A stretch of 64,000 nucleotides of DNA from Dehalococcoidia bacterium (GTDB lineage Bacteria > Chloroflexota > Dehalococcoidia > Bin125): positions 2,621,422-2,685,421 of the forward strand of contig OZ253471.1 in NCBI GenBank assembly GCA_965261715.1, read 5' to 3'. This document shows, in pieces, positions 1 to 64,000 of this stretch. Under the pieces are notes generated by a model, which was not told the DNA's origin, searched no databases, and worked only from the letters and a program-made list of their open reading frames with translations. Made by a program: the position numbers and the translations under genes. How positions within the stretch are numbered: the first letter of the stretch is position 1; each line of letters starts with the position of its first letter.

Positions 1-96
1 TTGAGGTCTGGCTGGAGAACGACCGACTCGGTGTGACCACGCCTGGTTGGGCCACGGTTCGTCTGCCGAAGCGCAGCTAATCCAAGGGACACAGTA

Positions 97-1137
97 ATGA
101 CTCGAATCGGCATCATTGGAGCCGGCGCCATTGGCGGTGTCGTCGGTGGGATGCTCACGCGCGCCGGCTACGAGGTGACGCTGTTCGACCACTGGGTCGA
201 GCACATCAACGAGATGAAGCAGAACGGGTTGCGTCTGAGCGGTCCGCTGATTGGCGACATTCGCGTGCCCGTGGATGCGCGGCATTTGTATGAGGCGCAG
301 GCGATCTCGGAGCCGTTCGATATCGGCATTGTGTCGGTCAAGAGTTATGACACGGAGTGGGCGACGTCGTTCATATCGCCGCTGGTCAAGGATGCCAGTG
401 ATGGTGGGGCGGTCGTCGACTTCCAGAACGGGATCAACGACGAGCGTGTGGCGGCGATCGCCGGTCGCGAGCGGACGCTGGGTTGCGTGATCACGATCGG
501 CGCCGGCATGTACGACCCGGGTCATTGCATGCGCACCGACACGCGAACGCTGGGCTTCAAGGTCGGCGAGCTGGACGGCTCGGACTCGGATCGGGCGCGA
601 GAGATCGCGGCGATGATGAACAACGTGGCGGGGTCGGAGTCGACGACGAATCTGTGGGGCGAGCGCTGGGGCAAGCTGGCCGTCAATTGCATGGCCAATC
701 CAATTGCCGGGTTGTCGGGCTACGGCTCGGGCGAGGTCCGCAGTCGTGATGACACCCGGTGGTTGTGTATTCGGATTGCGGCTGAGGTGATTGAGGTTGG
801 CCGTGCGCACGGTCATCAGATCGATGGCGTGTGGGGAATAGATGCTCAGCGGTTTGTCGATGTCGCCAATGGAGGGGACTCGACGGAGTTGGATGCTGAG
901 TTGATTGCCGGGGCTCAGGCGCTGGGCGCAGGTCGTCCGAGCTTCCTGCAAGACGTGATTCGTCAGCGTCGGGTGGAGATTGATGCGCTCAATGGCTGGG
1001 TCGTTGAGCAGGGGAAGGCTGTCGAGGTCGCGACACCGGCGAATGCGGCGGTATCGGAGGTGGTTCGCAGCTTCGCGGTCGGTGAGCTGCGGTCGGACCC
1101 GGCGAATCTGGGGTTGATCATGGATCGCTTGATCTAG
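97..1137 (+). CDS. 2-dehydropantoate 2-reductase (ketopantoate reductase, ApbA/PanE family)
   Basis: 346-aa ORF; N-terminal Rossmann GxGxxG (IGIIGAGAIGG) and KPR-type C-terminal domain; AAGGGA RBS-like motif about 8 nt upstream of ATG. Confidence 0.7.
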   Translation: MTRIGIIGAGAIGGVVGGMLTRAGYEVTLFDHWVEHINEMKQNGLRLSGPLIGDIRVPVDARHLYEAQAISEPFDIGIVSVKSYDTEWATSFISPLVKDASDGGAVVDFQNGINDERVAAIAGRERTLGCVITIGAGMYDPGHCMRTDTRTLGFKVGELDGSDSDRAREIAAMMNNVAGSESTTNLWGERWGKLAVNCMANPIAGLSGYGSGEVRSRDDTRWLCIRIAAEVIEVGRAHGHQIDGVWGIDAQRFVDVANGGDSTELDAELIAGAQALGAGRPSFLQDVIRQRRVEIDALNGWVVEQGKAVEVATPANAAVSEVVRSFAVGELRSDPANLGLIMDRLI

Positions 1138-1593
1138 GGCCTGTTCACGTGGGGGTCCGTTCCTCTGGGCGGGACCAACCGTGAGGCGGTCAGACGGGGA
1201 ATTTTTGGTCGAATTGCACGGATGTGGCGCTGTGGGCTGGAAATTCTCGCCGGAGGTGTCCAGAACAGTCCAGATTTGTCCAGATTTGGATAGATTCCGC
1301 CAGATTTTGCTCGTGTGTTTCGGCGAATTGCTGCGAAATGCTCGGTGATGTCGGATGGGTTGGGCGGGGGACATGGGGTTCTCCTGGTTGCAGAACGAAG
1401 TTGGGCATCGCTCATTATATGCGCACGGCCGTTCGGATGACGCATTCGGGCTGGAGGCGAGCGCGGGCAATTTGGAGTTGTCGTCGGGGCGACAGTTGCG
1501 CCCCTCGCCTACGCGGGGCAGGCGACACCAGCCTGAGCCGTGTCGCAAGCGTGATGTGAACAGGCCCTAGTCTGACCCTAGGAGGTCTGAGGC

Positions 1594-1818
1594 ATGGCGC
1601 TGAACCCACTTCGCATTCATCGCAGCATTGTGGACATCGGCGCGTCCTCTGAGCAGGCCGACGAGTTCACGGAGGCTGTTCACGAAGGGTTTGAGGACCT
1701 CGCCACAAAGCAGGGCCTTGAGGCGCTGGAAGAGCACATCGTCAACCGGTTGTTGATCGCGATGATTGGTTTGGCGGCAGTGATCATCGGAGCCGTGGCC
1801 TTGTTGACGGAGTTGTGA
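1594..1818 (+). CDS. hypothetical small tail-anchored membrane protein (74 aa; acidic N-terminal part, single C-terminal TM helix)
   Basis: ORF preceded by AGGAGG about 9 nt upstream of ATG; hydrophobic C-terminus LLIAMIGLAAVIIGAVALL; no family recognised. Confidence 0.35.
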   Translation: MALNPLRIHRSIVDIGASSEQADEFTEAVHEGFEDLATKQGLEALEEHIVNRLLIAMIGLAAVIIGAVALLTEL

Positions 1819-1904
1819 TTGACTGACCGTGGCAGAGATTCAGAAAGTGCCGAGATTCCTTGCCTGAGAGGGGGCACACTGATTCGGCGATTCGGTAGCG
1901 TCGG

Positions 1905-2090
1905 TTGGCTATTGATGCGCTGAACTGTTGGGTCGTTGAGCAGGGAAAGTCCATCGACGTCGCAACACCGGCAAATGCTGCGGTGTCAGAGGTTCTGCGG
2001 AGCTATACGGTCGCAGAATTGCGGTCGGACCCGGCAAATCTGGGATTGATAGTGGATCAACCGGGCTGGGGCGACCAAAGTAGCTCACGA
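1905..2090 (+). pseudogene. diverged duplicate of the last ~53 codons of the ketopantoate reductase gene (3' gene fragment)
   Basis: translation IDALNCWVVEQGKSIDVATPANAAVSEVLRSYTVAELRSDPANLGLIVD aligns with IDALNGWVVEQGKAVEVATPANAAVSEVVRSFAVGELRSDPANLGLIMD at the C-terminus of the 97..1137 gene; homology stops where the intact gene stops. Confidence 0.6.
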
Positions 2091-2095
2091 ACACT

Positions 2096-4282
2096 TCACT
2101 TCCTTGCCGCATTAATTTCTCCCTGAGAAACCATTGCACTGTGTAACCGAGGCAAAATGCGATCAATCCTGCTCTGGTATTCCGCGAACAGCCGTGGCAC
2201 ATCCCTCGATTCATTGTGTCGGCGTGACATGCTATGGGTCACTATCGTCGTAGCCAGAATCTCAGCCAACATGGTTCGGAATGACAACATCTCTTGGCCA
2301 GGCCAACCATCTTCTTCCGCTCCAAGATAACGTGCAACGACTCTATCGGTGGCATTGACGATAACTGTAGAGCCTTCTTGACTCAACCACGCCCGACGTT
2401 CAATAGCACTCTGTTCAAACCGGATGGTCATTCCCTGAGTCCCACGCGTCGTTACAGCGATAGCGGCACTCGCCGTTTCATTCGCTATGGCTGCGCGAAT
2501 CCGAGCGCGGGCGCCAACCCTATCGCCCCGAACGGTAATCGTCCACACCCCCGCCTCCCTCATATGATCAAACCCGAACGTGCTCACCTGCTTCACAATA
2601 GCTACGCCATCATCGCCACCTAGCTCCACGCCGGGAACTACATCGCCCTGGGCAACCATGTCCCACGGCGCATACAGCAGAACCCGACGGGTACGACCCT
2701 CTCTTATCGAATAGTTGCCGTGATCAAACTCAAGTTTCTGGACGGCAGGGAATTCCCTGTACTTCCAACGCAATGTGGCTTCTACACTCCTACTCCTGAA
2801 CCGGACGCGTACACGCGCTATAGCACCCTCGTCGCGACCGTCCACCGCGATTGTCTTGCTGTAATACCCGTCCCGCTCATTCAGTGTCTCCTTGAATTCT
2901 AGCGGGTCATTGCCAGCAGATTCAACCGTTACGGAGACTTCCGGAGCTCCTGGGAGTTGCTGAGCATTGGGATCAGGGCGGTAACGCACCACCAGCGTGC
3001 CAGGGTGTCCTGGGTCTACTATTCGGCTTGTCGGGATAATCGCCAGTCCGTAGGATTCTCCCGTATTTTCTATGTTGCCCTCATCGCCTCCGTCAAGTTC
3101 CTCCTCGCGAAGGTATTCAGACAACACCCGTTCAGCATCTCGAAGCCTCTTTTGGTTCTCTGCCGAGATTTGAGGAGCTCGCTCGCTCTGCGCCTCCTGT
3201 CGAAGTCGGTCGACATGTGGTTCAAGAAACTCCTCAATCGCTGCGTAGAGTGACTCAACAAAGGGATGCTCGTCCCTGCCTACAAGCCCCTCTCGATCTC
3301 TCGACACTAGTCGAATAGGGTTGTTATCCGCGGGGGGCAAACTGTTGGTGGCTCTCTGATCATAATCGCGAATCAAGTCCGCTATCGCGGGTACATCAAC
3401 AACTCCAAAGAGTCGGCCGAGGTGTAATGAATCTGGCTCTCGGCCAAATGTTCCTCCTCCGAACATCTCATACGCTGAGCCTTGTGAGGTGACCAAAAGG
3501 GAATGCCTCCAGTAGGCTCTATCCCTGCCGTCATCTAATGTGACAGGCGACTGCCACAAGGATACGTTTGCCTCGACGTTGCTTGCACCCGCAACTGTTA
3601 GCTTCGCATCGTGCGCAAGTTGTTTGCCAACGGGTTCATTGTAAGACGCTGCCTCGAAGTTTCCTTGCCCTCTGCGGAGCAAAATGCTCGCACGTCTACC
3701 ATTTGTAAGGATCGGTCGCAAAGCGTAGTGTCTGTTCAATAGTTCCTTAAGGTTCGCGTGTTGTGGAATCGATACTCGGCGGTGAACCTCTAGATGTACG
3801 GTGGTTCCATGCTTCCGTCCAGCGACAGATAATCCCGGTGTGATTACGGTCTCGGTAGTAGCGCCATTGTTGTACACAATCTCAAACGTAGTTTCTTCAC
3901 CATCTTTCCAAGACTTCCACGAAACCGGACCAAAATGCACAACGTCTTTACCTCCTCTTCCGAACAATCCTCTTACATTTGTCCCCTGGTCGAAGCCACT
4001 TGTCTGCGCACCAATAAAGCCAAGACGCTTCTGCATATCCTCGAGCGTCATTCCCTCGGCTTGATCTGTGATCGTGATACTCGGGTGGCTCTCACCTCGA
4101 CGGTTCTGCACATCGATAGTAATCTCTCCAGGTTCGCCCAATCGAGTATACGAATCATCCGCATTTGTTGTGAGCTCAACAATAGCGCGGACGATGTCGG
4201 ACCGCATCGCCCTTTCGATGTCGTCGCGAAAGCTCCTTTCGGTGAGCGTCAAGCTGCCGTGAATCACGCTTGAGTTAGCCAT
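2096..4282 (-). CDS. GHKL-superfamily ATPase domain protein (Hsp90/MORC-like N-terminal ATPase, ~500-aa C-terminal region of unknown function)
   Basis: 728-aa ORF in visibly lower-GC DNA; N-box ELTTNADDS (ExxxNAxD), G1-like ITDQAEGMTLEDM...GFIGAQTSG resembling the Hsp90 DxGxGMT...GTIAKSGT region, G2-like GLFGRGGKD; start overlaps the upstream ORF by 19 nt. Confidence 0.6.
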   Translation of the reverse strand: MANSSVIHGSLTLTERSFRDDIERAMRSDIVRAIVELTTNADDSYTRLGEPGEITIDVQNRRGESHPSITITDQAEGMTLEDMQKRLGFIGAQTSGFDQGTNVRGLFGRGGKDVVHFGPVSWKSWKDGEETTFEIVYNNGATTETVITPGLSVAGRKHGTTVHLEVHRRVSIPQHANLKELLNRHYALRPILTNGRRASILLRRGQGNFEAASYNEPVGKQLAHDAKLTVAGASNVEANVSLWQSPVTLDDGRDRAYWRHSLLVTSQGSAYEMFGGGTFGREPDSLHLGRLFGVVDVPAIADLIRDYDQRATNSLPPADNNPIRLVSRDREGLVGRDEHPFVESLYAAIEEFLEPHVDRLRQEAQSERAPQISAENQKRLRDAERVLSEYLREEELDGGDEGNIENTGESYGLAIIPTSRIVDPGHPGTLVVRYRPDPNAQQLPGAPEVSVTVESAGNDPLEFKETLNERDGYYSKTIAVDGRDEGAIARVRVRFRSRSVEATLRWKYREFPAVQKLEFDHGNYSIREGRTRRVLLYAPWDMVAQGDVVPGVELGGDDGVAIVKQVSTFGFDHMREAGVWTITVRGDRVGARARIRAAIANETASAAIAVTTRGTQGMTIRFEQSAIERRAWLSQEGSTVIVNATDRVVARYLGAEEDGWPGQEMLSFRTMLAEILATTIVTHSMSRRHNESRDVPRLFAEYQSRIDRILPRLHSAMVSQGEINAARK

Positions 4283-4854
4283 CTTAGATACCTTTCAATC
4301 TCCCCCATGTGGGCTGTCCTGGCGCCGCTCAGCAGATCTTCCAGCGTGCGATTCACGGCTTCACTGGGAGCGTCGGGTAGGAGGCCGATTGCATCAGCGA
4401 CTTGTTCCTTCCCAGGAGGATCTGAATCCTGTCCCCAGCGATGAAACTCACGGTGTTCGGTCAACCTCCGAAGAGTCCTTGCCTGTTCGATCGAGAGATT
4501 GGTCGCTCCCTCGAACATTCCCACATCGGCGATGCCTGCAGCGTGTGTTTCGCTCCATGAGACACCTGCGGGGGTCAGTATCCAATCGTCTGCGGCAGTG
4601 CCATTAACGAATTGTCCGTTCCTTGACTTCTTTGCATCCGCAAGAGCGTCGCGCGCGCGTACTTCGCTCGGATATTCCGGATGGTCCCGCCAACAGAATC
4701 GCCGCGGCGCAAGCTCAAAGCACTTCAAAGCAATCGCTTGAGTGTCCTTGCGCCCAGTTCCACCGCCCACCAGATACAGAGCCAATGTGGCCAACTGAGC
4801 GTTGGACATCCTCTCAAGTGAAATGTGGTCTGCTGCTTCAACCAAAATACCCAC
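4264..4854 (-). CDS. hypothetical protein (196 aa), upstream operon partner of the GHKL ATPase
   Basis: ORF with GTG start a few nt after the stop of the upstream LLM gene; same low-GC segment; no recognisable motif. Confidence 0.45.
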   Translation of the reverse strand: MGILVEAADHISLERMSNAQLATLALYLVGGGTGRKDTQAIALKCFELAPRRFCWRDHPEYPSEVRARDALADAKKSRNGQFVNGTAADDWILTPAGVSWSETHAAGIADVGMFEGATNLSIEQARTLRRLTEHREFHRWGQDSDPPGKEQVADAIGLLPDAPSEAVNRTLEDLLSGARTAHMGEIERYLRWLTQA

Positions 4855-4860
4855 CTATCA

Positions 4861-6051
4861 TTAGCCGCCAAGGCCGCCGAACTCGGGGAGGACTTTTTCG
4901 GCGAAGTCTTCCATGCTTCTTAGGATTTGGCCTTGCGTGAGGAGGCCGTTGTATTGCCACATGAAGACCCAGCTCACGGGGGCCACGTCGAGCATGTTTT
5001 GGACTTGCCTTTTGACGCTGTCGAGGGTTCCGGCGAAGAGGAGGCCGTTGTCTAGTTGCTCTTCGAGGGTGAGCAGTTCTCCTCCCGGTGGGCGCAGGGC
5101 TTCGGCGAAGCCGAAGGGGGCGAACCAGGCTCCTCCGGCGAAGGCGGCGGAGTGGCGCCAGAGTTCGATGGCTTCTTCGTCGGTGTCGGTGATGATCACG
5201 TCTCTGAGGACTCCGAGGCCCTCGCCCGGCTTGAGGTTGCGGCCGGCGGCGGCGGCTTCTTCCTGGTAGACCTCGTAGAGACGGTTCTGCAGGTCGGGGT
5301 ACATCGGCGGGAGGATGGCGGTGATGCCCTCACGGGCGCACCAGCGGATGGTGCGTTCGGAGGAGGCGAAGGGCTGGAAGATCGGCGGATGCGGCTTCTG
5401 CAGCGGCTTGGGAACGACGCCGATTTGGCGGACGATGTTGTTCTCGTCGACGCCCTTGCCGTACATGCGGGTCGCTTCGATGTCCCAGGGCGTGCCCTCG
5501 GGCGGAATCTGCCAGGCCTGGCCCTTGTACTCGACCATCTCTTCGGTCCAGCACTTGCGAATGATCTGGAAGTGCTCCTCGAAGGCGGCGCGGTTGGCGG
5601 CGTCAATGGCGTCGTGGTTGCCGGGGTGCGCCGCGTGGACGCCGTGGATCTGCTGGGCGAGGGTGTCGACCCAGCGTCGCTGGTAGCCCCGCGCGAAGCC
5701 GGCGAGTGCGCGTCCGCCCGACATGTGGTCGAGCATGGCGATGTCTTCGGCCACGCGGATCGGATTATGCGCTGGCAGCACGAGGCCGAGCTGGCCGACG
5801 CGGATGCGTTCGGTCTGCATGGCCAGGTAGAGGTCGAGCATGATTGGGTTGGGCGAGACCTCGAAGCCCTCGATGTGGAAGTGGTGCTCAGTAAAGCTGA
5901 TCGAGTCGTAACCGAGGGCGTCGCCGGCTTTGGCGAAGGCGGACATGTCCGTAAGCATGTCCTGGTAGAGTTCGGGACGATTGCCGGCCATGCCGGCTTC
6001 GATGTCCGCTCGTGTACCGACTGAGGGAAGGAAGAAGAGACTGACCTGCAT
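4861..6051 (-). CDS. LLM-class flavin-dependent oxidoreductase (luciferase-like monooxygenase family)
   Basis: 396-aa ORF; TIM-barrel LLM signatures (MQVSLFFLP..., FTEHHF, GQLGLVLPAHNP). Confidence 0.75.
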   Translation of the reverse strand: MQVSLFFLPSVGTRADIEAGMAGNRPELYQDMLTDMSAFAKAGDALGYDSISFTEHHFHIEGFEVSPNPIMLDLYLAMQTERIRVGQLGLVLPAHNPIRVAEDIAMLDHMSGGRALAGFARGYQRRWVDTLAQQIHGVHAAHPGNHDAIDAANRAAFEEHFQIIRKCWTEEMVEYKGQAWQIPPEGTPWDIEATRMYGKGVDENNIVRQIGVVPKPLQKPHPPIFQPFASSERTIRWCAREGITAILPPMYPDLQNRLYEVYQEEAAAAGRNLKPGEGLGVLRDVIITDTDEEAIELWRHSAAFAGGAWFAPFGFAEALRPPGGELLTLEEQLDNGLLFAGTLDSVKRQVQNMLDVAPVSWVFMWQYNGLLTQGQILRSMEDFAEKVLPEFGGLGG

Positions 6052-6082
6052 GATGGGCTCCTAGCTCAGTGTGGCCCTCACC

Positions 6083-6868
6083 CTAGCCCTCTCCCGGAGG
6101 GAGAGGGAATGGGAGTTGGGAGAGGAACGATGTCACGGCGTCGTTGAAGGCGGGCGGGTTGTCGATGTTTGACGCGTGTCCGGCGTTGGGAACGACGACA
6201 TGGGTGTTGTTGGGGATCTTGTTGGCCATGTAGTCGGTGCCGGCGAGGAATGGCGTGTCGTTCTCGCCGACGAGCACGAGGGTCGGCTGGGGGATGGTCT
6301 TGAGCGACTGGATGATTCGGTTGTCGAACTGGGCCAACATGCCGCGGGCGGCTCGGGCGAGACCGTCGGCCGAGCGGTGCGTGGAGACGCGGACTTCCTC
6401 GGAGCCGCCGAGCGCTGCGAGGCCGTCACGCTCGAGCGCTTCGGCGCGAGGGACGGCCATGCCGGTGTTCCAGCCCTCGCGGGCCTTGGGGTTGTTGTAG
6501 CCGGGGCCGGTATCGAACAGCATCAGGGCTCGGGTGCGCTCGGGATGGGCGACCTGGAAGGCGAGCGCCATGTAGCCGCCCAGCGAGAGTCCGCCGATGA
6601 CGGCGCTATCGATGCCTTCGGCGTCGAGGATGGCGGCCATATCGGCGACAGTCTCGGCCTCGCTGTAGCAGGACTGATCTTCGGGAGAATCGGTCAGGCC
6701 GTGCCCGCGCATGTCCCAGACGATCAGGCGGTGATCGGCGGAAAGCAGGTCGATCTGGCCGGCCCACATCTGCGAGGTGGCGCCGTAGCCGTGCGAGAGG
6801 AGAATCGCGGGGCCTTCGCCGCTCGCTTCGTAGTAGATGCTGACTCCGTCGCGTTCGATGTTGGGCAC
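6083..6868 (-). CDS. alpha/beta hydrolase
   Basis: HGYG oxyanion motif and nucleophile elbow GLSLGG; likely GTG start preceded by GGGAGG; the longer table ORF (to 7003) has an N-terminus that is a translated MITE core. Confidence 0.65.
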   Translation of the reverse strand: MPNIERDGVSIYYEASGEGPAILLSHGYGATSQMWAGQIDLLSADHRLIVWDMRGHGLTDSPEDQSCYSEAETVADMAAILDAEGIDSAVIGGLSLGGYMALAFQVAHPERTRALMLFDTGPGYNNPKAREGWNTGMAVPRAEALERDGLAALGGSEEVRVSTHRSADGLARAARGMLAQFDNRIIQSLKTIPQPTLVLVGENDTPFLAGTDYMANKIPNNTHVVVPNAGHASNIDNPPAFNDAVTSFLSQLPFPLPPGEG

Positions 6869-6942
6869 TGCTGACCTCCCGTGGTCGTATCGGCTGTACT
6901 GCTGGCTAGGATAGGGGTCGAATTGCTGCCGTCGGGAGGAGG

Positions 6943-6988
6943 GGACCCCCTCAGCCTTCGGCAGCTCCCCCTTCAAGGGGGAGCGGAA
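6943..6988. repeat. MITE/REP-like core fragment (ccctcagccttcggcagctccccc...gggggagcgg)
   Basis: matches the core of repeat families A/B seen at many other sites. Confidence 0.6.
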
Positions 6989-7001
6989 ACAGGGGGAATC
7001 C

Positions 7002-8987
7002 ATGAAGACTCCGATTGGGCCGGAGATTGTGCTTGAGTTGGGCGGCGTGGGTTCGCCGGCGATTTCGCCGGATGGATCGGTGGTTGCCTATGTTCGCGGA
7101 CAGGTGGAGGACGGCACGCGGGTGTCGTGGATTGAGTGTGCTCCTTTCCAGGGCGGCGCGTCGAGGCGGTTGACTTCGGGCAACTCCGACTCTGGACCGG
7201 TCTGGTCTCCTGATGGATCGGTGTTGGCCTTTCTGCGGCCTTCGTCGGCTGAGGATGGTGCGCCTCGACAGATCTGGCTGCTTCCGACGGACGGCGGCGA
7301 GGCTCGCAGGCTGACGGACCTGGATCACTCTGTGGCGGGATTTGATTGGTTGCCGGATGGCTCGGGAATGATTGCGGTGGTCGATATCGATCCGCATCGC
7401 GGGAAGCGTGACGGCTCAAAGACGACAGTCGTTCGTGACACGTATTACCGGGGCGACACGCTGGGATATCGCGAGGGTGCCTGGCATCAGCTGTTTCGGA
7501 TTGACGCGTCGACGGGTACAGCGACGCAACTCACGACCGGGACATATAACCACGCGCATCCGATGGTCTCGCCGGATGGTCGCTGGGTGGCGTTTACGGC
7601 TGATCGCAACGTGGACCGCGAAGGTCGGCGTCCGTTTGGCTCTGAGTTGTGCGTGATGTCGACTCAAGGCGTTACTGGTGGCGGCCACGTGGAACGGCTG
7701 ACGCCGGGTGTGATGTCGGCGGGCCGGGCGTGTTGGTCGCCGGATGGGTTGGCGTTGGCGGTATCGGTGACCGATGCGTCGCAGCGTCACCAGGCGTACC
7801 TCGAGCGGATTGAGCGCTACAGCGGCAAGCGGACTCGATTGACAGACGATTCGATCAATCCGCAGTCGGGCTTCTTTCCGATATCCGGTCCTCCGACGAT
7901 GGTCTGGTCGGATGACGCGATCACGTTTGCGGCTGACATTCGTGGACGCTCGGGTGTGTATCGGGTGGCGGCCGACGGGTCGTCGGCGCCGGAGGCGATT
8001 CGGGCTGAGGCAGAACTGATTGGTGGCTTTGATGTGTCGGCCGACGGTGGGTCGATGGCGATCGTGTCGACGACTCCAGACGCTCCCGGCGAGATCGTGA
8101 CTTTGTGCGCTGGGGACCCTCCTCTGCCTTCGGCATCTCCCCCCAGAGGGGGGAGAAAAGAAACCGCGGTGACTAGTGCATCAGCCGATTTCGTTGGCGA
8201 GCATGAGATTGGTGACGTGGAGTTCTTCACGGTGGAGCGGGACGGCTGGGAGATTCCTTGTGGGCTGATGTATCCGCCGGGATTCGATCCTGAACAGTCG
8301 TATCCGCTCGTGATAGAGATTCACGGTGGCCCGAACGGTTTCTTTGGCGAGGGATTCAATGTGTTGCACCAGGTGATCGCTGGCGCGGGCTATCTGGTGC
8401 TGTTTGTCAATCCGCGCGGCTCGTCGACGTATGGCGCGGACTTCACCGATGCCGTGACCGAAGACTGGGGCGGTGAGGATTCGCTCGATCTGCTTCATGC
8501 GCTGGATGTGGTCTGTGAGCGTCTGTATGTGGATGCGTCGCGGTTGGGCGTTCATGGGTATTCGTACGGTGGATACATGACGACATGGTTGATTGGTCAT
8601 GTCGATAGATTCAAGGCGGCGATCGCGGGCGCTCCGGTGGTGAACCTGTGGTCGATGTGGGGCGTATCGGATATTGGTCCGTCGTGGGGCTCGTATCAGT
8701 GGGGCGACATGCCGGACAGCAACTTTAACTGGTATCGGGAGCGTTCGCCGATTACATACGTCGACAACGTGCGCTGTCCGGTGCTGATTATGCACGGCGA
8801 GTCAGACTGGCGCGTGCCGATCTCGCAGGGCGAGGAGTATTTCGCCGGGCTGCGGTACCGGGGCAAGAAAGCGGAGATGGTGCGCTTCCCGGGCTGCTCG
8901 CATTTGATGTTCCGGGTGGCTGATCCTGCGCTGGTCAAGGAGTACTACGAGCGGATGATTGGGTGGTTTGACCGCTATGTGAAGTGA
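7002..8987 (+). CDS. S9 family peptidase (prolyl oligopeptidase/acylaminoacyl-peptidase type; N-terminal beta-propeller plus C-terminal alpha/beta hydrolase)
   Basis: 661-aa ORF; repeated SPDG propeller motifs; catalytic GYSYGG nucleophile elbow; His near C-terminus. Confidence 0.8.
   Translation: MKTPIGPEIVLELGGVGSPAISPDGSVVAYVRGQVEDGTRVSWIECAPFQGGASRRLTSGNSDSGPVWSPDGSVLAFLRPSSAEDGAPRQIWLLPTDGGEARRLTDLDHSVAGFDWLPDGSGMIAVVDIDPHRGKRDGSKTTVVRDTYYRGDTLGYREGAWHQLFRIDASTGTATQLTTGTYNHAHPMVSPDGRWVAFTADRNVDREGRRPFGSELCVMSTQGVTGGGHVERLTPGVMSAGRACWSPDGLALAVSVTDASQRHQAYLERIERYSGKRTRLTDDSINPQSGFFPISGPPTMVWSDDAITFAADIRGRSGVYRVAADGSSAPEAIRAEAELIGGFDVSADGGSMAIVSTTPDAPGEIVTLCAGDPPLPSASPPRGGRKETAVTSASADFVGEHEIGDVEFFTVERDGWEIPCGLMYPPGFDPEQSYPLVIEIHGGPNGFFGEGFNVLHQVIAGAGYLVLFVNPRGSSTYGADFTDAVTEDWGGEDSLDLLHALDVVCERLYVDASRLGVHGYSYGGYMTTWLIGHVDRFKAAIAGAPVVNLWSMWGVSDIGPSWGSYQWGDMPDSNFNWYRERSPITYVDNVRCPVLIMHGESDWRVPISQGEEYFAGLRYRGKKAEMVRFPGCSHLMFRVADPALVKEYYERMIGWFDRYVK
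8113..8155. repeat. MITE family B core embedded in-frame inside the S9 peptidase CDS
   Basis: cctctgccttcggcatctccccccagaggggggag translated as PLPSASPPRGGR at the propeller/catalytic-domain junction. Confidence 0.6.
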
Positions 8988-9031
8988 AGCCAAGGGCGAG
9001 ATCCCCATCAGGCCGCTGTTCAGGTGAGCGT

Positions 9032-9152
9032 CTTAGGAATCCTCTGAACAACTGGTGTCGCAGGCTGAGCGAGGACCCCCCTTCAGCCTTCGGCAGCTTC
9101 CCCCGCAGAGGGGGGAAGCGGGGATCGGAGTTGTTCAGAGCATTCTTAGGAG
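9032..9152. repeat. MITE family A, complete copy (~120 bp) with terminal inverted repeats TAGGAATCCTCTGAACAAC / GTTGTTCAGAGCATTCTTAGGA
   Basis: perfect TIRs flanking the core ccttcagccttcggcagcttcccccgcagaggggggaagcgggga; near-identical copies at 30618-30731 and 62147-62264. Confidence 0.75.
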
Positions 9153-9162
9153 TCCAAGAGTC

Positions 9163-9197
9163 GTCATTCCCGCGCGTCGTCGCGGGTATGACGGGGG
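9163..9197. repeat. hairpin repeat family D (cgtcattcccgcg-N-cgcgggtatgacg)
   Basis: same hairpin occurs at 42853-43015, 47350-47510 and 62323-62358. Confidence 0.55.
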
Positions 9198-9200
9198 ATT

Positions 9201-10550
9201 CTACTTCTGAGGGCGGGTGATCGCGGCGATCGGGCGGAGGGTTCGGCGGAGGACTGCTTTGGCGGTCGGTACGTTGAATACGGGCGACTTCATTCTCAGG
9301 TACATCGTGCCGAAGATGATGCTGATCACGATCGCTGAGAGGCCCATCAGGAGGAACACGTCCTGCTCGCCGATGATGTCCGCGACTGCCCCAAAGCCTA
9401 GTCCGGTGAAGGATTGGACTCCGAAGGGGAGGAATGTCAGTGCTGTGACGCGGCCGTGAAACTCGGGATTTGACTGGCGGATGATTTCGGCCGTGTTCAG
9501 GGTCTGGAATCCTGAGAATCCCGAACCGACCAGGAAGACCACGGGCAGCATGACCAGCGCGTTGGGCGTCACTCCGAGCAGCGCGACACCGAGTCCGAAG
9601 GCGCAGCTCATGATCAGGAGGATGCCGCCCGACCATCGAGTGCCGACGACGCCGGCTACTGAGAGTCCAACAATGAATGAGCCAACTCCCATCGGCCAGG
9701 TCACCAGTCCAAGATTGCGCGGATCGATGTCGAACACGTGCTCAAGCAAGCCGGGCAGGATGTTCTGGTAGGGACCTGCGGTTGCCGAGACCAACAACAG
9801 GGTGGCGAGGAGCACACGCAGTCGCGGTTGGGACCAGGCATAGCGAAGGCCGAGCAGCAACTCGCGCGTGACTGATCCTCTGGGAACGTTGCGTGGGCTG
9901 CCGGGCGGCATCAGGAAGAGCGCGAAGATCGTCACGACCAGGATGCCGGACATGATGAAGTAGGCGCCCTCGGCTCGGATGAAGGGCGCGAATAGCAGCA
10001 ACGATCCGATCACGGGGCCGACCGACTGCGGGAAGGTCAGACCGGTCTGCAGCAGCGCGACGCCGTTGCCGACGAGACGAGGCGAGACGATATCGGCGAC
10101 GTAGGCCCGGCGCGAGGGCCCGGTGAACGCAAAGCACGCGCCAAGGAAGAGGGTGCTGACGGTCAGCCAGATGACCTCGATGCGTCCGATCAGAATGAGG
10201 AAACCGATCAAGGCGTAGTTGATCGCGATTGCGGTCTGGGCCAGGGCGATCAATCGACGTTTGGAGAGCCGGTCGGTCATGGCGCCGGCGAAGGGTCCGA
10301 TGAAGAACCAGGCGATGCCGTTGCCGGCCATCGCGATGGCGACCGACGAGTTGGTTCCGCCCAGATCGAAGGCAACGATTGGCAGGACAGTGAAGTTCAT
10401 CGAGAAGGCCATGAAGGCCATCACGGTGAGCATCCAGTGCAGCCGGAACGTGCCGATGCCGAAGGCCTCGAAAGTTTGTCCAATGCCAGCGCGAATCATG
10501 TTCCGTGATCGTATGCTGTGGTCAACGTTTACGTCAGATGTTGGAGTCAA
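9201..10550 (-). CDS. MFS transporter
   Basis: 449-aa ORF with about 12 hydrophobic segments and an MFS-like pattern; alternative start about 17 codons downstream (MIRAGIG). Confidence 0.7.
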   Translation of the reverse strand: MTPTSDVNVDHSIRSRNMIRAGIGQTFEAFGIGTFRLHWMLTVMAFMAFSMNFTVLPIVAFDLGGTNSSVAIAMAGNGIAWFFIGPFAGAMTDRLSKRRLIALAQTAIAINYALIGFLILIGRIEVIWLTVSTLFLGACFAFTGPSRRAYVADIVSPRLVGNGVALLQTGLTFPQSVGPVIGSLLLFAPFIRAEGAYFIMSGILVVTIFALFLMPPGSPRNVPRGSVTRELLLGLRYAWSQPRLRVLLATLLLVSATAGPYQNILPGLLEHVFDIDPRNLGLVTWPMGVGSFIVGLSVAGVVGTRWSGGILLIMSCAFGLGVALLGVTPNALVMLPVVFLVGSGFSGFQTLNTAEIIRQSNPEFHGRVTALTFLPFGVQSFTGLGFGAVADIIGEQDVFLLMGLSAIVISIIFGTMYLRMKSPVFNVPTAKAVLRRTLRPIAAITRPQK

Positions 10551-10558
10551 CTCGGTAA

Positions 10559-11104
10559 GTGAGTAGGGCTATGGATGTCGATCAGGCCATCCGAGAGCGA
10601 CGAACGATCGGGGTGTTCTCGCAGCGGGAGGTGTCACCGGCGTTGGTGGAAGAGCTGGTTGAGGCCGCGCGCTGGGCGCCGACTCACAAGCACACCGAGC
10701 CGTGGCGATTCCATGTGGTGTCGGGGTCGGCGCGAGAAGCGATGTGTGAGGCGATTCTCGACGGCGGCGGCGAATTCACCAAGGACCCTCGCGGCAAGCT
10801 GATGCGCTCACCGCTGTTCGTGGCGGTGACGCAGGAGGCGGTATTGGATGATCCGGTGCGGGATCGGGAGGACTACGCGGCCGTCTGCTGCGCGGTCCAG
10901 AACATGATGCTGGCGGCGACGTCGAGGGGTCTGGCGACGAAGTGGAGCACGGGGGCGCTGGCGGAGAATGCTGCGGCGAAGCGCTGGCTGGGGATCGGCG
11001 AGCAGGACCGGATAGTGGCGTATTTGTATCTGGGCTATGCACCGGAAGCGATGCGGGAGATGCCGGCTGAGCGTCGGCCGGCGGAGGTGGTTTGGCGGGA
11101 GTAG
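10559..11104 (+). CDS. nitroreductase family protein
   Basis: 181-aa ORF; nitroreductase fold signatures (RRTIGVF, ARWAPTHKHTEPWRFHVV). Confidence 0.7.
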   Translation: MSRAMDVDQAIRERRTIGVFSQREVSPALVEELVEAARWAPTHKHTEPWRFHVVSGSAREAMCEAILDGGGEFTKDPRGKLMRSPLFVAVTQEAVLDDPVRDREDYAAVCCAVQNMMLAATSRGLATKWSTGALAENAAAKRWLGIGEQDRIVAYLYLGYAPEAMREMPAERRPAEVVWRE

Positions 11105-11965
11105 CGTCGGGCACAACGACATCCTTCGTGATTCCTGCGTAGGCAGGAATCACGAGGCGCCCAACGCTGTGCGGGCATCTACCTGTCGCCGTCCTCGGAT
11201 CTCCGCGCGCGGTCGCTGAGCAACGGCAAAGGCTTCGCTGCCGGCGGGCGGGCGGAGGATCGCGATTCCTGCCTGCGCAGGAATGACGGAGTTGTGGTCC
11301 TCGATTGGAGAGAGTGGATGAACTTCGCGATCGCATCAGAGGTAAGTTCGCGATCCTGGCGTATCTGTACCTGGGCTACGCGCCGGAGGCAATGCGGGAG
11401 ATACCGGCGGAGCGTCGAGCGGCTGAGGTGATCTGGCGGGGGTTGCGTCAGACACAACGACATCCTTCGTGATTCCTGCCTACGCAGGAATCACGAGGCG
11501 CCCAACGCTGTGCGGGCATCTACCTGTCGCCGTCCTCGGATCTCCGCGCGCGGTCGCTGAGCAACGGCAAAGGCCTCGCTGCCGGCGGGCGGGCGGAGGA
11601 TCGCGATTCCTGCCTGCGCAGGAATGACGGAGTTGTGGTCCTCGATTGAAGAGTGTGGATGAACTTCGCGATCGCATCAGAGGTAAGTTCGCGATCGTGG
11701 CGTATCTATACCTGGGCTACGCGCCGGAGGCAATGCGGGCGATGCCGGCAGAGCGTCGGCCGGCGGGCGGCGGTAGCGACGGACACAACGACATACCTCG
11801 TCATTCCTGCGCACGCAGGAATCACGATCCTCTTGCTGCCGCCGGGCAGCGACCCCAATTGCCGTCGCTCAGAGATTGCGCGCGGGCTCTCCCAGAACGG
11901 CTATTGGATGTACTCCGAATCAAATTGGGTGCTTCGTGATTCCTGCCTACGCAGGAATGACGGAA
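11015..11965. repeat. tandem array (~344-bp unit, about 2.7 copies) that begins inside the 3' end of the nitroreductase gene; each unit carries two ~25-bp hairpins (ATTCCTGC-N3-GCAGGAAT)
   Basis: landmark gacacaacgacatccttcgtgattcctgc recurs at ~11108 and ~11452 with a diverged third copy at ~11785; the gene tail VAYLYLGYAPEAMREMPAERRPAEV is re-encoded twice. Confidence 0.7.
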
Positions 11966-11974
11966 GTGCGGTGC

Positions 11975-12616
11975 TTACTGGTGGGAGTGGATAAATTGGG
12001 AGATCGCTTCCGCTGCTAGCTCGCGGTTGCTTTCCTCGGTGTGGCCGGAGCGCTTTCTGGGGATGAGGCCGTGGTTGCCGTCGGGGATCCATTTGAGCTT
12101 GATGTTGGGTGAGAGGTCGTAGGCCTCGACCTCCTCACGGGTTCCGTATTCGTCTCGTTCTCCCTGGACGATGAGCGTGGGCGTGGCCATCTGCTCGAGG
12201 TGGATGGTTGCTGCCCGCGAGGGATCGTTGGGGGCGTGGAACGGGTAGCTGATGCAGACCATGCCGGCTGGCTCGGCGGCGTCGGCCAGGTAGCTGGCGA
12301 TGCGTCCGCCCATGCTTCGGCCTCCGATGAACAGCTTGGAGGTTGGCACTCCCTGCTCGGCGAGCTGTTGGATGACCTGAACCCAGGTTCCGGCGAGGAC
12401 ATCCTCGGGATCAGGCGGCCAGGGACGCCGGCCAGCCTCAATAGCCCGGCGCATGTAAGGGAAGTCGAAGCGGGCGACGCGAACGCCGCGTTCGGCGATC
12501 AGCTTGGCAAGGTGTGCGGTACTGGGATGACTTGCGGATGCGCCCGCGCCGTGGGTCAACGCCAGCGTCGGCGCGGGCGGTGACTTGGGCAGATTCCAGG
12601 TCAGAGGCGTTTCCAT
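11975..12616 (-). CDS. alpha/beta hydrolase (small predicted hydrolase family with GRSMGG nucleophile elbow)
   Basis: 213-aa ORF; GxSxG motif GRSMGG; acid and His positions consistent with a catalytic triad. Confidence 0.55.
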   Translation of the reverse strand: METPLTWNLPKSPPAPTLALTHGAGASASHPSTAHLAKLIAERGVRVARFDFPYMRRAIEAGRRPWPPDPEDVLAGTWVQVIQQLAEQGVPTSKLFIGGRSMGGRIASYLADAAEPAGMVCISYPFHAPNDPSRAATIHLEQMATPTLIVQGERDEYGTREEVEAYDLSPNIKLKWIPDGNHGLIPRKRSGHTEESNRELAAEAISQFIHSHQ

Positions 12617-12649
12617 AGGATCAAGGTCGGGTTTTCCATCTGAGGGGCG

Positions 12650-12705
12650 GAAGGGACCCCCTCAGCCTGCGGCAGCTCCCCCTGCAAGGGGGAGCGGGAG
12701 GGCTT
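12650..12705. repeat. MITE/REP-like core fragment
   Basis: ccctcagcctgcggcagctccccctgcaagggggagcggga. Confidence 0.55.
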
Positions 12706-13792
12706 ATGACGTTCGCGCGATGATTGGGGCCATCTCGTCGACCAGGTCGTTGGCGGCAGCAGGATCGAGCGCGGTCAGGGCCAGGTGATCAACGCCGTGG
12801 GACTCGGCGAGTTCCGACTTCTCGATGATTTGATCGGGCGTGCCGATGATCATGTCGTTGAGCCGGTCGGCGGTGATGAAGCGCTCCTCGCCTTCCTTGA
12901 GGTAGCTGTAATGACCCTCGTGGACATCGAGGTAGAGGCGGTCGAGCGGGCGGCCTCGCTCCTCGGCGTATTCGGTGATGTACTGGTTGTACTCGGCCGC
13001 GACGTCGGGGTTGACGCCCTTGAGGTTGCCGCCCCAGCCGCCGTACTCCGACTCCCAGAGGGTGTGGTTGTAGACGGCGGCGACCGCGCCGGCGCGGTGC
13101 AGGACGCGCTCGGACATGAGGTCCTCGCCTTCCTGCATCACGCAGGCGCCGGTCAGTCCGACGGTGTAGGGCTTCTCGGTCGAGCGACCGGCAGACTGCG
13201 CGGCCTGCTCGATGATTGGGAATCCGCTGTCCAACCACGGACCGGTACCGGAGGTGACCCAGCCGTCGCCGACCTCGCCGACGACCGCGGTGGCTCGCGG
13301 GCCGTTGGCGGCGATGTAGACCGGGATGTGATCCTTGATGTTGTAGAAGTCGGGATGGTCCGGGTGGATCAGCCGAATCCAGGTCTCGCGGCCGGTAACA
13401 TTGTCGGTGTGGAGGATGTCATTGCCGTCGAGCAGGTCGCGGACTTGCTGGGCGTACTCGCGGAACTTCTTGACCGGATACGAGGGCAAACCCATCGTGT
13501 TGCGTCCGGTGTAGCCGGTGCCGAGCGCGAGAATCGTGCGTCCAGGCGCGAGCTTGTTGATCGTCGCAATGGCGGAGGCGGTGACCGGCGCGATCCGGTT
13601 GGAGGGAATCGAAACCAGCGTGCCCAGCTTGATCGTCGAGGTGCGTTCGGCGGCCAGCGCCATGGCCGCGTAGCAGTCGGACCAGATCAGCTGAGAGTCG
13701 GGGAACCAGGCGTGTGTGAAGCCCGCCTCCTCGGCGCGGACGACTTCCTTCCACATGTCGATGTAGGTGGGAACGAGCAGTCCGTAGTCCAT
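12704..13792 (-). CDS. LLM-class (probably F420-dependent) oxidoreductase, paralog 1
   Basis: 362-aa ORF; TIKLGT and GTGYTGRN LLM signatures; tandem paralog of the next gene. Confidence 0.75.
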   Translation of the reverse strand: MDYGLLVPTYIDMWKEVVRAEEAGFTHAWFPDSQLIWSDCYAAMALAAERTSTIKLGTLVSIPSNRIAPVTASAIATINKLAPGRTILALGTGYTGRNTMGLPSYPVKKFREYAQQVRDLLDGNDILHTDNVTGRETWIRLIHPDHPDFYNIKDHIPVYIAANGPRATAVVGEVGDGWVTSGTGPWLDSGFPIIEQAAQSAGRSTEKPYTVGLTGACVMQEGEDLMSERVLHRAGAVAAVYNHTLWESEYGGWGGNLKGVNPDVAAEYNQYITEYAEERGRPLDRLYLDVHEGHYSYLKEGEERFITADRLNDMIIGTPDQIIEKSELAESHGVDHLALTALDPAAANDLVDEMAPIIARTS

Positions 13793-13826
13793 ATTGGTTG
13801 CCCTTCGATTTGTCTGGGTGGTTCGG

Positions 13827-14915
13827 CTAGCCGCGCTTTTGGATGACTTCGCGGGAGAAGTCGTCGATGATTTCTCGGGCGCCGGCGGGGTCGTTGGCGG
13901 TCAGCGCGATGTTGTCGACGCCGATTGATTCGAGGTGTTCGAGTTTCTCGATGATCTCAGACCCAGAGCCGACCAGGCTGCGCTCAAGCACCTGCGGGTA
14001 GATGAAGCGCTCCTCGCCGGGCTTGAGGTAGACCATGTGGCCCTCGTGGACATCGAGGTAGAGGCGGTCCTCGGGCGTGCCCTTGGCGGCGGAGTACTCG
14101 CGGATGTAGTTGTTGTACTCGCCGGCGAGGTCAGGGTTGTCCATGCCGAGGTTGGCGCCGGGGCCGTAGGCGGCCTCCCACATCGCGTGTACGCCGGGCA
14201 CCATGGCCGGTCCGAGGATGCTCATGACTCGCTGGGATTCGACCGACTCGCCGTCTTGCAGGACGAGTCCAGAAGTGAGGCCGACCGTGTACGGCTTATC
14301 GGTCGAGCGTCCAGCGGCTTCTGCCGCGGCGGCGATCGCAGGGAAGGACTGCTGCGCGTTGAGTCCCATGCCGGTCGTGACCCAGCCGTCGCCGACCTGT
14401 CCCACGACCTCCATCGCGCGCGGCCCGTTAGCCGCAACGTAGATGGGAATGAAGTCGTCGAGGTTGAGGAATTCGGAATGCTGGCCGTGGATCAGCCGGA
14501 TCCAGCGCTCGTTGCCGGTGACATCGTCGGTGTAGAGCACGTCCTCACCATTGAGCAGTCCGCGCACCTGCTGGGCGTACTCGCGGTAGCGCTTGATCGG
14601 GTAGGCGGGCAGGCCCATGGTGTTGCGCCCGGTGTAGCCGGTGCCGATACCGAGGATGATCCGTCCCGGCGCCAACTTGTTGAGCGAAGCGACGGCAGAG
14701 GCAGTGACGGGCGCGATCCGGTTGGAAGGGATGGCGACGAGGGTGCCCAGCTTGATCGTCGAGGTGTGATGCGCGGCGAGGGCCATCGCCGCGTAGACGT
14801 CGGAGTAGATCAGTTGTGAGTCGTAGAACCAGGCATGGGTGAAGCCGGCGGCCTCGGCGCGCTGCACTTCCTGATAGGCGTTGATCCAACTGGGGATTCC
14901 GATGCCGTAGTCCAT
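13827..14915 (-). CDS. LLM-class (probably F420-dependent) oxidoreductase, paralog 2
   Basis: 362-aa ORF collinear with the previous gene (roughly 60-65% aa identity by eye). Confidence 0.75.
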   Translation of the reverse strand: MDYGIGIPSWINAYQEVQRAEAAGFTHAWFYDSQLIYSDVYAAMALAAHHTSTIKLGTLVAIPSNRIAPVTASAVASLNKLAPGRIILGIGTGYTGRNTMGLPAYPIKRYREYAQQVRGLLNGEDVLYTDDVTGNERWIRLIHGQHSEFLNLDDFIPIYVAANGPRAMEVVGQVGDGWVTTGMGLNAQQSFPAIAAAAEAAGRSTDKPYTVGLTSGLVLQDGESVESQRVMSILGPAMVPGVHAMWEAAYGPGANLGMDNPDLAGEYNNYIREYSAAKGTPEDRLYLDVHEGHMVYLKPGEERFIYPQVLERSLVGSGSEIIEKLEHLESIGVDNIALTANDPAGAREIIDDFSREVIQKRG

Positions 14916-15019
14916 TGGTGGCTCCTTGCACTCGTTGGCTGGTCAGAGGCTAATGGGTGCGGGGACTGCCGCGGAATGAGTCGATGGAGGTGAGAGAAGT
15001 GGAAGCGCGATCGAAAACA

Positions 15020-15320
15020 ATGGAACAAAGAAATGGATCGTGTGCATTGTTTGGTGCATTTCCTCGTTGCTGAGACGCGAAATGGATCGGAGAAATGGAT
15101 CGCGTGCATTGTTTGGTGCATTTCCACGTCGCTGAGACGCGAAATGGATCGGAGAAATGGATCGCGTGCATTGTTTGGTGCATTTCCACGTCGCTGAGAC
15201 GCGAAATGGATCGGAGAAATGGATCGCATGCATTGTTTGGCGCATTTCCACGTCGCTGAGACGCGAAATGGATCAGAGAAATGGATCACGCGCATTGTTT
15301 GGCGCATTTTCCGCGTCGGC
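15020..15320. repeat. tandem repeat, 62-bp unit x ~4.7 (agaaatggatcgcgtgcattgtttggtgcatttccacgtcgctgagacgcgaaatggatcgg)
   Basis: head-to-tail copies starting near 15029, 15091, 15153, 15215 and 15277; lies between the 3' end of the 15273..17015 gene and the 5' region of the 13827..14915 gene. Confidence 0.8.
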
Positions 15321-17015
15321 TGGTTCGCGTTCGGGCGGGATTGGCACGTAATGCGATCCGCGACCGCGACCGCGCCGGTTGGCCAATCCGGCGATGCAGA
15401 GGTCGTTCATCAACCGACGCGCGCGGGCGCGGGAGTAGCCGGTCAAGAATCGGACATCGGCGTTGGCCAACTTGCCACGCGACCGCAGCTCACCGAGAAC
15501 CAGCGAGGAGGCGGCCTCGTGGTCAAGCGGACCGACCGTCTGATCTCGGGCTGCCTTAGACATCAGATACTGATAGTCCGTCGCCAGCCCATACAGGGTG
15601 TGCACTCCCCGTCCACGGGCACTGAGCATGCCTCGTTCTCGGAGCGAGACGAGCGTGTCCGCCGCCTCTGATTGGGGGAGTTGCAGCAGTGTGGCGGCGG
15701 TGTTGCGATTGAGGGCGCCTTCGTTGGCCACGCCGCGCATGGCCATCAGTTCGTTGAGGTTGAGCTGCGCCCCGCTGCGAATGACGGAGGTGACGAAGCG
15801 TGCGAATGCCTCGTCTGTCCGGGTCGGCAGGGTCAGTTCGATCGACAGTCCGGTATCGCGGTAACGCGGCATCTGCTTGCCCAGCGACAGGTGGTCTTCG
15901 ATGATCCGGTCGACGCCGAGTCCGGCGCGGTTCACGAGTCCGATTTTCTGCAGGACTTCAGCGAGCAGCGGATTGCGGCGTTCGGGGGCGTGGCGCAGGA
16001 GGTTGCTGGCGGTGATGCCGCGCACGAATCCGCCCGGGCTGGTAAAGACCAACCGATCCTCGTGCAGTTCGATCTGAATCGACGAACTGATCACATAGTC
16101 GCGGTGGACGATCGCATTGAGCAGCGCCTCGCGAGCTGTGAGATTTGAGACGATGGGGATCTCGCGATGGTAGAACCCGTCGTGGATCGTCGTGACGGCG
16201 AGATTAGGTTGGAGCCACTGATCGAACTCTTCCAGCAACGCCAGAATGGGGCTGCGCGAGTCTTTGCGCAGGTCGTATTGCGCCCCGCCGGACATCCGCA
16301 GCATGATGACTTCGTGTGCGGGCGCGGCGCGGCGGATCGCGGCCGGACTGCCCAACAGCAGGACCGCGGCCAAAGACAGTCCTCGGGACGAGGCGAGACC
16401 CAGGGCCGTCAGCAGCTCAGCGTCATCGAGCGCGAGCAGGTCGCGCTGACCGCCGTTGAGCGCGACGACGTTGCGTAGTCGCTCGATCTCGCGCGGCAGG
16501 AGATCCGACGGGTCGACATCTGATACGACCTCGGCGGAAAGGTCAAATAGGCCGCGGCCGGATATGATCTGAGCGAAGTCATGGCCGGTGATCGGTTTGC
16601 TGATGTTGCCGACCCGGATTTTGCCGATCCCTTCGGAGGTCGTATGAGGCGGAATGCCCGGCAGCACACGCAGCGCCACGACTCGTCCCTCGGGCTCATC
16701 GAAGATGTCGGGATAGACAAGAATGTGCGGCAACGTGCCATCGTGAATCTCGATCCGGAGGCGGTCAAGATTGAGATCGTCGACACCGTGAATCGCCTCG
16801 GCGCGCGTACGTTTGCGGTCGGCGACGCCGAGGATTAGCGTTCCGCCGGAAGCGTTGGCGAAGGCGACCACACTCTCGCGAATCGCGCGGATCCGATCCC
16901 GGGGCGAGCGCGGCTGTGGATTCCAGGACTTGAACTCGACGGTTTGCGATTCGATCTGGTCGGCGGTTTCGCCGTCGAGACGGGCAAGTAGTGCGCGGAC
17001 GTCGTCGAATTCCAC
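15273..17015 (-). CDS. AlbA_2 (Schlafen-like) plus HATPase_c_4 domain protein, putative ATP-binding transcriptional regulator
   Basis: 580-aa ORF; N-terminal ESQTVEFKSW...ESVVAFANASGGTLILGV matches the AlbA_2 divergent-AAA pattern; the C-terminal few codons read into the tandem repeat. Confidence 0.55.
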   Translation of the reverse strand: MEFDDVRALLARLDGETADQIESQTVEFKSWNPQPRSPRDRIRAIRESVVAFANASGGTLILGVADRKRTRAEAIHGVDDLNLDRLRIEIHDGTLPHILVYPDIFDEPEGRVVALRVLPGIPPHTTSEGIGKIRVGNISKPITGHDFAQIISGRGLFDLSAEVVSDVDPSDLLPREIERLRNVVALNGGQRDLLALDDAELLTALGLASSRGLSLAAVLLLGSPAAIRRAAPAHEVIMLRMSGGAQYDLRKDSRSPILALLEEFDQWLQPNLAVTTIHDGFYHREIPIVSNLTAREALLNAIVHRDYVISSSIQIELHEDRLVFTSPGGFVRGITASNLLRHAPERRNPLLAEVLQKIGLVNRAGLGVDRIIEDHLSLGKQMPRYRDTGLSIELTLPTRTDEAFARFVTSVIRSGAQLNLNELMAMRGVANEGALNRNTAATLLQLPQSEAADTLVSLRERGMLSARGRGVHTLYGLATDYQYLMSKAARDQTVGPLDHEAASSLVLGELRSRGKLANADVRFLTGYSRARARRLMNDLCIAGLANRRGRGRGSHYVPIPPEREPADAENAPNNARDPFL

Positions 17016-17076
17016 GGCCGAACTCCGTTAGGACTCATTTATATTAATGGATCATATCAATCTTGAATCATTCTTT

Positions 17077-17110
17077 TGCGCATTGGCGCATTTCTGAACG
17101 GGAAATGCGG
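17077..17110. promoter_or_regulatory. candidate operator in the promoter region of the AlbA_2-domain gene: direct GCGCATTG/GCGCATTT plus inverted CGCATTTC-N7-GAAATGCG
   Basis: AT-rich intergenic region; the same half-sites (GCATTTC / GAAATG) recur in every unit of the 62-bp tandem array downstream of the gene. Confidence 0.3.
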
Positions 17111-17126
17111 CGTAATCGGCGCTGAA

Positions 17127-18125
17127 TTAGCGCAATTGGTAGGTTGGCGGCTTCTTCCAACGATCTGTTGGGGGATTCTCTTGCTGGGCGAGGGCTTTGC
17201 CTCTCGCCTGTTTCTCCAGCTTCTTGCCCTGGCTGATGATGCGGCGATCGTCCTGCTGCTTGAGTTTGTTCATGGCGGCCGTCGTGGGATTCTGTATCCG
17301 TTTGATCCCTCGTGAAGCTCTGACAACGCCCGATTTCTGCAAGCTCTTCAGGTGAGCCTGGACGTTGCCGTCGGCGGCCCGGCGGAGGCGCTTGTCGATG
17401 CTGTCTCCGTAGATGTTTTCCATCATCTGCCAGGAGGTCTTGGGCTCGCCGTTCTGGAGCTGTTCGAGGATTTGGTCCTCGCGCATCTGGCGGTGAGCGA
17501 CGTACATTTCGAGCCGGTCGCGTGCTTTGCTGTCCTCGGTGTCGCGGATTAGTGGGCCGTGGCCGGGGCAGAGCACCTTGATGTTGGGCAGCTTGAGCAG
17601 GCGTCGAAGTGACGCCATGTAGGAGTTGATGTCGCCGACGACTGTGGTCGTGTTGCCGAGGATGGTGTCGCCGGTGAAGAGGATGCCTTCTTCCTCGATG
17701 TAGTAGCAGAGCGAGTCGACCGAGTGACCGGGGCTGGTCATGACCTGGACCCTGATGCCGCCGTCGAGGTTGATCGTGTCTCCATCGGTGTAGGTCTTGA
17801 CGCCCTCCTTGGGCAGGCGACCCTTGAGTAGCTTGACGGCGTTCTCGGGTACGGCGATCTCTGCCTTGAGGTGCTCGTTGACGTGCTTGAGGTTGCCGGA
17901 GTGGTCGAAATGGTGATGCGTGATTGCCGCGACGCCGATTTCGGAGTGGTCGATGGCCGCGAGGTATCCGCGCAGCATCCAACGGAACTTGTCGATTGCT
18001 TCGCCCGAGTCGATCGTCAGGGTCTGTCCGCCGCGCTGACCGATGATGTAGATGTTGGTCGAGGTCGGGCGCATCGGCTGGTCCTCGGGGACCGGGACCA
18101 TGCGGACGTTGTCGCTGATTTTCAT
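17127..18125 (-). CDS. MBL-fold metallo-hydrolase with lysine/arginine-rich C-terminal tail
   Basis: 332-aa ORF; HxHxDH motif THHHFDHSG; basic low-complexity C-terminus. Confidence 0.7.
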   Translation of the reverse strand: MKISDNVRMVPVPEDQPMRPTSTNIYIIGQRGGQTLTIDSGEAIDKFRWMLRGYLAAIDHSEIGVAAITHHHFDHSGNLKHVNEHLKAEIAVPENAVKLLKGRLPKEGVKTYTDGDTINLDGGIRVQVMTSPGHSVDSLCYYIEEEGILFTGDTILGNTTTVVGDINSYMASLRRLLKLPNIKVLCPGHGPLIRDTEDSKARDRLEMYVAHRQMREDQILEQLQNGEPKTSWQMMENIYGDSIDKRLRRAADGNVQAHLKSLQKSGVVRASRGIKRIQNPTTAAMNKLKQQDDRRIISQGKKLEKQARGKALAQQENPPTDRWKKPPTYQLR

Positions 18126-18152
18126 GATGTGACCTCTCGGCTTGATGCTGGA

Positions 18153-18680
18153 CTAGAAGTCGATCCGGGCCGGGTAGCCCATGACCGAACGCGTGTTGAG
18201 GATCTGGCCGAGGTGTCCGTTGCCGTGGGCGATGCAGGTCTGCAGGATCTGCTGGGACTTGGCCTGGTGGCCGAACTGGACGACGCGGACGGTCTCGGCG
18301 AGGTCGGCGTCGGTGGATGCGTTGAGGTATTGCATCACGTCTTCGTGTACGTCGTTGAAGTAGCCGATCAGATCGCCGGTAGAGGGAATCCGCAAGCCCT
18401 GGGCGTCGGAGCGCTCCATGTCGGTGCCTTGCGCGACCTTGGGGAAGCTCCAGGACTCGTTCAGTCCCTGTCGTAGCCAGACCGGCGGTTTGCGGTCCTG
18501 GCAGACGAAGTTGACGATGTTGTCCTTGGTACGGATGTAGTGCCAGGCGTGGAAGCCGGGCGAGACGGCGTTGTCGTCGTAGCGCCAGTTGAGTTGGTCG
18601 TCGTCGAGGTCGTCGAGCGCGGCGATGTAGCCGTTATGCAGCGCCTCCATGAAGTGGATGAGGAGTTCTTGGACGGTCAT
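18153..18680 (-). CDS. DinB/YfiT-like four-helix-bundle family protein (tentative)
   Basis: 175-aa ORF with spaced His residues (HFMEALH, WHYIRT, HGNGH) reminiscent of the DinB_2 family; weak call. Confidence 0.35.
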   Translation of the reverse strand: MTVQELLIHFMEALHNGYIAALDDLDDDQLNWRYDDNAVSPGFHAWHYIRTKDNIVNFVCQDRKPPVWLRQGLNESWSFPKVAQGTDMERSDAQGLRIPSTGDLIGYFNDVHEDVMQYLNASTDADLAETVRVVQFGHQAKSQQILQTCIAHGNGHLGQILNTRSVMGYPARIDF

Positions 18681-18691
18681 TCGGTACTCCC

Positions 18692-19693
18692 TTAGCTATG
18701 ACTGCCGATGGGGATGTTGGCGACCTGCGGCGCGACATCTCGGGCGAGGAATTCGGGGACGTCGTCGCGCTCGAACATGAAGTGCTGGAACTGGACCTCG
18801 GCGACCCCGGCTTCGGCCAGTTTGCCGAGGGCGTCCACGACTTCGTCGGCGCCGCCGACGAGGCGTCCCATTGCGTTGAACTCGGTCAGGAACTCGTCCA
18901 GTGGCTGACCGGGTCGTCCGAACATGCCCTGGACAAACTTGCCTCCCGCCTCAACCAGTTCGGGCGGACCGACGGCGTGGAACATCATCATTGAGTGTTC
19001 GATTTCGTCGGGATTGCGGTCGATGGCTTCGCAGGCTCGGGCCAGGACATCGCGCTTGTGTCCGTAGGCGTCGGGTGTGAGTGAGACGCAGTTCCACTCG
19101 TCGGCGTATTTCGCGGCCATGGGGATGGTTCGCTTCTCCCCGCCTCCGCCGATCAGGATGGGCGGTCGGCCCGGCTCGGGGTTGGGCAAGCAGTCTGCGC
19201 CGTCCAGTTGGTAGTACTCGCCGCTGTAGTTGGATTGGCCGGGGCTCCAGAGCGCTTGCATGAGGTTGATTGCGTCTTCGAGGCGGTCGAAGCGCTCTTT
19301 GGTCGGCGGGAAGTTGAGACCGTAGGCGTCGTGCTCGGCCTGGTTCCAGCCGGTGCCGAGACCCATGACGAAGCGGCCGCCGGAGAGTTGGTCGATCTGT
19401 GCGGCCATGCGTCCGACATCGACTGGTCGTCGGAAGGTGACCGGTGTGACCATTGGTCCGAAGCGCAGGTTGGAGGTCTGCTCGGCGGCCATGACGAAGC
19501 TGAGGAAGCACTCAAGGCTGTCCTGCTGGTTGCTCGCGATGGGGCCGGTGAAGTAGTGGTCGCTGCGGAAGAGGGAAGGGAAGTCCAGTCGGTCGGCGAG
19601 TTTGAGGATGTGACGCCAGCGATCCCAGGTGAGACCGTTCTGTCCTTCAACCATCAGGGCGACGCGCATCAGTAGTACTCCTGCCACGCGCAT
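18692..19693 (-). CDS. LLM-class F420-dependent oxidoreductase
   Basis: 333-aa ORF; LLM signatures (FGPMVTPVTFRRP, GGRFVMGLGTGW); start may be at MRVALMVEG. Confidence 0.7.
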   Translation of the reverse strand: MRVAGVLLMRVALMVEGQNGLTWDRWRHILKLADRLDFPSLFRSDHYFTGPIASNQQDSLECFLSFVMAAEQTSNLRFGPMVTPVTFRRPVDVGRMAAQIDQLSGGRFVMGLGTGWNQAEHDAYGLNFPPTKERFDRLEDAINLMQALWSPGQSNYSGEYYQLDGADCLPNPEPGRPPILIGGGGEKRTIPMAAKYADEWNCVSLTPDAYGHKRDVLARACEAIDRNPDEIEHSMMMFHAVGPPELVEAGGKFVQGMFGRPGQPLDEFLTEFNAMGRLVGGADEVVDALGKLAEAGVAEVQFQHFMFERDDVPEFLARDVAPQVANIPIGSHS

Positions 19694-19794
19694 CGGCGAT
19701 GCGCCGGTGTTGGCATGGTAAAGGGCAGTCGTACGACCAGACCCTATGCAATCAGAGGCGCCCGGGAATCTTCTGATTACCTCCTCTCGGTGGC

Positions 19795-20153
19795 CGATCG
19801 CCCCCCCTTCTCCCCCCTCGCGGGGGAGATGCCGGAGGCAGAGGGGGGTCTCTCCATTCCAAGGCGTATCTGGTCGCTGGCGGAGGACCCCCCCCCTCTG
19901 TCACTTCGTGACATCTCCCCCCGCAAGGGGGGGAGAGGGGATTTGTGAGTTTTGCAAAGGTCTCCTTGCGGGGGAGATGCCGAAGGCAGAGGGGGGTTCC
20001 CTATCGCAATGCCTATCTGGTCGTCGCCGGCGACCCCCCCTCTGTCACTCCATGACATGTCCCCCCGCACGGGGGGGAGAGCGGAACTGAGAGTTTTGCA
20101 AAGGTCTCCGCGAGGGGGGAAGCGGGGAATGGGGTTATTCAGAGCATTCCTAG
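19795..20153. repeat. cluster of two MITE family B copies plus a family A right end
   Basis: gggggagatgccg(a/g)aggcagagggggg ... cccctctgtcac(t/c)(t/c)cgtgacatctcccc units joined by the linker ttgtgagttttgcaaaggtctcc; ends with ggggttattcagagcattcctag. Confidence 0.75.
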
Positions 20154-21283
20154 CGAGTAAAGGCGATGGCGTCGTCAAGCACGATGACGTCGACAGGATC
20201 GTCGGGATGCCAGACGACTTCGGTGCGCAGTCTCGCTTCGACTTCGACTCCCGACTGCAATCGCACACGGACGACCTGATCGTGCCCGTAGTACTCGCTG
20301 CTGATCACATTGGCGCAGTCGGGGCCGTCATCCTGGCAGGGCTTGAGCGCGAGCTGCTCGGGACGGAGCAGGATGTCGATGGGCTCACCGGTGGATTCTG
20401 TTTGCGGATCGGTAATGACCACGAAGCCCAGCTCAGTCTGGGCGCCGCCGCGGACTCGTTCACCTGGGAGGATGTTGGCGTCGCCGACGAAGGTGCCGAT
20501 GAAGCGCGTCTCCGGGCGGTAGTAGATGTCGTCGGGCGCGCCGATCTGTTCGATTCTGCCATTGCGCATGACGGCGACGCGGTCGGCGAGGGAGAGGGCT
20601 TCCTCGCGGTCGTGCGTGACGAAGACGGCGGCGGTGTTGGCCGCCTTGAGGATGTTGCGCATGGCGAGACGGAGGCTGGCTCGGAGATTCTGGTCGAGGT
20701 TGCTGAAGGGCTCGTCCAGCAGGACCGCGGCCGGCTCGGGCGCGAGCGCCCGGGCGAGCGCCACGCGCTGGGCTTCGCCGCCTGAAAGCTCGTGCGGATA
20801 GCGCTGCGCGAAATCATCGAGGCCGACGAGTTCCAGCATTTCCCTGACGCGCGCGGGTTCCTCGGTGTGTCGGAACCGGCGCAGCGGGCGGCTCCACCAG
20901 GCGTGGTGGCCGTTGGGCAGGCCGAAGGCGATGTTCTCGGCAACGCTGAGGTGCGGGAAGAGGGCAAAGTCCTGGGCGACCATGCCGATGCGGCGTTGTT
21001 CGGGTGGTCGCCAAACTCCGGGTCCGACGGCGGTCTCGCCGTTGATCTGGACCAGACCGCGGTCGGGTCGCTCGAAGCCAGCGAGGACGCGCAGCGTCGT
21101 GGACTTGCCACAGCCGCTGGGTCCGAGCAGGGCGACGATCTCGCCGTGCTGGACCTGGAACGAGGCGTCGCGGACGGCGGCAGTTTCGGCGAACGACTTC
21201 GTTACCTCTCGCACGACCAGCGCCGGGGTGAGGTTGGGATGGCTCTCGGGTTGACTATGCGCGGAGGTCACGGTCTTGTCCAA
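20150..21283 (-). CDS. ABC transporter ATP-binding protein (Fe3+/polyamine importer type, C-terminal TOBE-like domain)
   Basis: Walker A GPSGCGKST, ABC signature LSGGEAQR, Walker B LLDEP. Confidence 0.8.
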   Translation of the reverse strand: MDKTVTSAHSQPESHPNLTPALVVREVTKSFAETAAVRDASFQVQHGEIVALLGPSGCGKSTTLRVLAGFERPDRGLVQINGETAVGPGVWRPPEQRRIGMVAQDFALFPHLSVAENIAFGLPNGHHAWWSRPLRRFRHTEEPARVREMLELVGLDDFAQRYPHELSGGEAQRVALARALAPEPAAVLLDEPFSNLDQNLRASLRLAMRNILKAANTAAVFVTHDREEALSLADRVAVMRNGRIEQIGAPDDIYYRPETRFIGTFVGDANILPGERVRGGAQTELGFVVITDPQTESTGEPIDILLRPEQLALKPCQDDGPDCANVISSEYYGHDQVVRVRLQSGVEVEARLRTEVVWHPDDPVDVIVLDDAIAFTR

Positions 21284-22862
21284 ACAGCAGGATCATCGGT
21301 ATTGCGGCGCAGCCGAGCAAGAGCAACGCGTCGGCCGCTGCTCGGGCGAAATACACATCTGCATGTTGTACCCAGAGGTCGGTGGCCAAGGTCTCGAAGC
21401 CAATCGGCGAAAGCAGCAGTGTGGCGGGTAGTTCTTTCATGGTCGTGAGGAAGACCAATGCGAACCCGGCCAGCACGCCGGGCGCGATTAGGGGAAGCGT
21501 AACGCCGTAGAAGGTTTGCCAGGAGTTTCGGCTGAGCGAGCGCGACGCCTCTTCCAGTCCCGGCTGCACCCGAACCAGGGAGGAACGGAGTCCGGAAATA
21601 GCCTGAGGCAAGAAGAGCACGACGTAGGCGAAGACGAGGATCGCGAGTGTTTGATACAGACCGGGAGTCACTCGCAACGAGAAGAAGATCAACGCGAAGG
21701 CGACCACGATTCCCGGTAGGGCGTACCCGACGTATGCAGCGCGGTCGATGATCCGCGAGAGGAAGCCGGGGCGACGGACGACGACGATCGCGACCGGCAG
21801 CGCCGCTGCGACAGCGACGGCTCCCGCGAGGGCTGATGCTTCCATGGAGTTGAGGGCGGCGGTCCAGAGTCCGGGGAAGGTCTCGCCCTGCTCGATGCCA
21901 TTCGCGAGCCAGTGGAACAACACCGCGACCGGGACGAGCAATGCGAGGGCTGAGATCACGAACAGACCGAACACGGCGGGCCAGCGCAGGCGTCGCAGTT
22001 GAATCAGTCTTGGAGTACGCGCTGCGCCACTGCCGAGCCGGTGATAGCGAGCGTTTCGTCGTTGCGACCAGTCAACGGCCAGGACGACGGCGATCAGGCC
22101 GACGAGCACGATGGAGAGGACGGCAAGGGTTGAGCGATCGAAGGTCGAACCGAAGCGCACATAGATGGCACGGGTGAAGGTGTCGAATCGCATCATTGAG
22201 ACTGCGCCGAAGTCGGAGATGACATAGAGGGCCACCAGCAGTCCACCGGCGGCAAGGGGCACACGCAACTGCGGCACGGTGACTCGCCAGAACGCTCCCC
22301 AGGCGGACTGCCCCAGCGAGCGGGCCGCTTCCTCGATTGCGGGGTCGAGATTGCGCAGCCCGGCCCTGATCACCAACAGCAGATAGGGATAGGTGAACAG
22401 GGTCAGCACGAGCCAGGAGCCAACGAAGCCGTAGAGGGAGGGGATGTGGTCCACGCCGAGAGGGGCGAGCAACTCCTGCAGCGAACCGTGGGGTCCAAGC
22501 GCGACGATGAAGGCGAATGCGCCGACATAGGAAGGAACGGCGAGCGGCATGATCGTGATCGAGCGCCACCAGCGGGCGAAGGGCAGATCGGTGCGCTCGG
22601 TCAGATAGGCCATCGGTAGGGCCAGGGCGGCTGAAGTGGCGGTAACCGAAACTGCGAGCGCAGCGGTGTTGAGCAGCAGTCGCAGGGTCTCCTTGGAGAC
22701 GATGTCGGCCCAGGCATCGGTATCGGCCTGGGCGGCTCGGACGATCAGGTAGATGAGTGGAATGCAGGCCGCAGCGGCTGCCGCGATTGCCAGGATCCAG
22801 ATGATGGGGATGTTGAAGCGGAGGCGCGATGGAATTTCGGCGGTTCCGCTGAGGAAGCTCAT
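21255..22862 (-). CDS. ABC transporter permease, duplicated-domain type (iron(III) permease FbpB-like)
   Basis: 535-aa ORF with about 12 TM segments as two repeated halves; overlaps the ATPase gene. Confidence 0.7.
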   Translation of the reverse strand: MSFLSGTAEIPSRLRFNIPIIWILAIAAAAAACIPLIYLIVRAAQADTDAWADIVSKETLRLLLNTAALAVSVTATSAALALPMAYLTERTDLPFARWWRSITIMPLAVPSYVGAFAFIVALGPHGSLQELLAPLGVDHIPSLYGFVGSWLVLTLFTYPYLLLVIRAGLRNLDPAIEEAARSLGQSAWGAFWRVTVPQLRVPLAAGGLLVALYVISDFGAVSMMRFDTFTRAIYVRFGSTFDRSTLAVLSIVLVGLIAVVLAVDWSQRRNARYHRLGSGAARTPRLIQLRRLRWPAVFGLFVISALALLVPVAVLFHWLANGIEQGETFPGLWTAALNSMEASALAGAVAVAAALPVAIVVVRRPGFLSRIIDRAAYVGYALPGIVVAFALIFFSLRVTPGLYQTLAILVFAYVVLFLPQAISGLRSSLVRVQPGLEEASRSLSRNSWQTFYGVTLPLIAPGVLAGFALVFLTTMKELPATLLLSPIGFETLATDLWVQHADVYFARAAADALLLLGCAAIPMILLFGQDRDLRA

Positions 22863-22934
22863 GGGTTGAGATTATCGGAGATAATTGTCATGAAGTAACA
22901 GAATCGCCGAAACGTCGATCTGGATAGGTTCAGG

Positions 22935-23200
22935 AATGGCTTATGGAACTCTGATCGGTGGCCGGCTTTCGGCAGCTTCCCGCGCGCGGAGACCCTTGCG
23001 TAAGTCGGCATCCCCCCCTTGGGGAGACCTTTGAAAAACTCCTCTTCTCCCCCCTTGCGGGGGAGATGCCGAAGGCAGAGGGGGGGCTCCCCATCTCAAG
23101 GCCTATCTGGTCGCTGGCGCCCCCCCTCTGTCACTCCGTGACATCTCCCCCCGCAAGGGGGGGAGAGGGGATCTGGATCGTTCGGAGCATGCTTATGGAA
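22935..23200. repeat. MITE family B composite cluster inserted between the substrate-binding and permease genes of the ABC operon
   Basis: cttatggaact...cggcagcttcc leader then ttgcgggggagatgccgaaggcagaggggggg...cccctctgtcactccgtgacatctccccccgcaaggggggagaggggat. Confidence 0.75.
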
Positions 23201-24344
23201 GTGCGCCGACTTCTCGGAGGAGATCGAGGGTGCCCTCGAGGTCGGAGAGCGAAGTTAATGCGAGGGACGGTGCGTTGAGCTCGGCCAGGGGGACGAGTTC
23301 AGCGCGGGCGTCGACGCCGGCGGCGACGGGGTACTCACTGGTCTCGTCGCGGAAGTAGGTCTGCCCCTCTTCACTGAGCAGGAAGCGAACGAAGGCAAGG
23401 GCGTTTTCGTCGTTGTCGGATGCGTTGAGGAGCGCGACGCCAGCGATGTTGATCAGGCCTCCGGCTGCGCCGGGGTCGGTGAAATGGTTGGCGGCGGGGA
23501 AGTTCGGATCTTCGGCGGTGAAGCGGAAGAGATAGTAGTGATTGACCATCCCGATATCGAGTTCGCCATCGCCGACGGCCTGAACTTGTGGCGAGTTCTT
23601 GGGATACTCGCGGACATCATTGGCAATCATGCCGCGCAGCCATTGCTCGGTTGCTTCGTCGCCGTGGATCTGTCGCATGGCAGTGACGAACGCCTGGAAG
23701 CTACCGTTGGACGGCGCCCAACCAACGCGGCCGCGCCATTCTTCGTTGACGAGGTCGAAGACGCTGTCGGGTGGGTTGGGGACACGCTCGGGCGAATAGA
23801 CCAGCACGCGGGCCCGTCCGGAAGTGGCGACCCAGCGACCCGAAGCGTCGGCGAATTGTTCTGAGACTCTGTCGATAATGTCGTCGGGGAGCTGGGTCAG
23901 CGCGCCGTTCTCGGCCAGGGCGGCGAGTGCGCCGGCGTCCTGCGCGTAGTAGACATCGGCGGGCGAGCGGCCGCCTTCTTCGAGAATGGCAGCGGCCAGC
24001 TCAGCAGTGCCGGCGTAGCGAACTCGGACCGTAATGCCGGTGAGCTCTTCGAATCGCTCGATGATCGGTCCGACCAGCGATTCACCGCGACCGGAGTACA
24101 CGGTCAGCTCGCCGGGGTCGACGGGTTCGTCCTGTTGTTCGTCTTGTGACCCGTTACTCGTAACGGTCGAAGCGGATTGCGCGGCGTCAGATGAGGAGGA
24201 GGCGCGATCGGCGGCTTCTGTTGCTTCGGAGTTGTCGGCTGTGCAGGCGCTCAGTGTGATCGAGGTGGCAACGATGAGCGCTATTGGGATGAAGAGCGCT
24301 CGTAGAGCGTGCAGGCGCGTCACGGCGATGCGAAGTCTGGACAT
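23193..24344 (-). CDS. Fe(3+) ABC transporter substrate-binding lipoprotein (FbpA/AfuA family)
   Basis: LTVYSGRGESLVGPIIERFEELTGITVRV pattern typical of iron(III) SBPs; signal peptide with lipobox LSAC; start taken at the MSRLR methionine. Confidence 0.65.
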   Translation of the reverse strand: MSRLRIAVTRLHALRALFIPIALIVATSITLSACTADNSEATEAADRASSSSDAAQSASTVTSNGSQDEQQDEPVDPGELTVYSGRGESLVGPIIERFEELTGITVRVRYAGTAELAAAILEEGGRSPADVYYAQDAGALAALAENGALTQLPDDIIDRVSEQFADASGRWVATSGRARVLVYSPERVPNPPDSVFDLVNEEWRGRVGWAPSNGSFQAFVTAMRQIHGDEATEQWLRGMIANDVREYPKNSPQVQAVGDGELDIGMVNHYYLFRFTAEDPNFPAANHFTDPGAAGGLINIAGVALLNASDNDENALAFVRFLLSEEGQTYFRDETSEYPVAAGVDARAELVPLAELNAPSLALTSLSDLEGTLDLLREVGALP

Positions 24345-24416
24345 TGGTGTGACGCTTCCCGACCGGCGAGCGCAGATGATCTGCACCTCATTCCGCCGAC
24401 AGGAGGATTATTTCCT

Positions 24417-24439
24417 AAACTTGCATTTATTGCAAGTTT
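24417..24439. promoter_or_regulatory. perfect 23-bp AT-rich palindrome aaacttgca-tttat-tgcaagttt upstream of the Fe(3+) ABC operon
   Basis: 9-bp perfect arms in an AT-rich island within GC-rich DNA, about 30-70 bp upstream of the candidate SBP start codons. Confidence 0.3.
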
Positions 24440-24472
24440 ATGAGGAATAAGAAGAAACCTGGCCCAAACCAA

Positions 24473-24775
24473 TCACCAGGAGCTCTTGCGGACGCCGGGC
24501 AAGAGGCCGAGTGAGGCCATCTCGCGGAAAGTGATGCGGCTGAGGCCAAACTTGCGCATGTAGGCGCGCGAGCGACCGGTCACGGCGCAGCGGTTCTTGA
24601 TCCGGGAGGGCGAGCTGTTACGCGGCAGCGCCTGCAGCTGGTACTGGATGTTCTGCTTCTCGCGCGGGTTGTTGGTTTCTTTGAGCTGCTGCTTGAGGGC
24701 CGCGCGGCGGCTCTTGTACTTGGCGTGCATCTCGCGACGCTTGAGGTCGCGGTGGATATTCGAGGTTCGGGCCAT
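24473..24775 (-). CDS. rpsN: 30S ribosomal protein S14 (long, non-zinc-ribbon form)
   Basis: 100-aa [27 protein letters not shown]...[10 protein letters not shown] matching the S14 family end to end; no CxxC zinc ribbon; not located in a ribosomal-protein operon. Confidence 0.85.
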
Positions 24776-24877
24776 GCGTCGTCCAGTGGTTGGGTGTGCA
24801 GATCGTTTTGATGAGCGTAACGGTGATCAGGCGGACAGAGCTAGACCGAGCTTCACAATTGTCATGTTGTGGGTCGA

Positions 24878-24937
24878 TTGCGTGCTGGGGAGCCCCCTCC
24901 GTCACTTCGTGACACCTCCCCCAGAGGGGGAGGTCTG
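24878..24937. repeat. partial MITE family B copy
   Basis: ggggagccccctccgtcacttcgtgacacctcccccagagggggagg. Confidence 0.55.
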
Positions 24938-24942
24938 GAACT

Positions 24943-25404
24943 CTAGTCTCGGCGCTTTCGCTTTTCGATTTTGCGGCCACTCTGCTCTTCGAGGCGGCCG
25001 AGGGCTCGGCCTTTGTCTGGGTGTGGGTCTTTGCGGACACCGTAGATGGCGATGCCTTCGTGATTTTCCGGGAGGTACTCGGTGATGGGAAGACCTTCCT
25101 CATCGCAGAAGAGTAGTCAATGGCAGTATTTCCAACGCTGCATCTCCTCGCAGGGACAGATCCAGGTGGACTCTTTGACCTCTTCGGCCTTGTCCTCGTA
25201 GAAGTTGCAGGGACAGAGCGGACGGCCGTAGTCGTCGATGTGCTTGGCCAGACCAATCACGAGGAATTCGGTGATGTCTTCCTGGGGGTGGAGGTAGGAC
25301 CCACTCTTGTCCGCGAATTTGGTCGCGAACTTGGTCATCTTGTTGAGGTTCTTTTCGGACGCTTGCTGTCGATCGCCCTCGCTGACTCTTTCAACTTCTG
25401 TCAT
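24943..25404 (-). CDS. ferredoxin-thioredoxin reductase catalytic-subunit homolog with an in-frame TGA at the conserved CHC cysteine (candidate selenocysteine; otherwise a pseudogene)
   Basis: table ORF 25117..25404 ends ...LCPCNFYEDKAEEVKESTWICPCEEMQRWKYCH-TGA; the same frame continues LLFCDEEGLPITEY... to TAG at 24943-24945; CPC-16-CPC-8-CH(TGA)-LF spacing matches cyanobacterial FtrC CPC...CPC...CHCMLF. Confidence 0.5.
25084..25104 (-). promoter_or_regulatory. candidate SECIS-like hairpin GAUG(A)GGAA-GGUC-UUCCCAUC beginning about 13 nt downstream of the in-frame UGA
   Basis: 8-bp stem with one bulged A and a GGUC apical loop containing GU, in the position where bacterial SECIS elements occur. 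Confidence 0.3.
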
Positions 25405-25482
25405 CGCGCTCCGCCCGTCTATCCGAATTTCAACTTCGTCGGCAGGTTCACTGTACGTCTTGGGGGATCGAACCGATGGCGG

Positions 25483-26370
25483 CTAGTCGTTGGCGCTGTC
25501 GCCGCCTTTTCGGAAGAAGTCTTCGAGGTCGGCGATCAAGGCGTCGGCGCTGGGCAGCTCGCTCTCCGCTTGCTCCTGTTGTGGCGCGGGACTGGCGGCC
25601 TCGAGACGAGCGACGTAATCGCGCAGGTCGTTGTTATCGCGCAGCGCCTCTTCAAGCTGGGAATGGAATCGATGGATGCCGCGCTCGAGGGGATCGAGGT
25701 CGAAGGTGAGTCCGGTCATGTCGCTGACGACGCGCAACAGCGCCTGCGCGCCGACCGGATTGGTGATGCCCGGCAGATAGTGCGGCACCGAGGCCCAGAG
25801 CGAGACTCCGGCGACGCCCTGTCGTCGGCAGTGGTCGTGGAAGACGCCGACGATCCCGGAAGGTCCTTCGAAGCGGGACGGGTGCATGTTGTATCGCTGG
25901 GCAAGCTCGGAGTTGTTGGCCGAGCCGCGTACGTGTACCGGCTGGGTGTGCGGCGTACCGGCTGCGACCGAACCGAGCGACAGAATCAGCTTGGCGCCGA
26001 TGGCGTCGACGAGCTCGGACATGGCCGCCATGTAGCGCTTCCAGCGATACTGCGGCTCGATGCCGATCCCGACCACGATGTCGCGACCGCTGGAGGAGGG
26101 GCGGAGGTGGACGAACTCGGTGTCGGGCCAGGAGATATAGCGTTCTCCGTTTTGATAGCGGGCCATGGGCCGCGCGTCCGTAAAGTCGTAGAATTCCTCT
26201 GGGTCGATGGTGGCGAACGGCTTCACGCCCAACTGTTGAATCAGATACTGGGCAGCGCTGGAGGCCGATTCGCCGGCGTCGTTCCAGCCTTCCCAGGCCA
26301 TAATCAGGACTGGGTCGGTGAGATTGGGGAGTTCCTCAATATTGAGGTCAGGTGAGGTGGTCATGAGCAA
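25483..26370 (-). CDS. PAC2-family protein (proteasome-assembly-chaperone-2-like)
   Basis: 295-aa ORF; N-terminal ...LIMAWEGWNDAGESASSA and overall length typical of actinobacterial PAC2 proteins. Confidence 0.55.
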   Translation of the reverse strand: MLMTTSPDLNIEELPNLTDPVLIMAWEGWNDAGESASSAAQYLIQQLGVKPFATIDPEEFYDFTDARPMARYQNGERYISWPDTEFVHLRPSSSGRDIVVGIGIEPQYRWKRYMAAMSELVDAIGAKLILSLGSVAAGTPHTQPVHVRGSANNSELAQRYNMHPSRFEGPSGIVGVFHDHCRRQGVAGVSLWASVPHYLPGITNPVGAQALLRVVSDMTGLTFDLDPLERGIHRFHSQLEEALRDNNDLRDYVARLEAASPAPQQEQAESELPSADALIADLEDFFRKGGDSAND

Positions 26371-27229
26371 AGTTTACTCCAGCGCCAACGGCGCAACAGC
26401 CATGCAACTGACGCAGGCGTGGGCTGTGCGCGTCGTGGGAAATCGGGAACAGGCGGAACGGGTACGGGAGGAATCGGACGGTGGCGATCACTACCGCCCG
26501 ATCGCGTCGGCGTTCCGCGCCGATCCTCGGCGCACGGGCGACGCGGCGTTGGAGGCACTGCTGGAGCTGGCGTCGAAGGATGACGTCTGGGTTGACGTTG
26601 GCGCCGGGGCCGGCAGATTCGCTCTGCCGCTGGCTCTGCATGTCCAGAAGGTGATCGCGGTTGAGCCGTCGCGGGGCATGAGGGCGGAGTTGGCGCAGAT
26701 GCAAGTGGAGCACGGCGTGTTGAACGTCGAGGTGCGCGAACAGCGTTGGCCGTCGGATGATCCGGAGATCTCGGGCATGGCCGATGTGGCGTTGATCTCG
26801 CATGTTGCCTACGACATCGAACCGATCGGCGAGTTCCTGGACGCGCTGGAGCGGTCGGCGACGAGGGAGTGCGTGGCGATTCTCTACGATCGCTCGCCCG
26901 GATCACTGTTCTGGGAGGTCTGGCCGGCGGTCCACAGCGAGGAACAAGTGCATCTGCCAGGAGGCAATGAGTTTGTCGAGCTGCTGGAAGCGCGTGGCGC
27001 GCAGGTTGATGCGGTCGAGATTGGGCGCGGGGGAGACCGACAACGATTCATGTTCGGCTCGCCCGATGACGCGATGGGATGGGCGCGACGGCGACTATGG
27101 TTGGCTAAGGATTCGTCGCGGTTGCCGGTGTTGCGCGATGCGGTGGCGGAACTATTGATTGAACGGGACGGCTCGTGGTCGTTGCCGGATCAACCGAAAC
27201 AGATGCTGATTCGCTGGAGGACAAGATGA
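26363..27229 (+). CDS. class I SAM-dependent methyltransferase
   Basis: motif I VDVGAGAGRFALPLA; start at MSKVY, or alternatively MQLTQ at 26402 to avoid divergent overlap with the neighbouring gene. Confidence 0.6.
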   Translation: MSKVYSSANGATAMQLTQAWAVRVVGNREQAERVREESDGGDHYRPIASAFRADPRRTGDAALEALLELASKDDVWVDVGAGAGRFALPLALHVQKVIAVEPSRGMRAELAQMQVEHGVLNVEVREQRWPSDDPEISGMADVALISHVAYDIEPIGEFLDALERSATRECVAILYDRSPGSLFWEVWPAVHSEEQVHLPGGNEFVELLEARGAQVDAVEIGRGGDRQRFMFGSPDDAMGWARRRLWLAKDSSRLPVLRDAVAELLIERDGSWSLPDQPKQMLIRWRTR

Positions 27230-27816
27230 ACCGAGTTACACCGATGACAACCGCCGAGCTGCTGGAGGCGGCGCCGTATCTGTCGGCCATTCATAACAAC
27301 GGAGGCACGATTCCCACGTCGTTCCATGTCCTGGGACGGCGGCCGAAGGTGCTGGAAGCATTCCAGCCGTTCTTCGGTTCAATCATGCGGGAAGGAACGG
27401 TGCCGCCAGGTCTGAAGCAACTGATTGCGCACGTGGTCTCGCGTACGGCCGGGTGTCTGTACTGCCAGGCGCATACGGGACACTTTGCGCACACGCTTGC
27501 GGGCGAGACCTACGAGCGAGTCGAAGCAGTGTGGGCGTTTGAGACGTCGGAGTTGTTCTCAGAGGCCGAACGCGCTGCGTTGCGGGTCGCTCGCGACTCC
27601 GGCGGCGTACCGAATGCTACGACGGATGAGCAGTTCGACGAACTGCGGAAGTACTGGTCGGACTCGGAGATGGTTGAGATTGTTTGCGTGATCTCGATGT
27701 TTGGATTCCTCAATCGGTTCAATGACACGTTGGCGAACGAGCTGGAGCCGGACGCGGTTGAGTTTTCGGACGCTCATCTGGTGCAGGCGGGCTGGTCGGT
27801 CGGCAAGCACGGCTGA
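27226..27816 (+). CDS. carboxymuconolactone decarboxylase (AhpD-like) family protein
   Basis: CxxC(x)H motif CLYCQAH; start ATG overlaps the previous stop (ATGA). Confidence 0.65.
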   Translation: MNRVTPMTTAELLEAAPYLSAIHNNGGTIPTSFHVLGRRPKVLEAFQPFFGSIMREGTVPPGLKQLIAHVVSRTAGCLYCQAHTGHFAHTLAGETYERVEAVWAFETSELFSEAERAALRVARDSGGVPNATTDEQFDELRKYWSDSEMVEIVCVISMFGFLNRFNDTLANELEPDAVEFSDAHLVQAGWSVGKHG

Positions 27817-27869
27817 GATTGGCTGCGCTGCATACACAACCCGACCGTTTGGGGTCATTCCCTTTGCTC

Positions 27870-27966
27870 CCCCTCCCAGGGGGATCTGCCGAAGGCTGAG
27901 GGGGTTCCCCAGCGCTGGCGACCCCCTCAGTCGCTCCGCGACAGCTCCCCCTGGAAGGGGGATCTC
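27870..27966. repeat. MITE family B variant (agctcc subtype)
   Basis: ccccctcccagggggatctgccgaaggctgagggggttcccc...ccccctcagtcgctccgcgacagctccccctggaagggggatctc. Confidence 0.65.
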
Positions 27967-27993
27967 TTGGGAAGGATTGCTGGTCGCCTGTGC

Positions 27994-28890
27994 TCAGCGG
28001 GGCTTGTCTTCCATTGGGTTTTCGACTCCGTGGAAGAAGGCTCCTCGGTAGATCTTTGTGTCTCCTCGAACTCTGGCTTCCCATTCCTGGTCCGTCATGG
28101 CTTCTCTGAGGCGGATGGTTTGGATTGTGTCTTCTCCGATGGGCCAGCGCATGGGGAGTAGCTGTTCGAGTTCGACGATGTCGGCGACGGCGGTGGCGAC
28201 GGAGCGGGAGCCGGGGCGCGTGGCGGCTCGGGTGCGGAACGTGTTGAGGGCGTGGTCGGCGGATTCCTGGTAGGGCGAACGGCCCTCGCGCACTGCCTGG
28301 GCGACGTCAAGGTTGGTGGTCTGCCAGTCGGAGGCGTACATGCCGGGTTCGAGGATCGTGACATCGACGTTCCAGCGCGAAACCTCGTAGCGCAGGGCCT
28401 CGGACATTGCCTCGACGGCCCATTTTGAGGCGGCGTAGAGGCCCATCATCGGCGCGACGATCCGTCCAGCGAGTGATGAGACGTTGATGATCTTGCCGTG
28501 ATGCTGGTCTCGCATCGCGGGCAACACGGCGCGCGCCATGCGAATCTGACCGACGAAGTTGGTGTCCATCTGGCGCGTGACTTCTTCGTCGGACATGTCC
28601 TCGACCGGGCCGTAGAGTCCGTAGCCGGCATTATTGAATAGCGCGTCGACGCGTCCGAATCGTTTGAGTCCGGCGTCGACGGCCACTTCGATGGATGCCG
28701 GGGCGGTGACATCGCATTGGGCGATCTCGACTAGTTCCGGGTCGATGTTGGCCAGGTTCGGGCGGTCGCGGTCGGGATTGCGCATGGTCGCAATGACGGG
28801 ATGTCCTCGAAGCGTGAGCTCTTCCGTGGCGGCGAGGCCGAAGCCGCGCGATGCGCCGGTGACTAGCGTGACCTGTCGCTCAAGTACCAT
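27994..28890 (-). CDS. SDR family oxidoreductase
   Basis: TGASRGFG cofactor-binding motif; YxxxK active site. Confidence 0.8.
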   Translation of the reverse strand: MVLERQVTLVTGASRGFGLAATEELTLRGHPVIATMRNPDRDRPNLANIDPELVEIAQCDVTAPASIEVAVDAGLKRFGRVDALFNNAGYGLYGPVEDMSDEEVTRQMDTNFVGQIRMARAVLPAMRDQHHGKIINVSSLAGRIVAPMMGLYAASKWAVEAMSEALRYEVSRWNVDVTILEPGMYASDWQTTNLDVAQAVREGRSPYQESADHALNTFRTRAATRPGSRSVATAVADIVELEQLLPMRWPIGEDTIQTIRLREAMTDQEWEARVRGDTKIYRGAFFHGVENPMEDKPR

Positions 28891-28907
28891 GATTCAGCCT
28901 CCGCATC

Positions 28908-29831
28908 TTGTCCTGCTCGCGTCTGATGATGGTAGTGAGTGGGCCGCTGGCAAGGGACGTCGTGGACTGGCTGACCGATCCGTGGTCGTTTGAATTCATG
29001 CAACGCGCGCTGTTGGCGGGTGTGATCGTGTCGATAGCGTCGGCGATGGTCGGCGTCTTTGTGGTGTTGCGCGGACTGGCCTTCCTCGGCGATGCGGTGG
29101 CTCATACGCAACTTGCCGGCGCTGCTGTGGCGCTGGTGCTCGGTGGCGGCGCGGTGCTGATTACCCTCGGCGCCGGAATCGCTGCGGTGTTGACTGCGCT
29201 TGGCGTCGCACTGCTGACGATTCGCGGGCGGCTGCGCGAGGACACGGCGATCGGCATTATGTTTGCCGGATTCTTCGCGTTGGGGGTGATGCTGATCTCT
29301 CGAGAGCGGACGTTTGCTGTGGACCTGGGTTCGCTGCTTGTTGGTCACATTCTTGGGGCGTCGTGGACCGATCTGATTGTGATGGCGATCCTGACCAGCG
29401 TCGTTCTGATTGCCGTGCTGGCGTTTTTGCCGGAGTTGCGGTTGACGGCCTATGACTCGGAGATGGCAGCAGTATCGGGTGTACCGGTCACGTTGATGCA
29501 AGTGGGGCTGCTGGTGCTGATTGCCGTGGCGACAGTGGTTGCGTTTCGGCTGGTCGGGGTGATCCTGGCGGTGGCGATGCTGGTCACGCCTGCGGCGGCG
29601 GCGGCGATGGCGGTTCGGCATTTGGGTCAGATGATGATCCTGTCTGCCGTGTTCGGTGTCGCGGCGACGTTGATCGGCCTGTACTCGTCGTTCCATTTCG
29701 ACCTGGCAGCGGGGCCGTCGATTGTGCTCGCTGCCGTGATGATTATGGCCTTGACATTTGTGCTCAGCCCACGGGGTCTGTTCAGTGCGCTCCGTGGCGA
29801 AACGACGGTCGGTTCATCGCAGGAGCGGTAG
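28908..29831 (+). CDS. metal ABC transporter permease (ABC-3 family, ZnuB/MntB-like)
   Basis: FEFMQRALLAGVIVSIASAMVGVFVVLRGLAFLGDAVAH pattern typical of ABC-3 permeases; the table start is TTG, so the true start is probably further downstream. Confidence 0.7.
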   Translation: MSCSRLMMVVSGPLARDVVDWLTDPWSFEFMQRALLAGVIVSIASAMVGVFVVLRGLAFLGDAVAHTQLAGAAVALVLGGGAVLITLGAGIAAVLTALGVALLTIRGRLREDTAIGIMFAGFFALGVMLISRERTFAVDLGSLLVGHILGASWTDLIVMAILTSVVLIAVLAFLPELRLTAYDSEMAAVSGVPVTLMQVGLLVLIAVATVVAFRLVGVILAVAMLVTPAAAAAMAVRHLGQMMILSAVFGVAATLIGLYSSFHFDLAAGPSIVLAAVMIMALTFVLSPRGLFSALRGETTVGSSQER

Positions 29832-29841
29832 AGCGCCGCGG

Positions 29842-30405
29842 CTAGAGATCAGCGTCACGGAAGATGTGATCTCGATACCAGCGCAGCTCGTCGATCGATT
29901 CGCGGATGTCGTCGAGGGCGCGGTGATTTTCCTGCTTGACGAATCGTTCGAGATTCGGATACCAGCGCTTGGCCAGCTCCTTGATCGTGGAGACATCGAC
30001 GATCCGGTAGTTGAGCCAGTCGACCAGTTTGGGCATTTCGCCGTAGAGGAAGCGCTTGTCCTGGTGGACCGAGTTGCCGCAGAGCGGCGCGGCTCGCTCG
30101 ACTGTCCACTGTTGGACGAACTCGACGATCTCGGCCTCGGCTTGCTTAATCGTGGTGTCTGAGGCCTTGACGCGCTGGATCAATCCCGAGCCGTGATGCG
30201 TCCGCCGGTTCCAGGCGTTCATCACGCTCAGTTCTTCGTCCGTGCGCTGAATCGCGAAGTCTGGTCCGTCGGCGATGATGTTGAGTTTGGCGTCTGTGAT
30301 GATGACGGCGGCCTCGATGATGACGTCTTGCGAGGGATCGAGGCCGGTCATCTCAAGGTCGATCCAGACCATATTGCTCTTGGACGGGTTGGCGGTAGCG
30401 GGCAT
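29842..30405 (-). CDS. orn: oligoribonuclease (DEDDh 3'-5' exonuclease)
   Basis: WIDLEMTGLDP, ICGNSVHQDKRFL and the C-terminal H motif; the likely start is the MVWIDLEM methionine 11 codons downstream. Confidence 0.8.
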   Translation of the reverse strand: MPATANPSKSNMVWIDLEMTGLDPSQDVIIEAAVIITDAKLNIIADGPDFAIQRTDEELSVMNAWNRRTHHGSGLIQRVKASDTTIKQAEAEIVEFVQQWTVERAAPLCGNSVHQDKRFLYGEMPKLVDWLNYRIVDVSTIKELAKRWYPNLERFVKQENHRALDDIRESIDELRWYRDHIFRDADL

Positions 30406-30417
30406 GGGGTCAGGCTA

Positions 30418-30616
30418 GTGGGTGTCTCAGAAGTCCTTCCTGCGGAGAGTTTCTCCAGTCCCCGCCTCCGAGCGGGGACCCGTTCCTCTGCGGCCGTGGT
30501 ACGGGCTGACACCTGTCTCATCTGACAGGTCCGGGTTGGCAGCGTCGACCGCACAGCACCGATACCGAGCGGGTCCCGGCTCGGCGGCCGGGACGGGAGG
30601 ATATGAGACACCCTTA
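30418..30616. repeat. ~190-bp element bounded by inverted repeats gggtgtctca/tgagacaccc containing hairpin family C (gtccccgc-ctccga-gcggggac; gggtcccggc-tcggcg-gccgggac)
   Basis: terminal IRs seen directly; the internal hairpins recur at 49595-49620, 54537-54562 and 51396-51422. Confidence 0.55.
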
Positions 30617-30617
30617 T

Positions 30618-30731
30618 TAGGAATGCTCTGAATAGCTGTCGCCGGTGGCCGCTCGGGGACCCCCCTTCAGCCTGCGGCAGCTTCCCCCGCAAGGGGGGAA
30701 GCGGGGATCAGAGTTGTTCAGAGCATTCCTA
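30618..30731. repeat. MITE family A, complete copy
   Basis: taggaatgctctgaatagc...ccttcagcctgcggcagcttcccccgcaaggggggaagcggggatcagagttgttcagagcattcctag. Confidence 0.75.
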
Positions 30732-30765
30732 GAGGCGCCCCTAGCACGTGCTGTAGTGCGCTTCG

Positions 30766-31725
30766 CTACTGTTCTGCGATTGCCTTCGCATTGGCGATCA
30801 GGATTTCAATGAACGTGGGCTTGTCGTCTGTTGGCTGTGACCGGATGGTTGCTCGCTTGGCGCCTGTTTCATCGGAGATGGTGTTGAGAATGGCGGAATC
30901 GAACTGTGGCTCGTGGAAGACGGTCTCGACGCCTTCGTGCTCGATGAGTTCGATCAGCTCGGTGATCGACTCGGCGCTGACGCCCTGTTCCGGTCCTTCG
31001 ACGACGAATCCAACGATTTGCAGGCCATAGCGACGGGCGAAGTAGCCGAAGGCGTCGTGGAAGGTGACGAGCAGGCGTTGGTTTGCTGGTAGGACGGACA
31101 AGATGGCGCGCGCTTCTTCGTCGGCTTCTTCGATTTCCGCGACGTAGGCGACTAACCGACCGCCGATCGCTTCGGCGTCGGATGGGCGCAACTCGATCAG
31201 CTCGGCCGCGATGGCTTTGACCGCCGCCTGCGCGATGTCTGTGTCGAACCAGAAATGCGGATCTTCGTCGCCGGGTTCGTGCTCAGACTCTGCCTGCTGG
31301 TCCTGCTGATGCAGGTCGTGCTCGTCCGCCATCATGCCTTCGAATGGGTGCAGCTCCTCGCCCATTGCTTCCACGGCTCCGGCGAGATCGAGGGTGCGTT
31401 CGGCGTTCTCTTCGATCACATCCTCGTAGGACGCTTCGAGTCCCGCGCCGTTGATGATCACGAGATCGGCATCGGCGATGGCGCGGATGTCGTCGACGGT
31501 GAGTTCGAGGGTGTGTGCGTCGGCGCCGGCAGGAACGAGGGTGCGGACCGTGACATCGTCGCCTCCAACCTGGCGAACCCAGTCGGCAATGACCTGGGTT
31601 GAGGCCACGACGCTGAGTGTGTCGTCCGTTGATGATTCATCATCGGAGGAACAGGCAGCAACCATCACTGCCGCAAGCGGCACCAAGATGACGACGCGAA
31701 GCGCCAATCTAAAGAACCAAAACAT
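30766..31725 (-). CDS. metal ABC transporter substrate-binding lipoprotein (ZnuA/TroA-like, with His/Asp/Glu-rich loop)
   Basis: cluster-9 SBP pattern; lipobox VMVAACSS; acidic/His-rich insert HDLHQQDQQAESEHEPGDEDPH typical of zinc-specific ZnuA. Confidence 0.7.
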   Translation of the reverse strand: MFWFFRLALRVVILVPLAAVMVAACSSDDESSTDDTLSVVASTQVIADWVRQVGGDDVTVRTLVPAGADAHTLELTVDDIRAIADADLVIINGAGLEASYEDVIEENAERTLDLAGAVEAMGEELHPFEGMMADEHDLHQQDQQAESEHEPGDEDPHFWFDTDIAQAAVKAIAAELIELRPSDAEAIGGRLVAYVAEIEEADEEARAILSVLPANQRLLVTFHDAFGYFARRYGLQIVGFVVEGPEQGVSAESITELIELIEHEGVETVFHEPQFDSAILNTISDETGAKRATIRSQPTDDKPTFIEILIANAKAIAEQ

Positions 31726-31761
31726 TCCGGGGATCGATCTAGGCGGACGAAGTTTGTTGCG

Positions 31762-32235
31762 TCAGCGGCCTGTCCGCAAGGCCTTGAGGACCGCTTGCCC
31801 GTGGTCGGCGGCATTGGCGCGCTTCCAGACCTTGGTCAGCACACCGTCCGGTCCGATGACGAATGTAGCACGGGTCATGCCGATGCTCTTGCGCCCGTAG
31901 AGCGTCTTCTCGCCCCAGGCGCCGTAGCGCGTGGATACCTCGGTATCCGTGTCAACGAGGAGCGGAAAGTTGAGGTCGTACTTGTCGCGGAACTTCTGGT
32001 GCGAGTCGGCGCTGTCAATAGAGACGCCAAGCACGATTGCGCCTTCCGCCGCGATCTCGTCCATGTCGTCGCGGAACGAACAGGCCTGCTTGGTGCATCC
32101 TGGAGTGTCGTCGCGAGGATAGAAGTAGAGGACGACGGTCTGTCCGGCGTAGTCGGCGAGCTTGTGAGTGTTGCCATCCTGATCGGAAAGCAGGAAGTCG
32201 GGCGCTTGATCGCCTTTGGCGAGTGTGACGGACAT
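31762..32235 (-). CDS. bcp: thioredoxin-dependent thiol peroxidase (peroxiredoxin Bcp/PrxQ)
   Basis: FYPRDDTPGCTKQAC peroxidatic-Cys motif; 157 aa. Confidence 0.85.
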   Translation of the reverse strand: MSVTLAKGDQAPDFLLSDQDGNTHKLADYAGQTVVLYFYPRDDTPGCTKQACSFRDDMDEIAAEGAIVLGVSIDSADSHQKFRDKYDLNFPLLVDTDTEVSTRYGAWGEKTLYGRKSIGMTRATFVIGPDGVLTKVWKRANAADHGQAVLKALRTGR

Positions 32236-32256
32236 GGCTGATTCTTTCGTTGTCGA

Positions 32257-32691
32257 TTAATCGGTGTGCAGGACCGGGCTGCCGTGATGGTGAATGAGCA
32301 GCCAGGTGTTTTCCGGCGTGTCGGCATTGTCGGTCAGGTCGGCGCTCTGCGAGCGCTGGTAGATGTTGGTCGCCACGATCGGCACACCGGCCACCACCTC
32401 ACGTCCGGCGACGATGCCGATGTCGCCGACGACGCGCGCGTCCTCGGCGGCGAACACGATCTTGGGCTGGTCGGGATTGGTCAGGATTGCGCGCCAGGTG
32501 CGCTGGATGTCGGCGTGTCCCTTGGTCACGTTGCGGTGCGGATGGACGCAGGTCACTTCGTCGCCGCGTTGCCAGAGGTCGGCCATGGCCTCGATGTCGC
32601 GGGCGTTGAAGGCCTCATAGAAGGCCCGATTGGATTCGAGCACGGCGCGGCGATCTTCTGCGGGGTCGGGACTCGATTCATCGGCGGGCAT
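32257..32691 (-). CDS. SnoaL-like/NTF2-like (DUF4440-type) protein
   Basis: conserved part begins MPADESS...AVLESNRAFYEAFNARDIEAMADLW; the table ORF has an unsupported 79-aa N-terminal extension. Confidence 0.5.
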   Translation of the reverse strand: MPADESSPDPAEDRRAVLESNRAFYEAFNARDIEAMADLWQRGDEVTCVHPHRNVTKGHADIQRTWRAILTNPDQPKIVFAAEDARVVGDIGIVAGREVVAGVPIVATNIYQRSQSADLTDNADTPENTWLLIHHHGSPVLHTD

Positions 32692-32782
32692 GCGAGAGCT
32701 CCGGATTCGACCGAGACGTGAGCAAAGAACGACGACCCGGCGCAGGATGCTGATCGACGAGCCGGCGCGTATGCTCGGGGTT

Positions 32783-34300
32783 ATGAAAATCATACGGAAC
32801 TTTGCGCGCACGGTCGGTATGGCTGGGGTTTTGGTTGGCATTGCCGGGCTATCGTTTGCTGCGTGCAACGACGAGATTGAAGAAGCGGCACAGCGACAAT
32901 CGGTGTCCGTCGCTGAACAGCAAGACATGCAGAGTGGCGAACAAAGCGCCGAGCAAGGCGCCGAGCAGGCGGAGCAAGAGCCAGCGGCTCAACCGGCGCA
33001 GGAATCGGAGCAGGCGGCCTCGCAATCGAATCAAGAGCAGGCTGACCAGCCCCAACAGACGCAGCAGGCCCGACAGAGTGAGGCGGAACAGCAGGACACG
33101 CGACAGCAGGCGGCTGCTCCGTTGTCGGCGAGCAACACCTTTTTGCCGCTGGACGCGACTGAAACTGCTGAAGGCATCGTGATCATCCGCGACTCCGAGA
33201 GGCCGCAATATTTCGGTCTCGATTGGGGCACCGCCTGGAATATCCGGCTGGTTGACCTGGGCGAGCTGGCGCAGGGAGCGGCGCGCGACGCGATCCCGGC
33301 CCTTTCCGGTCCGCTCTATGTTTCGCTGCTGGAGGCGTCGGACTACTACACCGACAACGTGCCGTTGGTGCAGGTCAACGTGAACGGCGACGTGCGCGGA
33401 TTCCCGCTGGAGATCCTGACCTGGCATGAAATTGTCAACGATGTCATCGGCGGCGTACCGGTCACGGTGACGTTCTGCCCGCTCTGCAATACGGCCATCG
33501 CGTTTGAGTCACAGATCGACGAAGAGGTGTACAAATTCGGCGTCTCGGGCTTGCTGCGCAATTCCGATCTCGTGATGTACGACCGCAACACGGAATCGTT
33601 GTGGCAACAGTCGTCGGGCCGGGCAATTGTCGGGACGATGGTTGGCGCTCGGTTGAAGTACGTGCCAGCGTCGGTGGTGACCGTGGGCCAGTTGCGCTTC
33701 GCCTATCCCGACGCGCTCGTCATGTCGCGGGATACCGGATGGGCCAGAGCCTACGGCCAGAATCCCTACCGCGGATATGACAATCCCGAGAGCGGCGGTC
33801 CCTACTCATTCTTCTTCGACCGCGACAACATCGATGAGCGTCTGCCACCAGCGGAGAGAGTCGTGAGCATCGAGGGGCCCTCGGGCGCAGCGATTGCGTA
33901 TGGGTGGTCGGCCTTGTCGGAACGGCGGGTGATTCACGATTCGTTTGACGGCATCGACCTGGTCGTGTTCTGGACTCCCGGCGCGTTATCGATTCTCGAC
34001 ACGGGCATCCTCCGCGATGCGCGCGAGGTCGGGACGACGGCGGTGTTCGAGTCCTCGCTGGACGGTCGGGCGTTGACCTTCGCCCCGAATCCAGATGATG
34101 CCGACGGTCAGACCTTTGTCGATGAAGAGACGGGCTCGGTCTGGGACATCTTCGGTCGTGCGATTTGGGGCGAGCTTGAGGGCTCGCAGCTCACGCGGGT
34201 GATCCACTCGGACCACTTCTGGTTTGCCTGGCAGGCGTTCCATCCGGACACCGAGGTGGTGTCGCTGGCGGCTGCGGAGGGTGGGCTGGAGGAGGGCTAG
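32783..34300 (+). CDS. DUF3179 domain lipoprotein with glutamine-rich linker
   Basis: signal peptide with lipobox LSFAAC; low-complexity Q/E/A stretch; C-terminal TFCPLCNTAIAFE and HSDHFWFAWQAFHP patterns recalled for DUF3179. Confidence 0.5.
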   Translation: MKIIRNFARTVGMAGVLVGIAGLSFAACNDEIEEAAQRQSVSVAEQQDMQSGEQSAEQGAEQAEQEPAAQPAQESEQAASQSNQEQADQPQQTQQARQSEAEQQDTRQQAAAPLSASNTFLPLDATETAEGIVIIRDSERPQYFGLDWGTAWNIRLVDLGELAQGAARDAIPALSGPLYVSLLEASDYYTDNVPLVQVNVNGDVRGFPLEILTWHEIVNDVIGGVPVTVTFCPLCNTAIAFESQIDEEVYKFGVSGLLRNSDLVMYDRNTESLWQQSSGRAIVGTMVGARLKYVPASVVTVGQLRFAYPDALVMSRDTGWARAYGQNPYRGYDNPESGGPYSFFFDRDNIDERLPPAERVVSIEGPSGAAIAYGWSALSERRVIHDSFDGIDLVVFWTPGALSILDTGILRDAREVGTTAVFESSLDGRALTFAPNPDDADGQTFVDEETGSVWDIFGRAIWGELEGSQLTRVIHSDHFWFAWQAFHPDTEVVSLAAAEGGLEEG

Positions 34301-34304
34301 CTCA

Positions 34305-34595
34305 GTTTCTTATGGAACTTCTGGACAATAGGGTCGGTGGCCGAGCGGGACCCTCCCCATCAGCCTTCGGCAGCTTCCCCCGCAAGGAGACCTTTGCAGA
34401 ACTCACAAATCCCTTCTCCCCCCCTTGCGGGGGGAGATGTCACGGAGTGACAGAGGGGGGGTCCGCCGCCAGCGACCAGATAGGCCTTGAGATGGGGAGC
34501 CCCCCCTCTGCCTGCGGCATCTCCCCCGCAAGGGGGGCGAAGAGGACTTATGCAAAGGTCTCCGCAAGGGGGGAAGCGAGGATCACGGAGCCGGG
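34305..34595. repeat. MITE family B composite cluster (inverted orientation relative to 19795-20153)
   Basis: cttatggaacttctgg...cagccttcggcagcttcccccgcaaggagacctttgcag...ggggagatgtcacggagtgacagagggggg... Confidence 0.7.
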
Positions 34596-34596
34596 C

Positions 34597-35463
34597 CTAG
34601 TCGAGCAGCTCGACCTTGTCTCCGACGCTGATTTGGCCCGCTTCCAGCACGTTGCAGTAACTGCCGAGATGCTGCTTTGTGTTCTCGATTAGGGCTCGGC
34701 CGACGGCTCGGCTGGAGCCGAAGTCTCTCTGCGCGTGCGCGGGCACGGCGCAACGGACGGTTGTGGTCATCATCTCGATCAGGACCTCGCCCAGCCGCAG
34801 TTTCTTACCGGTCCAGTCGACTTCCAGCAGACCCTCGGCGTCGCCGGTGTCGATCAGGATGTTGGGGCGGAAGCGCCGCACATCAACGTCATCGCCTCCG
34901 CCTGCGGCGGCCAGCGCGTTGAGCGACGATGTCGTCATGATGTGGACGGGATAGCAGTCGAAGTACGTGCCAGGGGGCGAGGAGAAACCCTGTAGCGCCT
35001 TGGGTAATCCGGACAAGTCGGGCAGCGGGTCATTTTCTTCCATTCCGAGCAACTGGCGCAGCGCCGCCATCGGGTCGACACCCTCCGGCATCGGGCCACG
35101 CGCGTACCAGGCCAGGTCGTCGGACGGATGCAGGGGCGTGAGCGTGACCGCGCGACCAACGGCGTCGGACAACTGCGTGTGAATGTCTTCCTGGCCCGAC
35201 TCGATGCGGCCGTCGTCCGGAGTCGTGATCTCCAGCGCCGGGGAACGTGAGTCGACGCTGGGCGAGGTCGTGTATGCGGCGCGGAAGTGGAGCAGTCTGG
35301 GAATCTGCCGGGCGCTGCGGGTTTCGTCGCCCTCAGTTTCGCGGACGGCCCAGCCACGGTCGCCGGCGACGCCGTTTTGGTCGACTTCGGTCGATTCGAT
35401 CTGTTCTCCACCCATCGACTTGACGGGATAGCGCCAGAGCTGGCTCACGGTTCCGACGGACAT
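34597..35463 (-). CDS. MOSC domain-containing protein
   Basis: LWRYPVKSMGGE N-terminal beta-barrel motif followed by a MOSC-type C-terminal part. Confidence 0.65.
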   Translation of the reverse strand: MSVGTVSQLWRYPVKSMGGEQIESTEVDQNGVAGDRGWAVRETEGDETRSARQIPRLLHFRAAYTTSPSVDSRSPALEITTPDDGRIESGQEDIHTQLSDAVGRAVTLTPLHPSDDLAWYARGPMPEGVDPMAALRQLLGMEENDPLPDLSGLPKALQGFSSPPGTYFDCYPVHIMTTSSLNALAAAGGGDDVDVRRFRPNILIDTGDAEGLLEVDWTGKKLRLGEVLIEMMTTTVRCAVPAHAQRDFGSSRAVGRALIENTKQHLGSYCNVLEAGQISVGDKVELLD

Positions 35464-35615
35464 TGCGCACCCCTCATCATGCGATCGGTGAGTTTCGTTT
35501 CCGATCTGTAATTCGTTTCACTGGCAAGCAGGATAGTTGGTAGATTCATATATGAGTGATCTAGTAAAGTTTGTCAAGATTGAAGACGCGATTGAGCGGT
35601 GGCAGTGAGGACGAG

Positions 35616-36539
35616 ATGACCACGACCGCGAGCCGGCCGGCCTCTGTGGACACGCTGTCATGGCTCGAGGCGGAGGGGATCCACATCATCCGCGAGGTCG
35701 CGGCAGAACTGGAACGACCTTGCCTGCTCTTCTCGGGCGGCAAGGACTCGATTGTGATGCTGCGATTGGCCGAGAAGGCGTTCTGGCCGGCGCGGATTCC
35801 GTTTCCCGTGATGCACGTCGACACCGGCCACAACTTTCCCGAGGCGATTGAATTCCGCGACCGCCGAGCCTCCGAGCTTGAACTGGAACTGATTGTCGCC
35901 TTGGTGCAGGACTCGATTGATCAGGGTCGCGTGGTCGAAGAGGTCGGACCGCGGGCTTCACGCAATCGCTTGCAGACGGTGACCTTGCTGGACGCGGTGC
36001 TCGAGCACAACTTCGACGCGCTCTTTGGCGGCGCGAGACGGGACGAGGAGAAGGCGCGGGCGAAGGAGCGCATCTTCTCGTTCCGCGACGCCTTTGGTCA
36101 GTGGGATCCGTCCAACCAGCGCCCGGAGCTGTGGAATCTGTACAACGGCCGACTGACGCGGGGGGAACACATTCGGGCGTTTCCTCTGTCGAACTGGACC
36201 GAGCTCGATGTCTGGCAGTACATCAAGCGGGAACGGCTGGAGATTCCTTCGATCTATTTCGCGCATGAACGGTCGATGTTCAAACGCGACGGGATGTTGT
36301 TTCCGACGTCGGACTTCGTTCCTCGGCTGCCAGGCGAGGATCCATTTGACGCAAGCGTGCGCTTCCGCACCGTCGGCGACATGACTTGCACGGCCGGTGT
36401 GTTGTCGCAGGCCGAGACGCTGGACGCGGTGGTGGCGGAGATTGCGGCGACGCGGATCACCGAACGCGGTGAGACGCGGGCCGACGACCGCTTCTCGGAG
36501 GCGGCGATGGAGGATCGTAAGCGCGAGGGGTACTTCTAG
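35616..36539 (+). CDS. cysD: sulfate adenylyltransferase subunit 2
   Basis: PAPS-reductase-like fold LLFSGGKDSIVMLRLA, VMHVDTGHNFPE; collinear with CysD over its length; start taken at MTTTAS. Confidence 0.85.
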   Translation: MTTTASRPASVDTLSWLEAEGIHIIREVAAELERPCLLFSGGKDSIVMLRLAEKAFWPARIPFPVMHVDTGHNFPEAIEFRDRRASELELELIVALVQDSIDQGRVVEEVGPRASRNRLQTVTLLDAVLEHNFDALFGGARRDEEKARAKERIFSFRDAFGQWDPSNQRPELWNLYNGRLTRGEHIRAFPLSNWTELDVWQYIKRERLEIPSIYFAHERSMFKRDGMLFPTSDFVPRLPGEDPFDASVRFRTVGDMTCTAGVLSQAETLDAVVAEIAATRITERGETRADDRFSEAAMEDRKREGYF

Positions 36540-37855
36540 TGAGCACAGGATTGAATGGCGCTGCGAACGCGTCGCCCGAAGAGGTGTTGGGGCTGGATCA
36601 GCGGACGCTGCTGCGCCTGGCGACGGCCGGGTCGGTCGATGACGGTAAGTCGACGCTGATCGGTCGCTTACTGTTCGATTCCAAGCAGATATTCATCGAT
36701 CAGATGGAGGCGATTGAACGGACGTCCCGGACTCGGGGCGAAGAAGATGTCAACTTGGCCTATCTGACCGATGGACTGCGCTCGGAGCGCGAGCAGGGCA
36801 TCACGATCGACGTGGCCTATCGCTACTTTTCCACACCTCGTCGCAAGTTCATCCTGGCCGACACACCGGGTCACGTGCAGTACACACGCAACATGGTGAC
36901 CGGCGCATCGACGGCCGACGCCGCGTTGCTGCTCGTTGATGCTCGGCGAGGCGTGCTGGAGCAGACACGGCGGCACGCGTACCTGTCCAATCTGCTGGGC
37001 ATTCGGCATTTCGTGCTTTGCGTGAACAAGATGGACCTGGTCGGGTGGGATCGGGCGGTGTTCGACGAGATCACGGAGGAGTTGACGCGCTTCGCCTCAC
37101 GCATGGGCGTCACCGATGTACGCGCGATCCCGATCTCGGCGAAATTCGGCGACTGGGTCGTTGATCCTTCCGAGCGCATGGCTTGGTACCCAGGGCCGCC
37201 GTTGCTGGAACAGCTTGAGACGCTTGAGGCATCCGAGCCGCCGCAGCACCAGGCATCGCGATTTCCGGTGCAGTATGTGATTCGTCCGCTGCGAGACGAG
37301 TACCACGACTACCGCGGATACGCCGGGACGATGGCGTCGGGCGTGTTGCGGGTCGGCGATCGGGTCAAGGTGATGCCCTCGGGCGCGGAGACGAGGGTCG
37401 CAGGGATTGACGCCTTCAACCAGCAGTTGGCGGAGGCGACGCCACCGATGGCGATCACGGTTCGGCTCGCCGATCAGTTGGATGTGCGTCGCGGTTCGAT
37501 GATTGTGTCGGCTGAACATCCACCGGTCGCCGCTACGTCTATTGACGCTCACATCTGCTGGATGAGCGAGCGGGTTCCCCTGCGCGCGCGGGATCGATTG
37601 GTGTTGAAGCTGACGACGCAGACCACACGCGCGCTGGTCGAAGAAGTCGGCGCTCGGCTTGATGTGAATACGCTGGAATACGACTTGACTGCGTCGCAGT
37701 TGTCCTTGAACGAAATCGGACGGGTCCGGCTGCGACTCATGGCCCCATTGTCGGTTGACCCATACGCTGAGTCGCGGGAGACGGGGGCGTTCATCCTGAT
37801 TGATGAAGCGACGTCAGCGACCGTCGGCGCAGGGATGATCACCTCCGGGGAATAG
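36539..37855 (+). CDS. cysN: sulfate adenylyltransferase subunit 1 (GTPase)
   Basis: G1 GSVDDGKST, G3 DTPGH, G4 NKMD; GTG start immediately after the cysD stop. Confidence 0.85.
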   Translation: MSTGLNGAANASPEEVLGLDQRTLLRLATAGSVDDGKSTLIGRLLFDSKQIFIDQMEAIERTSRTRGEEDVNLAYLTDGLRSEREQGITIDVAYRYFSTPRRKFILADTPGHVQYTRNMVTGASTADAALLLVDARRGVLEQTRRHAYLSNLLGIRHFVLCVNKMDLVGWDRAVFDEITEELTRFASRMGVTDVRAIPISAKFGDWVVDPSERMAWYPGPPLLEQLETLEASEPPQHQASRFPVQYVIRPLRDEYHDYRGYAGTMASGVLRVGDRVKVMPSGAETRVAGIDAFNQQLAEATPPMAITVRLADQLDVRRGSMIVSAEHPPVAATSIDAHICWMSERVPLRARDRLVLKLTTQTTRALVEEVGARLDVNTLEYDLTASQLSLNEIGRVRLRLMAPLSVDPYAESRETGAFILIDEATSATVGAGMITSGE

Positions 37856-37873
37856 TCCATCGGGGGAATTGGA

Positions 37874-38773
37874 ATGAGCCGAGTACGCGTACTGGGCTGG
37901 CTACTGCTAGTCGTGTTGCTGGTCGTGCTCCTGGCATCTGGTTTGACGGTCGCCTGCGGCGGTGAGCCCGGATACAACGAGGATGAGCTGATCCTCGCGA
38001 CGACGACATCGCTCAACGACTCGGGTCTGCTTGACGAACTGGTCCCGATCTTCGAGGAAGAAGAGGGGATCACGGTCAAGATCATCTCCGTCGGCACAGG
38101 CGCCGCGCTGCGGATGGGGGCGGAAGGCAACGCCGACATCCTATTGACGCACGCGCCGCCCTCGGAGCAGAAGCTGGTCGAGGCGGGCGACGTGACCAGC
38201 CGGACGCTGGTGGCCTACAACGACTTCGTGATCGTTGGACCGCTCGATGATCCCGCAGGCGTCGCAGGAATGAGCGACGTCGCCGAAGCACTGACCCAGA
38301 TTGCCAGGTCGGAAGCGGTCTTTGCCTCAAGAGGCGACGACAGCGGTACGCATAAGAAGGAGCGGGCGCTGTGGGACGAGGCAGGCTTGTCGCCATCGGT
38401 GGACAGTGATGATTGGTACCTGGAAGTGGGACAAGGCATGTCGGCGACGCTGACTGTCGCGAATCAGCTCGGGGCGTACACGCTCACGGATCGAGGGACG
38501 TATCTGTCGCTATCCGACGATGTGGCCGAGTTAACCACGTTGGTCGAGGGCGATCCGCTGCTGCTGAACTTTTACAGCGTGATGGAGGTGGATGGGGCGA
38601 AGGGTCGGATCAATACGGTGGCGTCGGAAGCGTTCAGGGAGTTTCTGCTGCGCGACGACATCCAGGCGATGATCGGCGACTACTTGCGCGAGGAATACGG
38701 TCAGCCGTTGTTTAATCCGGCTGCCGGGGAGACTGAGGCGTCGATCGCGCAGCGAGGCGCGGCCTCGGGCTGA
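37874..38773 (+). CDS. ABC transporter substrate-binding lipoprotein, TupA/WtpA-like oxyanion-binding family (specificity uncertain)
   Basis: lipoprotein signal with LTVACGG; ILATTTSLNDSGLLDEL with the TTTS motif recalled for tungstate-binding TupA; sits next to cysDN, so sulfate or another oxyanion cannot be excluded. Confidence 0.55.
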   Translation: MSRVRVLGWLLLVVLLVVLLASGLTVACGGEPGYNEDELILATTTSLNDSGLLDELVPIFEEEEGITVKIISVGTGAALRMGAEGNADILLTHAPPSEQKLVEAGDVTSRTLVAYNDFVIVGPLDDPAGVAGMSDVAEALTQIARSEAVFASRGDDSGTHKKERALWDEAGLSPSVDSDDWYLEVGQGMSATLTVANQLGAYTLTDRGTYLSLSDDVAELTTLVEGDPLLLNFYSVMEVDGAKGRINTVASEAFREFLLRDDIQAMIGDYLREEYGQPLFNPAAGETEASIAQRGAASG

Positions 38774-38799
38774 GTGACACCACGTCGGTGCGCAGCGCG

Positions 38800-39035
38800 G
38801 ACCCCTGTCTGTCACTCCGTGACATCTCCCCCCTTGCGGAGACCTTTGAAAAACTCCCCTTCGCCCCCCTTGCGGGGGAGATGCCGTAGGCAGGGGGGGC
38901 TCCTCATCCCCTGGCATATCTAGTCGCTGTGCGCGGACCCCCCCTCTGTCACTCCGTGACATCTCCCCCCGCAAGGGGGGGAGAGGGGATTTGTGAGTTT
39001 TGCAAAGGTCTCCTTGCGGGGGGTGAGGGGATCTC
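38800..39035. repeat. MITE family B cluster inserted between the SBP and permease genes of the oxyanion ABC operon
   Basis: two units with ...cccctgtctgtcactccgtgacatctcccccc... and ...ttgcgggggagatgccgtaggcaggggggg...cccctctgtcactccgtgacatctccccccgcaaggggggagaggggatttgtgagttttgcaaaggtctcc. Confidence 0.75.
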
Positions 39036-39057
39036 TTGTCACAAGTAGGATCGCGGC

Positions 39058-39756
39058 ATGGATTTGATTTGGGATGGCATTCGTGAGGCGGCTCGGCTGT
39101 GGTGGTCGGGGGATGGGGAGATCATTGAGATCACGCTGCGGACGCTGGCGATTTCGTCCTCGGCGACGGCGTTGGCGTTGATCGCGGGCATCCCCCTGGG
39201 CGCGGTGTTGGCTTTGCGCCGCTTTTGGGGCCGTGGACTTCTTGTCGCGGCCGTCAACACGGGCATGGGTATGCCGCCGGTGGCGATCGGTCTGTTTGTG
39301 GCTCTGATCCTCTGGCGCACTGGTCCTCTCGGCGGACTCAACCTGATCTACACGCCGACCGCGATGGTGGTCGCGCAACTGTTACTGAGCCTGCCGATGG
39401 TTGTGGGGTTCTCCTTGGCTTCGATTCAATCGGTGAACCCTCGACTGATTGGTCAGATGTGGGCGATGGGGGCGAATCGATTGCAGGTGCTGTGGCTGCT
39501 CGTTCGCGAGACCCGGCTTGGTCTGCTGGCAGCGGTGATGGCGGGATTTGGCGCGGCGATTTCGGAGGTCGGCGCGTCGATGCAGGTTGGCGGCAACCTG
39601 GCGGGCGAGACTCGCGTCTTGACGACGGCGACGGTGCTGGAGACAGGCCGGGGCAACTTTGAGGTCGCGATTGCCTTGTCGTTGGTGTTGGTTGTCCTGG
39701 CGTTCCTTGTCAATCTCGTGCTGACGACCGTGCAGCAACGTCGGCCCGTCACATGA
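39058..39756 (+). CDS. ABC transporter permease (TupB/ModB-like)
   Basis: 232-aa ORF, about 5-6 TM segments, binding-protein-dependent permease pattern. Confidence 0.75.
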   Translation: MDLIWDGIREAARLWWSGDGEIIEITLRTLAISSSATALALIAGIPLGAVLALRRFWGRGLLVAAVNTGMGMPPVAIGLFVALILWRTGPLGGLNLIYTPTAMVVAQLLLSLPMVVGFSLASIQSVNPRLIGQMWAMGANRLQVLWLLVRETRLGLLAAVMAGFGAAISEVGASMQVGGNLAGETRVLTTATVLETGRGNFEVAIALSLVLVVLAFLVNLVLTTVQQRRPVT

Positions 39757-40835
39757 CAACTCGCCCAGATGCTCATCTACAGGTCCGCGACCTTGTCGTG
39801 CAACGCGGCGGCGTGACGGTGCTGGAGATCGACTCGCTGGACATCCCGCGTGGGTTGGTGACCGTGTTGATCGGTCCCAACGGTTCGGGAAAATCGACGC
39901 TGCTGGGGGCGCTGCAACTTGTGCTTCACCCGCTGCGTGGCACGTTGACGCTCGATGGCGAACCGATGGACGCCGATCCTGTTGGCACACGGCGCCGCAT
40001 GTCAGCGGCGTTTCAGGAGCCGCTGCTACTGAGCATGTCCGTGCGCGCGAACGTCGAACTGCCGCTCAGGCTTCGCGGCGTCGACAAACGACGGCGGCGG
40101 GAACTAGCGGAGCACTGGCTGGAGCGATTTGGGATTGCCTCACTGTCCCGACGTCACGCGCGGCAACTGTCCGGTGGCGAGGCTCAACGGGTGAGTCTGG
40201 CGCGGGCCTTTGCCTCGCAGCCGGAAGTGATGCTGTTGGATGAGCCGTTCGCCGGCGTCGATGCGCCGACGCGCGAGGGACTGATTGAGGACTTCGCCGA
40301 GATTCTCTCGGAGACGCGGCCGACGACCGTTCTGGTCACGCACGACCGAGACGAAGCGTTGCGACTCGGCGATCAAGCCGCCTTGTTGATCGGCGGTCGC
40401 GTTCGCCAGATCGGGCCACCGCTGGAGGTGTTCGACCGGCCCGCCGATCGCGCTGTCGCGGAGTTTGTCGGGATGGAGAATGTCTGGCTCGGGCAGCGCT
40501 CTGAGTCTGGCGTCTATCGCGCAGGAGGCGTCCGACTGGCTTCCACGGACAAGTCAATTGCGCTGGGCGCGCCCGCGCTGCTCTGTGTCCGCCCTGAACG
40601 CATCGTCCTGACGCGAGAGGGTCAGTCAGCCCAGAACAAGATACGAGCAGTCGTCCGCAAGGTCCGACCGCGCGGACCGGTCGTACGAGCGGAGTTGAAG
40701 AGCGCAGGATTGACCTTGACCTCTGACGTGCCGTTGGTGATGTGGGACGAACTGAACTTGTCGGTGGGTGAGGAAGTCTTCGCGAGAATCGCCCCCACCG
40801 ACCTGCACGTCATCGGCGACGACGCAACAGGTTGA
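39753..40835 (+). CDS. ABC transporter ATP-binding protein with C-terminal TOBE-like domain
   Basis: Walker A GPNGSGKST, signature LSGGEAQR, Walker B LLDEP; overlaps the permease stop. Confidence 0.8.
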   Translation: MTTRPDAHLQVRDLVVQRGGVTVLEIDSLDIPRGLVTVLIGPNGSGKSTLLGALQLVLHPLRGTLTLDGEPMDADPVGTRRRMSAAFQEPLLLSMSVRANVELPLRLRGVDKRRRRELAEHWLERFGIASLSRRHARQLSGGEAQRVSLARAFASQPEVMLLDEPFAGVDAPTREGLIEDFAEILSETRPTTVLVTHDRDEALRLGDQAALLIGGRVRQIGPPLEVFDRPADRAVAEFVGMENVWLGQRSESGVYRAGGVRLASTDKSIALGAPALLCVRPERIVLTREGQSAQNKIRAVVRKVRPRGPVVRAELKSAGLTLTSDVPLVMWDELNLSVGEEVFARIAPTDLHVIGDDATG

Positions 40836-41211
40836 GCGGGCTGTTGCTCCCGCCTGTTTCTTCGGAATCGCCGATGTTAAAGATGCTGGCGAGCTCGGAA
40901 CGGCTGGGCTCGGTGGTGACGTGCTCGCCGTCGATCAGGATGGTCGGCGTGGAGCGGCTGCCGCGATTGAGCGACTCGACCACGCGGGCGGCTTCAGCGT
41001 CCTGGTCGATGTCGATGGTTCGGTAGGGAATCTCGAACTCGTCCAGGAAACGAACGGCTCGCCGGCAATCGCCGCACCAGACGGTGAGGTAGACGAGGAC
41101 ATCGCGCTCGGCATTGGGATCGGCCTCACGCGACGCGATCGGGCCCGCAGCCGGATCGATTTCGCAGGCTTCGCCGATTTGTACGTCAAGTTGCGGTGTG
41201 TCGTCGGTCAT
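40810..41211 (-). CDS. glutaredoxin-family (NrdH/mycoredoxin-like) protein
   Basis: VYLTVWCGDCRR CxxC motif in a Grx-like fold; start taken at MTDDTPQ (the table ORF has a 54-aa unsupported extension). Confidence 0.55.
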   Translation of the reverse strand: MTDDTPQLDVQIGEACEIDPAAGPIASREADPNAERDVLVYLTVWCGDCRRAVRFLDEFEIPYRTIDIDQDAEAARVVESLNRGSRSTPTILIDGEHVTTEPSRSELASIFNIGDSEETGGSNSPLNLLRRRR

Positions 41212-41245
41212 CTGGTCTCCCCGGTTCGTCACGCTCTTACTCAGT

Positions 41246-42694
41246 TCAGGATATCGAGGCCGGCACACGGTGAAGCTTGAGGAAGTTGGTGGGCTCGCCC
41301 TGACCCAGGGGAAATCCGCCGGTGAGTACGATTTGATCGCCCGCCTTGAGGCCGAGCGCGTCAACTGATGCACGTTCGACCTCTCTCAGCATCCCCTCGA
41401 TATCGCCGGGTGGCGGGCAGCGGTGCGGTTCGACGCCCCACATGAGCGCCAGACGCTGCAGGACAGCGTCCTCGGGTGCGAGCACGAGTACCGGCACGGG
41501 GAGACGAACGTGGGATATCAGGCGTCCTGAACGCCCGCTGATGGTGAACACGATCACTGCTCGGACCTGGGGGTGCTGATCGACCGCGGCGGCGACGGCG
41601 CTGGCGACGGTTCGAGCGGTGTCGGCCTTGAGCTCGATCGGCCGGGCGACCGCCGTGCGTCCGGCGTCGCCGGATTCGGCGCGGCGGATGATGTCGTCCA
41701 TCATGGCGACGACCTCGACCGGGTGGCGCCCGACGGCGGTCTCGGCGGAGAGCATGAGGGCGTCAGCGCCATCCCAGACAGCGTTGGCGACATCGGAGGC
41801 TTCTGCGCGCGTCGGTCGTTGGCGCTGGACCATCGATTCAAGCATCTGGGTGGCGATAATGACAGGCAGTAAGGCGCGTCCGGCGGCTTCGATGATGCGC
41901 CGCTGCAGGACTGGCACTTCAGCCGGCCCCACTTCGACGCCGAGGTCACCGCGAGCGACCATGACACCGTCGGAGACGGCGATGATCTCCTGCAGGTCAT
42001 GAATGGCGGAGAGCGTTTCGATTTTGGCAATCAGGGGGATTTCGCCCCCTGCTGCGTGGACTCCAGCGCTGGCTTCAGCCAGATCGAGGGCGCTGCGCAC
42101 AAATGAGAGGGCGAGGAAGTCGAAGCCGTGCCGGACGGCAAAGCCGATGTGCTCACGATCCCGGGCCGTCACCGCAGGCAAGTGTTTGCCCGCGCCGGGC
42201 GCGTGCAGTCCAGCCCGAGCGGTAAGCAGGCCGCCGCCGCGGACTGTCGTGCGGAGCCGATTGCCAACAATCTCCTCGATCAACAGATCGAGTTCGCCGT
42301 CGCGCAGGTACACGCGACCGCCCGTCTCGACCTCATCGACGAGCGCCGCATAGTTGCAGCTGATGGTCAAGCAGGCGCCGTCATACTCGGCTCCTGCGTT
42401 GCTTCCGACGAGGACGTCGACTCGCTCTCCGCGCGCGATCTCCGTGCCGTCGGGCACCGAACCGATGCGTATCTTGGGTCCCTGCAGATCGCCGAGAATA
42501 GCGACCGGCTTGCCCGTCTCGGCCTGGGCGCGACGGATGGAGTGGACTGCGCGGGTCCAGGAGGATTCATCTCCGTGGGAAAAGTTAATTCGGGCGACGT
42601 CGAGTCCGGCTTCAACCAGTGCGCGAACCGTTTCCGGATTGCCGGATGCGGGACCGAGCGTGGCGACGATCTTGGCGCGGCGTCGTGAGGTCAT
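41246..42694 (-). CDS. pyk: pyruvate kinase
   Basis: RRAKIVATLGP, ARINFSHG, KIENxEG-type motifs; start taken at MTSRRR. Confidence 0.85.
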   Translation of the reverse strand: MTSRRRAKIVATLGPASGNPETVRALVEAGLDVARINFSHGDESSWTRAVHSIRRAQAETGKPVAILGDLQGPKIRIGSVPDGTEIARGERVDVLVGSNAGAEYDGACLTISCNYAALVDEVETGGRVYLRDGELDLLIEEIVGNRLRTTVRGGGLLTARAGLHAPGAGKHLPAVTARDREHIGFAVRHGFDFLALSFVRSALDLAEASAGVHAAGGEIPLIAKIETLSAIHDLQEIIAVSDGVMVARGDLGVEVGPAEVPVLQRRIIEAAGRALLPVIIATQMLESMVQRQRPTRAEASDVANAVWDGADALMLSAETAVGRHPVEVVAMMDDIIRRAESGDAGRTAVARPIELKADTARTVASAVAAAVDQHPQVRAVIVFTISGRSGRLISHVRLPVPVLVLAPEDAVLQRLALMWGVEPHRCPPPGDIEGMLREVERASVDALGLKAGDQIVLTGGFPLGQGEPTNFLKLHRVPASIS

Positions 42695-42852
42695 TTGTAG
42701 AGAGTCTTTAATGTGGCCTTGAGCCAGCTTAAGGCGACACGCAAGCAAGCATCATGTTCTGCGTGTAAGCAGCGCGTCTGTGGTACAGAGCAATGAGAGT
42801 GGATCGCCGTCGTTCCGGTCCTCGCATCCTGAGTCTGCTCCAAGTGTGAGAA

Positions 42853-43015
42853 GTGTTCCTAAATTCGTCATTCCCGCGCCCCGTCGCGGGAATCTCGCCG
42901 AGTTCTACACCGACGCTCGAGCATGAGGAAGCGCGGTCGTTTCGATCGCACAGCCGGCTCCAGGCCTTCCTGCCGAGCACAGCGAGATACCCGCGGCGGA
43001 GCGCGGGTATGACGG
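42853..43015. repeat. pair of family D hairpins in inverted orientation bounding ~100 bp (MITE-like)
   Basis: cgtcattcccgcgccccgtcgcgggaatctcgc ... cgagatacccgcggcggagcgcgggtatgacgga. Confidence 0.6.
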
Positions 43016-43090
43016 AGATGGAAGCCGAGTGACTTCTGAGTCACACTCCGGGGGCGGGGACGGGAGCACGGGCTGGGAGTGCGGACGCAA

Positions 43091-43125
43091 AACGGGCCGC
43101 TCCCGTGGGAGCGGCCCGTTTGTTG
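43091..43125 (-). terminator. rho-independent terminator downstream of groEL (GC-rich hairpin cgggccgctccc-acg-ggagcggcccg followed by UUUUG)
   Basis: perfect 11-bp stem followed by a T-run on the groEL coding strand, about 30 nt after the stop. Confidence 0.55.
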
Positions 43126-43153
43126 GTCGCCGTTGATTGGCGGTTGGCTGGGT

Positions 43154-44803
<1,650 letters not shown>

Positions 44804-44813
44804 TTACGTGTTC

Positions 44814-44840
44814 CTAGCACTCGCATAGCGAGAGTGCCAA
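44814..44840. promoter_or_regulatory. CIRCE element (HrcA operator) ctAGCACTC-N9-GAGTGCcAA upstream of groEL
   Basis: matches the TTAGCACTC-N9-GAGTGCTAA consensus with a 9-nt spacer, about 50-75 bp upstream of the groEL start. Confidence 0.75.
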
Positions 44841-45024
44841 CGCGTGTATTGTGTCGAATTTGTTGCGCCAGCGCAAGTGGCGCGGACGTTATCGTTTCGT
44901 GCCCTCACGACTATGCAACGGCGCTGTTAAATCGGCTACAGCGGCATGGCTCTGCAGGCCCCTTCAGCTCTCCGTTCAGGCCGGGGACAGGCGTTCGGTA
45001 GCTTCCACCGCAACGAGGCCTGTG

Positions 45025-45170
45025 AACACTCCCCTTCGCCCCCCTTGCGGGGGAGATGCCGTAGGCAGAGGGGGGGCTCCCAATCTCGTGGCCTATCTGG
45101 TCGCTGCCGGAGCCCCCCTCTGTCACTCCGTGACATCTCCCCCCGCAAGGGGGGGAGAGGGGAACAAAGT
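45025..45170. repeat. MITE family B copy
   Basis: ccccttgcgggggagatgccgtaggcagagggggggctcc...cccctctgtcactccgtgacatctccccccgcaagggggggagagggga. Confidence 0.75.
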
Positions 45171-45173
45171 CGT

Positions 45174-45473
45174 TCAGAGCAGCAGTCGAGGCGTAGGCAG
45201 CAGCTTGAACAGCGCGACCGCGCGTATCTGATCGTCGTGCACCGCGCCGAAGCGTCGGCTGTCGGTGCTGCGGGTTGGGTTGTCACCGACGACGAACCAA
45301 CCATCGCCCTCTCGGGTCAGGGCGCGTTTGATGAAGAGGTCGGCCCGGCGTCGGAAGGCGATGACGCGTCCCGGTTCCACGGTTAGCAGTTTGGGCGACA
45401 GAGCCAGCAGACGGTCTCCGTCGCGCAGCGTCGGGGACATGGAGTCGCCCTGGACCCGGAGGAAGTAGATCAT
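45174..45473 (-). CDS. small S24/S26-family serine peptidase-like protein
   Basis: 99-aa ORF with VQGDSMSPTL and a downstream Lys (FIKRA), i.e. a Ser/Lys dyad pattern. Confidence 0.45.
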   Translation of the reverse strand: MIYFLRVQGDSMSPTLRDGDRLLALSPKLLTVEPGRVIAFRRRADLFIKRALTREGDGWFVVGDNPTRSTDSRRFGAVHDDQIRAVALFKLLPTPRLLL

Positions 45474-45515
45474 CTGAGGCGCCGGTCTAAGGAACCATTG
45501 AACAACTAGCTCCGC

Positions 45516-45580
45516 TGGCCAAGCGGGACCCCCCCTCTGTCACTCCGTGACATCTCCCCCCGCAAGGGGGGGAAGGGAGC
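45516..45580. repeat. MITE family B half copy
   Basis: ccccctctgtcactccgtgacatctccccccgcaagggggggaaggg. Confidence 0.6.
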
Positions 45581-45585
45581 ATGGG

Positions 45586-45885
45586 CTAGAAGTCGTCCAT
45601 GCCGAAGTCGTCGTGGCCGTGGTCGTGACCGTGGCCGCCCATGCCCATGCCACCCATGTCGGGCATGCCACCCATGTCAGGCATGCCGCCCATGGCTCCC
45701 ATATCGAAGTCATCGAACGATGAGCCGCCTGATCCCGTGTGGATCGCGACGCCGGCGCCGAAGACGCGGGCGCCGACTCCACCTTCGCAAGCGGGGCAAT
45801 CGGGCGTGTCGGGCGCCTGACCCATTTTGGCGAGGACATCGAAGACGTTGGTGCACTGGGGGCACTTGTACTCGTACATCGGCAT
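45586..45885 (-). CDS. FmdB-family zinc-ribbon protein with Gly/Met/His-rich C-terminal tail
   Basis: MPMYEYKCPQC...CPAC zinc ribbon; tail GMPDMGGMPDMGGMGMGGHGHDHGHDDF. Confidence 0.5.
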   Translation of the reverse strand: MPMYEYKCPQCTNVFDVLAKMGQAPDTPDCPACEGGVGARVFGAGVAIHTGSGGSSFDDFDMGAMGGMPDMGGMPDMGGMGMGGHGHDHGHDDFGMDDF

Positions 45886-46006
45886 AAGGTGTTCCCTCCC
45901 TTGAGGATGCTGAGCTGTGGTTGGTCGTTGGGTCATATCTTACGACGGTGACCCGCGATTCCGACGCGGCGTACTGAACAGGGGAACCGATCAAAGGAGT
46001 GGGGCG

Positions 46007-47314
46007 ATGCCTGACCTACGAGATTTCTGTGATCGACTGTGGCGCGGTGAGATCGACACGATTCACGAGGCGCACCCGGTGACCTCGACGTGGAACAACC
46101 GCGAGCCGGAGGAACTGGACGACGGCTTCCTCTACATCAAGTCGGCGGCGTCGATGAACACGATTGACACCGGCGACGGTCTGGTGATGCTGGACACGGG
46201 CACTGCGCGGGACGCGGAGGGCCTGTACTCGGCCGTTCGCGGTTGGCGTCCGGATACTCCTCTGCGGGCAGCCGTCTTTTCCCATCACCATGTCGACCAC
46301 ATCTTCGGCGTGAACAAGTTCGACGAGGAGGCGGCCGAGAAGGGTCAGTCGCGGCCGGTTGTCTATGGCCAGCGCCACATCCCGGCTCATTTCGATCGCT
46401 ATAAGCGGACGGTCGGCTACAACACAGCGATCAACTCTCGGCAGTTCATCCGTCCCGGCATGGACGCGACTCAGGTTCGCCTGCCCTGGCCGGATCAGTT
46501 TCGCTACCCGGACGTGACCTTCGACAACACGGTCCGGTTTGCCGTCGGCGACCTGACCTTTGAGGTCACGCATACGCGCGGCGAGACGGAGGATGCCGCC
46601 TGGACCTGGGTTCCTGAGCGTAAGTGGCTCTTTCCCGGCGACCTGTTTATCTGGGCGGTGCCGAATGCCGGCAATCCGCAGAAGGTGCAGCGCTGGGTCG
46701 GCGAGTGGGCGGAGGGACTGCGACAGATGGCGGGCAAGGGCGCTGAAGTCATGAGTCCGGGTCACGGCTTCCCGATCTTTGGCGCGGACCGCGTCGCCGA
46801 GGCGCTGAACGACACGGCCGACCTGCTCGATGAGATCGAGAATCAGACGCTGGCGTTGATGAACCTGGGCTACACGCTGGATCGTGTGTTGCACTCAATC
46901 GAGATGCCGCAGCGATTGTTGGGCAAGCCCTGGCTGCGGTCGGCCTACGACCATCCCGAGTTCATCGTGCACAGCGTCTGGCGCTACTACGGAGGCTGGT
47001 ACGAAGGTGAGCCGGATCGTCTGTTGCCTGCGCCGCGTTCGGCGGAAGCTGCCGAGTGGGTCACATTGGCCGGTGGTCTGCAGCCGGTGATGGATCGGGC
47101 TCGGGCGCACATGCAGAACGGCAATCTGCAGCTGGCTTGTCACTTGATCGAGGGGGCGGCGCTGGCTGCGCCGAACAGCCCTGATGTGCATGGTCTGAGG
47201 GCGGAAATCTATGACGCCAGGGCGAATGAACAGGACTCGTCAATGGCACGGGGGATCTTTGCGTTCGCCGCGTCGTCGAGCCGGAACGGCAAGCGGGACG
47301 TGTTCAATCCGTAG
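46007..47314 (+). CDS. MBL-fold metallo-hydrolase, alkyl/aryl-sulfatase (BDS1/SdsA1-like) type without the C-terminal SCP2 domain
   Basis: HxHxDH FSHHHVDHIFG; downstream region with alkyl-sulfatase dimerisation-domain-like patterns; start taken at MPDLRDF. Confidence 0.5.
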   Translation: MPDLRDFCDRLWRGEIDTIHEAHPVTSTWNNREPEELDDGFLYIKSAASMNTIDTGDGLVMLDTGTARDAEGLYSAVRGWRPDTPLRAAVFSHHHVDHIFGVNKFDEEAAEKGQSRPVVYGQRHIPAHFDRYKRTVGYNTAINSRQFIRPGMDATQVRLPWPDQFRYPDVTFDNTVRFAVGDLTFEVTHTRGETEDAAWTWVPERKWLFPGDLFIWAVPNAGNPQKVQRWVGEWAEGLRQMAGKGAEVMSPGHGFPIFGADRVAEALNDTADLLDEIENQTLALMNLGYTLDRVLHSIEMPQRLLGKPWLRSAYDHPEFIVHSVWRYYGGWYEGEPDRLLPAPRSAEAAEWVTLAGGLQPVMDRARAHMQNGNLQLACHLIEGAALAAPNSPDVHGLRAEIYDARANEQDSSMARGIFAFAASSSRNGKRDVFNP

Positions 47315-47349
47315 GCCGTCTCTTCCCGGGTTAGTCGCAATCCGCCTAC

Positions 47350-47510
47350 TTCCGTCATACCCGCGCTTGCCGCGGGTATCTCGCTGCGAGCAGCAAGAAT
47401 GCCAAGTACTAGCCAAGCGACTCGGGGGCGGACAATTTACTCGGGAACTAACGTCGGTGCAGAACTCGGCGAGATTCCCGCGGCGGAGCGCGGGTATGAC
47501 GATGAAACGA
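47350..47510. repeat. pair of family D hairpins in inverted orientation (MITE-like)
   Basis: cttccgtcatacccgcgcttgccgcgggtatctcgc ... gagattcccgcggcggagcgcgggtatgacgatg. Confidence 0.6.
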
Positions 47511-47540
47511 TGGCTGAGCGATACGTAATGTGAGCTAATC

Positions 47541-48206
47541 CTAAAGCAACCGTTCAGTGCGGAAGTGATGGGCGGCGAACGCGGTTCCAACTGAGATCTG
47601 GATCATCGCCCGATCGTTGATCAGTTCGTTTGAAGTGCCCTCGTTCAGACCTCGGATGAATGTCGCATCCTGGAGCGGCCACTTGAGGCCGACTGTTGTG
47701 ATGCCTTCGACCGTCTCGCTGACGGCGGTGATGGTCACGTAGTCGCCGATGTTTCCCTGGAAGTGGGCCTGCGAGACTCCGTCTCCGTTGAGCACGGTGA
47801 GGGCGGTCCAGCCGTCGACGGTCCAGGTGGGGGTCTGGCGCAGGCTGGGATGCGTGAGCAGGTAGAGGTTGGCGACGGCGTGGTCGTAGCGCGGGCCTCC
47901 GAAGAGACCGACGATGATGATGCTGGTTGCGCCTCGTTTGAGGGCGTATTCGATGGCGACGTCGCCGTCGGTGCGCTGTTCTGGATCGGGGTGATGCTCG
48001 AACTCGACGCCGACCGATTTGAGATGGAAGAGGTCTTCGCCCGCGAGCGAGTCGAAGTCGCCGATTACGACGTGCGGCAGGATGCCGAGTTTGCGCAGGC
48101 GATTTGCGCCGCTGTCGGCGGCGACGATCAGGCCTGCGCCGTTGAGCGCGCTGCGGACGAGAGGAGAATCGTGGATCTCGCCCGCCAGCGCGACAACGGC
48201 TTGCAC
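47541..48206 (-). CDS. thiamine pyrophosphokinase
   Basis: VVIGDFDSL, GGPRYDHAVAN and the C-terminal thiamin-binding domain pattern; 221 aa. Confidence 0.7.
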   Translation of the reverse strand: MQAVVALAGEIHDSPLVRSALNGAGLIVAADSGANRLRKLGILPHVVIGDFDSLAGEDLFHLKSVGVEFEHHPDPEQRTDGDVAIEYALKRGATSIIIVGLFGGPRYDHAVANLYLLTHPSLRQTPTWTVDGWTALTVLNGDGVSQAHFQGNIGDYVTITAVSETVEGITTVGLKWPLQDATFIRGLNEGTSNELINDRAMIQISVGTAFAAHHFRTERLL

Positions 48207-48236
48207 TGCTCTCTTCGTTCTCTTCTGAGAACGCGA

Positions 48237-49499
48237 CTAGTCAGCGACTGGTTCTGCTTCGGCCTTGGCTCCTGTGCCGTTGCTCGACGCCTCGGCGCCG
48301 TTGGCTTCGGCAGCGGCAGCTTCCTGAGCCTCACGCATCGCCTCGGGCAGTTCCTTGCCGGCGTCGGCGAAGGCTTTAGCCATCGCTTTGGCGCCTGCGC
48401 CGAAGATGTCGAGCTGGCGGTCTTCGACGAAGTCGCGCGAGGCGACGAGTCGGTCGAGCTGGCCCTGGTACTTCGGCGCGACGTAGCGCATCAGCAACTC
48501 AAAGCTGCGATTGGTGGCGTCAGTCGAAGCCCACTCATGGTGCATGCCCAGCAGCCCACCGATGCCGCCGGAGCGCTCGTGCATCGCCTCGATCTGGTCG
48601 ACGGCGTCCTCGGGCGAACCGACAATCACCATGTTCTTGTCGATCGCTTCCTCGATCGTGTCGGCCATCTGCAAGGAGATGCCACCGCGGCGGCCGGGAT
48701 CGCGAACGTCGCCAACGTAGGCGCGCTTGAGGAAGCCGGCGCGCACATCCTCGATTGCCTGGGCTCGGGTTTCAGCGACGTGGATCGCGGTGACGACGCG
48801 CCAGTTCTTGCGCGAGACCTCGTGGCCGTTCTCTACTGCGGCCTCTTCGTACCAATCCCAGACATTCTTCATGCCCTCGGAGTCGGCGCCAGCGACGGAG
48901 AGCAGGCTGGCGCCGTGCTTGCCGGCGAGCTGTGGCCCAGACGGCGTGAGGATCACGGCGACGGCCAGCTCGGGATGCGGGTCGGAGTACCAGGCCATCT
49001 GCAGTCGAGCCTCGGTTAGCGAGAACCAGTCGGTCTCAATCGAGACGGGCTCGTCGTCGCGGGCGAGCTGGACGATGGCGTCGAACGCCTCGGCCATGCG
49101 CTTGCGCTGCGTCGTGGGTTCGATGCCCATTTGCACCGCGTCGGAGGTCAGCGCGCCGGGTCCAACGCCCAACATCACGCGGCCACGGGTCATGTGGTCG
49201 AGTTGGAGCAGGTCGTCGGCGATCATCAGCGGGTTGTGGTACGGCAGCGAGACGACGCCGGTGCCCAGCTTGATGTGCTTGGTGCGCTCGGCCAGTGCGG
49301 CGATGAAAATCATCGGGTTGGAGATGGTCTCGCGGGCAAAGGAGTGGTGCTCGCCAATCCAGGCCTCGTCGTAGCCGAGGTTGTCGAGGTGCTCAATCAG
49401 CTCGACATCGCGCTGGAGCGCGAGGGTGGGATGCTCGCCGACACGGTGGAATGGAGCGAGGAAGAGTCCAAATTTCATGCGCTTGGGTCGCCAGGACAT
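48237..49499 (-). CDS. LLM-class flavin-dependent oxidoreductase with Ala-rich C-terminal tail
   Basis: MKFGLFLAPFH..., HIKLGTGV LLM signatures; start taken at MSWRP/MKFGL; the table ORF extension reads into a repeat. Confidence 0.7.
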   Translation of the reverse strand: MSWRPKRMKFGLFLAPFHRVGEHPTLALQRDVELIEHLDNLGYDEAWIGEHHSFARETISNPMIFIAALAERTKHIKLGTGVVSLPYHNPLMIADDLLQLDHMTRGRVMLGVGPGALTSDAVQMGIEPTTQRKRMAEAFDAIVQLARDDEPVSIETDWFSLTEARLQMAWYSDPHPELAVAVILTPSGPQLAGKHGASLLSVAGADSEGMKNVWDWYEEAAVENGHEVSRKNWRVVTAIHVAETRAQAIEDVRAGFLKRAYVGDVRDPGRRGGISLQMADTIEEAIDKNMVIVGSPEDAVDQIEAMHERSGGIGGLLGMHHEWASTDATNRSFELLMRYVAPKYQGQLDRLVASRDFVEDRQLDIFGAGAKAMAKAFADAGKELPEAMREAQEAAAAEANGAEASSNGTGAKAEAEPVAD

Positions 49500-49559
49500 G
49501 GTGATGCGTCCGTTTCTATCGGGTGCGGGATCGTATGAGTTTGAGGATAGCGGTGTCAA

Positions 49560-50060
49560 CGAACGAATCGCTGAATGGGTGGCAACCCGTCCCCGCCTCC
49601 GAGCGGGGACCCGTTCGGGGGCGAGAGGCAATGGCGTCGTGATCACTCGCCACCGGATATGCACCACCCCCTGGCCGTTTGGCCTGCGGGGATGGGGGCA
49701 GGTCGCCGCTCGGGGGCGAGGACGGGGAAACGGCAGCGCTGGAGTTTCTCAAGGGTCTCCGCAAGGGGGGGGGAGAGAGACTCGACTCATGAGTTTTGCG
49801 ACAGCTTCCTACACAAGGGGCTGAGGGGGAGTGGGCGTGCTCTCCTTCGCGCGGGGCGGGGGACCCCCTCCGCTGCTTCGCAGCACCTCCCCCTGCAAGA
49901 GACCAATGCGTAACTCCCCTTCTCCCCCCTTGCGGGGGAGATGCCGCAGGCTGGGGGGTGTCTCCCTATCGCAAGGCCTATCTGGTCGCTGGCGGCGGAC
50001 CCCCCCCTGTCACTCCGTGACATCTCCCCCCGCAAGGAGACCTTTGAAAAACTCTGGAGG
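49560..50060. repeat. repeat-rich region: family C hairpin plus several family B MITE units
   Basis: gtccccgcctccgagcggggac at ~49598; ...tgcgggggagatgccgcaggctggggggtg...ccccctgtcactccgtgacatctccccccgcaaggagacctttgaaaaactc. Confidence 0.7.
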
Positions 50061-50062
50061 AT

Positions 50063-51209
50063 GAGCGATCATAGGCGTATTGGTTCGAGTTGCTGAGGGA
50101 GCGCGTGATGCATCGCAATATGGGACAGCGGTCGTTGGCGGAGGCCTGGTTGCCGGAGCGACTGGGGAGCAATCGCCGCCTGGAGGGCGTCAACGAGGTG
50201 GTCGACTGGAGCTGTTTTGAGCGCTTGTTGGCCGAGATTCACTCGGCCCGCACGGGTCGCCCCAGCTATCCGCCGTTGCTGATGTGCAAGGTCCTGCTGC
50301 TGCAGCAGTGGTACAACCTGAGCGATGTCGAGCTGGAGGAGGCGTTGGCCGACCGGCTCTCGTTCCGCCGCTGCGTCGGTCTGGGTCTGGAGGACCCGAC
50401 GCCGGACCACTCGACGATGAGCCGTTTCCGCGAGACGCTGGTCGAGCGCGGTCTGGGCCAGGCGCTGCTGGCCGAGTTCGAGCGCCAGTTGGACGAGCGC
50501 GGCCTGTTGCTCAAGCAGGGCACGCTGCTGGACGCGAGTGTGGTCGAGGCGCAGGTGCGGCGGCCGCCGCACGCGGCCGGCCGGGGGGCGCGGCACGCGC
50601 GCGACCCGGAGGCGAGCTGGACGGCGACCGGGACCCGGCGCGGCCGGCGCTCGTGGTTCGGCTACAAGATTCACTGCGGGGTGGATCTGGGCAGCGGCTT
50701 CGTGCGGCGCGCCTTCCTAACCCCGGCCAACATCAATGAAAGCGAGGTGGCGGACACACTGATCTGCGCTGACGAGCGTGCGGTCTACGCGGACAAGGCG
50801 TATGACTCGAAGCGGCGCCGTCAGCGGCTGCGCGGGCGTGGGGTCAAGGACCGGATCAAGCATCGGGCGAACAAGTGGCATCCGCAGCTGCCGCACTGGC
50901 AGGAGCGGCGCAATCAGCTGATCGAACCGCGGCGCAGCGCCGTGGAGCGGCTCTTCGGCACGCTCAAGCGCAGTTACGGCTACCGGCGCGTGCGCTGTCG
51001 CGGCGTGGCCCGCAACGAACTGGAGCTGTGCGTCAAAGTGCTCGCCTACAACCTGCGCAAGGCGGACCAGTTGAGCGCCGCGGCCGCCTGAAGTCGAAGC
51101 GACAAGCGGCCGGCCGCGGCAGGCCGGCCGCGGCAGACCGGCCACGACCGCCCCCACCCGGCGACCGACGCGACCGGCGCGCAAAGTAGACCAAGCAAAT
51201 CACTCGCTC
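50063..51209 (+). mobile_element. IS5-family insertion sequence (~1.15 kb) with imperfect terminal inverted repeats
   Basis: left end gagcgatcataggcgtattgg versus right end (reverse complement) gagcgagtgatttgcttgg; a single transposase gene inside; boundaries approximate. Confidence 0.55.
50090..51091 (+). CDS. IS5-family DDE transposase
   Basis: LLMCKVLLLQQWYNLSDVELEEALADRLSFRRCVGL closely parallels the IS5 N-terminal region; DDE_Tnp_1-type C-terminal part; 333 aa. Confidence 0.85.
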   Translation: MLRERVMHRNMGQRSLAEAWLPERLGSNRRLEGVNEVVDWSCFERLLAEIHSARTGRPSYPPLLMCKVLLLQQWYNLSDVELEEALADRLSFRRCVGLGLEDPTPDHSTMSRFRETLVERGLGQALLAEFERQLDERGLLLKQGTLLDASVVEAQVRRPPHAAGRGARHARDPEASWTATGTRRGRRSWFGYKIHCGVDLGSGFVRRAFLTPANINESEVADTLICADERAVYADKAYDSKRRRQRLRGRGVKDRIKHRANKWHPQLPHWQERRNQLIEPRRSAVERLFGTLKRSYGYRRVRCRGVARNELELCVKVLAYNLRKADQLSAAAA

Positions 51210-51274
51210 ACGCCAGCTTCAACCAGGTGACCCAATCCACTCCCCGTCCAAAGTCACCAACAACAGCAGTTATT

Positions 51275-51422
51275 CAAAGGTCTCCGCAAGGGGGGGGGGG
51301 GAGAGAGAGAGAGGGGAACTGAGAGTTTTGCAAAGGTCTCTGCAAGGGGGAGGATTGAGGGGCGGCCAGAGGCAGGACTGGCGAACGCAGAGACCAAGCG
51401 GGTCCCGGCTCGGGGGCCGGGA
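51275..51422. repeat. MITE family B fragment plus family C hairpin (gggtcccggctcgggggccgggac)
   Basis: ttcaaaggtctccgcaagggggggggg...gaactgagagttttgcaaaggtctc; the hairpin lies at 51396-51422. Confidence 0.6.
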
Positions 51423-51463
51423 CTGGGAGATATTCGACAGCCTCCGTCGGCGGGGACTGGAGG

Positions 51464-52423
51464 TTAGCCGAGGACCTCGGGATTGACGATCGCCTCGGGA
51501 CGGTTGCCATTGACGACGTTTACGACGTTCCGAGTCGCCAGGGCTCTCATCGCGTAGCGCGTTTCTTCGGTCGCGGTGCCGATGTGGGGGAAGGTGATCA
51601 CGTTGGGCAGCTTGACGATTGGCTCGTCGGGGTCGGGCGGTTCGTCCTCGAGCACGTCGAGGCCCGCGCCGGCGATCTGGTTGGCGACGAGGGCGTCGTG
51701 GAGGGCCTTCTGGTCGACGGCGGGGCCTCGCGAGGTGTTGATCAGGTAGGCGGTCGGTTTCATCAGCGCGATCTCGCGCGCGCCGATCATGTGGCGCGAG
51801 GCCTGGTTAAGGTCGGTGTGGACGCTGACGAAGTCGGACTCAGCCAGCAGTTCGTCGAGTGTTCGCTTCTCAGCAGGCGGCGCGTCGGCCGGCGGGTTGT
51901 CGTAGATGTCGTACCAGATCGCCTTCATGCCGGCGAAGTTCGCGCGACGCGCGACTTCCTGGCCGATCCGTCCGAATCCGACGATGCCAATCGTCTTGCC
52001 CAGCGGGTCGTTGGCCAGCCCGGGATACGGCTCACGGCGTCCCCAGCCGCCGGAGCGGTTGTAGGCCTCGAACTCCATCAGGTGCCGCGAGAGCATTAGC
52101 AGGAAGGCCATGGTCAGGTCGGCGACGGCGGCGCTGAGGACTCCCGGCGTGTTGCAGAGCGCGACGCCGTTGGCGGTCAGGAAGGGCACATCGAATGCAT
52201 CAAAGCCGACTGAGGTCGTGGCTACGACCTTCAGGTCGGGCGCGAGGTCGACGACCTGCTGGTCGATCTTGACGAGCGGATTGAGCAGCACGCCGTCCGC
52301 ATCTTTGACGGCTTCGATAAACGCGCCGCGGTCGCGTCCGTCAACGACGCGTACATCGCCGGCGGCAGCGAGCATGTCGTGGAGTTCATCTTCAATCGGC
52401 ACGGCCTGGACGATGGTGGTCAT
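51464..52423 (-). CDS. D-isomer-specific 2-hydroxyacid dehydrogenase (glyoxylate/hydroxypyruvate reductase-like)
   Basis: NAD-binding GIVGFGRIGQEVARRA; catalytic R/E/H pattern; 319 aa. Confidence 0.8.
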   Translation of the reverse strand: MTTIVQAVPIEDELHDMLAAAGDVRVVDGRDRGAFIEAVKDADGVLLNPLVKIDQQVVDLAPDLKVVATTSVGFDAFDVPFLTANGVALCNTPGVLSAAVADLTMAFLLMLSRHLMEFEAYNRSGGWGRREPYPGLANDPLGKTIGIVGFGRIGQEVARRANFAGMKAIWYDIYDNPPADAPPAEKRTLDELLAESDFVSVHTDLNQASRHMIGAREIALMKPTAYLINTSRGPAVDQKALHDALVANQIAGAGLDVLEDEPPDPDEPIVKLPNVITFPHIGTATEETRYAMRALATRNVVNVVNGNRPEAIVNPEVLG

Positions 52424-52475
52424 GGTTGGGGCTTTCGTTGTTGATGTTGCTGGCTGAATGGTAGGACAGGTCCAG

Positions 52476-52593
52476 AGAGCTCCCCCTCTGGGGGAGCTCC
52501 CGCGCAGCGGGTGAGGGGCCCGGCTCGGCGTCGTGCAGATGGCGGGCGGCCCCCTCAGTCACTTCGTGACAGCTCCCCCAAAGGGGGAGCTCT
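52476..52593. repeat. MITE family B variant (agctcc subtype), complete
   Basis: agagctccccctctgggggagctccc...gccccctcagtcacttcgtgacagctcccccaaagggggagctct. Confidence 0.7.
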
Positions 52594-52601
52594 TGAACCC
52601 T

Positions 52602-53621
52602 CTAATGCGTTTCTAGCCGATACACCCTCAGCGCGGTGTCGTGGAACATCGCGTTCTTCTCGTCTGCGGGGTAATCGGCGACGAGCTTGAAGAACTGGTT
52701 GTACATGTTCGTGTAGCTGCAGGAGGCCTTGTCGACCGGGAAGTTGCTTTCGAACATGCAGCGGTCGGGGCCGAACGACTGGATGGTGTGCTCGTACCAG
52801 CGACGGTTTGCTTCCAACATCTCGTCGGAGGATGGCGCCCGCTCCTGCTCGTGCCAGCCGAAGCCGTTGATCACCATCTGGATTCCGCCTACTTTTGCGA
52901 CGACGTTCTCACAGGTTGCGAGTTCAGTGATTGATTCTCGCCACTCGGCGAACACATCGTCGTGGCGCCCCGCGTATGGACCGATACCGAGTGGGCCACC
53001 GAGGTGATTGAGGATGATGGTGGTGTCGGGGAAGGCGCGGGCGAGATCGGTCAGCTCAGGAATCTGCGGATGGTAGAGCCAGCCCTCGAAGCTGAGGTTT
53101 CGCTTGCCGAGCTCGGCGAAGCCCTCGCGGTAAGTCTCGTTGAGGTAGACGTGCGGTCCCGGCTCGATCCGCGAGTTGGGCACGTCGGGCGACAGGTCCC
53201 AGCTCGCGTGATGGCGGATGCCGCGGAATCGCGAACTGATCTCCATGTGCGCGTCGAGCACGTCGCCGACGGCAGCGCCGAGCATCAGGTTGGCGTGTCC
53301 GACGATGCCGGTGCAGGCGCGCATCTCGCCGTAGATGCCACTGGCGCTTTGTGCCGATACGCCCGCCACATACTCGGTCTCTCCGACCGGTCGCATGTGT
53401 TCTGGACCATCGGCGCGGTACATCGCACTGCACTCGATGAAAACTGTCTGGCGCACGTTCAGGTCGTTGGTGTCTTCCAACAACTCGTCGAGGAAATAGC
53501 GCAGCAGCCGTCCATCGGCTCGCCCATCCCAGAGATGGTGGTGCGGGTCGATGATTGGTTGGTCGGGGTCAAATGCAGGCTCGACCGTCGTGGCGAGCCA
53601 GTCAAAGTTGTCGGTAACCAT
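52602..53621 (-). CDS. amidohydrolase-2 family protein (ACMSD-like metal-dependent hydrolase/decarboxylase)
   Basis: IIDPHHHLW N-terminal metal-binding HxH; TIM-barrel pattern with downstream His/Asp. Confidence 0.7.
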   Translation of the reverse strand: MVTDNFDWLATTVEPAFDPDQPIIDPHHHLWDGRADGRLLRYFLDELLEDTNDLNVRQTVFIECSAMYRADGPEHMRPVGETEYVAGVSAQSASGIYGEMRACTGIVGHANLMLGAAVGDVLDAHMEISSRFRGIRHHASWDLSPDVPNSRIEPGPHVYLNETYREGFAELGKRNLSFEGWLYHPQIPELTDLARAFPDTTIILNHLGGPLGIGPYAGRHDDVFAEWRESITELATCENVVAKVGGIQMVINGFGWHEQERAPSSDEMLEANRRWYEHTIQSFGPDRCMFESNFPVDKASCSYTNMYNQFFKLVADYPADEKNAMFHDTALRVYRLETH

Positions 53622-53630
53622 CGTGAACTC

Positions 53631-54437
53631 CTATGCGTCGTCGATAAGGGCGCGGAGACCCTTGCCGAGCTCGGTGTAGCCCTGGTTGAGCAGGAAGCGG
53701 TCCCAGCCAATGCAGAAGTGCTTGACGCCGAGGTCGAGGTAGCGCTGCGCCTGCTCGACGGCGCCGATCTCAATGCGCGGCGCGACGCCGTACTCGATCG
53801 ACTTGGCAATCGTCTTCTCTTCGGCCTCGCGGATCTCCTCGGGATTGGGTCGCTCGTCGAACGAGAAGCCGTAGTCGGCGGGTCCCCATTGCGTCATGTC
53901 GACGCCGAGCTCTGCGGCGCGTTCGAGGATGGCGTCGATGTCTTCCAACGCGACGCGTTTCTCGATCATGATTACGGTCACGATCCCATCGAGGTCAGCG
54001 CCATAGTCGCCGGCGGAGTAGCCGGCGAGCGCCGGACGTCGGGTCTTGACGCCCATGTGGCCGCCCAGGTCGCCGAGCGTGCTGGGCTTGTCAGGACGGA
54101 TGGCCTGCATCGCGAGGTCGACGTCGTCGGGTGTGCGGATGTCGGTGTAGAGCATGGCTTTGAAGCCGGCGCCGAGCGCGGCCTGGGCCCAGAAGGTCTG
54201 GTTGGCCTGGTCGAGCTTGATCATCAGCGGCAGATCGCCGCACTGCGCCGCTCGGGCGAGGTGGTAGAGCGTCTTCATGTCGAAGGTCGAGTACTCGGCG
54301 ACATACTCGCCATAGTCGAACTGGCCGGTGTCGCCAATCAGCTCGGCAATATCGGGGTCGTTGAACAGGAAGTGGGTGCCGATCGTCGGTTCGCCGGCAT
54401 CGAGCTTCTCGCGAAAGGTGTTTGCAAGCACGGCCAT
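53631..54437 (-). CDS. HpcH/HpaI-family 2-keto-3-deoxy-acid aldolase
   Basis: 268-aa ORF; pattern of divalent-metal-dependent class II aldolase (LMIKLDQ..., VIMIE). Confidence 0.7.
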   Translation of the reverse strand: MAVLANTFREKLDAGEPTIGTHFLFNDPDIAELIGDTGQFDYGEYVAEYSTFDMKTLYHLARAAQCGDLPLMIKLDQANQTFWAQAALGAGFKAMLYTDIRTPDDVDLAMQAIRPDKPSTLGDLGGHMGVKTRRPALAGYSAGDYGADLDGIVTVIMIEKRVALEDIDAILERAAELGVDMTQWGPADYGFSFDERPNPEEIREAEEKTIAKSIEYGVAPRIEIGAVEQAQRYLDLGVKHFCIGWDRFLLNQGYTELGKGLRALIDDA

Positions 54438-54578
54438 AGGTTGGGTCTCCTTGGTTGAGATTCGTCAGTTGGTACGGAGGCTAGGTTAGACGCGGACTAC
54501 GCACGCCGTCGTCGGACGGGGTCGAGGCGCTCCCCAGTCCCCGCCACCGTGCGGGGACCAGCCCCCTTACCTCCTCAC

Positions 54579-54929
54579 CTATTGAATCGTCTGGATCGAG
54601 TAATCCATCTGCCGACGCTTGCACCAGCGTTGGGCAGCCTCCCGCTTTCGCTGAACCGAGTCCGAGTCAATCTGGTTGGAACCCTTAACCTCGATCAGCT
54701 CCACGCCTCCGTGGTTGTACTCCACCAGGAAATCCGGCCGATAGTTGTGACGCTTGCCCTTCGGATCGATCCAGGGGATCACGATGCCGTGCTTCTTCGT
54801 CCACTTGCGAACGATGTGATCAGCCTCCAGGCGCTCCATCATCTTGCGTTCTAGGCCGCTGTCGTAGACCTCGAAGTTGTAGGCGCTCTTGGTTGGATCC
54901 ATGAAGTTCCCGCGCTCAATCGTCGGCAT
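54579..54929 (-). CDS. small PD-(D/E)xK nuclease, VRR-NUC-like, last gene of the R-M-like operon
   Basis: 116-aa ORF; RPDFLVEYNHGGVELIEVKG (PD ... ExK) followed by ...QRKREAAQRW; start overlaps the helicase stop by 14 nt. Confidence 0.55.
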   Translation of the reverse strand: MPTIERGNFMDPTKSAYNFEVYDSGLERKMMERLEADHIVRKWTKKHGIVIPWIDPKGKRHNYRPDFLVEYNHGGVELIEVKGSNQIDSDSVQRKREAAQRWCKRRQMDYSIQTIQ

Positions 54930-56922
54930 ATTCGATCATCCCTCCTACGACATCGCCCCGTTGGACCAGGAATCGCTCCAAATCTCCCAGCGACCGAAAG
55001 GTTCGCCGAAGATCGTCCTCGGCCGCAAAGGCCACCGATTCTTCCGCCAGGAATCGCTGTTCCACGTGACGCAGCGCCGCGCTGTAGACCCAGCGCTGGT
55101 CGATCAACGAATAGCCGTGCCGAGTCGTCGCCTCAGCGGAGATCGTCTTCACCCGTTCCCGGATGCTCTCAGCCAGGTCATCGCGCGACAACTCGCCCAC
55201 CTTTAGCTCAGTGACGCCGTCCGGTCCGCTCAGGTGCTTCGTCCAGCCTCCGGCGCTCAATTCCTGGCCAGTAACCTCGGAAATCGTCTGGTCCGTGATC
55301 TCGACGAATTCGGAACTGTATTCCAGATCCCCGAGTACATTGCGCCACTCCCGGCTTGGCTCATCCGATGCTGGAACCACGACGGGTTCGAAATCGCCCG
55401 TGTCGTCGGTCGGCTCGGGAATCTGAATGATCAAATCCGTGCTGACGACCTCTTGTCGCGGCTTGGGTTCGGGCAACTCCTTCAGAGCATCGAATTCCTG
55501 TTCGACCCCAACGTTCTTCTCAATCTTGGCCTGCAACAGATCCCACAGCCAGTCGTGCTCGAGCTTAGGATGATCAACCACTGCGCAGATCTGTGGTTCT
55601 TCGTCGGTGATGTCTGGTCGGCGCACCCGCCGAAGGCCGCGCCCGATGATCTGCGGGCCGTAGACACGGCTGCCCATCTTGCGTAGTGGCAGGATCACCG
55701 CGACTTCTGGCACGTCCCAGCCTTCGCGGAGCATGGCCACCGACACGACCGCGTCGTACTTGTTCTGCCTGGCGATCTCCGCCGCCTCTTTGCGAGCCGA
55801 GTCTTCTTCATCCTCGGTCACCAGCAGGGTGCGCAGGTTGAATTGACCCTTGAGCATCGCCTGCGCTTTCTTCGCATCGGCTTTGCAGACCGCGACAACG
55901 AACAAGATCGGTCGATAGCGTCCGTTTGCGTGCAACTTTGCTTCCTTGAGCCGGTTGCAAGCGATCTCAATCTGCTGCGACATCGGCTTGGTGTCGGTGA
56001 CCCACTGCGTCGATGTCAGTCCCTTCCGGTCGACTTCGTCCCAGTCGATCTCCTCGACACGGCGCTGCTCGCCGCTGTTGGCGTCGGTGTAGGTCAACTC
56101 AACGACATCGATGCTGGGCTGGTAGACGACGGGTGTCGCAATCACGTGATCGTTCAGCGCTGCAGGAATGTCGTACTCGAAGATCATCTTGCTGTCGATC
56201 TGCTGTTCGTCGGCGCGGTCCGGCGTTGCGGTCGTATCGAGCCGGTACTTCATCGCGCCGTGTTCGGCCAGCGTTTCCAGTGTGCGATCGTATTCGGCCG
56301 CCGGAGTGTTGTGGGCCTCGTCGTTGAAGATCGCAAACGGGGTCTGATTCATCGCGAGGAACGCGGCCAGGTTGCGCTTGCCGGTCTTGCTGTTCTGGTA
56401 GAACTGGTGAATGTTGGCGAGGACCACATTCGAGCCAAACAGATCGCTGGCTGTGCTCTTTGAATCGCCACCTAATGTCGTCAGGGCGAAGTCGCCCGCC
56501 GAGACGACGACGTCGGGCGGAATCAGTTCGCGGTCGACAAAAACCTTGCCCTGCTGAAAATCGTCCTCAAGCCGATCGCGGACGATCAAGTTGGGACAGA
56601 GGATCAGGAAGCGCTGGACATCGTGGGCCAGCCGCAGCCAGACCATCGTCGCCGCGATCAACGCTGTCTTGCCGCCGCCCGTGACGATGTTGACCAACAA
56701 CCCGTCGGACCAGAACGACCGCTTCAGCACCTCGCGCGTGTAGACGACCCGAAGCAACGCGTCCCACTGATGCGGCCACAGCCCACCCGGCCTTGGGCGC
56801 CGCTCGTCCTCCGGGTCGGCGAGGAAGCGCAGGTACTCAACCGTCTCCGGTTCGGCGAGGGGGTAGCCGGACTCGACCCACTCGCGAAACTTATCCTCAT
56901 GCGGCAGGAACTCGTTGAGCAC
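54916..56922 (-). CDS. SF2 helicase of the ResIII (Type III restriction Res-subunit) family, lacking its own endonuclease domain
   Basis: motifs I TGGGKT, Ia LILCPN, II FNDEAHN (DEAH), III TATP, V LREGWDVP, VI QIIGRGLRR; no PD-(D/E)xK in the C-terminal 240 aa. Confidence 0.75.
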   Translation of the reverse strand: MLNEFLPHEDKFREWVESGYPLAEPETVEYLRFLADPEDERRPRPGGLWPHQWDALLRVVYTREVLKRSFWSDGLLVNIVTGGGKTALIAATMVWLRLAHDVQRFLILCPNLIVRDRLEDDFQQGKVFVDRELIPPDVVVSAGDFALTTLGGDSKSTASDLFGSNVVLANIHQFYQNSKTGKRNLAAFLAMNQTPFAIFNDEAHNTPAAEYDRTLETLAEHGAMKYRLDTTATPDRADEQQIDSKMIFEYDIPAALNDHVIATPVVYQPSIDVVELTYTDANSGEQRRVEEIDWDEVDRKGLTSTQWVTDTKPMSQQIEIACNRLKEAKLHANGRYRPILFVVAVCKADAKKAQAMLKGQFNLRTLLVTEDEEDSARKEAAEIARQNKYDAVVSVAMLREGWDVPEVAVILPLRKMGSRVYGPQIIGRGLRRVRRPDITDEEPQICAVVDHPKLEHDWLWDLLQAKIEKNVGVEQEFDALKELPEPKPRQEVVSTDLIIQIPEPTDDTGDFEPVVVPASDEPSREWRNVLGDLEYSSEFVEITDQTISEVTGQELSAGGWTKHLSGPDGVTELKVGELSRDDLAESIRERVKTISAEATTRHGYSLIDQRWVYSAALRHVEQRFLAEESVAFAAEDDLRRTFRSLGDLERFLVQRGDVVGGMIEYADD

Positions 56923-56927
56923 AGCGC

Positions 56928-58757
56928 CTACTCCACCTTGACGACGATGGAGTCCATACCCTCGCCGCCCTTGTCGTCCTGGACCTTACAAGCGACGGTG
57001 AACGTCCCCCTGTGCGGGAAGGTGTGCTGTGCCTCCAACGTTGGACCAGCGTTCTTGCCCTTCTTCTTGCCAAACCAGGTGTCGGGCTCTGCGTGGAAGA
57101 CACCGTCGCGATGGTTGAAGTCCCACTGCACATTGATCAGCTTGGCGCCGGCATTGAAGACCTGAGAACCGCCTGCGCTGAAGTTGTAGGTGGCGCCACG
57201 CACCCGCTGGTGTGCAATCTCGACGAGCGGCGGCTGGACGAAGGTGAGGAACTCCGAGTAGTCGCCCCTCTCAGTGGACTGGCCGCTGATATGACTCCGG
57301 AATTCGGGCGAGTCCAGCGCCACCTGGTTGAGCCGCACCAGGCCGATCTCAAGTCCGTCCCGGTTGCGCAACAGCTCGGCTGCCTCCCGTGCGTCTTGGC
57401 GGAATCCCCAGGCGAGCATCGTGCCGTCGCGAAGGCCCTCATCTCCCTTGTACCGGTCCAGCCTGGCGATTGCCTGGGCAAACGCGTTCACATCCTGCGC
57501 CGTTGCTCGCTCCCGGCGCTTCGGCGATCCAACCCAGACCGGGATTCGCGCGCCCGACCCCTTGTACCCGTGAATGCCAGGGTCTTCAGAGCGAATTCGC
57601 GCGTCGTAGCAATGCAACACGAATTGGCGAAAGTCATCGGCGGGCATTTGCGAGAGCTTGTCCGCTTCGTAGACGCCCCAGTGTTCGATCGTGAAATCAG
57701 ATAGGGGTTGGTCGCCGAACTCGCGCGTCGTGGCATCGTTCTTCAGGCGCTCGGCAGTTACGGCCACAGCGACACGCGATTGATCAATTGAGATCCAACT
57801 GCGTCCGAATCTCTGAGCCACAACCCCTGTCCCGCCTCCGCCGGAGAATGCGTCAAGTACCACGTCACCGGGATTGCTGGACGCAGTAACGATGCGTTGT
57901 AAGAGGGCTTCAGGCTTCTGTGTCGGAAACCCAATGCGCTCCTTAGCGATGGGGGCGATAATGCCGATATCCCAGACATCCGACATCGGCGCACCGGGGG
58001 TCTCCTTGTCAGTCTGGCTAGGCTTGCGCCTTCCAGAAGAGAAATCTGCGACTTGTTGCTTGGTTCCCCAAGTTTCTACCGTTGACTGCGCAAGACCTTC
58101 AAACTGTTGATTGAATCGATCCAATGGTCCAGGCCTTTTGCCATAAAGGAGCACGGCATCATGCATCTTTTGAAAGCGGCGTTGCTTTGAAGGCCACCTC
58201 CGATATCGCCAAACGATCTCGTTCTGGAAGTTCTCGTAACCGAAAATCTTGTCCATTTCTACCTTGATGTAATGGCTCGCATGCCAGTCGCAATGGACGT
58301 AGATAGAACCTGTCGGCTTAAGCAAACGCTTCATCTCGTACAAGCGAGCGTTGAGCCAAACCAGATAGCCGTCCAGACCGCCCTCCCAGATGTCTGAGAA
58401 TGAGCGCTCCTCGTTCTGGTCGCCCCAGATGACGTTGTAGTTGCGGTTCGAGAAGAAGGGCGGGTCAATGTAGATCAGGTCGACCGATTCTGAGGGCAAT
58501 TGTCGCATCACGTGGAGGTTGTCGCCCCAGATCAAGCGGTTGGGTTCGAGGTCGGGCGCGCCGAAGGAGACACGGTCAACGATCTGCGTCGGCAGGTTGA
58601 TCACCGGATAGTGATTGCGGAATCCGGGATTCTTCGGGTCCCAGCCCATGGGTGGCCGCTCTACGGGGATGTTGCCGAAGCGGGCCGGTGCCCGGAAGAG
58701 CTTCTCCTGGTCGGGGAGTTCGACCTGCGCTTCGCTGTCGATGTAGTCAGTTGTCAT
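56928..58757 (-). CDS. beta-class N6-adenine/N4-cytosine DNA methyltransferase (Type III Mod-like) with ~280-aa C-terminal extension
   Basis: NRLIWGDNLHVMRQL...VDLIYIDPPF (motif IV DPPF) precedes motif I FPTQKP...VLDAFSGGGGTG; start at MTTDYID supported by GGAG 9 nt upstream; the table ORF starts 38 codons further upstream. Confidence 0.75.
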   Translation of the reverse strand: MTTDYIDSEAQVELPDQEKLFRAPARFGNIPVERPPMGWDPKNPGFRNHYPVINLPTQIVDRVSFGAPDLEPNRLIWGDNLHVMRQLPSESVDLIYIDPPFFSNRNYNVIWGDQNEERSFSDIWEGGLDGYLVWLNARLYEMKRLLKPTGSIYVHCDWHASHYIKVEMDKIFGYENFQNEIVWRYRRWPSKQRRFQKMHDAVLLYGKRPGPLDRFNQQFEGLAQSTVETWGTKQQVADFSSGRRKPSQTDKETPGAPMSDVWDIGIIAPIAKERIGFPTQKPEALLQRIVTASSNPGDVVLDAFSGGGGTGVVAQRFGRSWISIDQSRVAVAVTAERLKNDATTREFGDQPLSDFTIEHWGVYEADKLSQMPADDFRQFVLHCYDARIRSEDPGIHGYKGSGARIPVWVGSPKRRERATAQDVNAFAQAIARLDRYKGDEGLRDGTMLAWGFRQDAREAAELLRNRDGLEIGLVRLNQVALDSPEFRSHISGQSTERGDYSEFLTFVQPPLVEIAHQRVRGATYNFSAGGSQVFNAGAKLINVQWDFNHRDGVFHAEPDTWFGKKKGKNAGPTLEAQHTFPHRGTFTVACKVQDDKGGEGMDSIVVKVE

Positions 58758-59186
58758 CGGTGGAATCTCCAGTAGTGCAGTCGGATGATACCGATTTGTA
58801 TGGCTTACAGAATAGGTGCGGTTATCTTGAGCGAACAGCGCGCAGCCCTCGCCGACCTCCGCCAGGCCCACCAGTCTCCGCTACGATGAACCCAGAACAA
58901 GTGAGCTATGAGGCTCGGGAGGTCCCGTTTTTTCTCCCAGCGCCCCAGAAAAAAGTTCACCCTGAAACCTGAAAGCCGACACGAAACCCTGCAACACACA
59001 GGGAATCTGCAATCGAAAGGGACGAAACACCCTGAAAAAACCTGAAAAACCTGAAGCCCCATCCGCTCAAGCGCCCACGCGGCGGCAGGTCGGTCGGGAA
59101 TGCCGCAGGATTCCGCCGTGTCTGGTCCAGGTCGCCGGGACTACCCTGCACCGGTACGAGCATGTGCCAAGCAGCGAGACTAAATC

Positions 59187-59858
59187 ATGGATCTTTACGA
59201 ACACCGCGTGACGATGGTCGAGCCGGGGCGATTTCGCGAGTATCGCCAGCTCTTTCTTGAGCAGACCTGGCCTCGGTTGATTGAGGCTGGACATCGGCCT
59301 CTGTGTCTACTGAATCCCACCATCGGCGGCACGCCGGAAGAAGTACACAGCTTCGTTGGTTTTGCCACATGGGACGACTGGCGCGCAGGCCAGGAGATCA
59401 TGGTCGGATTGGGCGACGATGCCTATCGCCGTGTTCGGCGCGAGCTGATTGTGAATGAGACAGCCAGACCGAAAATCCCGTACTCAGGGCGACCGTTGGC
59501 GGAGACTCCCGACTCCGATCGCCGGGCCGTCTATGGTCTGCGCCGCTGGACGATTGACCCGGACAACTGGGAGCGATTCTCAGAGCTCACAGAGTTCGGC
59601 GTCTGGCCGGCGATGGACGCGATGGGGCACCGGGTGCTGGGCAACTTCCACGACGCCGTGCTGAGCGATGACATGGAAGTGACCAACCTGGCCGGCTACC
59701 ACAGCGTCGGCAACTGGCACGCGACACGGACGCCGGAGGATCCGGGCTCTGGAGTGTCTGAGGAGATACTCAAGCTGTTCCAGGAAAGCGCTCGTGAGCG
59801 GCACTCCCTGACCCGTCACACCTGGGTGCAATTGATGAATGCTCATTGGCCTGAGTAA
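59187..59858 (+). CDS. NIPSNAP-family (dimeric alpha/beta-barrel) protein, tentative
   Basis: 223-aa ORF with two half-domains of similar pattern; weak call. Confidence 0.4.
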   Translation: MDLYEHRVTMVEPGRFREYRQLFLEQTWPRLIEAGHRPLCLLNPTIGGTPEEVHSFVGFATWDDWRAGQEIMVGLGDDAYRRVRRELIVNETARPKIPYSGRPLAETPDSDRRAVYGLRRWTIDPDNWERFSELTEFGVWPAMDAMGHRVLGNFHDAVLSDDMEVTNLAGYHSVGNWHATRTPEDPGSGVSEEILKLFQESARERHSLTRHTWVQLMNAHWPE

Positions 59859-60308
59859 TCGTCGTGGCCGGAATGTCATTCCGCTCAAGCGGAACTCATG
59901 CAGAACCGATCAGCCGTATGGCAGCGTGTTCTGGCAGAACTTTACAAAGTGACTTGTGGCGATGTATGTGCATCCTGCTGATAGGCTCTTCTCATCCCGG
60001 TCCAGGCGAAAGCCACCGGGACACGCCGGTGCACGAGGCGGCAGTAGGCATGGATTGCGATATATCCTTTCGAACGTCGTGTTCACGTCTCCTGCTGAAA
60101 AAGGCGGCATAGCTCTAGTGGCTCCACGGATTTTTTTGCCGGTGCGCGTTCACGCGCTCACCTTCCTAACAGTCATTGCAGTTCTACCGTTCCTTGTTGC
60201 ACCGGTGTTCAGACGTTATTCCGTTCTCTCAGGTTGCTCGCACGCTCCAAGGCAGGACGCCCGTTAGAAGCATCCTGCCAGTAGTCTCGGCGCGCCAGAA
60301 TCAACTAC

Positions 60309-61124
60309 CTAGCTCGGATCGGCGTTCCAACGGTAGGCTCGGCGGGCGTTTTCGACGAAGAAGTCGTTTGTGACTGTTTCTCGAAGCTGTAGGGCGTCGA
60401 TTTCGTCTCGCGCACGCGGCCAGGAGATTGTTGGATACTCCGTGCCGAACATCATCTTCTGCTTGCCGCGCGTGTTGATGAATTGGACGAAGTTGGGCGC
60501 CCAGTACTTCGGCGCGACCGACGTGCAGGACATGTAGACGTGGTCCCAGTGGGCGATGGTGGAGATTGTCTCTTCGATCCACGGTTGACCGCAGTGGGTC
60601 ATGATCAGGCACAGCTCGGGGAAGTGGTAGGCGACCTCGTCGTAGTGCAGCGGGTTCTGGACCCATCCCGGCCTACGCGGGCCGGGCATACCGGCGTTCA
60701 TTGAGACGGCGATCTCAAGCTCCATCGCCTTGACGTAGAAGGGCCAGTAGACGCGGTCGGTCGGCGGCAGGGTGTAGCGGAAGGGCGGAATGCGCAGGCA
60801 ACGGACTCCGTAGCGCTCGTAGTAATCGACGACCTTACGGATTTCGTCGTAGCCGTTGAGTGGGTTGACGATCATCGCGGGCAGGATCTTGTCGGGAAAC
60901 TGCTTGTGCGCCTCCCCGACCCATGCTGCGTGGTCCGGCTGCATGATTGAGATCACGCAGGCGCCGATGTCCGACTGGTCCAGCACTTCCAACAGTTGCT
61001 CAGGGGTCTCGATTGCGTTTCGTCCCTCAATGCCTTTGAAGAGATAGCTCAGGGCGTTGTCGCCGGAGGGATCGAGGAATGTCGAATTGACGAGGGAGTC
61101 GATGGCGCGGATTCGATCGGTCAC
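60309..61124 (-). CDS. amidohydrolase-2 family protein
   Basis: TIM-barrel metal-dependent hydrolase pattern (…MTHCGQPW…; HxH-like N-terminal region). Confidence 0.65.
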   Translation of the reverse strand: MTDRIRAIDSLVNSTFLDPSGDNALSYLFKGIEGRNAIETPEQLLEVLDQSDIGACVISIMQPDHAAWVGEAHKQFPDKILPAMIVNPLNGYDEIRKVVDYYERYGVRCLRIPPFRYTLPPTDRVYWPFYVKAMELEIAVSMNAGMPGPRRPGWVQNPLHYDEVAYHFPELCLIMTHCGQPWIEETISTIAHWDHVYMSCTSVAPKYWAPNFVQFINTRGKQKMMFGTEYPTISWPRARDEIDALQLRETVTNDFFVENARRAYRWNADPS

Positions 61125-61135
61125 TGGCCGCCCAA

Positions 61136-62125
61136 TCAGATTTGACCGCGCGGCTTCATACCCGCAGCTCGGTACACGTTGTCGATCACTCTCATACTGA
61201 TCACGCCATCCTCGGCGTCGGTCGGCATCGGCTTGTCGCCATTGATCGCGTCGATGAAGGCCTGGAGTTGGTAGTTGAAGGTCGGGGTCTTAGTCACCGT
61301 TTCAATTCGTCTGCCCCAGGTGGTATGCAGTTCGATCCGGTGGATCTCGCGCTGCGGAACGAGCGGGTTGACCACCTTCATCCAACCGGCGTCGCCGTAG
61401 ACGTTGACTTCGCTGGAAAATCCGCCCGCCGCATTCATGCGCGAAGAAATCCTGGCCGGAATGTTACCGGGGAAGAGCAACTCGGCCTCAAGTTCGAGGT
61501 CGATGTGTTCATGCACGGTCGCGGCTTTGGCCGAGAGGACCTGTGGTTCAGCGCCGAATGTGTGGCGCAGAAAGTGGAGCGGATAGCTGCCGAGATCCAT
61601 CGTTGCGCCACCGCCCAGTTCGATTCGGTAGCGAATCTGGCTGGGGACGTCGACAACCGTGTTCTGGAAGTGGGCGTCGGCGAACCGAACCTTGCCCAGC
61701 AATCCGCTCTGCACGATCTCGCGCATCCGCCGCGAGAGCGGATGGTAGTAGTAGTGGAACGCCTCGGCGCAGACGAGACCCGACTGCTGGGCCGCGTCTG
61801 CCATTTCCCGCGCTTCGGCCTCATTCATTGCGAACGGCTTCTCACAGAGAACGTGTTTGCCCGCGTTGAGCGCCTTGATCGTCCACTCGTTGTGTCCGCT
61901 GATCGCGAGCGGGTTGTAGATCGCGTCGACATTGGGATCGGTGACGACTTCGTCGTAGGTGTCGTGGACGGTGGGGATGCCGGCTCGAGCAGCGAACGAC
62001 TCGGCACGCTCCCGATCGCGGGCGGCCATGCAGACGATTTCGACGTCGGGGAATTCCTCGACTGGTTTGATCAGGGCGCGCGGCGTGATCGCCGCAGCTC
62101 CGAGGATGCCGAAGCGGAGGGTCAT
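61136..62125 (-). CDS. Gfo/Idh/MocA-family oxidoreductase
   Basis: N-terminal Rossmann LRFGILGAAAI; EKP motif CEKPFA; 329 aa. Confidence 0.8.
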   Translation of the reverse strand: MTLRFGILGAAAITPRALIKPVEEFPDVEIVCMAARDRERAESFAARAGIPTVHDTYDEVVTDPNVDAIYNPLAISGHNEWTIKALNAGKHVLCEKPFAMNEAEAREMADAAQQSGLVCAEAFHYYYHPLSRRMREIVQSGLLGKVRFADAHFQNTVVDVPSQIRYRIELGGGATMDLGSYPLHFLRHTFGAEPQVLSAKAATVHEHIDLELEAELLFPGNIPARISSRMNAAGGFSSEVNVYGDAGWMKVVNPLVPQREIHRIELHTTWGRRIETVTKTPTFNYQLQAFIDAINGDKPMPTDAEDGVISMRVIDNVYRAAGMKPRGQI

Positions 62126-62146
62126 GGCGAATCCTTCATATTCGCT

Positions 62147-62264
62147 TTAGGAATCCTCTGAACAACTGGTGTCGCAGGCTGAGCAGGGACCCCCCTTCAG
62201 CCTTCGGCAGCTTCCCCCGCAGAGAGGGGGGAAGCGGGGATCGGAATTGTTCAGAGCATTCCTA
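62147..62264. repeat. MITE family A, complete copy
   Basis: taggaatcctctgaacaactggtgtcgcaggctgagc...ccttcagccttcggcagcttcccccgcagagaggggggaagcggggatcggaattgttcagagcattcctag. Confidence 0.75.
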
Positions 62265-62322
62265 GCCCATCCTGCGCCCACCCGCTCCGGCATTGCCGCG
62301 TTCCGTCGCGGCAATCTCGACG

Positions 62323-62358
62323 AACGTGCAGAAAGCGGCGAGATACCCGCGGCAAGCG
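62323..62358. repeat. family D hairpin
   Basis: gcgagatacccgcggcaagcgcgggtatgacg. Confidence 0.55.
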
Positions 62359-62398
62359 CGGGTATGACGAAACTGGAGCAAGAACCACGCTGTCTCAG

Positions 62399-63457
62399 TT
62401 ATGCGTTGAACTGTGGCAGCGGGTAGTCGAGGTCCTTGTTGTAGATCTGGACTCGGCCTCGGCCGCCGTCACCGATGACGATTCGGTCCTGACCGTCGAT
62501 TGCGATGCCTCGCGGGCGGTCGAAGATGCCGAAGTTAATCAGCTCGACGGGGTTGACTCGTTTGAACGCGCGCATGTAGTCGGCATTCACATCCATGACC
62601 TTCTGCGCCGCCTTGGAGAAGCCGTGGGCGTCTCCGTAGAGACCGCAGACGATGTCTCCGTCGGGGTAGTAGACCTGAACGCGGCGGTTGCCCCAATCGG
62701 CGACGTAGACATCGCCCTCGCTGTCGATTGCGACATCGGCGGGATGATTGAGCGCGCCGCCGTCGTCGACTCCCTCGAACTGCGAGCCGAAGCGGACCAG
62801 CGGCTCGCCGTCAGGAGTGAATTTCTGCACGCGATCATTGCCCCAGTCGGCGACGTAGACCGCGCCTGCCGGGTCGATGGTTAGCCCCCAGGGTTGGTCG
62901 AGCTCACCGATCGCGCTGCCTTCGGAACCCCATGCGCCCAGGAACTCGCCGTCCTTGGTGAACTTCTGGACCCGGTGATTGAGGCTGTCGACGACGAACA
63001 CGTTGTCATCGGCGTCGAATGCGATGCCCGCGGGTCGGTTGAACTGTCCGTCGCCGGTCCCGAACTCGCCCCAATCGCCGATTGGTGCGCCCTCGGTGTC
63101 GTAACCGTAGATGCGGTGGTTAAATGCGTCGGCGCACCAGACCGAGCCGTCGCGAGCGAGGGCGAGGCCCTGGGGCCAGACCAGGTCGCCTTGGCCCATC
63201 TCGCCGAGGAATTCATCCTCGATCCGGTACTTGAAAATCTTGGCCGGGTAACCCTCGGCCATGCCGATGTCGGCGATATAGATGGTTCCACCGGCCGTGG
63301 CCGCGATCGGCGACGGATAGGTGAATCCTTGCGGCCCGACGAAATGACCGATCGAATGGCTGAAATGCCACGTGCGTCCGGCGACTGATTTGGTCAACAT
63401 GGCTGAACCTTCCGCTGATTCCTCATTCGTTCGCGTGTCCGACATTCCCGTCTTCAC
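62399..63457 (-). CDS. NHL-repeat beta-propeller protein
   Basis: six repeats of the (F/L)xxPxG(I/V)A(V/I)D...G(N/D)(V/I)Y(V/I)AD type. Confidence 0.7.
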   Translation of the reverse strand: MKTGMSDTRTNEESAEGSAMLTKSVAGRTWHFSHSIGHFVGPQGFTYPSPIAATAGGTIYIADIGMAEGYPAKIFKYRIEDEFLGEMGQGDLVWPQGLALARDGSVWCADAFNHRIYGYDTEGAPIGDWGEFGTGDGQFNRPAGIAFDADDNVFVVDSLNHRVQKFTKDGEFLGAWGSEGSAIGELDQPWGLTIDPAGAVYVADWGNDRVQKFTPDGEPLVRFGSQFEGVDDGGALNHPADVAIDSEGDVYVADWGNRRVQVYYPDGDIVCGLYGDAHGFSKAAQKVMDVNADYMRAFKRVNPVELINFGIFDRPRGIAIDGQDRIVIGDGGRGRVQIYNKDLDYPLPQFNA

Positions 63458-63514
63458 GGGAATGTCGCGTTCGTCGGGGGGCAGTGCTACTGAGTAGCCT
63501 TTCGGGCGCCGGGT

Positions 63515-64000
63515 CTAGGCATTGAACTGCGGGAGCGGGTAGTCGAGGTCCTTGGCGTAGACCTGCACCCGCCCACGACCGCCGTCGCTGATGGCGATCC
63601 GGTCCTGACCGTCAATGGCGATGCCTCGGGGCCGATCGAAGTTGCCCAGGTTAATCAGTTCGACCGGCGTCACCCGGTTGAATGCGCGCCCGTAATCGGC
63701 GTTGACATCCATGACTAGTTGACCCGACTTCGAGAAGACGCGTGCATCACCGTAGAGCGCGCAGATGATGTCGCCGTCGGGGTAGTAGATCTGGATGCGG
63801 TGATTGCCCCAGTCGACGACGTAGACATCGCCTTCACTGTCGACCGCCACGTCCGAAGGACGGCTGAGCGCCCCGCCATCGTCGACGCCCTCGAACTGCG
63901 AACCGAAGCGGACGAGGAACTCTCCGTCGGGGGCGAACTTCTGCACGCGGTCGTTGGCCCAGTCGGCGACGTAGACTCCGCCCTCCTGGTCAATGGTCAG
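63515..64000 (-). CDS. NHL-repeat protein paralog (C-terminal part; runs off the window end)
   Basis: C-terminus near-identical in pattern to the previous gene (…RPRGIAIDGQDRI…QVY…KDLDYPLPQFNA). Confidence 0.6.
   Translation of the reverse strand: MTIDQEGGVYVADWANDRVQKFAPDGEFLVRFGSQFEGVDDGGALSRPSDVAVDSEGDVYVVDWGNHRIQIYYPDGDIICALYGDARVFSKSGQLVMDVNADYGRAFNRVTPVELINLGNFDRPRGIAIDGQDRIAISDGGRGRVQVYAKDLDYPLPQFNA

Follow-up and report, generated by a model that had tools for sequence, protein, structure and literature searches.

The window analysed here is a 64-kb stretch of DNA from a bacterium of the Dehalococcoidia (Chloroflexota). Its minus strand carries a gene with an in-frame TGA (Table 1). 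The first part of this gene is a 95-codon ORF (25404..25117, minus strand) that starts with an ATG at 25404-25402 and closes with ...RWKYCH directly before the TGA at 25119-25117. In the same frame, the sequence after the TGA reads LLFCDEEGLPITEYLPENHEGIAIYGVRKDPHPDKGRALGRLEEQSGRKIEKRKRRD, up to a TAG at 24945-24943. Re-reading of the sequence bore out the end of the ORF, the continuation of the frame and the coordinates of the TAG as they had been given in an earlier, sequence-only reading of this DNA. If the UGA specifies selenocysteine (Sec), the gene would consist of 95 codons, the Sec-UGA and 57 further codons (152 sense codons), followed by the TAG. TGA is the terminator of 19 of 52 genes and is therefore an ordinary stop codon in the source genome, so that decoding of this UGA would be a site-specific recoding event. 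Every TGA in the 64-kb window was also evaluated in two codon-usage screens, one with 30-codon flanks and the other for N-terminal Sec. The TGA described here was the sole sense-strand TGA flanked by coding signal on both sides, and neither screen found a further selenoprotein gene in the window. The top match of the first screen, at 20783, was rejected as it looks antisense to an ABC ATPase gene.

Table 1. Features of the TGA-containing gene and its surroundings (positions in the window)
Feature	Position	Strand	Basis
Complete putative selenoprotein gene (FtrB/FeThRed_B homolog)	24943..25404	-	Sequence, frame, PF02943, PDB matches, related loci
Possible Shine-Dalgarno sequence GGAG, 4 nt 5' of the ATG	25409..25412	-	Suggested by the sequence
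CPC motif 1 (C64-P-C66)	25207..25215	-	1DJ7 alignment; C64, P65 and C66 are invariant columns
CPC motif 2 (C83-P-C85)	25150..25158	-	Equivalent to cluster ligands Cys74 and Cys76; C83 and C85 invariant
C94-H95 of the CH[U] motif	25120..25125	-	C94 equivalent to cluster ligand Cys85
In-frame TGA, codon 96, predicted to be read as Sec	25117..25119	-	Cys87 equivalent (1DJ7_A alignment), homologs, conserved TGA
Post-UGA coding segment, 57 codons	24946..25116	-	Would be translated only on UGA decoding; substitution pattern, invariant columns
SECIS-like hairpin core, 8-bp stem with bulged A and GGUC loop (25095..25092)	25084..25104	-	Folds, covariation, absence in Cys forms, bSECIS criteria
Extended stem-loop, lower stem flanking the core (predicted)	25076..25115	-	Fold of 48 nt from the UGA onward

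By sequence comparison, the predicted protein is a homolog of the catalytic subunit of ferredoxin-thioredoxin reductase (FTR). It matches PF02943 with 89.8 bits (cutoff 22; E = 1.4e-25), which places it in the FTR catalytic-subunit superfamily (COG4802, FtrB), and FTR catalytic chains in the PDB were matched with E values of 5.7e-25 to 1e-19. The alignment with chain A of Synechocystis FTR (1DJ7) is free of gaps, with query residues 16-101 lying on chain residues 7-92, and codon 96 therefore corresponds to residue 87. C64, C66, C83, C85 and C94 fall on residues 55, 57, 74, 76 and 85, respectively, which together with the TGA at 87 completes the six-cysteine signature; C64 thus aligns with the cluster ligand Cys55 and C66 with the nucleophile Cys57. 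The motif spacing CPC-16-CPC-8-CH[TGA] had been correctly recognized in the sequence-only reading, and its assignment of the TGA to the equivalent of Cys87, the cluster-proximal redox cysteine and second Cys of CHC, is borne out by this ungapped alignment.

The fold was assessed on a proxy, the Cys-containing homolog P0004, which is 71% identical to the window protein. The model of this proxy has a pLDDT of 90 and superposes on Arabidopsis FTR (7BZK) and on 1DJ7 with an rmsd of 0.9-1.0 Å over 88-89 columns at about 40% identity, in agreement with an FTR fold; its blocks equivalent to the post-UGA segment have pLDDT values of 94-98. The window protein and canonical FTRs (Synechocystis 1DJ7, 2PU9 and 2PVG; Arabidopsis 7BZK) have the pattern CPC-X16-CPC-X8-CH[C/U] in common and align without gaps over 86-89 residues (E = 1e-21 to 6e-25). 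They differ in the predicted Sec in place of Cys87 and in the non-photosynthetic nature of the host, and canonical FTRs have no counterpart for about 50 C-terminal residues (TM-score 0.56 normalized by query versus 0.77 by target). Furthermore, a gene for the variable subunit was not seen near genes of the window type, FeThRed_A being absent from the genes called within 10 kb in syntenic loci.

Whether homologs carry Cys at the position of the TGA, and whether any relatives share the TGA, were questions raised by the sequence-only reading. Cys is present in 118 of the 120 top homologs, and a TGA-specific scan recovered at least 192 FTR loci with the same TGA, representing at least 173 unique sequences. 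At least 94 of these genes come from species-representative genomes, at least 90 being from Chloroflexota, and two carriers of the single-Sec CHU form were found in Entotheonella. Among the matches listed, the median core identity of TGA-form FTRs to the window protein is 73%, and the second motif is CPC in 105 of the TGA forms listed and CAC in 87. The 95-amino acid product that ends at the TGA recurs unchanged on 19-20 contigs from independent assemblies, one of which is a 3.65-Mb contig (ERZ26694896 ctg118013). Truncated versions are common in public records: one 90%-identity cluster has 75 member sequences, of which the listed ones are 83-95 amino acids long, and some such records are named 'ferredoxin--nitrite reductase'.

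The frame continues for 52-88 amino acids past the TGA in nearly all of the at least 192 loci. Differences at codon positions 1, 2 and 3 amount to 0.227, 0.184 and 0.503 after the TGA, compared to 0.300, 0.269 and 0.491 upstream, and of the 36 columns that are invariant in the family alignment, 14 lie after the TGA (G104...R133). These sequence patterns indicate purifying selection on the post-TGA frame.

A hairpin with the core sequence GAUG(A)GGAA-GGUC-UUCCCAUC is present downstream of the UGA. It had been noticed before, but its stem starts 12 nt past the UGA and not 13 as then stated; the distance from UGA to loop is 21 nt. The 48 nt from the UGA onward fold into an extended stem-loop with a minimum free energy (MFE) of -11.4 kcal/mol, and the 21-nt core alone has a value of -6.6 kcal/mol. 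The published model for bacterial SECIS elements (bSECIS) has an upper stem of 4-16 bp located 16-37 nt from the UGA and an MFE of -7.5 kcal/mol or lower (PMC13188914). With its 4-nt GGUC loop, 8-bp stem, 21-nt distance and extended fold, the window hairpin agrees with this model, whereas the core by itself misses the energy threshold. All features of the model were found in 119 of 149 unique Sec-form sequences, and about 20% miss some feature in their MFE fold; certain members of the clade deviate from the consensus by a loop of 3 nt (GGA) or a shift in register. A scan of the 64-kb window with Rfam at gathering thresholds returned no match.

Taken singly, the window hairpin does not differ significantly from dinucleotide shuffles (z = -0.73), as 42 of 200 shuffles fold equally well; its support in the sequence data is comparative. 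Default RNAalifold on 148 sequences gave almost no consensus because the bulge and the loop register shift between subclades, and conservation was assessed by explicit pair counts, per-sequence folds and a covariation test. In the latter, 78.3% of cells were paired, compared to 71.5% in shuffles (0/500), and 55 double-sided changes were counted versus 32 in shuffles (0/500). Compensatory changes were seen for five of the eight pairs, and every slid register scored lower. The mean MFE was -8.16 kcal/mol versus -4.38 kcal/mol for synonymous recodings, with the natural sequence lower in 99% of cases. Of the 8 pairs, just 1-6 remain in five distinct genes of the Cys form whose encoded peptide is almost unchanged (mean -3.3 kcal/mol); Cys-form genes lack the hairpin, which is specific to TGA forms. 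Since it fits the published criteria, we consider it a candidate SECIS element for which SelB binding is predicted.

The genes selA, selB, selC and selD are all absent from the 64-kb window. ARAGORN detected no tRNA whatever in it and hence no selC. When E. coli SelA, SelB and SelD sequences, which served for leads only, were compared by tblastn with the window and with some 1.6 Mb of retrieved loci, no sel gene was detected; the only match, of SelB to a GTPase ORF of the window (36539-37855), looks like CysN. A tRNA-Sec gene was found in 28 of 183 TGA-FTR loci among the matches listed and in none of 57 chance-match loci, and in 17 of the 28 it is located 375-530 nt from the TGA. FTRs with a linked selC share 58-79% identity with the window protein, and BSepDB contains Dehalococcoidia MAGs with 46-49 selenoproteins. 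Judging from such relatives, the source organism probably has the capacity to decode Sec. ORFs with a thioredoxin motif are present in 51 of 192 related loci (among the matches listed). Of the redox genes that the sequence-only reading had placed nearby, the AhpD-like gene (a CMD gene, 27175-27816) and Bcp (31762-32235) were located, and a glutaredoxin gene was not found within the 64-kb window.

The comparative evidence of TGA conservation, selection and hairpin covariation strongly supports the earlier proposal of a Sec-containing FTR-like disulfide reductase, in which the UGA would specify Sec at the Cys87 equivalent under the direction of the SECIS-like hairpin. We assign a probability of about 0.88 to the reading in which UGA codon 96 is recoded to Sec and the product is a selenoprotein of 152 residues, homologous to the FTR catalytic chain and of the single-subunit type. 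A nonsense mutation in a Cys-type FTR gene, with a decaying remnant downstream, would agree with the Cys found in nearly all top homologs and with the gene callers and GenBank records that end at the TGA. Such a pseudogene is exceedingly improbable in view of the TGA being kept in so many unique sequences at a median core identity of 73%, the strong third-position substitution bias and 14 invariant residues downstream, and a frame that stays open for 52-88 codons in almost every locus. An error in sequencing or assembly, the true codon being TGC or TGT, would need a difference of just one base and is compatible with the window taken alone. The identical product on 19-20 contigs, however, comes from independent samples and assemblers and from both long and short reads, the TGA recurs in dozens of species, and the hairpin is specific to the TGA forms, which leaves this explanation with practically no weight.

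The UGA might also be a genuine stop, with a functional 95-residue protein and a downstream region that owes its conservation to something else, for instance a separate small ORF or RNA element. Annotations indeed give a 95-amino acid protein, and the hairpin, if it follows a stop codon, might be taken for an attenuator or terminator. The shortened product would nevertheless be devoid of the Cys87-equivalent redox residue, and the downstream region is conserved as protein, in the frame and with the codon-position pattern of the upstream part and without requirement for a start codon. Its residues also line up one by one with the C-terminal part of Cys-form proteins, and in the proxy model the equivalent segment is ordered within the same domain; we therefore regard termination as highly improbable. 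Somewhat harder to dismiss, but still unlikely, is a decoded UGA that does not, or does not only, specify Sec. UGA-directed insertion of Cys via the Sec pathway under selenium limitation is described in some organisms, and near-cognate insertion of Trp or Gly could be stimulated by a hairpin. The data speak for recoding and a SECIS-like hairpin and not for the chemical identity of the residue, and Sec machinery was not found within the 64-kb window. Insertion of Sec is favored by the position, which is a redox-active Cys in homologs, by the tRNA-Sec adjoining the gene in at least 28 related loci, by the match of the hairpin to the SelB-type bSECIS model, and by a lineage rich in selenoproteins.

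The sequence-only reading had called the protein a candidate new selenoprotein and had not counted FTR among the described families, a view that the literature contradicts. In 2008, Zhang and Gladyshev described homologs of the FTR catalytic subunit as a new family of selenoproteins in their analysis of the GOS metagenome (PMC2398784). Such homologs are included in selenoproteome reviews of 2022 and 2026 (PMC9312934, PMC13188914), and are represented by the model NF041072. The published Sec-FTR is a double-Sec subfamily with the motifs CPU...CPC...CIU, in which both redox-active positions are Sec (PMC2398784). With 44.5 bits, the window protein falls well below the cutoff of 160 for NF041072 (FtrB family double-selenoprotein, equivalog), and it has a single candidate Sec codon, as codon 66 is TGC (CPC) and only codon 96 is TGA. 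Both proteins belong to PF02943/COG4802, have (predicted) Sec at the Cys87 equivalent in a C-x-U motif with a bacterial SECIS hairpin right behind the UGA, and presumably have the same redox role. They share only 26% identity, however, and the window protein retains Cys at the Cys57 equivalent, has the motif CHU and is found in Chloroflexota. In addition, the window protein has a conserved C-terminal segment (about 55 residues) with no equivalent in the 104-residue GOS protein.

Much closer are Cys-type FTR-like proteins of Dehalococcoidia and other Chloroflexota (for example P0002, P0004 and P0015), which have the same architecture and full-length identities of 68-74% that include the C-terminal segment. 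In distance clustering these are interleaved with Sec forms, and one MAG contains both forms (L086, L106, L251); the Cys-type genes differ in having TGC at the position in question and no hairpin downstream. More distant are the Methanosarcina acetivorans FDR (4TPU) and the Desulfotalea glutaredoxin/FDR fusion (7PWE), which also have an FTR-like Fe-S core and come from non-photosynthetic prokaryotes. Their identity is 22-25% (fold E = 5e-4 to 4.5e-3), they form fusions with rubredoxin or glutaredoxin domains, and they contain Cys while aligning through the TGA position. The single-Sec clade is absent from PMC2398784, PMC9312934, PMC13188914 and NF041072. It is conceivable, at somewhat less than even odds, that the single-Sec CHU proteins constitute a distinct uncatalogued subfamily ('FTR form 2') that is spread throughout Dehalococcoidia and Chloroflexota, has repeatedly exchanged Sec and Cys, is linked to selC in several lineages and forms an Fe-Se intermediate.

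A mechanism can be proposed by analogy with FTR (PMC3838966). The hairpin, with its GGUC loop and bulged A 12 nt 3' of the UGA, would recruit SelB-tRNA(Sec), and codon 96 would be recoded to Sec in translation. By homology, C64, C83, C85 and C94 would ligate the [4Fe-4S] cluster, and C66 and U96 would form a redox-active selenylsulfide beside it. Upon arrival of a first electron from ferredoxin, C66 would attack the disulfide of thioredoxin and residue 96, through Se instead of S, would bind to a cluster iron as its fifth ligand; once a second electron has arrived, residue 96 would resolve the mixed disulfide. In this mechanism Sec would therefore stand in for the residue that interacts with the cluster and resolves the mixed disulfide, rather than for the surface nucleophile. 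Ferredoxin as donor and thioredoxin as substrate are suggested by this analogy, and because the host is a non-photosynthetic member of the Dehalococcoidia, the role would probably be ferredoxin-driven thiol-disulfide reduction and not light signalling.

A single-Sec FTR does not overturn current understanding. Many public records of genes of the window type stop at the Sec codon, and the sole curated Sec-FTR model, NF041072, misses them; with an additional model or a subfamily entry, annotation would be corrected in a large and environmentally abundant group of marine, sponge-associated, subsurface and soil Dehalococcoidia. The repeated location of selC directly upstream of the FTR gene suggests that FTR belongs to the core selenoproteins of these lineages. 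If the proposed reading is true, selenium would be placed at a residue that transiently ligates the [4Fe-4S] cluster, with an Fe-Se bond in the intermediate, and the nucleophile that attacks thioredoxin would remain Cys. The family would then present a natural experiment in which selenium replaces only the cluster-interacting resolving Cys here and both redox-active Cys in the published family, and comparison of the CHC, CHU and CPU/CIU forms could reveal the contribution of Sec to one-electron disulfide chemistry that is coupled to an Fe-S cluster.

The FTR gene opens with 95 codons ending ...CPCEEMQRWKYCH and continues past an in-frame TGA at codon 96 for 57 further codons in the same frame, LLFCDEEGLPITEYLPENHEGIAIYGVRKDPHPDKGRALGRLEEQSGRKIEKRKRRD, up to a TAG, at the coordinates proposed by the earlier sequence-only reading. 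TGA ends 19 of the 52 genes in the window and is the normal stop there otherwise; therefore, any decoding is site-specific. When each TGA of the window was scored with a codon-usage log-odds model trained on the window's own genes, the FTR TGA was the sole one on the sense strand to be flanked by coding signal on either side. A second screen found no N-terminal Sec codons in the 64-kb window. The feature itself is real, and its TGA is very probably decoded as Sec (probability about 0.88), which would make this a true selenoprotein gene; on the mechanism, UGA read as Sec at the FTR redox site, the sequence-only reading was right.

With Cys placed at codon 96, the product matched Pfam FeThRed_B (PF02943) at 89.8 bits (cutoff 22) and the FTR catalytic chains of Arabidopsis (7BZK, E = 5.7e-25) and Synechocystis (1DJ7, E = 1.9e-21). 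The 1DJ7 alignment has no gaps (query 16-101 to chain 7-92), and therefore C64, C66, C83, C85 and C94 correspond to residues 55, 57, 74, 76 and 85 and the TGA to residue 87. In the FTR mechanism, the thioredoxin disulfide is attacked by one of the two active-site sulfurs, and its partner becomes a fifth ligand to an iron of the cluster; a second electron then cleaves the mixed disulfide (PMC3838966, citing Dai et al. 2007). The nucleophile is the first-motif cysteine, with its partner 30 residues downstream (Cys87/Cys117 in Arabidopsis FTR). By analogy, C66 and U96 would be the corresponding redox pair, in which the TGA would replace the cluster-interacting, resolving cysteine; the site named in the sequence-only reading agrees with this alignment and mechanism. 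One TGA-form gene (locus L065, JANPBN010000499.1) has CPS for CPC in the first motif, with Ser as the Cys57-equivalent nucleophile; sequencing error and a variant active site are both conceivable.

The rival readings of the TGA are a sequencing error and a pseudogene. An identical 95-aa shortened product is encoded on 19-20 contigs, which stem from independent samples and assemblers and reach 2.4 and 3.65 Mb in length, and every one has the order PAC2, FTR, ribosomal protein S14 and then an iron ABC transporter; the window is itself ~91-96% identical in nucleotide sequence to Dehalococcoidia MAG contigs (L117, L008). Genome and metagenome collections were scanned with a degenerate pattern for K-Y-C-H-TGA-L-L-F, the counts being lower bounds. 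At least 249 matches were found, at least 192 of them genuine FTR genes in which the TGA is in frame, and these independent contigs and recurrences rule out an error. Among the matches listed, the 192 genes gave 173 unique 180-nt regions, and the non-FTR remainder was mostly obvious chance hits. Of the 192 listed, 94 came from species-representative genomes, titled as Chloroflexota (90), Entotheonella (2) or unclassified (2); the Chloroflexota carriers listed were mostly Dehalococcoidia, with one labelled SAR202 and several sponge-associated MAG series. The two Candidatus Entotheonella/Entotheonellaceae MAGs (L033 and L069) carry the same CHU-type TGA-FTR gene outside Chloroflexota. Its presence there may stem from lateral transfer, or from bins contaminated by sponge/soil Chloroflexota that co-occur with them.

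A pseudogene is ruled out by the fate of the downstream frame. Two further lineages of greater divergence (L001/L002, and L003/L004, ~72% amino-acid identity) keep both TGA and frame, and the frame continues for 52-88 codons past the TGA in nearly all TGA-FTR loci listed. Mean pairwise differences by codon position were 0.227/0.184/0.503 downstream of the TGA and 0.300/0.269/0.491 upstream; thus, purifying selection on the post-TGA segment is at least as strong as on the N-terminal part. Alignment with 67 Cys homologs yields 36 invariant columns, and 14 of these fall past the TGA. A model of one such homolog, P0004 (71% identical to the window protein; mean pLDDT 90), has the blocks spanning the post-TGA segment ordered within the same domain at pLDDT 94-98, and the model's core can be fitted onto 7BZK and 1DJ7 at 0.9-1.0 A. 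Relatives therefore also carry TGA with a conserved downstream frame, a matter that the sequence-only reading had left to homolog comparison.

The SECIS-like hairpin of that reading is present and comparatively supported, although it begins 12 nt after the UGA and not 13. By itself it is unremarkable (MFE -11.4 kcal/mol over 48 nt, z = -0.73 against dinucleotide shuffles; core alone -6.6 kcal/mol), and the weight rests on comparative evidence. The bacterial SECIS model specifies a 4-16 bp stem, a 3-9 nt loop with G within its first two positions, a distance of 16-37 nt from the UGA and MFE <= -7.5 kcal/mol (PMC13188914); the window hairpin has 8 bp, a GGUC loop, 21 nt and -11.4 kcal/mol, and the MFE folds of 119/149 unique Sec-form sequences fall within all of these bounds. 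Across 86 unique sequences, paired cells (78.3% vs 71.5% shuffled), double-sided changes (55 vs 32) and covariation score (0.195 vs 0.119) all exceeded the shuffles (0/500 each). Compensatory changes occur at 5 of 8 pairs, such as GC/UG/CG at the bulge-adjacent pair and GC/AU at the base of the stem, and slid registers all score below the true one. Synonymous recoding with the family's codon usage weakened the mean fold from -8.16 to -4.38 kcal/mol, and 99% of the real sequences are more stable than their recoded versions. In five distinct Cys-form genes (TGC) whose peptide is near-identical (e.g. CLLFVNEEGLPITEY), only 1-6 of the 8 pairs remain and the mean fold is -3.3 kcal/mol. Together with this control, the comparative tests indicate that selection acts on the hairpin specifically in genes with TGA at this codon.

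No tRNA gene, Rfam match or SelA/SelB/SelD homolog was found in the 64-kb window. Among the matches listed, ARAGORN found tRNA-Sec (anticodon TCA) in 28/183 TGA-FTR loci (12/94 genome, 16/89 metagenome) and in 0/57 chance-match loci; the chance expectation is well under 1%, assuming a single selC per ~3 Mb genome. The TGA-to-tRNA-Sec distance is 375-530 nt in 17 of the 28, which places tRNA-Sec just upstream of the FTR gene. In loci such as L016, L021, L023, L091 and L123 it is immediately upstream and usually divergent. FTRs linked to selC share 58-79% identity with the core of the window protein. The selC-selenoprotein linkage is thus recurrent in several Dehalococcoidia lineages and is absent from the window lineage. 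Two Dehalococcoidia MAGs are among the ten most selenoprotein-rich bacteria in BSepDB, with 49 and 46 genes (PMC13326102).

Neighbours of FTR in the window are PAC2, methyltransferase, CMD/AhpD-like, SDR, RNase T-like, Bcp and S14 genes and metal ABC transporter components. The AhpD-like and Bcp neighbours named in the sequence-only reading are there; its glutaredoxin was not found in the window, nor did a thioredoxin or ferredoxin adjoin FTR there. In L253-L255 the Cys-form FTR P0069 is followed directly by a convergent glutaredoxin-like ORF of 58 aa, and such a neighbour may be what was expected. Thioredoxin-motif ORFs occur in 51/192 TGA-FTR loci listed, adjoining FTR in L022, L045 and L078, for example, in keeping with a substrate of thioredoxin type. 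In clustering, Sec and Cys forms interleave, and MAG SJ354 (JADLFF01) combines two TGA forms with a single Cys form (L086, L106, L251), which indicates either that there are several Sec clades or that Sec and Cys have been exchanged repeatedly. MAG MoH-23oct19-41 has two TGA-form paralogs (L023, L067).

Features of the window
Feature	Position	Strand	Remark
FTR start, ATG	25404-25402	-	sequence read
FTR in-frame TGA	25119-25117	-	codon 96
FTR stop, TAG	24945-24943	-	
Hairpin GAUG(A)GGAA-GGUC-UUCCCAUC	25104..25084	-	UGA-to-stem gap 12 nt
27-nt palindromic element, copies 1-4	19892-19918, 23122-23148, 24893-24919, 34433-34459		pattern search
27-nt palindromic element, copies 5-8	38940-38966, 45114-45140, 45531-45557, 52550-52576		pattern search
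FmdB-type zinc-ribbon protein (PF09723)	45589-45936	-	Cys form (CPQC)
Paralogous ORFs, alike N-termini (MDYG...AGFTHAWF)	12704-14915 and 18692-19693	-	

The GC-rich palindrome GGAG[GA]TGTCACG[AG]AGTGAC[AG]GAGGGGG occurs eight times in the window with at most three mismatches (0 expected by chance), once directly 3' of the FTR stop codon, and resembles a family of intergenic REP-like repeats; its translations yield spurious ORFs (e.g. ...PPLCHFVTSPPARGGE...). The window's several paralogous ORFs have counterparts in L001 and L005-L008, loci in synteny with it, that are annotated as luciferase-like monooxygenases (PF00296). Expansion of such paralogs is typical of SAR202-type Dehalococcoidia.

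The sequence-only reading overstated the novelty, since FTR was one of seven new selenoprotein families in the 2008 GOS study (PMC2398784); Sec forms of the FmdB-type family are also in that catalogue. FTR is listed with a CxU motif in 2022 and 2026 reviews (PMC9312934, PMC13188914), and an NCBIfam model exists (NF041072, 'FtrB family double-selenoprotein'). The GOS sequences read ...YCPU...ICPC...FCIU... (PMC2398784, Dataset S2), with Sec at both redox positions, whereas the window protein has a single Sec, is 26% identical to them and scores 44.5 bits against NF041072, below its cutoff of 160. The window gene therefore belongs to another clade of FtrB, one near canonical FTRc that has a conserved ~55-residue C-terminal segment. 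Public records of this clade stop at the TGA, and some of the shortened 83-95 aa products are misnamed 'ferredoxin--nitrite reductase' (MCY4618455.1, MDE2896544.1, MCY3568885.1; a 90%-identity cluster has 75 members). The significance of the window FTR lies in this annotation gap, in the contrast of single-Sec and double-Sec forms at an Fe-S/disulfide site, and in the selC linkage.

Follow-up and report, generated by a model that had tools for sequence, protein, structure and literature searches.

A probable Type III-like restriction-modification operon with separate helicase and nuclease genes in a Dehalococcoidia bacterium

Can a Type III restriction enzyme be made of two separately encoded polypeptides? 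Canonical Type III Res proteins carry a helicase fused to a C-terminal PD-(D/E)xK endonuclease. In the DNA analysed here, a stretch of 64,000 nt from a Dehalococcoidia bacterium that we call the window, a methyltransferase gene (mod), a helicase gene (res-H) and a separate nuclease gene (res-N) follow one another on the minus strand. An earlier note on this DNA had proposed a variant Type III-like system with the nuclease encoded in trans, and this proposal was supported by the colinearity of the two halves with fused Res models, by fused relatives of Type III and by the conservation of the split. We infer that the system functions in restriction-modification, and we put at about 75% the probability that the operon is a complete Type III-like restriction-modification system, with Res as two polypeptides and a mechanism like that of EcoP15I.

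Layout of the operon and its three proteins

The list of open reading frames (ORFs) agreed with the three linked minus-strand genes claimed before, with Mod at 56928..58871, the helicase at 54916..56922 and the nuclease at 54579..54929. The longest mod ORF starts from GTG at 58871 and encodes 647 aa; Mod homologues begin near MTTDY (aa 39 of this ORF), so the likely start is the ATG at 58757, which gives a gene at 56928..58757 and a beta-class N6/N4 DNA methyltransferase of 609 aa. The res-H gene encodes a nuclease-less Res helicase subunit (SF2, ResIII) of 668 aa, and res-N a stand-alone PD-(D/E)xK nuclease subunit of 116 aa. Between the Mod stop (56928-56930) and the helicase GTG at 56922 there are 5 intervening nt, so the 6 nt given before is right as a difference of positions; most relatives have a spacing of 0-16 nt. 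The mod gene thus lies directly upstream of res in one operon, as in Type III systems. Of the 60 related loci with enough upstream sequence, 57 have a mod gene upstream in the same orientation. At the other junction, res-H ends in a TGA that lies beyond the ATG of res-N, and the overlap is exactly the 14 nt described (54916..54929).

The GC content of the operon was 0.596, compared with 0.623 for the window and 0.644 and 0.608 for the flanks, so it is lower as had been noted, but the dip is small. No homopolymer of 6 nt or more was found within the operon and the catalytic residues are present; the operon is apparently complete and functional in appearance. About 20 nt past the nuclease stop there is a GC-rich hairpin on the minus strand (GGTCCCCGC ... 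GCGGGGACT, 54536..54559, read from the sequence), which has no T-run and was not flagged by the terminator scan; it may mark where the operon ends. When the region was scanned for Rfam families, tRNAs, promoters and terminators, nothing relevant came up.

The catalytic motifs of res-N are E20, RPDF (64-67) and IEVKG (79-83), and the residues E20, D66, E80 and K82 were invariant among 38 homologues. Nuclease homologues are about 113-121 aa long. Pfam analysis gave the TnsA N-terminal domain first (PF08722, 1.6e-13), then Phage_endo_I (PF05367, 3.8e-6) and RE_endonuc (PF19778, 6e-5). The protein had been called VRR-NUC-like; the PD-(D/E)xK core stands, but the match to VRR_NUC (PF08774) had an E-value of 0.018 and 15.5 bits against a cut-off of 23.8, so the superfamily is shared and the family is not. 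A more fitting label for res-N is TnsA-N / phage endonuclease I / Type III Res endonuclease-like. PF08722 is the only part of TnsA that it matched, the TnsA C-terminal domain being absent, and on the TnsA model NF033179 it scored 31.9 bits, below the cut-off of 110.

The helicase has Walker A (TGGGKT, 81-86), DExH (DEAH, 201-204) and motif VI (QIIGRGLRR, 424-432), as expected of a Res SF2 ATPase, as well as TATP (231-234), and it matched ResIII (PF04851, 1.3e-14) and Helicase_C in Pfam. The RecA-like core spans about aa 50-433, and the C-terminal region (434-668) closes in a helical bundle at 580-665 according to the secondary structure of the AlphaFold2 (AF2) model. No nuclease family of Pfam matched this C-terminal region, which agrees with the earlier description of it as free of a nuclease motif. 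The AF2 model was of moderate quality (pLDDT 69), and a Foldseek search with it against the PDB returned generic SF2 proteins (XPB first, and also DEAD-box, Snf2 and SauUSI) with TM-scores of about 0.28, with EcoP15I Res absent from the top 50; matches this generic do not help in family assignment.

Mod matched PF01555 at 5e-45 over aa 130-370. In beta-class methyltransferases motif IV stands ahead of motifs X and I, and Mod has this order, with DPPF at 136-139 (58455..58466, minus strand), PTQKP at 316-320 and the AdoMet-binding motif FSGGGGTG at 342-349 (57825..57848, minus strand, encoded without a homopolymer run in this window), so the beta-class assignment made before is right. The mod genes of relatives contain poly-G tracts, which may reflect either phase variation or long-read error. 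A hypervariable segment (aa 219-298; 57978..58217, minus strand) was delimited by majority-residue agreement among 58 Mods, which was 0.23-0.49 in the segment and 0.83-0.91 in the flanking catalytic core, and the distance from NEIVW to PTQKP in these Mods ranged from 73 to 155 aa. The segment falls between motifs VIII and X, which is the site of the target-recognition domain in beta-class methyltransferases, and hypervariability at this position is typical of restriction-modification. The m4C Type III Mods already characterised carry DPPY/F too (PMC8259958), so the DPPF motif cannot separate m6A from m4C methylation.

The C-terminal region of Mod had been called unusually long. Its length is ordinary for a Type III Mod, since EcoP15I Mod has 644 aa with a C-terminal domain (CTD) at 539-644 (PMC4490356) and the PADLOC model PDLC03633 has 616 positions, but the region does hold two features that had gone unremarked, a degenerate nuclease fold and a PKD-like domain. 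The first is a conserved alpha/beta domain (aa ~402-528; 57288..57668, minus strand) with the PD-(D/E)xK restriction-endonuclease fold, which in a comparison of the model with solved structures only resembled the cleavage modules of FokI and BspD6I. An active second nuclease in Mod was considered and rejected, as the catalytic positions hold H, W and G, and the domain is probably catalytically dead. The second is a putative PKD/Ig-like beta-sandwich (aa 549-647 in the numbering of the longest ORF; 56931..57227, minus strand). The start of the post-methyltransferase region was also found in the Mod of a Type III relative with a fused Res, and this rules out that it arose to suit the split. We also considered that the Mod C-terminal region is frequently a separate gene, because a search with it returned only proteins of 162-465 aa. 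This was dropped: full-length Mods of 528-756 aa are present in 57 loci, the short matches examined came from frame-broken mod genes, the others, on very short contigs, were probably cut at the contig ends, and the lack of full-length Mods in the match list was probably an effect of candidate retrieval.

Relationship to Type III systems

The two proteins matched different parts of fused Res models in the expected order. In the PADLOC model REase_III PDLC03648 (871 positions) the helicase aligned at profile positions 131-356 (4e-10, covering roughly one quarter of the profile), with the nuclease at 737-826; in the NCBIfam model NF046055 of the BPTD_3080 family (970 positions) the helicase aligned at 574-619 and the nuclease at 848-940. 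The NF046055 scores of 62 bits for the helicase and 47 bits for the nuclease are far under the curated cut-off of 800, which makes res-H and res-N distant relatives only. Two fused proteins, P0456 (906 aa) and P0486 (825 aa), have 24% identity to the helicase core and carry the nuclease domain C-terminally. The hhalign probability between P0456 and res-H was 98.9% over aa 75-433, and the probabilities for res-N against the nuclease domains of fused Res proteins were 98.6% (P0456), 96.6% and 88.6%. P0456 matched PDLC03648 at 3e-158. When plasmids were searched with the nuclease by tblastn, most matches fell within large ORFs that bear the annotation helicase, 'type III restriction-modification enzyme' or 'restriction endonuclease subunit R'. 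A fused Res on an Aminobacter plasmid adjoins a Type III Mod (PDLC03633, 7e-117), and a fused Res on a Salmonella plasmid (PDLC03648, 8e-191) adjoins a Mod typed as Type III by PADLOC. In the PADLOC check that had been proposed, the distant fused relatives came out as Type III Res and their partners as Type III Mods. Every relative of either half that was typed belongs to Type III. Plasmid loci of Leptospira and Pseudomonas, in which a helicase gene is followed by a small ORF, were rejected because the small ORFs are not nuclease homologues (hhalign probability <1%).

Some findings speak against Type III. The helicase is very distant from canonical Res, and its nominal best PADLOC match is PbeA (1.9e-10). 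Mod scores higher on Type II beta-class methyltransferase models and on CcrM, which is its closest solved structure, than on Type III Mod models (MTase_II PDLC03339 1.6e-66; MTase_III PDLC03633 2.9e-43, at profile positions 78-420). The operon could be a different helicase-nuclease-methyltransferase defence system that is not mechanistically Type III, in which, for example, the nuclease acts as a dimer or pairs with the nuclease-fold domain of Mod, with rules of cleavage that differ from two-site collision, or which is modification-dependent or abortive. The conservation of that FokI- and BspD6I-like domain would suit such a system, and so would two loci that each have two tandem nuclease paralogues with catalytic residues intact in both. 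But the Mod domain is without the catalytic D and (D/E)xK, the beginning of this Mod region is shared with a fused-Res system, the typed relatives are uniformly Type III, and no DISARM, BREX, Dnd or Pbe components were found adjoining the operon. We regard this explanation as unlikely.

A related and slightly less probable idea is that the split-Res family forms a mechanistically distinct class of ATP-dependent restriction, in which the free nuclease works as a dimer, or as a heterodimer where there are two paralogues; as one option, the nuclease might dock on the conserved but inactive nuclease fold of Mod, in an arrangement that resembles FokI or BspD6I. If this were true, one Mod-helicase complex alone could break both DNA strands, with no need to collide with a second site-bound enzyme, and the nuclease dosage would be set separately through translational coupling.

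The module could also belong to DNA repair, as an XPB-Bax1-like pair, or to transposition, with a TnsA-related nuclease, the methyltransferase being merely adjacent. XPB helicases, including XPB-Bax1 complexes, were at the top of the Foldseek results and the TnsA N-terminal domain is the best Pfam family of the nuclease, but the Foldseek matches are those of any SF2 protein, no TnsB, TnsC or TnsD gene was found with the operon and the nuclease has no TnsA C-terminal part. The close linkage of Mod to the helicase across related loci and its hypervariability at the target-recognition position also count against this explanation, which is very improbable.

The split Res in related loci

The split module was found in at least 591 loci among species-representative genomes, in many bacterial phyla and in archaea. 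Most carriers are uncultured and belong to Chloroflexota, Planctomycetota, Verrucomicrobiota, Bacteroidota, Patescibacteria and archaea. Its distribution across phyla is patchy, and it adjoins transposases, toxin-antitoxin pairs and other defence genes. Helicase homologues in more than 120 clusters, down to 53% identity, were all 666-681 aa long, and in 84 of the 84 related loci with both genes visible the nuclease was an ORF of its own, in a different frame and with its own ATG. These 84 loci cover the phyla just named and archaea. As for the earlier question whether relatives encode helicase and nuclease as one ORF, they do not at close range, but distant ones (about 25% identity) are fused. 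The genes overlapped by 14 nt in 37 loci, by 11 nt in 24, by 8 nt in three, by 4 nt in four and by 1 nt in one, and a 1-nt gap was present in seven loci. In our window, an AGGAGG Shine-Dalgarno-like motif (54941..54946, minus strand, read from the sequence) lies 11 nt upstream of the nuclease ATG, in the part of res-H that encodes the conserved GG of GGMIEY, and a G-rich or Shine-Dalgarno-like sequence precedes the conserved nuclease ATG in most related loci. These comparisons indicate that the split of Res is real and ancient, and conserved across phyla.

Programmed ribosomal frameshifting at the 14-nt overlap could still join the two products into a fused helicase-nuclease, which would effectively be a normal Res. 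The 14-, 11- and 8-nt overlaps share one relative frame (64 loci) and the overlap region is conserved, which speaks for frameshifting. However, the nuclease ATG lies one nt past the helicase stop in the seven loci with a gap, the five loci with 4- or 1-nt overlaps have a different relative frame, two in-frame stops stand shortly upstream of the ATG in this window, the ATG is conserved and usually follows G-rich or Shine-Dalgarno-like sequence, and no shared slippery heptamer was evident in the aligned junctions. There is very little chance that such a fusion product is made.

The weakest explanation, which the earlier note had itself named as a possible refutation, is that the 116-aa ORF is only the frame-shifted C-terminus of a fused Res, produced near 54916-54929 by an indel error of sequencing or by a mutation of recent date; in its favour, fused Res models align with both halves in order, and the two ORFs overlap in frames one base apart, but we consider this excluded for practical purposes, as the same split with a conserved ATG and several junction geometries recurs in all 84 loci, from unrelated assemblies and phyla, the helicase keeps its length, and the two stops just upstream of the ATG in this window are in the nuclease frame.

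Proposed mechanism and comparison with known systems

In the mechanism that we favour, by analogy with EcoP15I, a Mod dimer would recognise a short site through its variable segment and methylate the host DNA for self-protection. The helicase subunit would bind Mod, probably at the conserved alpha/beta domain after the methyltransferase core, whose position is that of the Res-contacting CTD in EcoP15I Mod, and would use ATP as a switch for movement along DNA. The 116-aa nuclease would be translated by coupling to the end of the helicase gene, would attach non-covalently at the place that corresponds to the flexible tether behind the helical spacer of fused enzymes, and would cut unmethylated foreign DNA when complexes meet. 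Candidate docking sites for it are the helical bundle at the helicase C-terminus (aa 580-665, with the conserved GGMIEY at its end) and the degenerate nuclease fold of Mod (aa 402-528). Type III cleavage depends on ATP and on two unmethylated asymmetric sites in inverse orientation, in EcoP15I at a set distance from one of the two, and Type III methylation is confined to one strand. Nothing in the components or the probable logic is unfamiliar, so the split Res is a refinement of an existing class and not a new class. On the sequence evidence, it appears to be a real and widespread variant of Type III restriction-modification.

The source annotation names the three proteins 'DEAD/DEAH box helicase family protein', 'TnsA endonuclease N-terminal domain-containing protein' and 'DNA methyltransferase'. 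With names this generic, and a PADLOC Res match that is weak and covers a quarter of the model, a restriction system carried by at least 591 species-representative genomes goes unnamed by such annotation. This would affect censuses of defence systems and may explain 'orphan' methylation motifs in the carrier lineages. A naturally separate motor and nuclease would also allow nuclease recruitment and activation to be studied with separable subunits, and recruitment is hard to approach in EcoP15I because the tethered nuclease domain is disordered. No description of the split-Res architecture was found in the full-text literature, a comparison that REBASE lay outside.

Among named systems, TnsA of Tn7-like elements and phage T7 endonuclease I belong to the same PD-(D/E)xK subfamily as res-N (the PF08722 and PF05367 matches above), but res-N lacks the other TnsA and Tns components and its context is a methyltransferase-helicase operon. 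R.BspD6I, a heterodimeric Type IIS enzyme with a large nickase and a small subunit, and FokI have no helicase and are not ATP-dependent; they show no sequence similarity to the system here, where the corresponding Mod domain lacks the catalytic residues.

The fused Type III group of PDLC03648 and PDLC03633-03636 is closer. The BPTD_3080 relatives belong to this group, as the m4C Type III systems of Murray et al. 2021 (PMC8259958) probably do. It has the same order of mod then res, its Mods are likewise beta-class enzymes that have DPPY/F and vary in a segment where target recognition is placed, and its SF2 core, its TnsA/EndoI-like PD-(D/E)xK nuclease domain and the start of its post-methyltransferase region are all homologous to those here. 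But in this group the nuclease is the C-terminal domain of a Res of 825-912 aa, the helicase-core identity to res-H is just about 24-26%, and some of its systems have one more gene, for an ATPase or SF2 protein, 5' of mod, where our operon has none.

EcoP15I and EcoP1I (PDB 4ZCF) have the same layout of Mod, with an N-terminal region, a methyltransferase lobe, the target-recognition segment, a second methyltransferase lobe and a C-terminal globular domain (644 aa compared with 609 aa here), and the same layout of Res, with RecA1, RecA2, a helical C-terminal spacer and the nuclease. The sequence similarity is marginal, with E = 0.009 at motif VI only for Res and E = 5e-8 over the N-lobe for Mod. 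The EcoP15I target-recognition domain has 122 aa (PMC4490356), within the 73 to 155 aa of the segment in the family here, and the C-terminus of our Mod has about 140 residues more, including the PKD-like beta-sandwich. In EcoP15I the CTD of Mod contacts Res, and in Res a helical spacer is followed by a flexibly tethered, disordered endonuclease domain (PMC4490356). This tether is the point at which the family described here is split, so that the nuclease is supplied in trans.

Operon layout and conservation of the split

The three linked minus-strand genes reported in the earlier note were confirmed by the ORF layout (three co-directional ORFs, 54579-58871), and every motif listed there was found again in the window sequence. 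The longest ORF for mod, the beta-class methyltransferase gene, spans 56928..58871, and the ATG at 58757 is its likely start (609 aa), because homologues begin near residue 39 (MTTDY). The helicase gene (668 aa, 54916..56922) starts 5 nt past the Mod stop. The nuclease gene (116 aa, 54579..54929) is read in a frame other than that of the helicase, and its ATG sits 14 nt within the 3' end of the helicase gene, with AGGAGG 11 nt upstream and two stop codons of the nuclease frame just before it. GC content is lower in the operon, as noted before, although the dip is small (0.596 vs 0.623 for the window). About 430 nt of non-coding sequence precede the likely mod start and contain two copies of CACCCTGAAA, 70 nt apart, and three copies of AAACCTGAAA/G, all within 58958-59056; these repeats could be operator or promoter elements. 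A promoter scan of the operon strand upstream of mod found no sigma-70-like promoter.

The helicase search gave more than 120 clusters from 99% to 53% identity, with all full-length ones at 666-681 aa, and the nuclease search gave 163 proteins, with nearly all of the 120 matches listed at 113-121 aa. The same three genes were found in five loci fetched via individual homologues, each with a different genomic neighbourhood. A one-genome-per-species scan then yielded at least 591 loci, and the best 80 were analysed. In these and the earlier loci, the nuclease was its own ORF, in a frame differing from that of the helicase and starting at a conserved ATG, in 84/84 loci with both genes visible. 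Overlaps of 14 nt (37 loci), 11 nt (24), 8 nt (3), 4 nt (4) and 1 nt (1) were seen, and a 1-nt gap separated the genes in 7 loci, so some junctions do not overlap at all and both of the alternative relative frames are represented. This variety excludes a sequencing artefact, in which an indel near the junction had frame-shifted the C-terminus of Res; together with the constant helicase length, it indicates that the separately encoded nuclease is real. Programmed frameshifting at the overlap is unlikely, since the 1-nt-gap junctions and alternative frames argue instead for separate nuclease initiation, probably coupled to helicase termination. Hosts were mostly Chloroflexota (Dehalococcoidia, SAR202, Tepidiformaceae), and further ones were Planctomycetota, Verrucomicrobiota, Armatimonadota, Bacteroidota, Proteobacteria, Nitrospirota, Patescibacteria, Thermoplasmata and Woesearchaeota.

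About a dozen related loci carried unrelated cargo between mod and the helicase gene (L004, L006, L009, L025, L031, L045, L049, L068, L082, L083, L085), and the core of three genes apparently accepts insertions at this one junction. Read from sequence, the cargo included apparent nucleotidyltransferase/HepT-like and DUF433/DUF5615-like toxin-antitoxin pairs, together with an apparent HD-domain protein and one small, apparently coiled-coil protein. For L006 a SocA_Panacea protein is recorded, and in L082 Pfam confirmed both an SMC-like ATPase and a protein of the Schlafen/AlbA_2 type. DUF772/DDE_Tnp_1 transposase genes flank two related systems (L004:2663-3610, L005:9417-11808), suggesting an association with mobile DNA, and the window itself has a putative transposase-like ORF of 333 aa (50090-51091, plus strand) at a distance of 3.5 kb from the operon. 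At L005:1-2668, on the strand opposite to the split-Res system and some 2.4 kb away from it, a large gene matches MmeI-type helicase-like, methyltransferase and target-recognition domains, and the two look like a small defence island. Two copies were decayed. At L012:4648-5001 the first 117 residues of the Mod methyltransferase region join straight onto helicase residue 85, which indicates an internal deletion; at L020:3041-3973 the helicase gene directly adjoins one for a tyrosine recombinase, and mod was absent within 4 kb upstream.

The two Res halves and their fused relatives

The helicase matched Pfam ResIII and Helicase_C. The nuclease had been described as VRR-NUC-like, but that family gave only E = 0.018, against 1.6e-13 for the TnsA-like N-terminal endonuclease family; weaker matches were phage endonuclease I and endonuclease domain PF19778, which also matches a fused Type III Res relative. 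On the PADLOC Type III Res model PDLC03648, the helicase corresponds to positions 131-356 and the nuclease to 737-826 of 871, and on NCBIfam NF046055 (BPTD_3080 family restriction endonuclease) to 574-619 and 848-940 of 970. This colinearity identifies the two ORFs as the two halves of one Res-type protein. Direct sequence similarity of the helicase to EcoP15I Res was marginal, and Foldseek of its AlphaFold model (moderate, pLDDT 69) against the PDB gave generic SF2 matches only. In the model, two RecA-like domains are followed by a stretch of poor order and then by a confidently predicted helical bundle (580-665), an arrangement that parallels the RecA1, RecA2, helical spacer and crystal-disordered endonuclease domain of EcoP15I Res (PMC4490356), so the split point coincides with the flexible tether of this canonical enzyme.

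The nuclease profile was searched against 1.8 billion representatives and gave 3547 matches, the best being mostly small stand-alone proteins. The domain was also found at the C-terminus of P0456 (906 aa) and P0486 (825 aa), whose N-terminal parts share 24% identity with the helicase core. Both belong to PADLOC REase_III PDLC03648 (P0456 strongly, 3e-158; P0486, 6e-73), and hhalign with P0456 gave 98.9% probability for the helicase core and 98.6% for the nuclease. In plasmids, most tblastn matches of the nuclease fell within large ORFs whose annotation reads helicase, "putative type III restriction-modification enzyme" or else "restriction endonuclease subunit R". Aminobacter plasmid NZ_AP017989 has an SMC-like ATPase gene, a 705-aa Mod (PADLOC MTase_III PDLC03633, 7e-117) and an 895-aa helicase with fused nuclease, in this order. 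A Salmonella IncFIB plasmid groups a SNF2 gene with genes for a Type III Mod of 562 aa and a Res of 912 aa (PDLC03648, 8e-191). This layout resembles that of m4C Type III systems in which mod has an additional SF2 gene on its 5' side (Murray et al. 2021, PMC8259958), and it probably corresponds to them. The fused relatives are Rosetta-stone evidence that the nuclease would work physically with the helicase. Neither the plasmid nor the phage collection yielded a close homologue.

The nuclease domain is often C-terminal in proteins of 230-335 aa with N-terminal regions of unknown type (P0389, P0395, P0401, P0406 and others), and in P0389 (462 aa) it is fused to a MinD/ParA-like ATPase; therefore it has contexts beyond Res. 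Two tandem nuclease paralogues follow the helicase in a Desulfonema MAG (L074:2953-3812) and a Syntrophales MAG (L082:7142-8004), with E, PD and ExK intact in both copies, and the second has a C-terminal tail of about 60 aa ending in a hydrophobic, transmembrane-like segment.

The methyltransferase

Mod matched Pfam N6_N4_Mtase (5e-45), with weak PKD matches at its C-terminus. Among 58 intact Mods, the catalytic core had 0.83-0.91 majority-residue agreement, in contrast to 0.23-0.49 for residues 219-298, a hypervariable segment of 73-155 aa after the N-terminal motifs and before motif X. Its position is exactly that of the target-recognition domain in beta-class enzymes, EcoP15I Mod with its 122-aa domain among them (PMC4490356), and such apparently diverse specificity around a constant core is the behaviour of restriction-modification systems. 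The C-terminal 270 residues are conserved and are therefore no specificity domain; their AlphaFold model (pLDDT 76) has two domains. EcoP15I Mod likewise has a globular alpha/beta CTD at its end, through which it mainly contacts Res (PMC4490356). The start of the C-terminal region in the window's Mod is homologous to its equivalent in the Aminobacter Type III Mod, and the 609 aa of the protein do not exceed the length of EcoP15I Mod (644 aa). What had been taken for an unusual extension of about 280 aa thus reads as a normal Type III Mod tail with a predicted added Ig-like domain, and we infer that it serves as a helicase-binding platform. The DPPF motif fits m6A and m4C alike, since DPPY/F also occurs in Type III Mods characterised as m4C enzymes (PMC8259958).

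G/C homopolymer runs of 8-10 nt occurred only in mod genes, in 5/66 loci (L005:5657, L006:5932, L008:4074, L011:4285, L071:4090), each at or beside a Mod reading-frame break and three within Gly-rich motif I. In these five loci, runs of 8 nt or more were absent from the helicase and nuclease genes, and the mod of the window had none of 6 nt or more. The runs could be phase variation, as in known Type III systems, or long-read MAG homopolymer errors.

Proposed mechanism and relation to Type III systems

A role in repair or transposition is unlikely, because 57/60 loci have a same-strand Mod upstream and transposition genes do not accompany the module. Most likely is a Type III-like mechanism with Mod2, one helicase subunit and a non-covalently bound nuclease. 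The analysis establishes the parts together with their homologies, intact catalytic residues and conserved linkage, whereas we infer complex formation, ATP dependence and cleavage rules. The Mod dimer would methylate host sites; on foreign DNA without methylation, the helicase would hydrolyse ATP and so switch the complex to long-range movement, and the DNA would be cut by nuclease subunits gathered at a site-bound complex. In canonical Type III systems, as described in PMC6158743, two converging complexes give one nuclease domain each, and each cuts a single strand. A distinct mechanism, in which for example the free nuclease is dimeric or pairs with the probably dead nuclease-fold domain of Mod, is less likely but tenable, and the two loci with tandem, catalytically intact nuclease paralogues hint at a multimeric nuclease.

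The Type III-like mechanism agrees with the earlier proposal of a variant system with its nuclease in trans, which the colinear halves, the separate nuclease ORFs and the fused Type III relatives all support. The source names of the three proteins are generic, the PADLOC defence-candidate models do not cover them, and full-text literature searches returned no description of a split Res. Compared with known Type III systems, the nuclease lies outside the Res polypeptide, and shared features are a beta-class Mod with a variable segment between its methyltransferase motifs, SF2 helicase motifs and a mod gene directly upstream of res. We class the split Res as a variant within Type III-like restriction-modification, previously undescribed in the literature searched.
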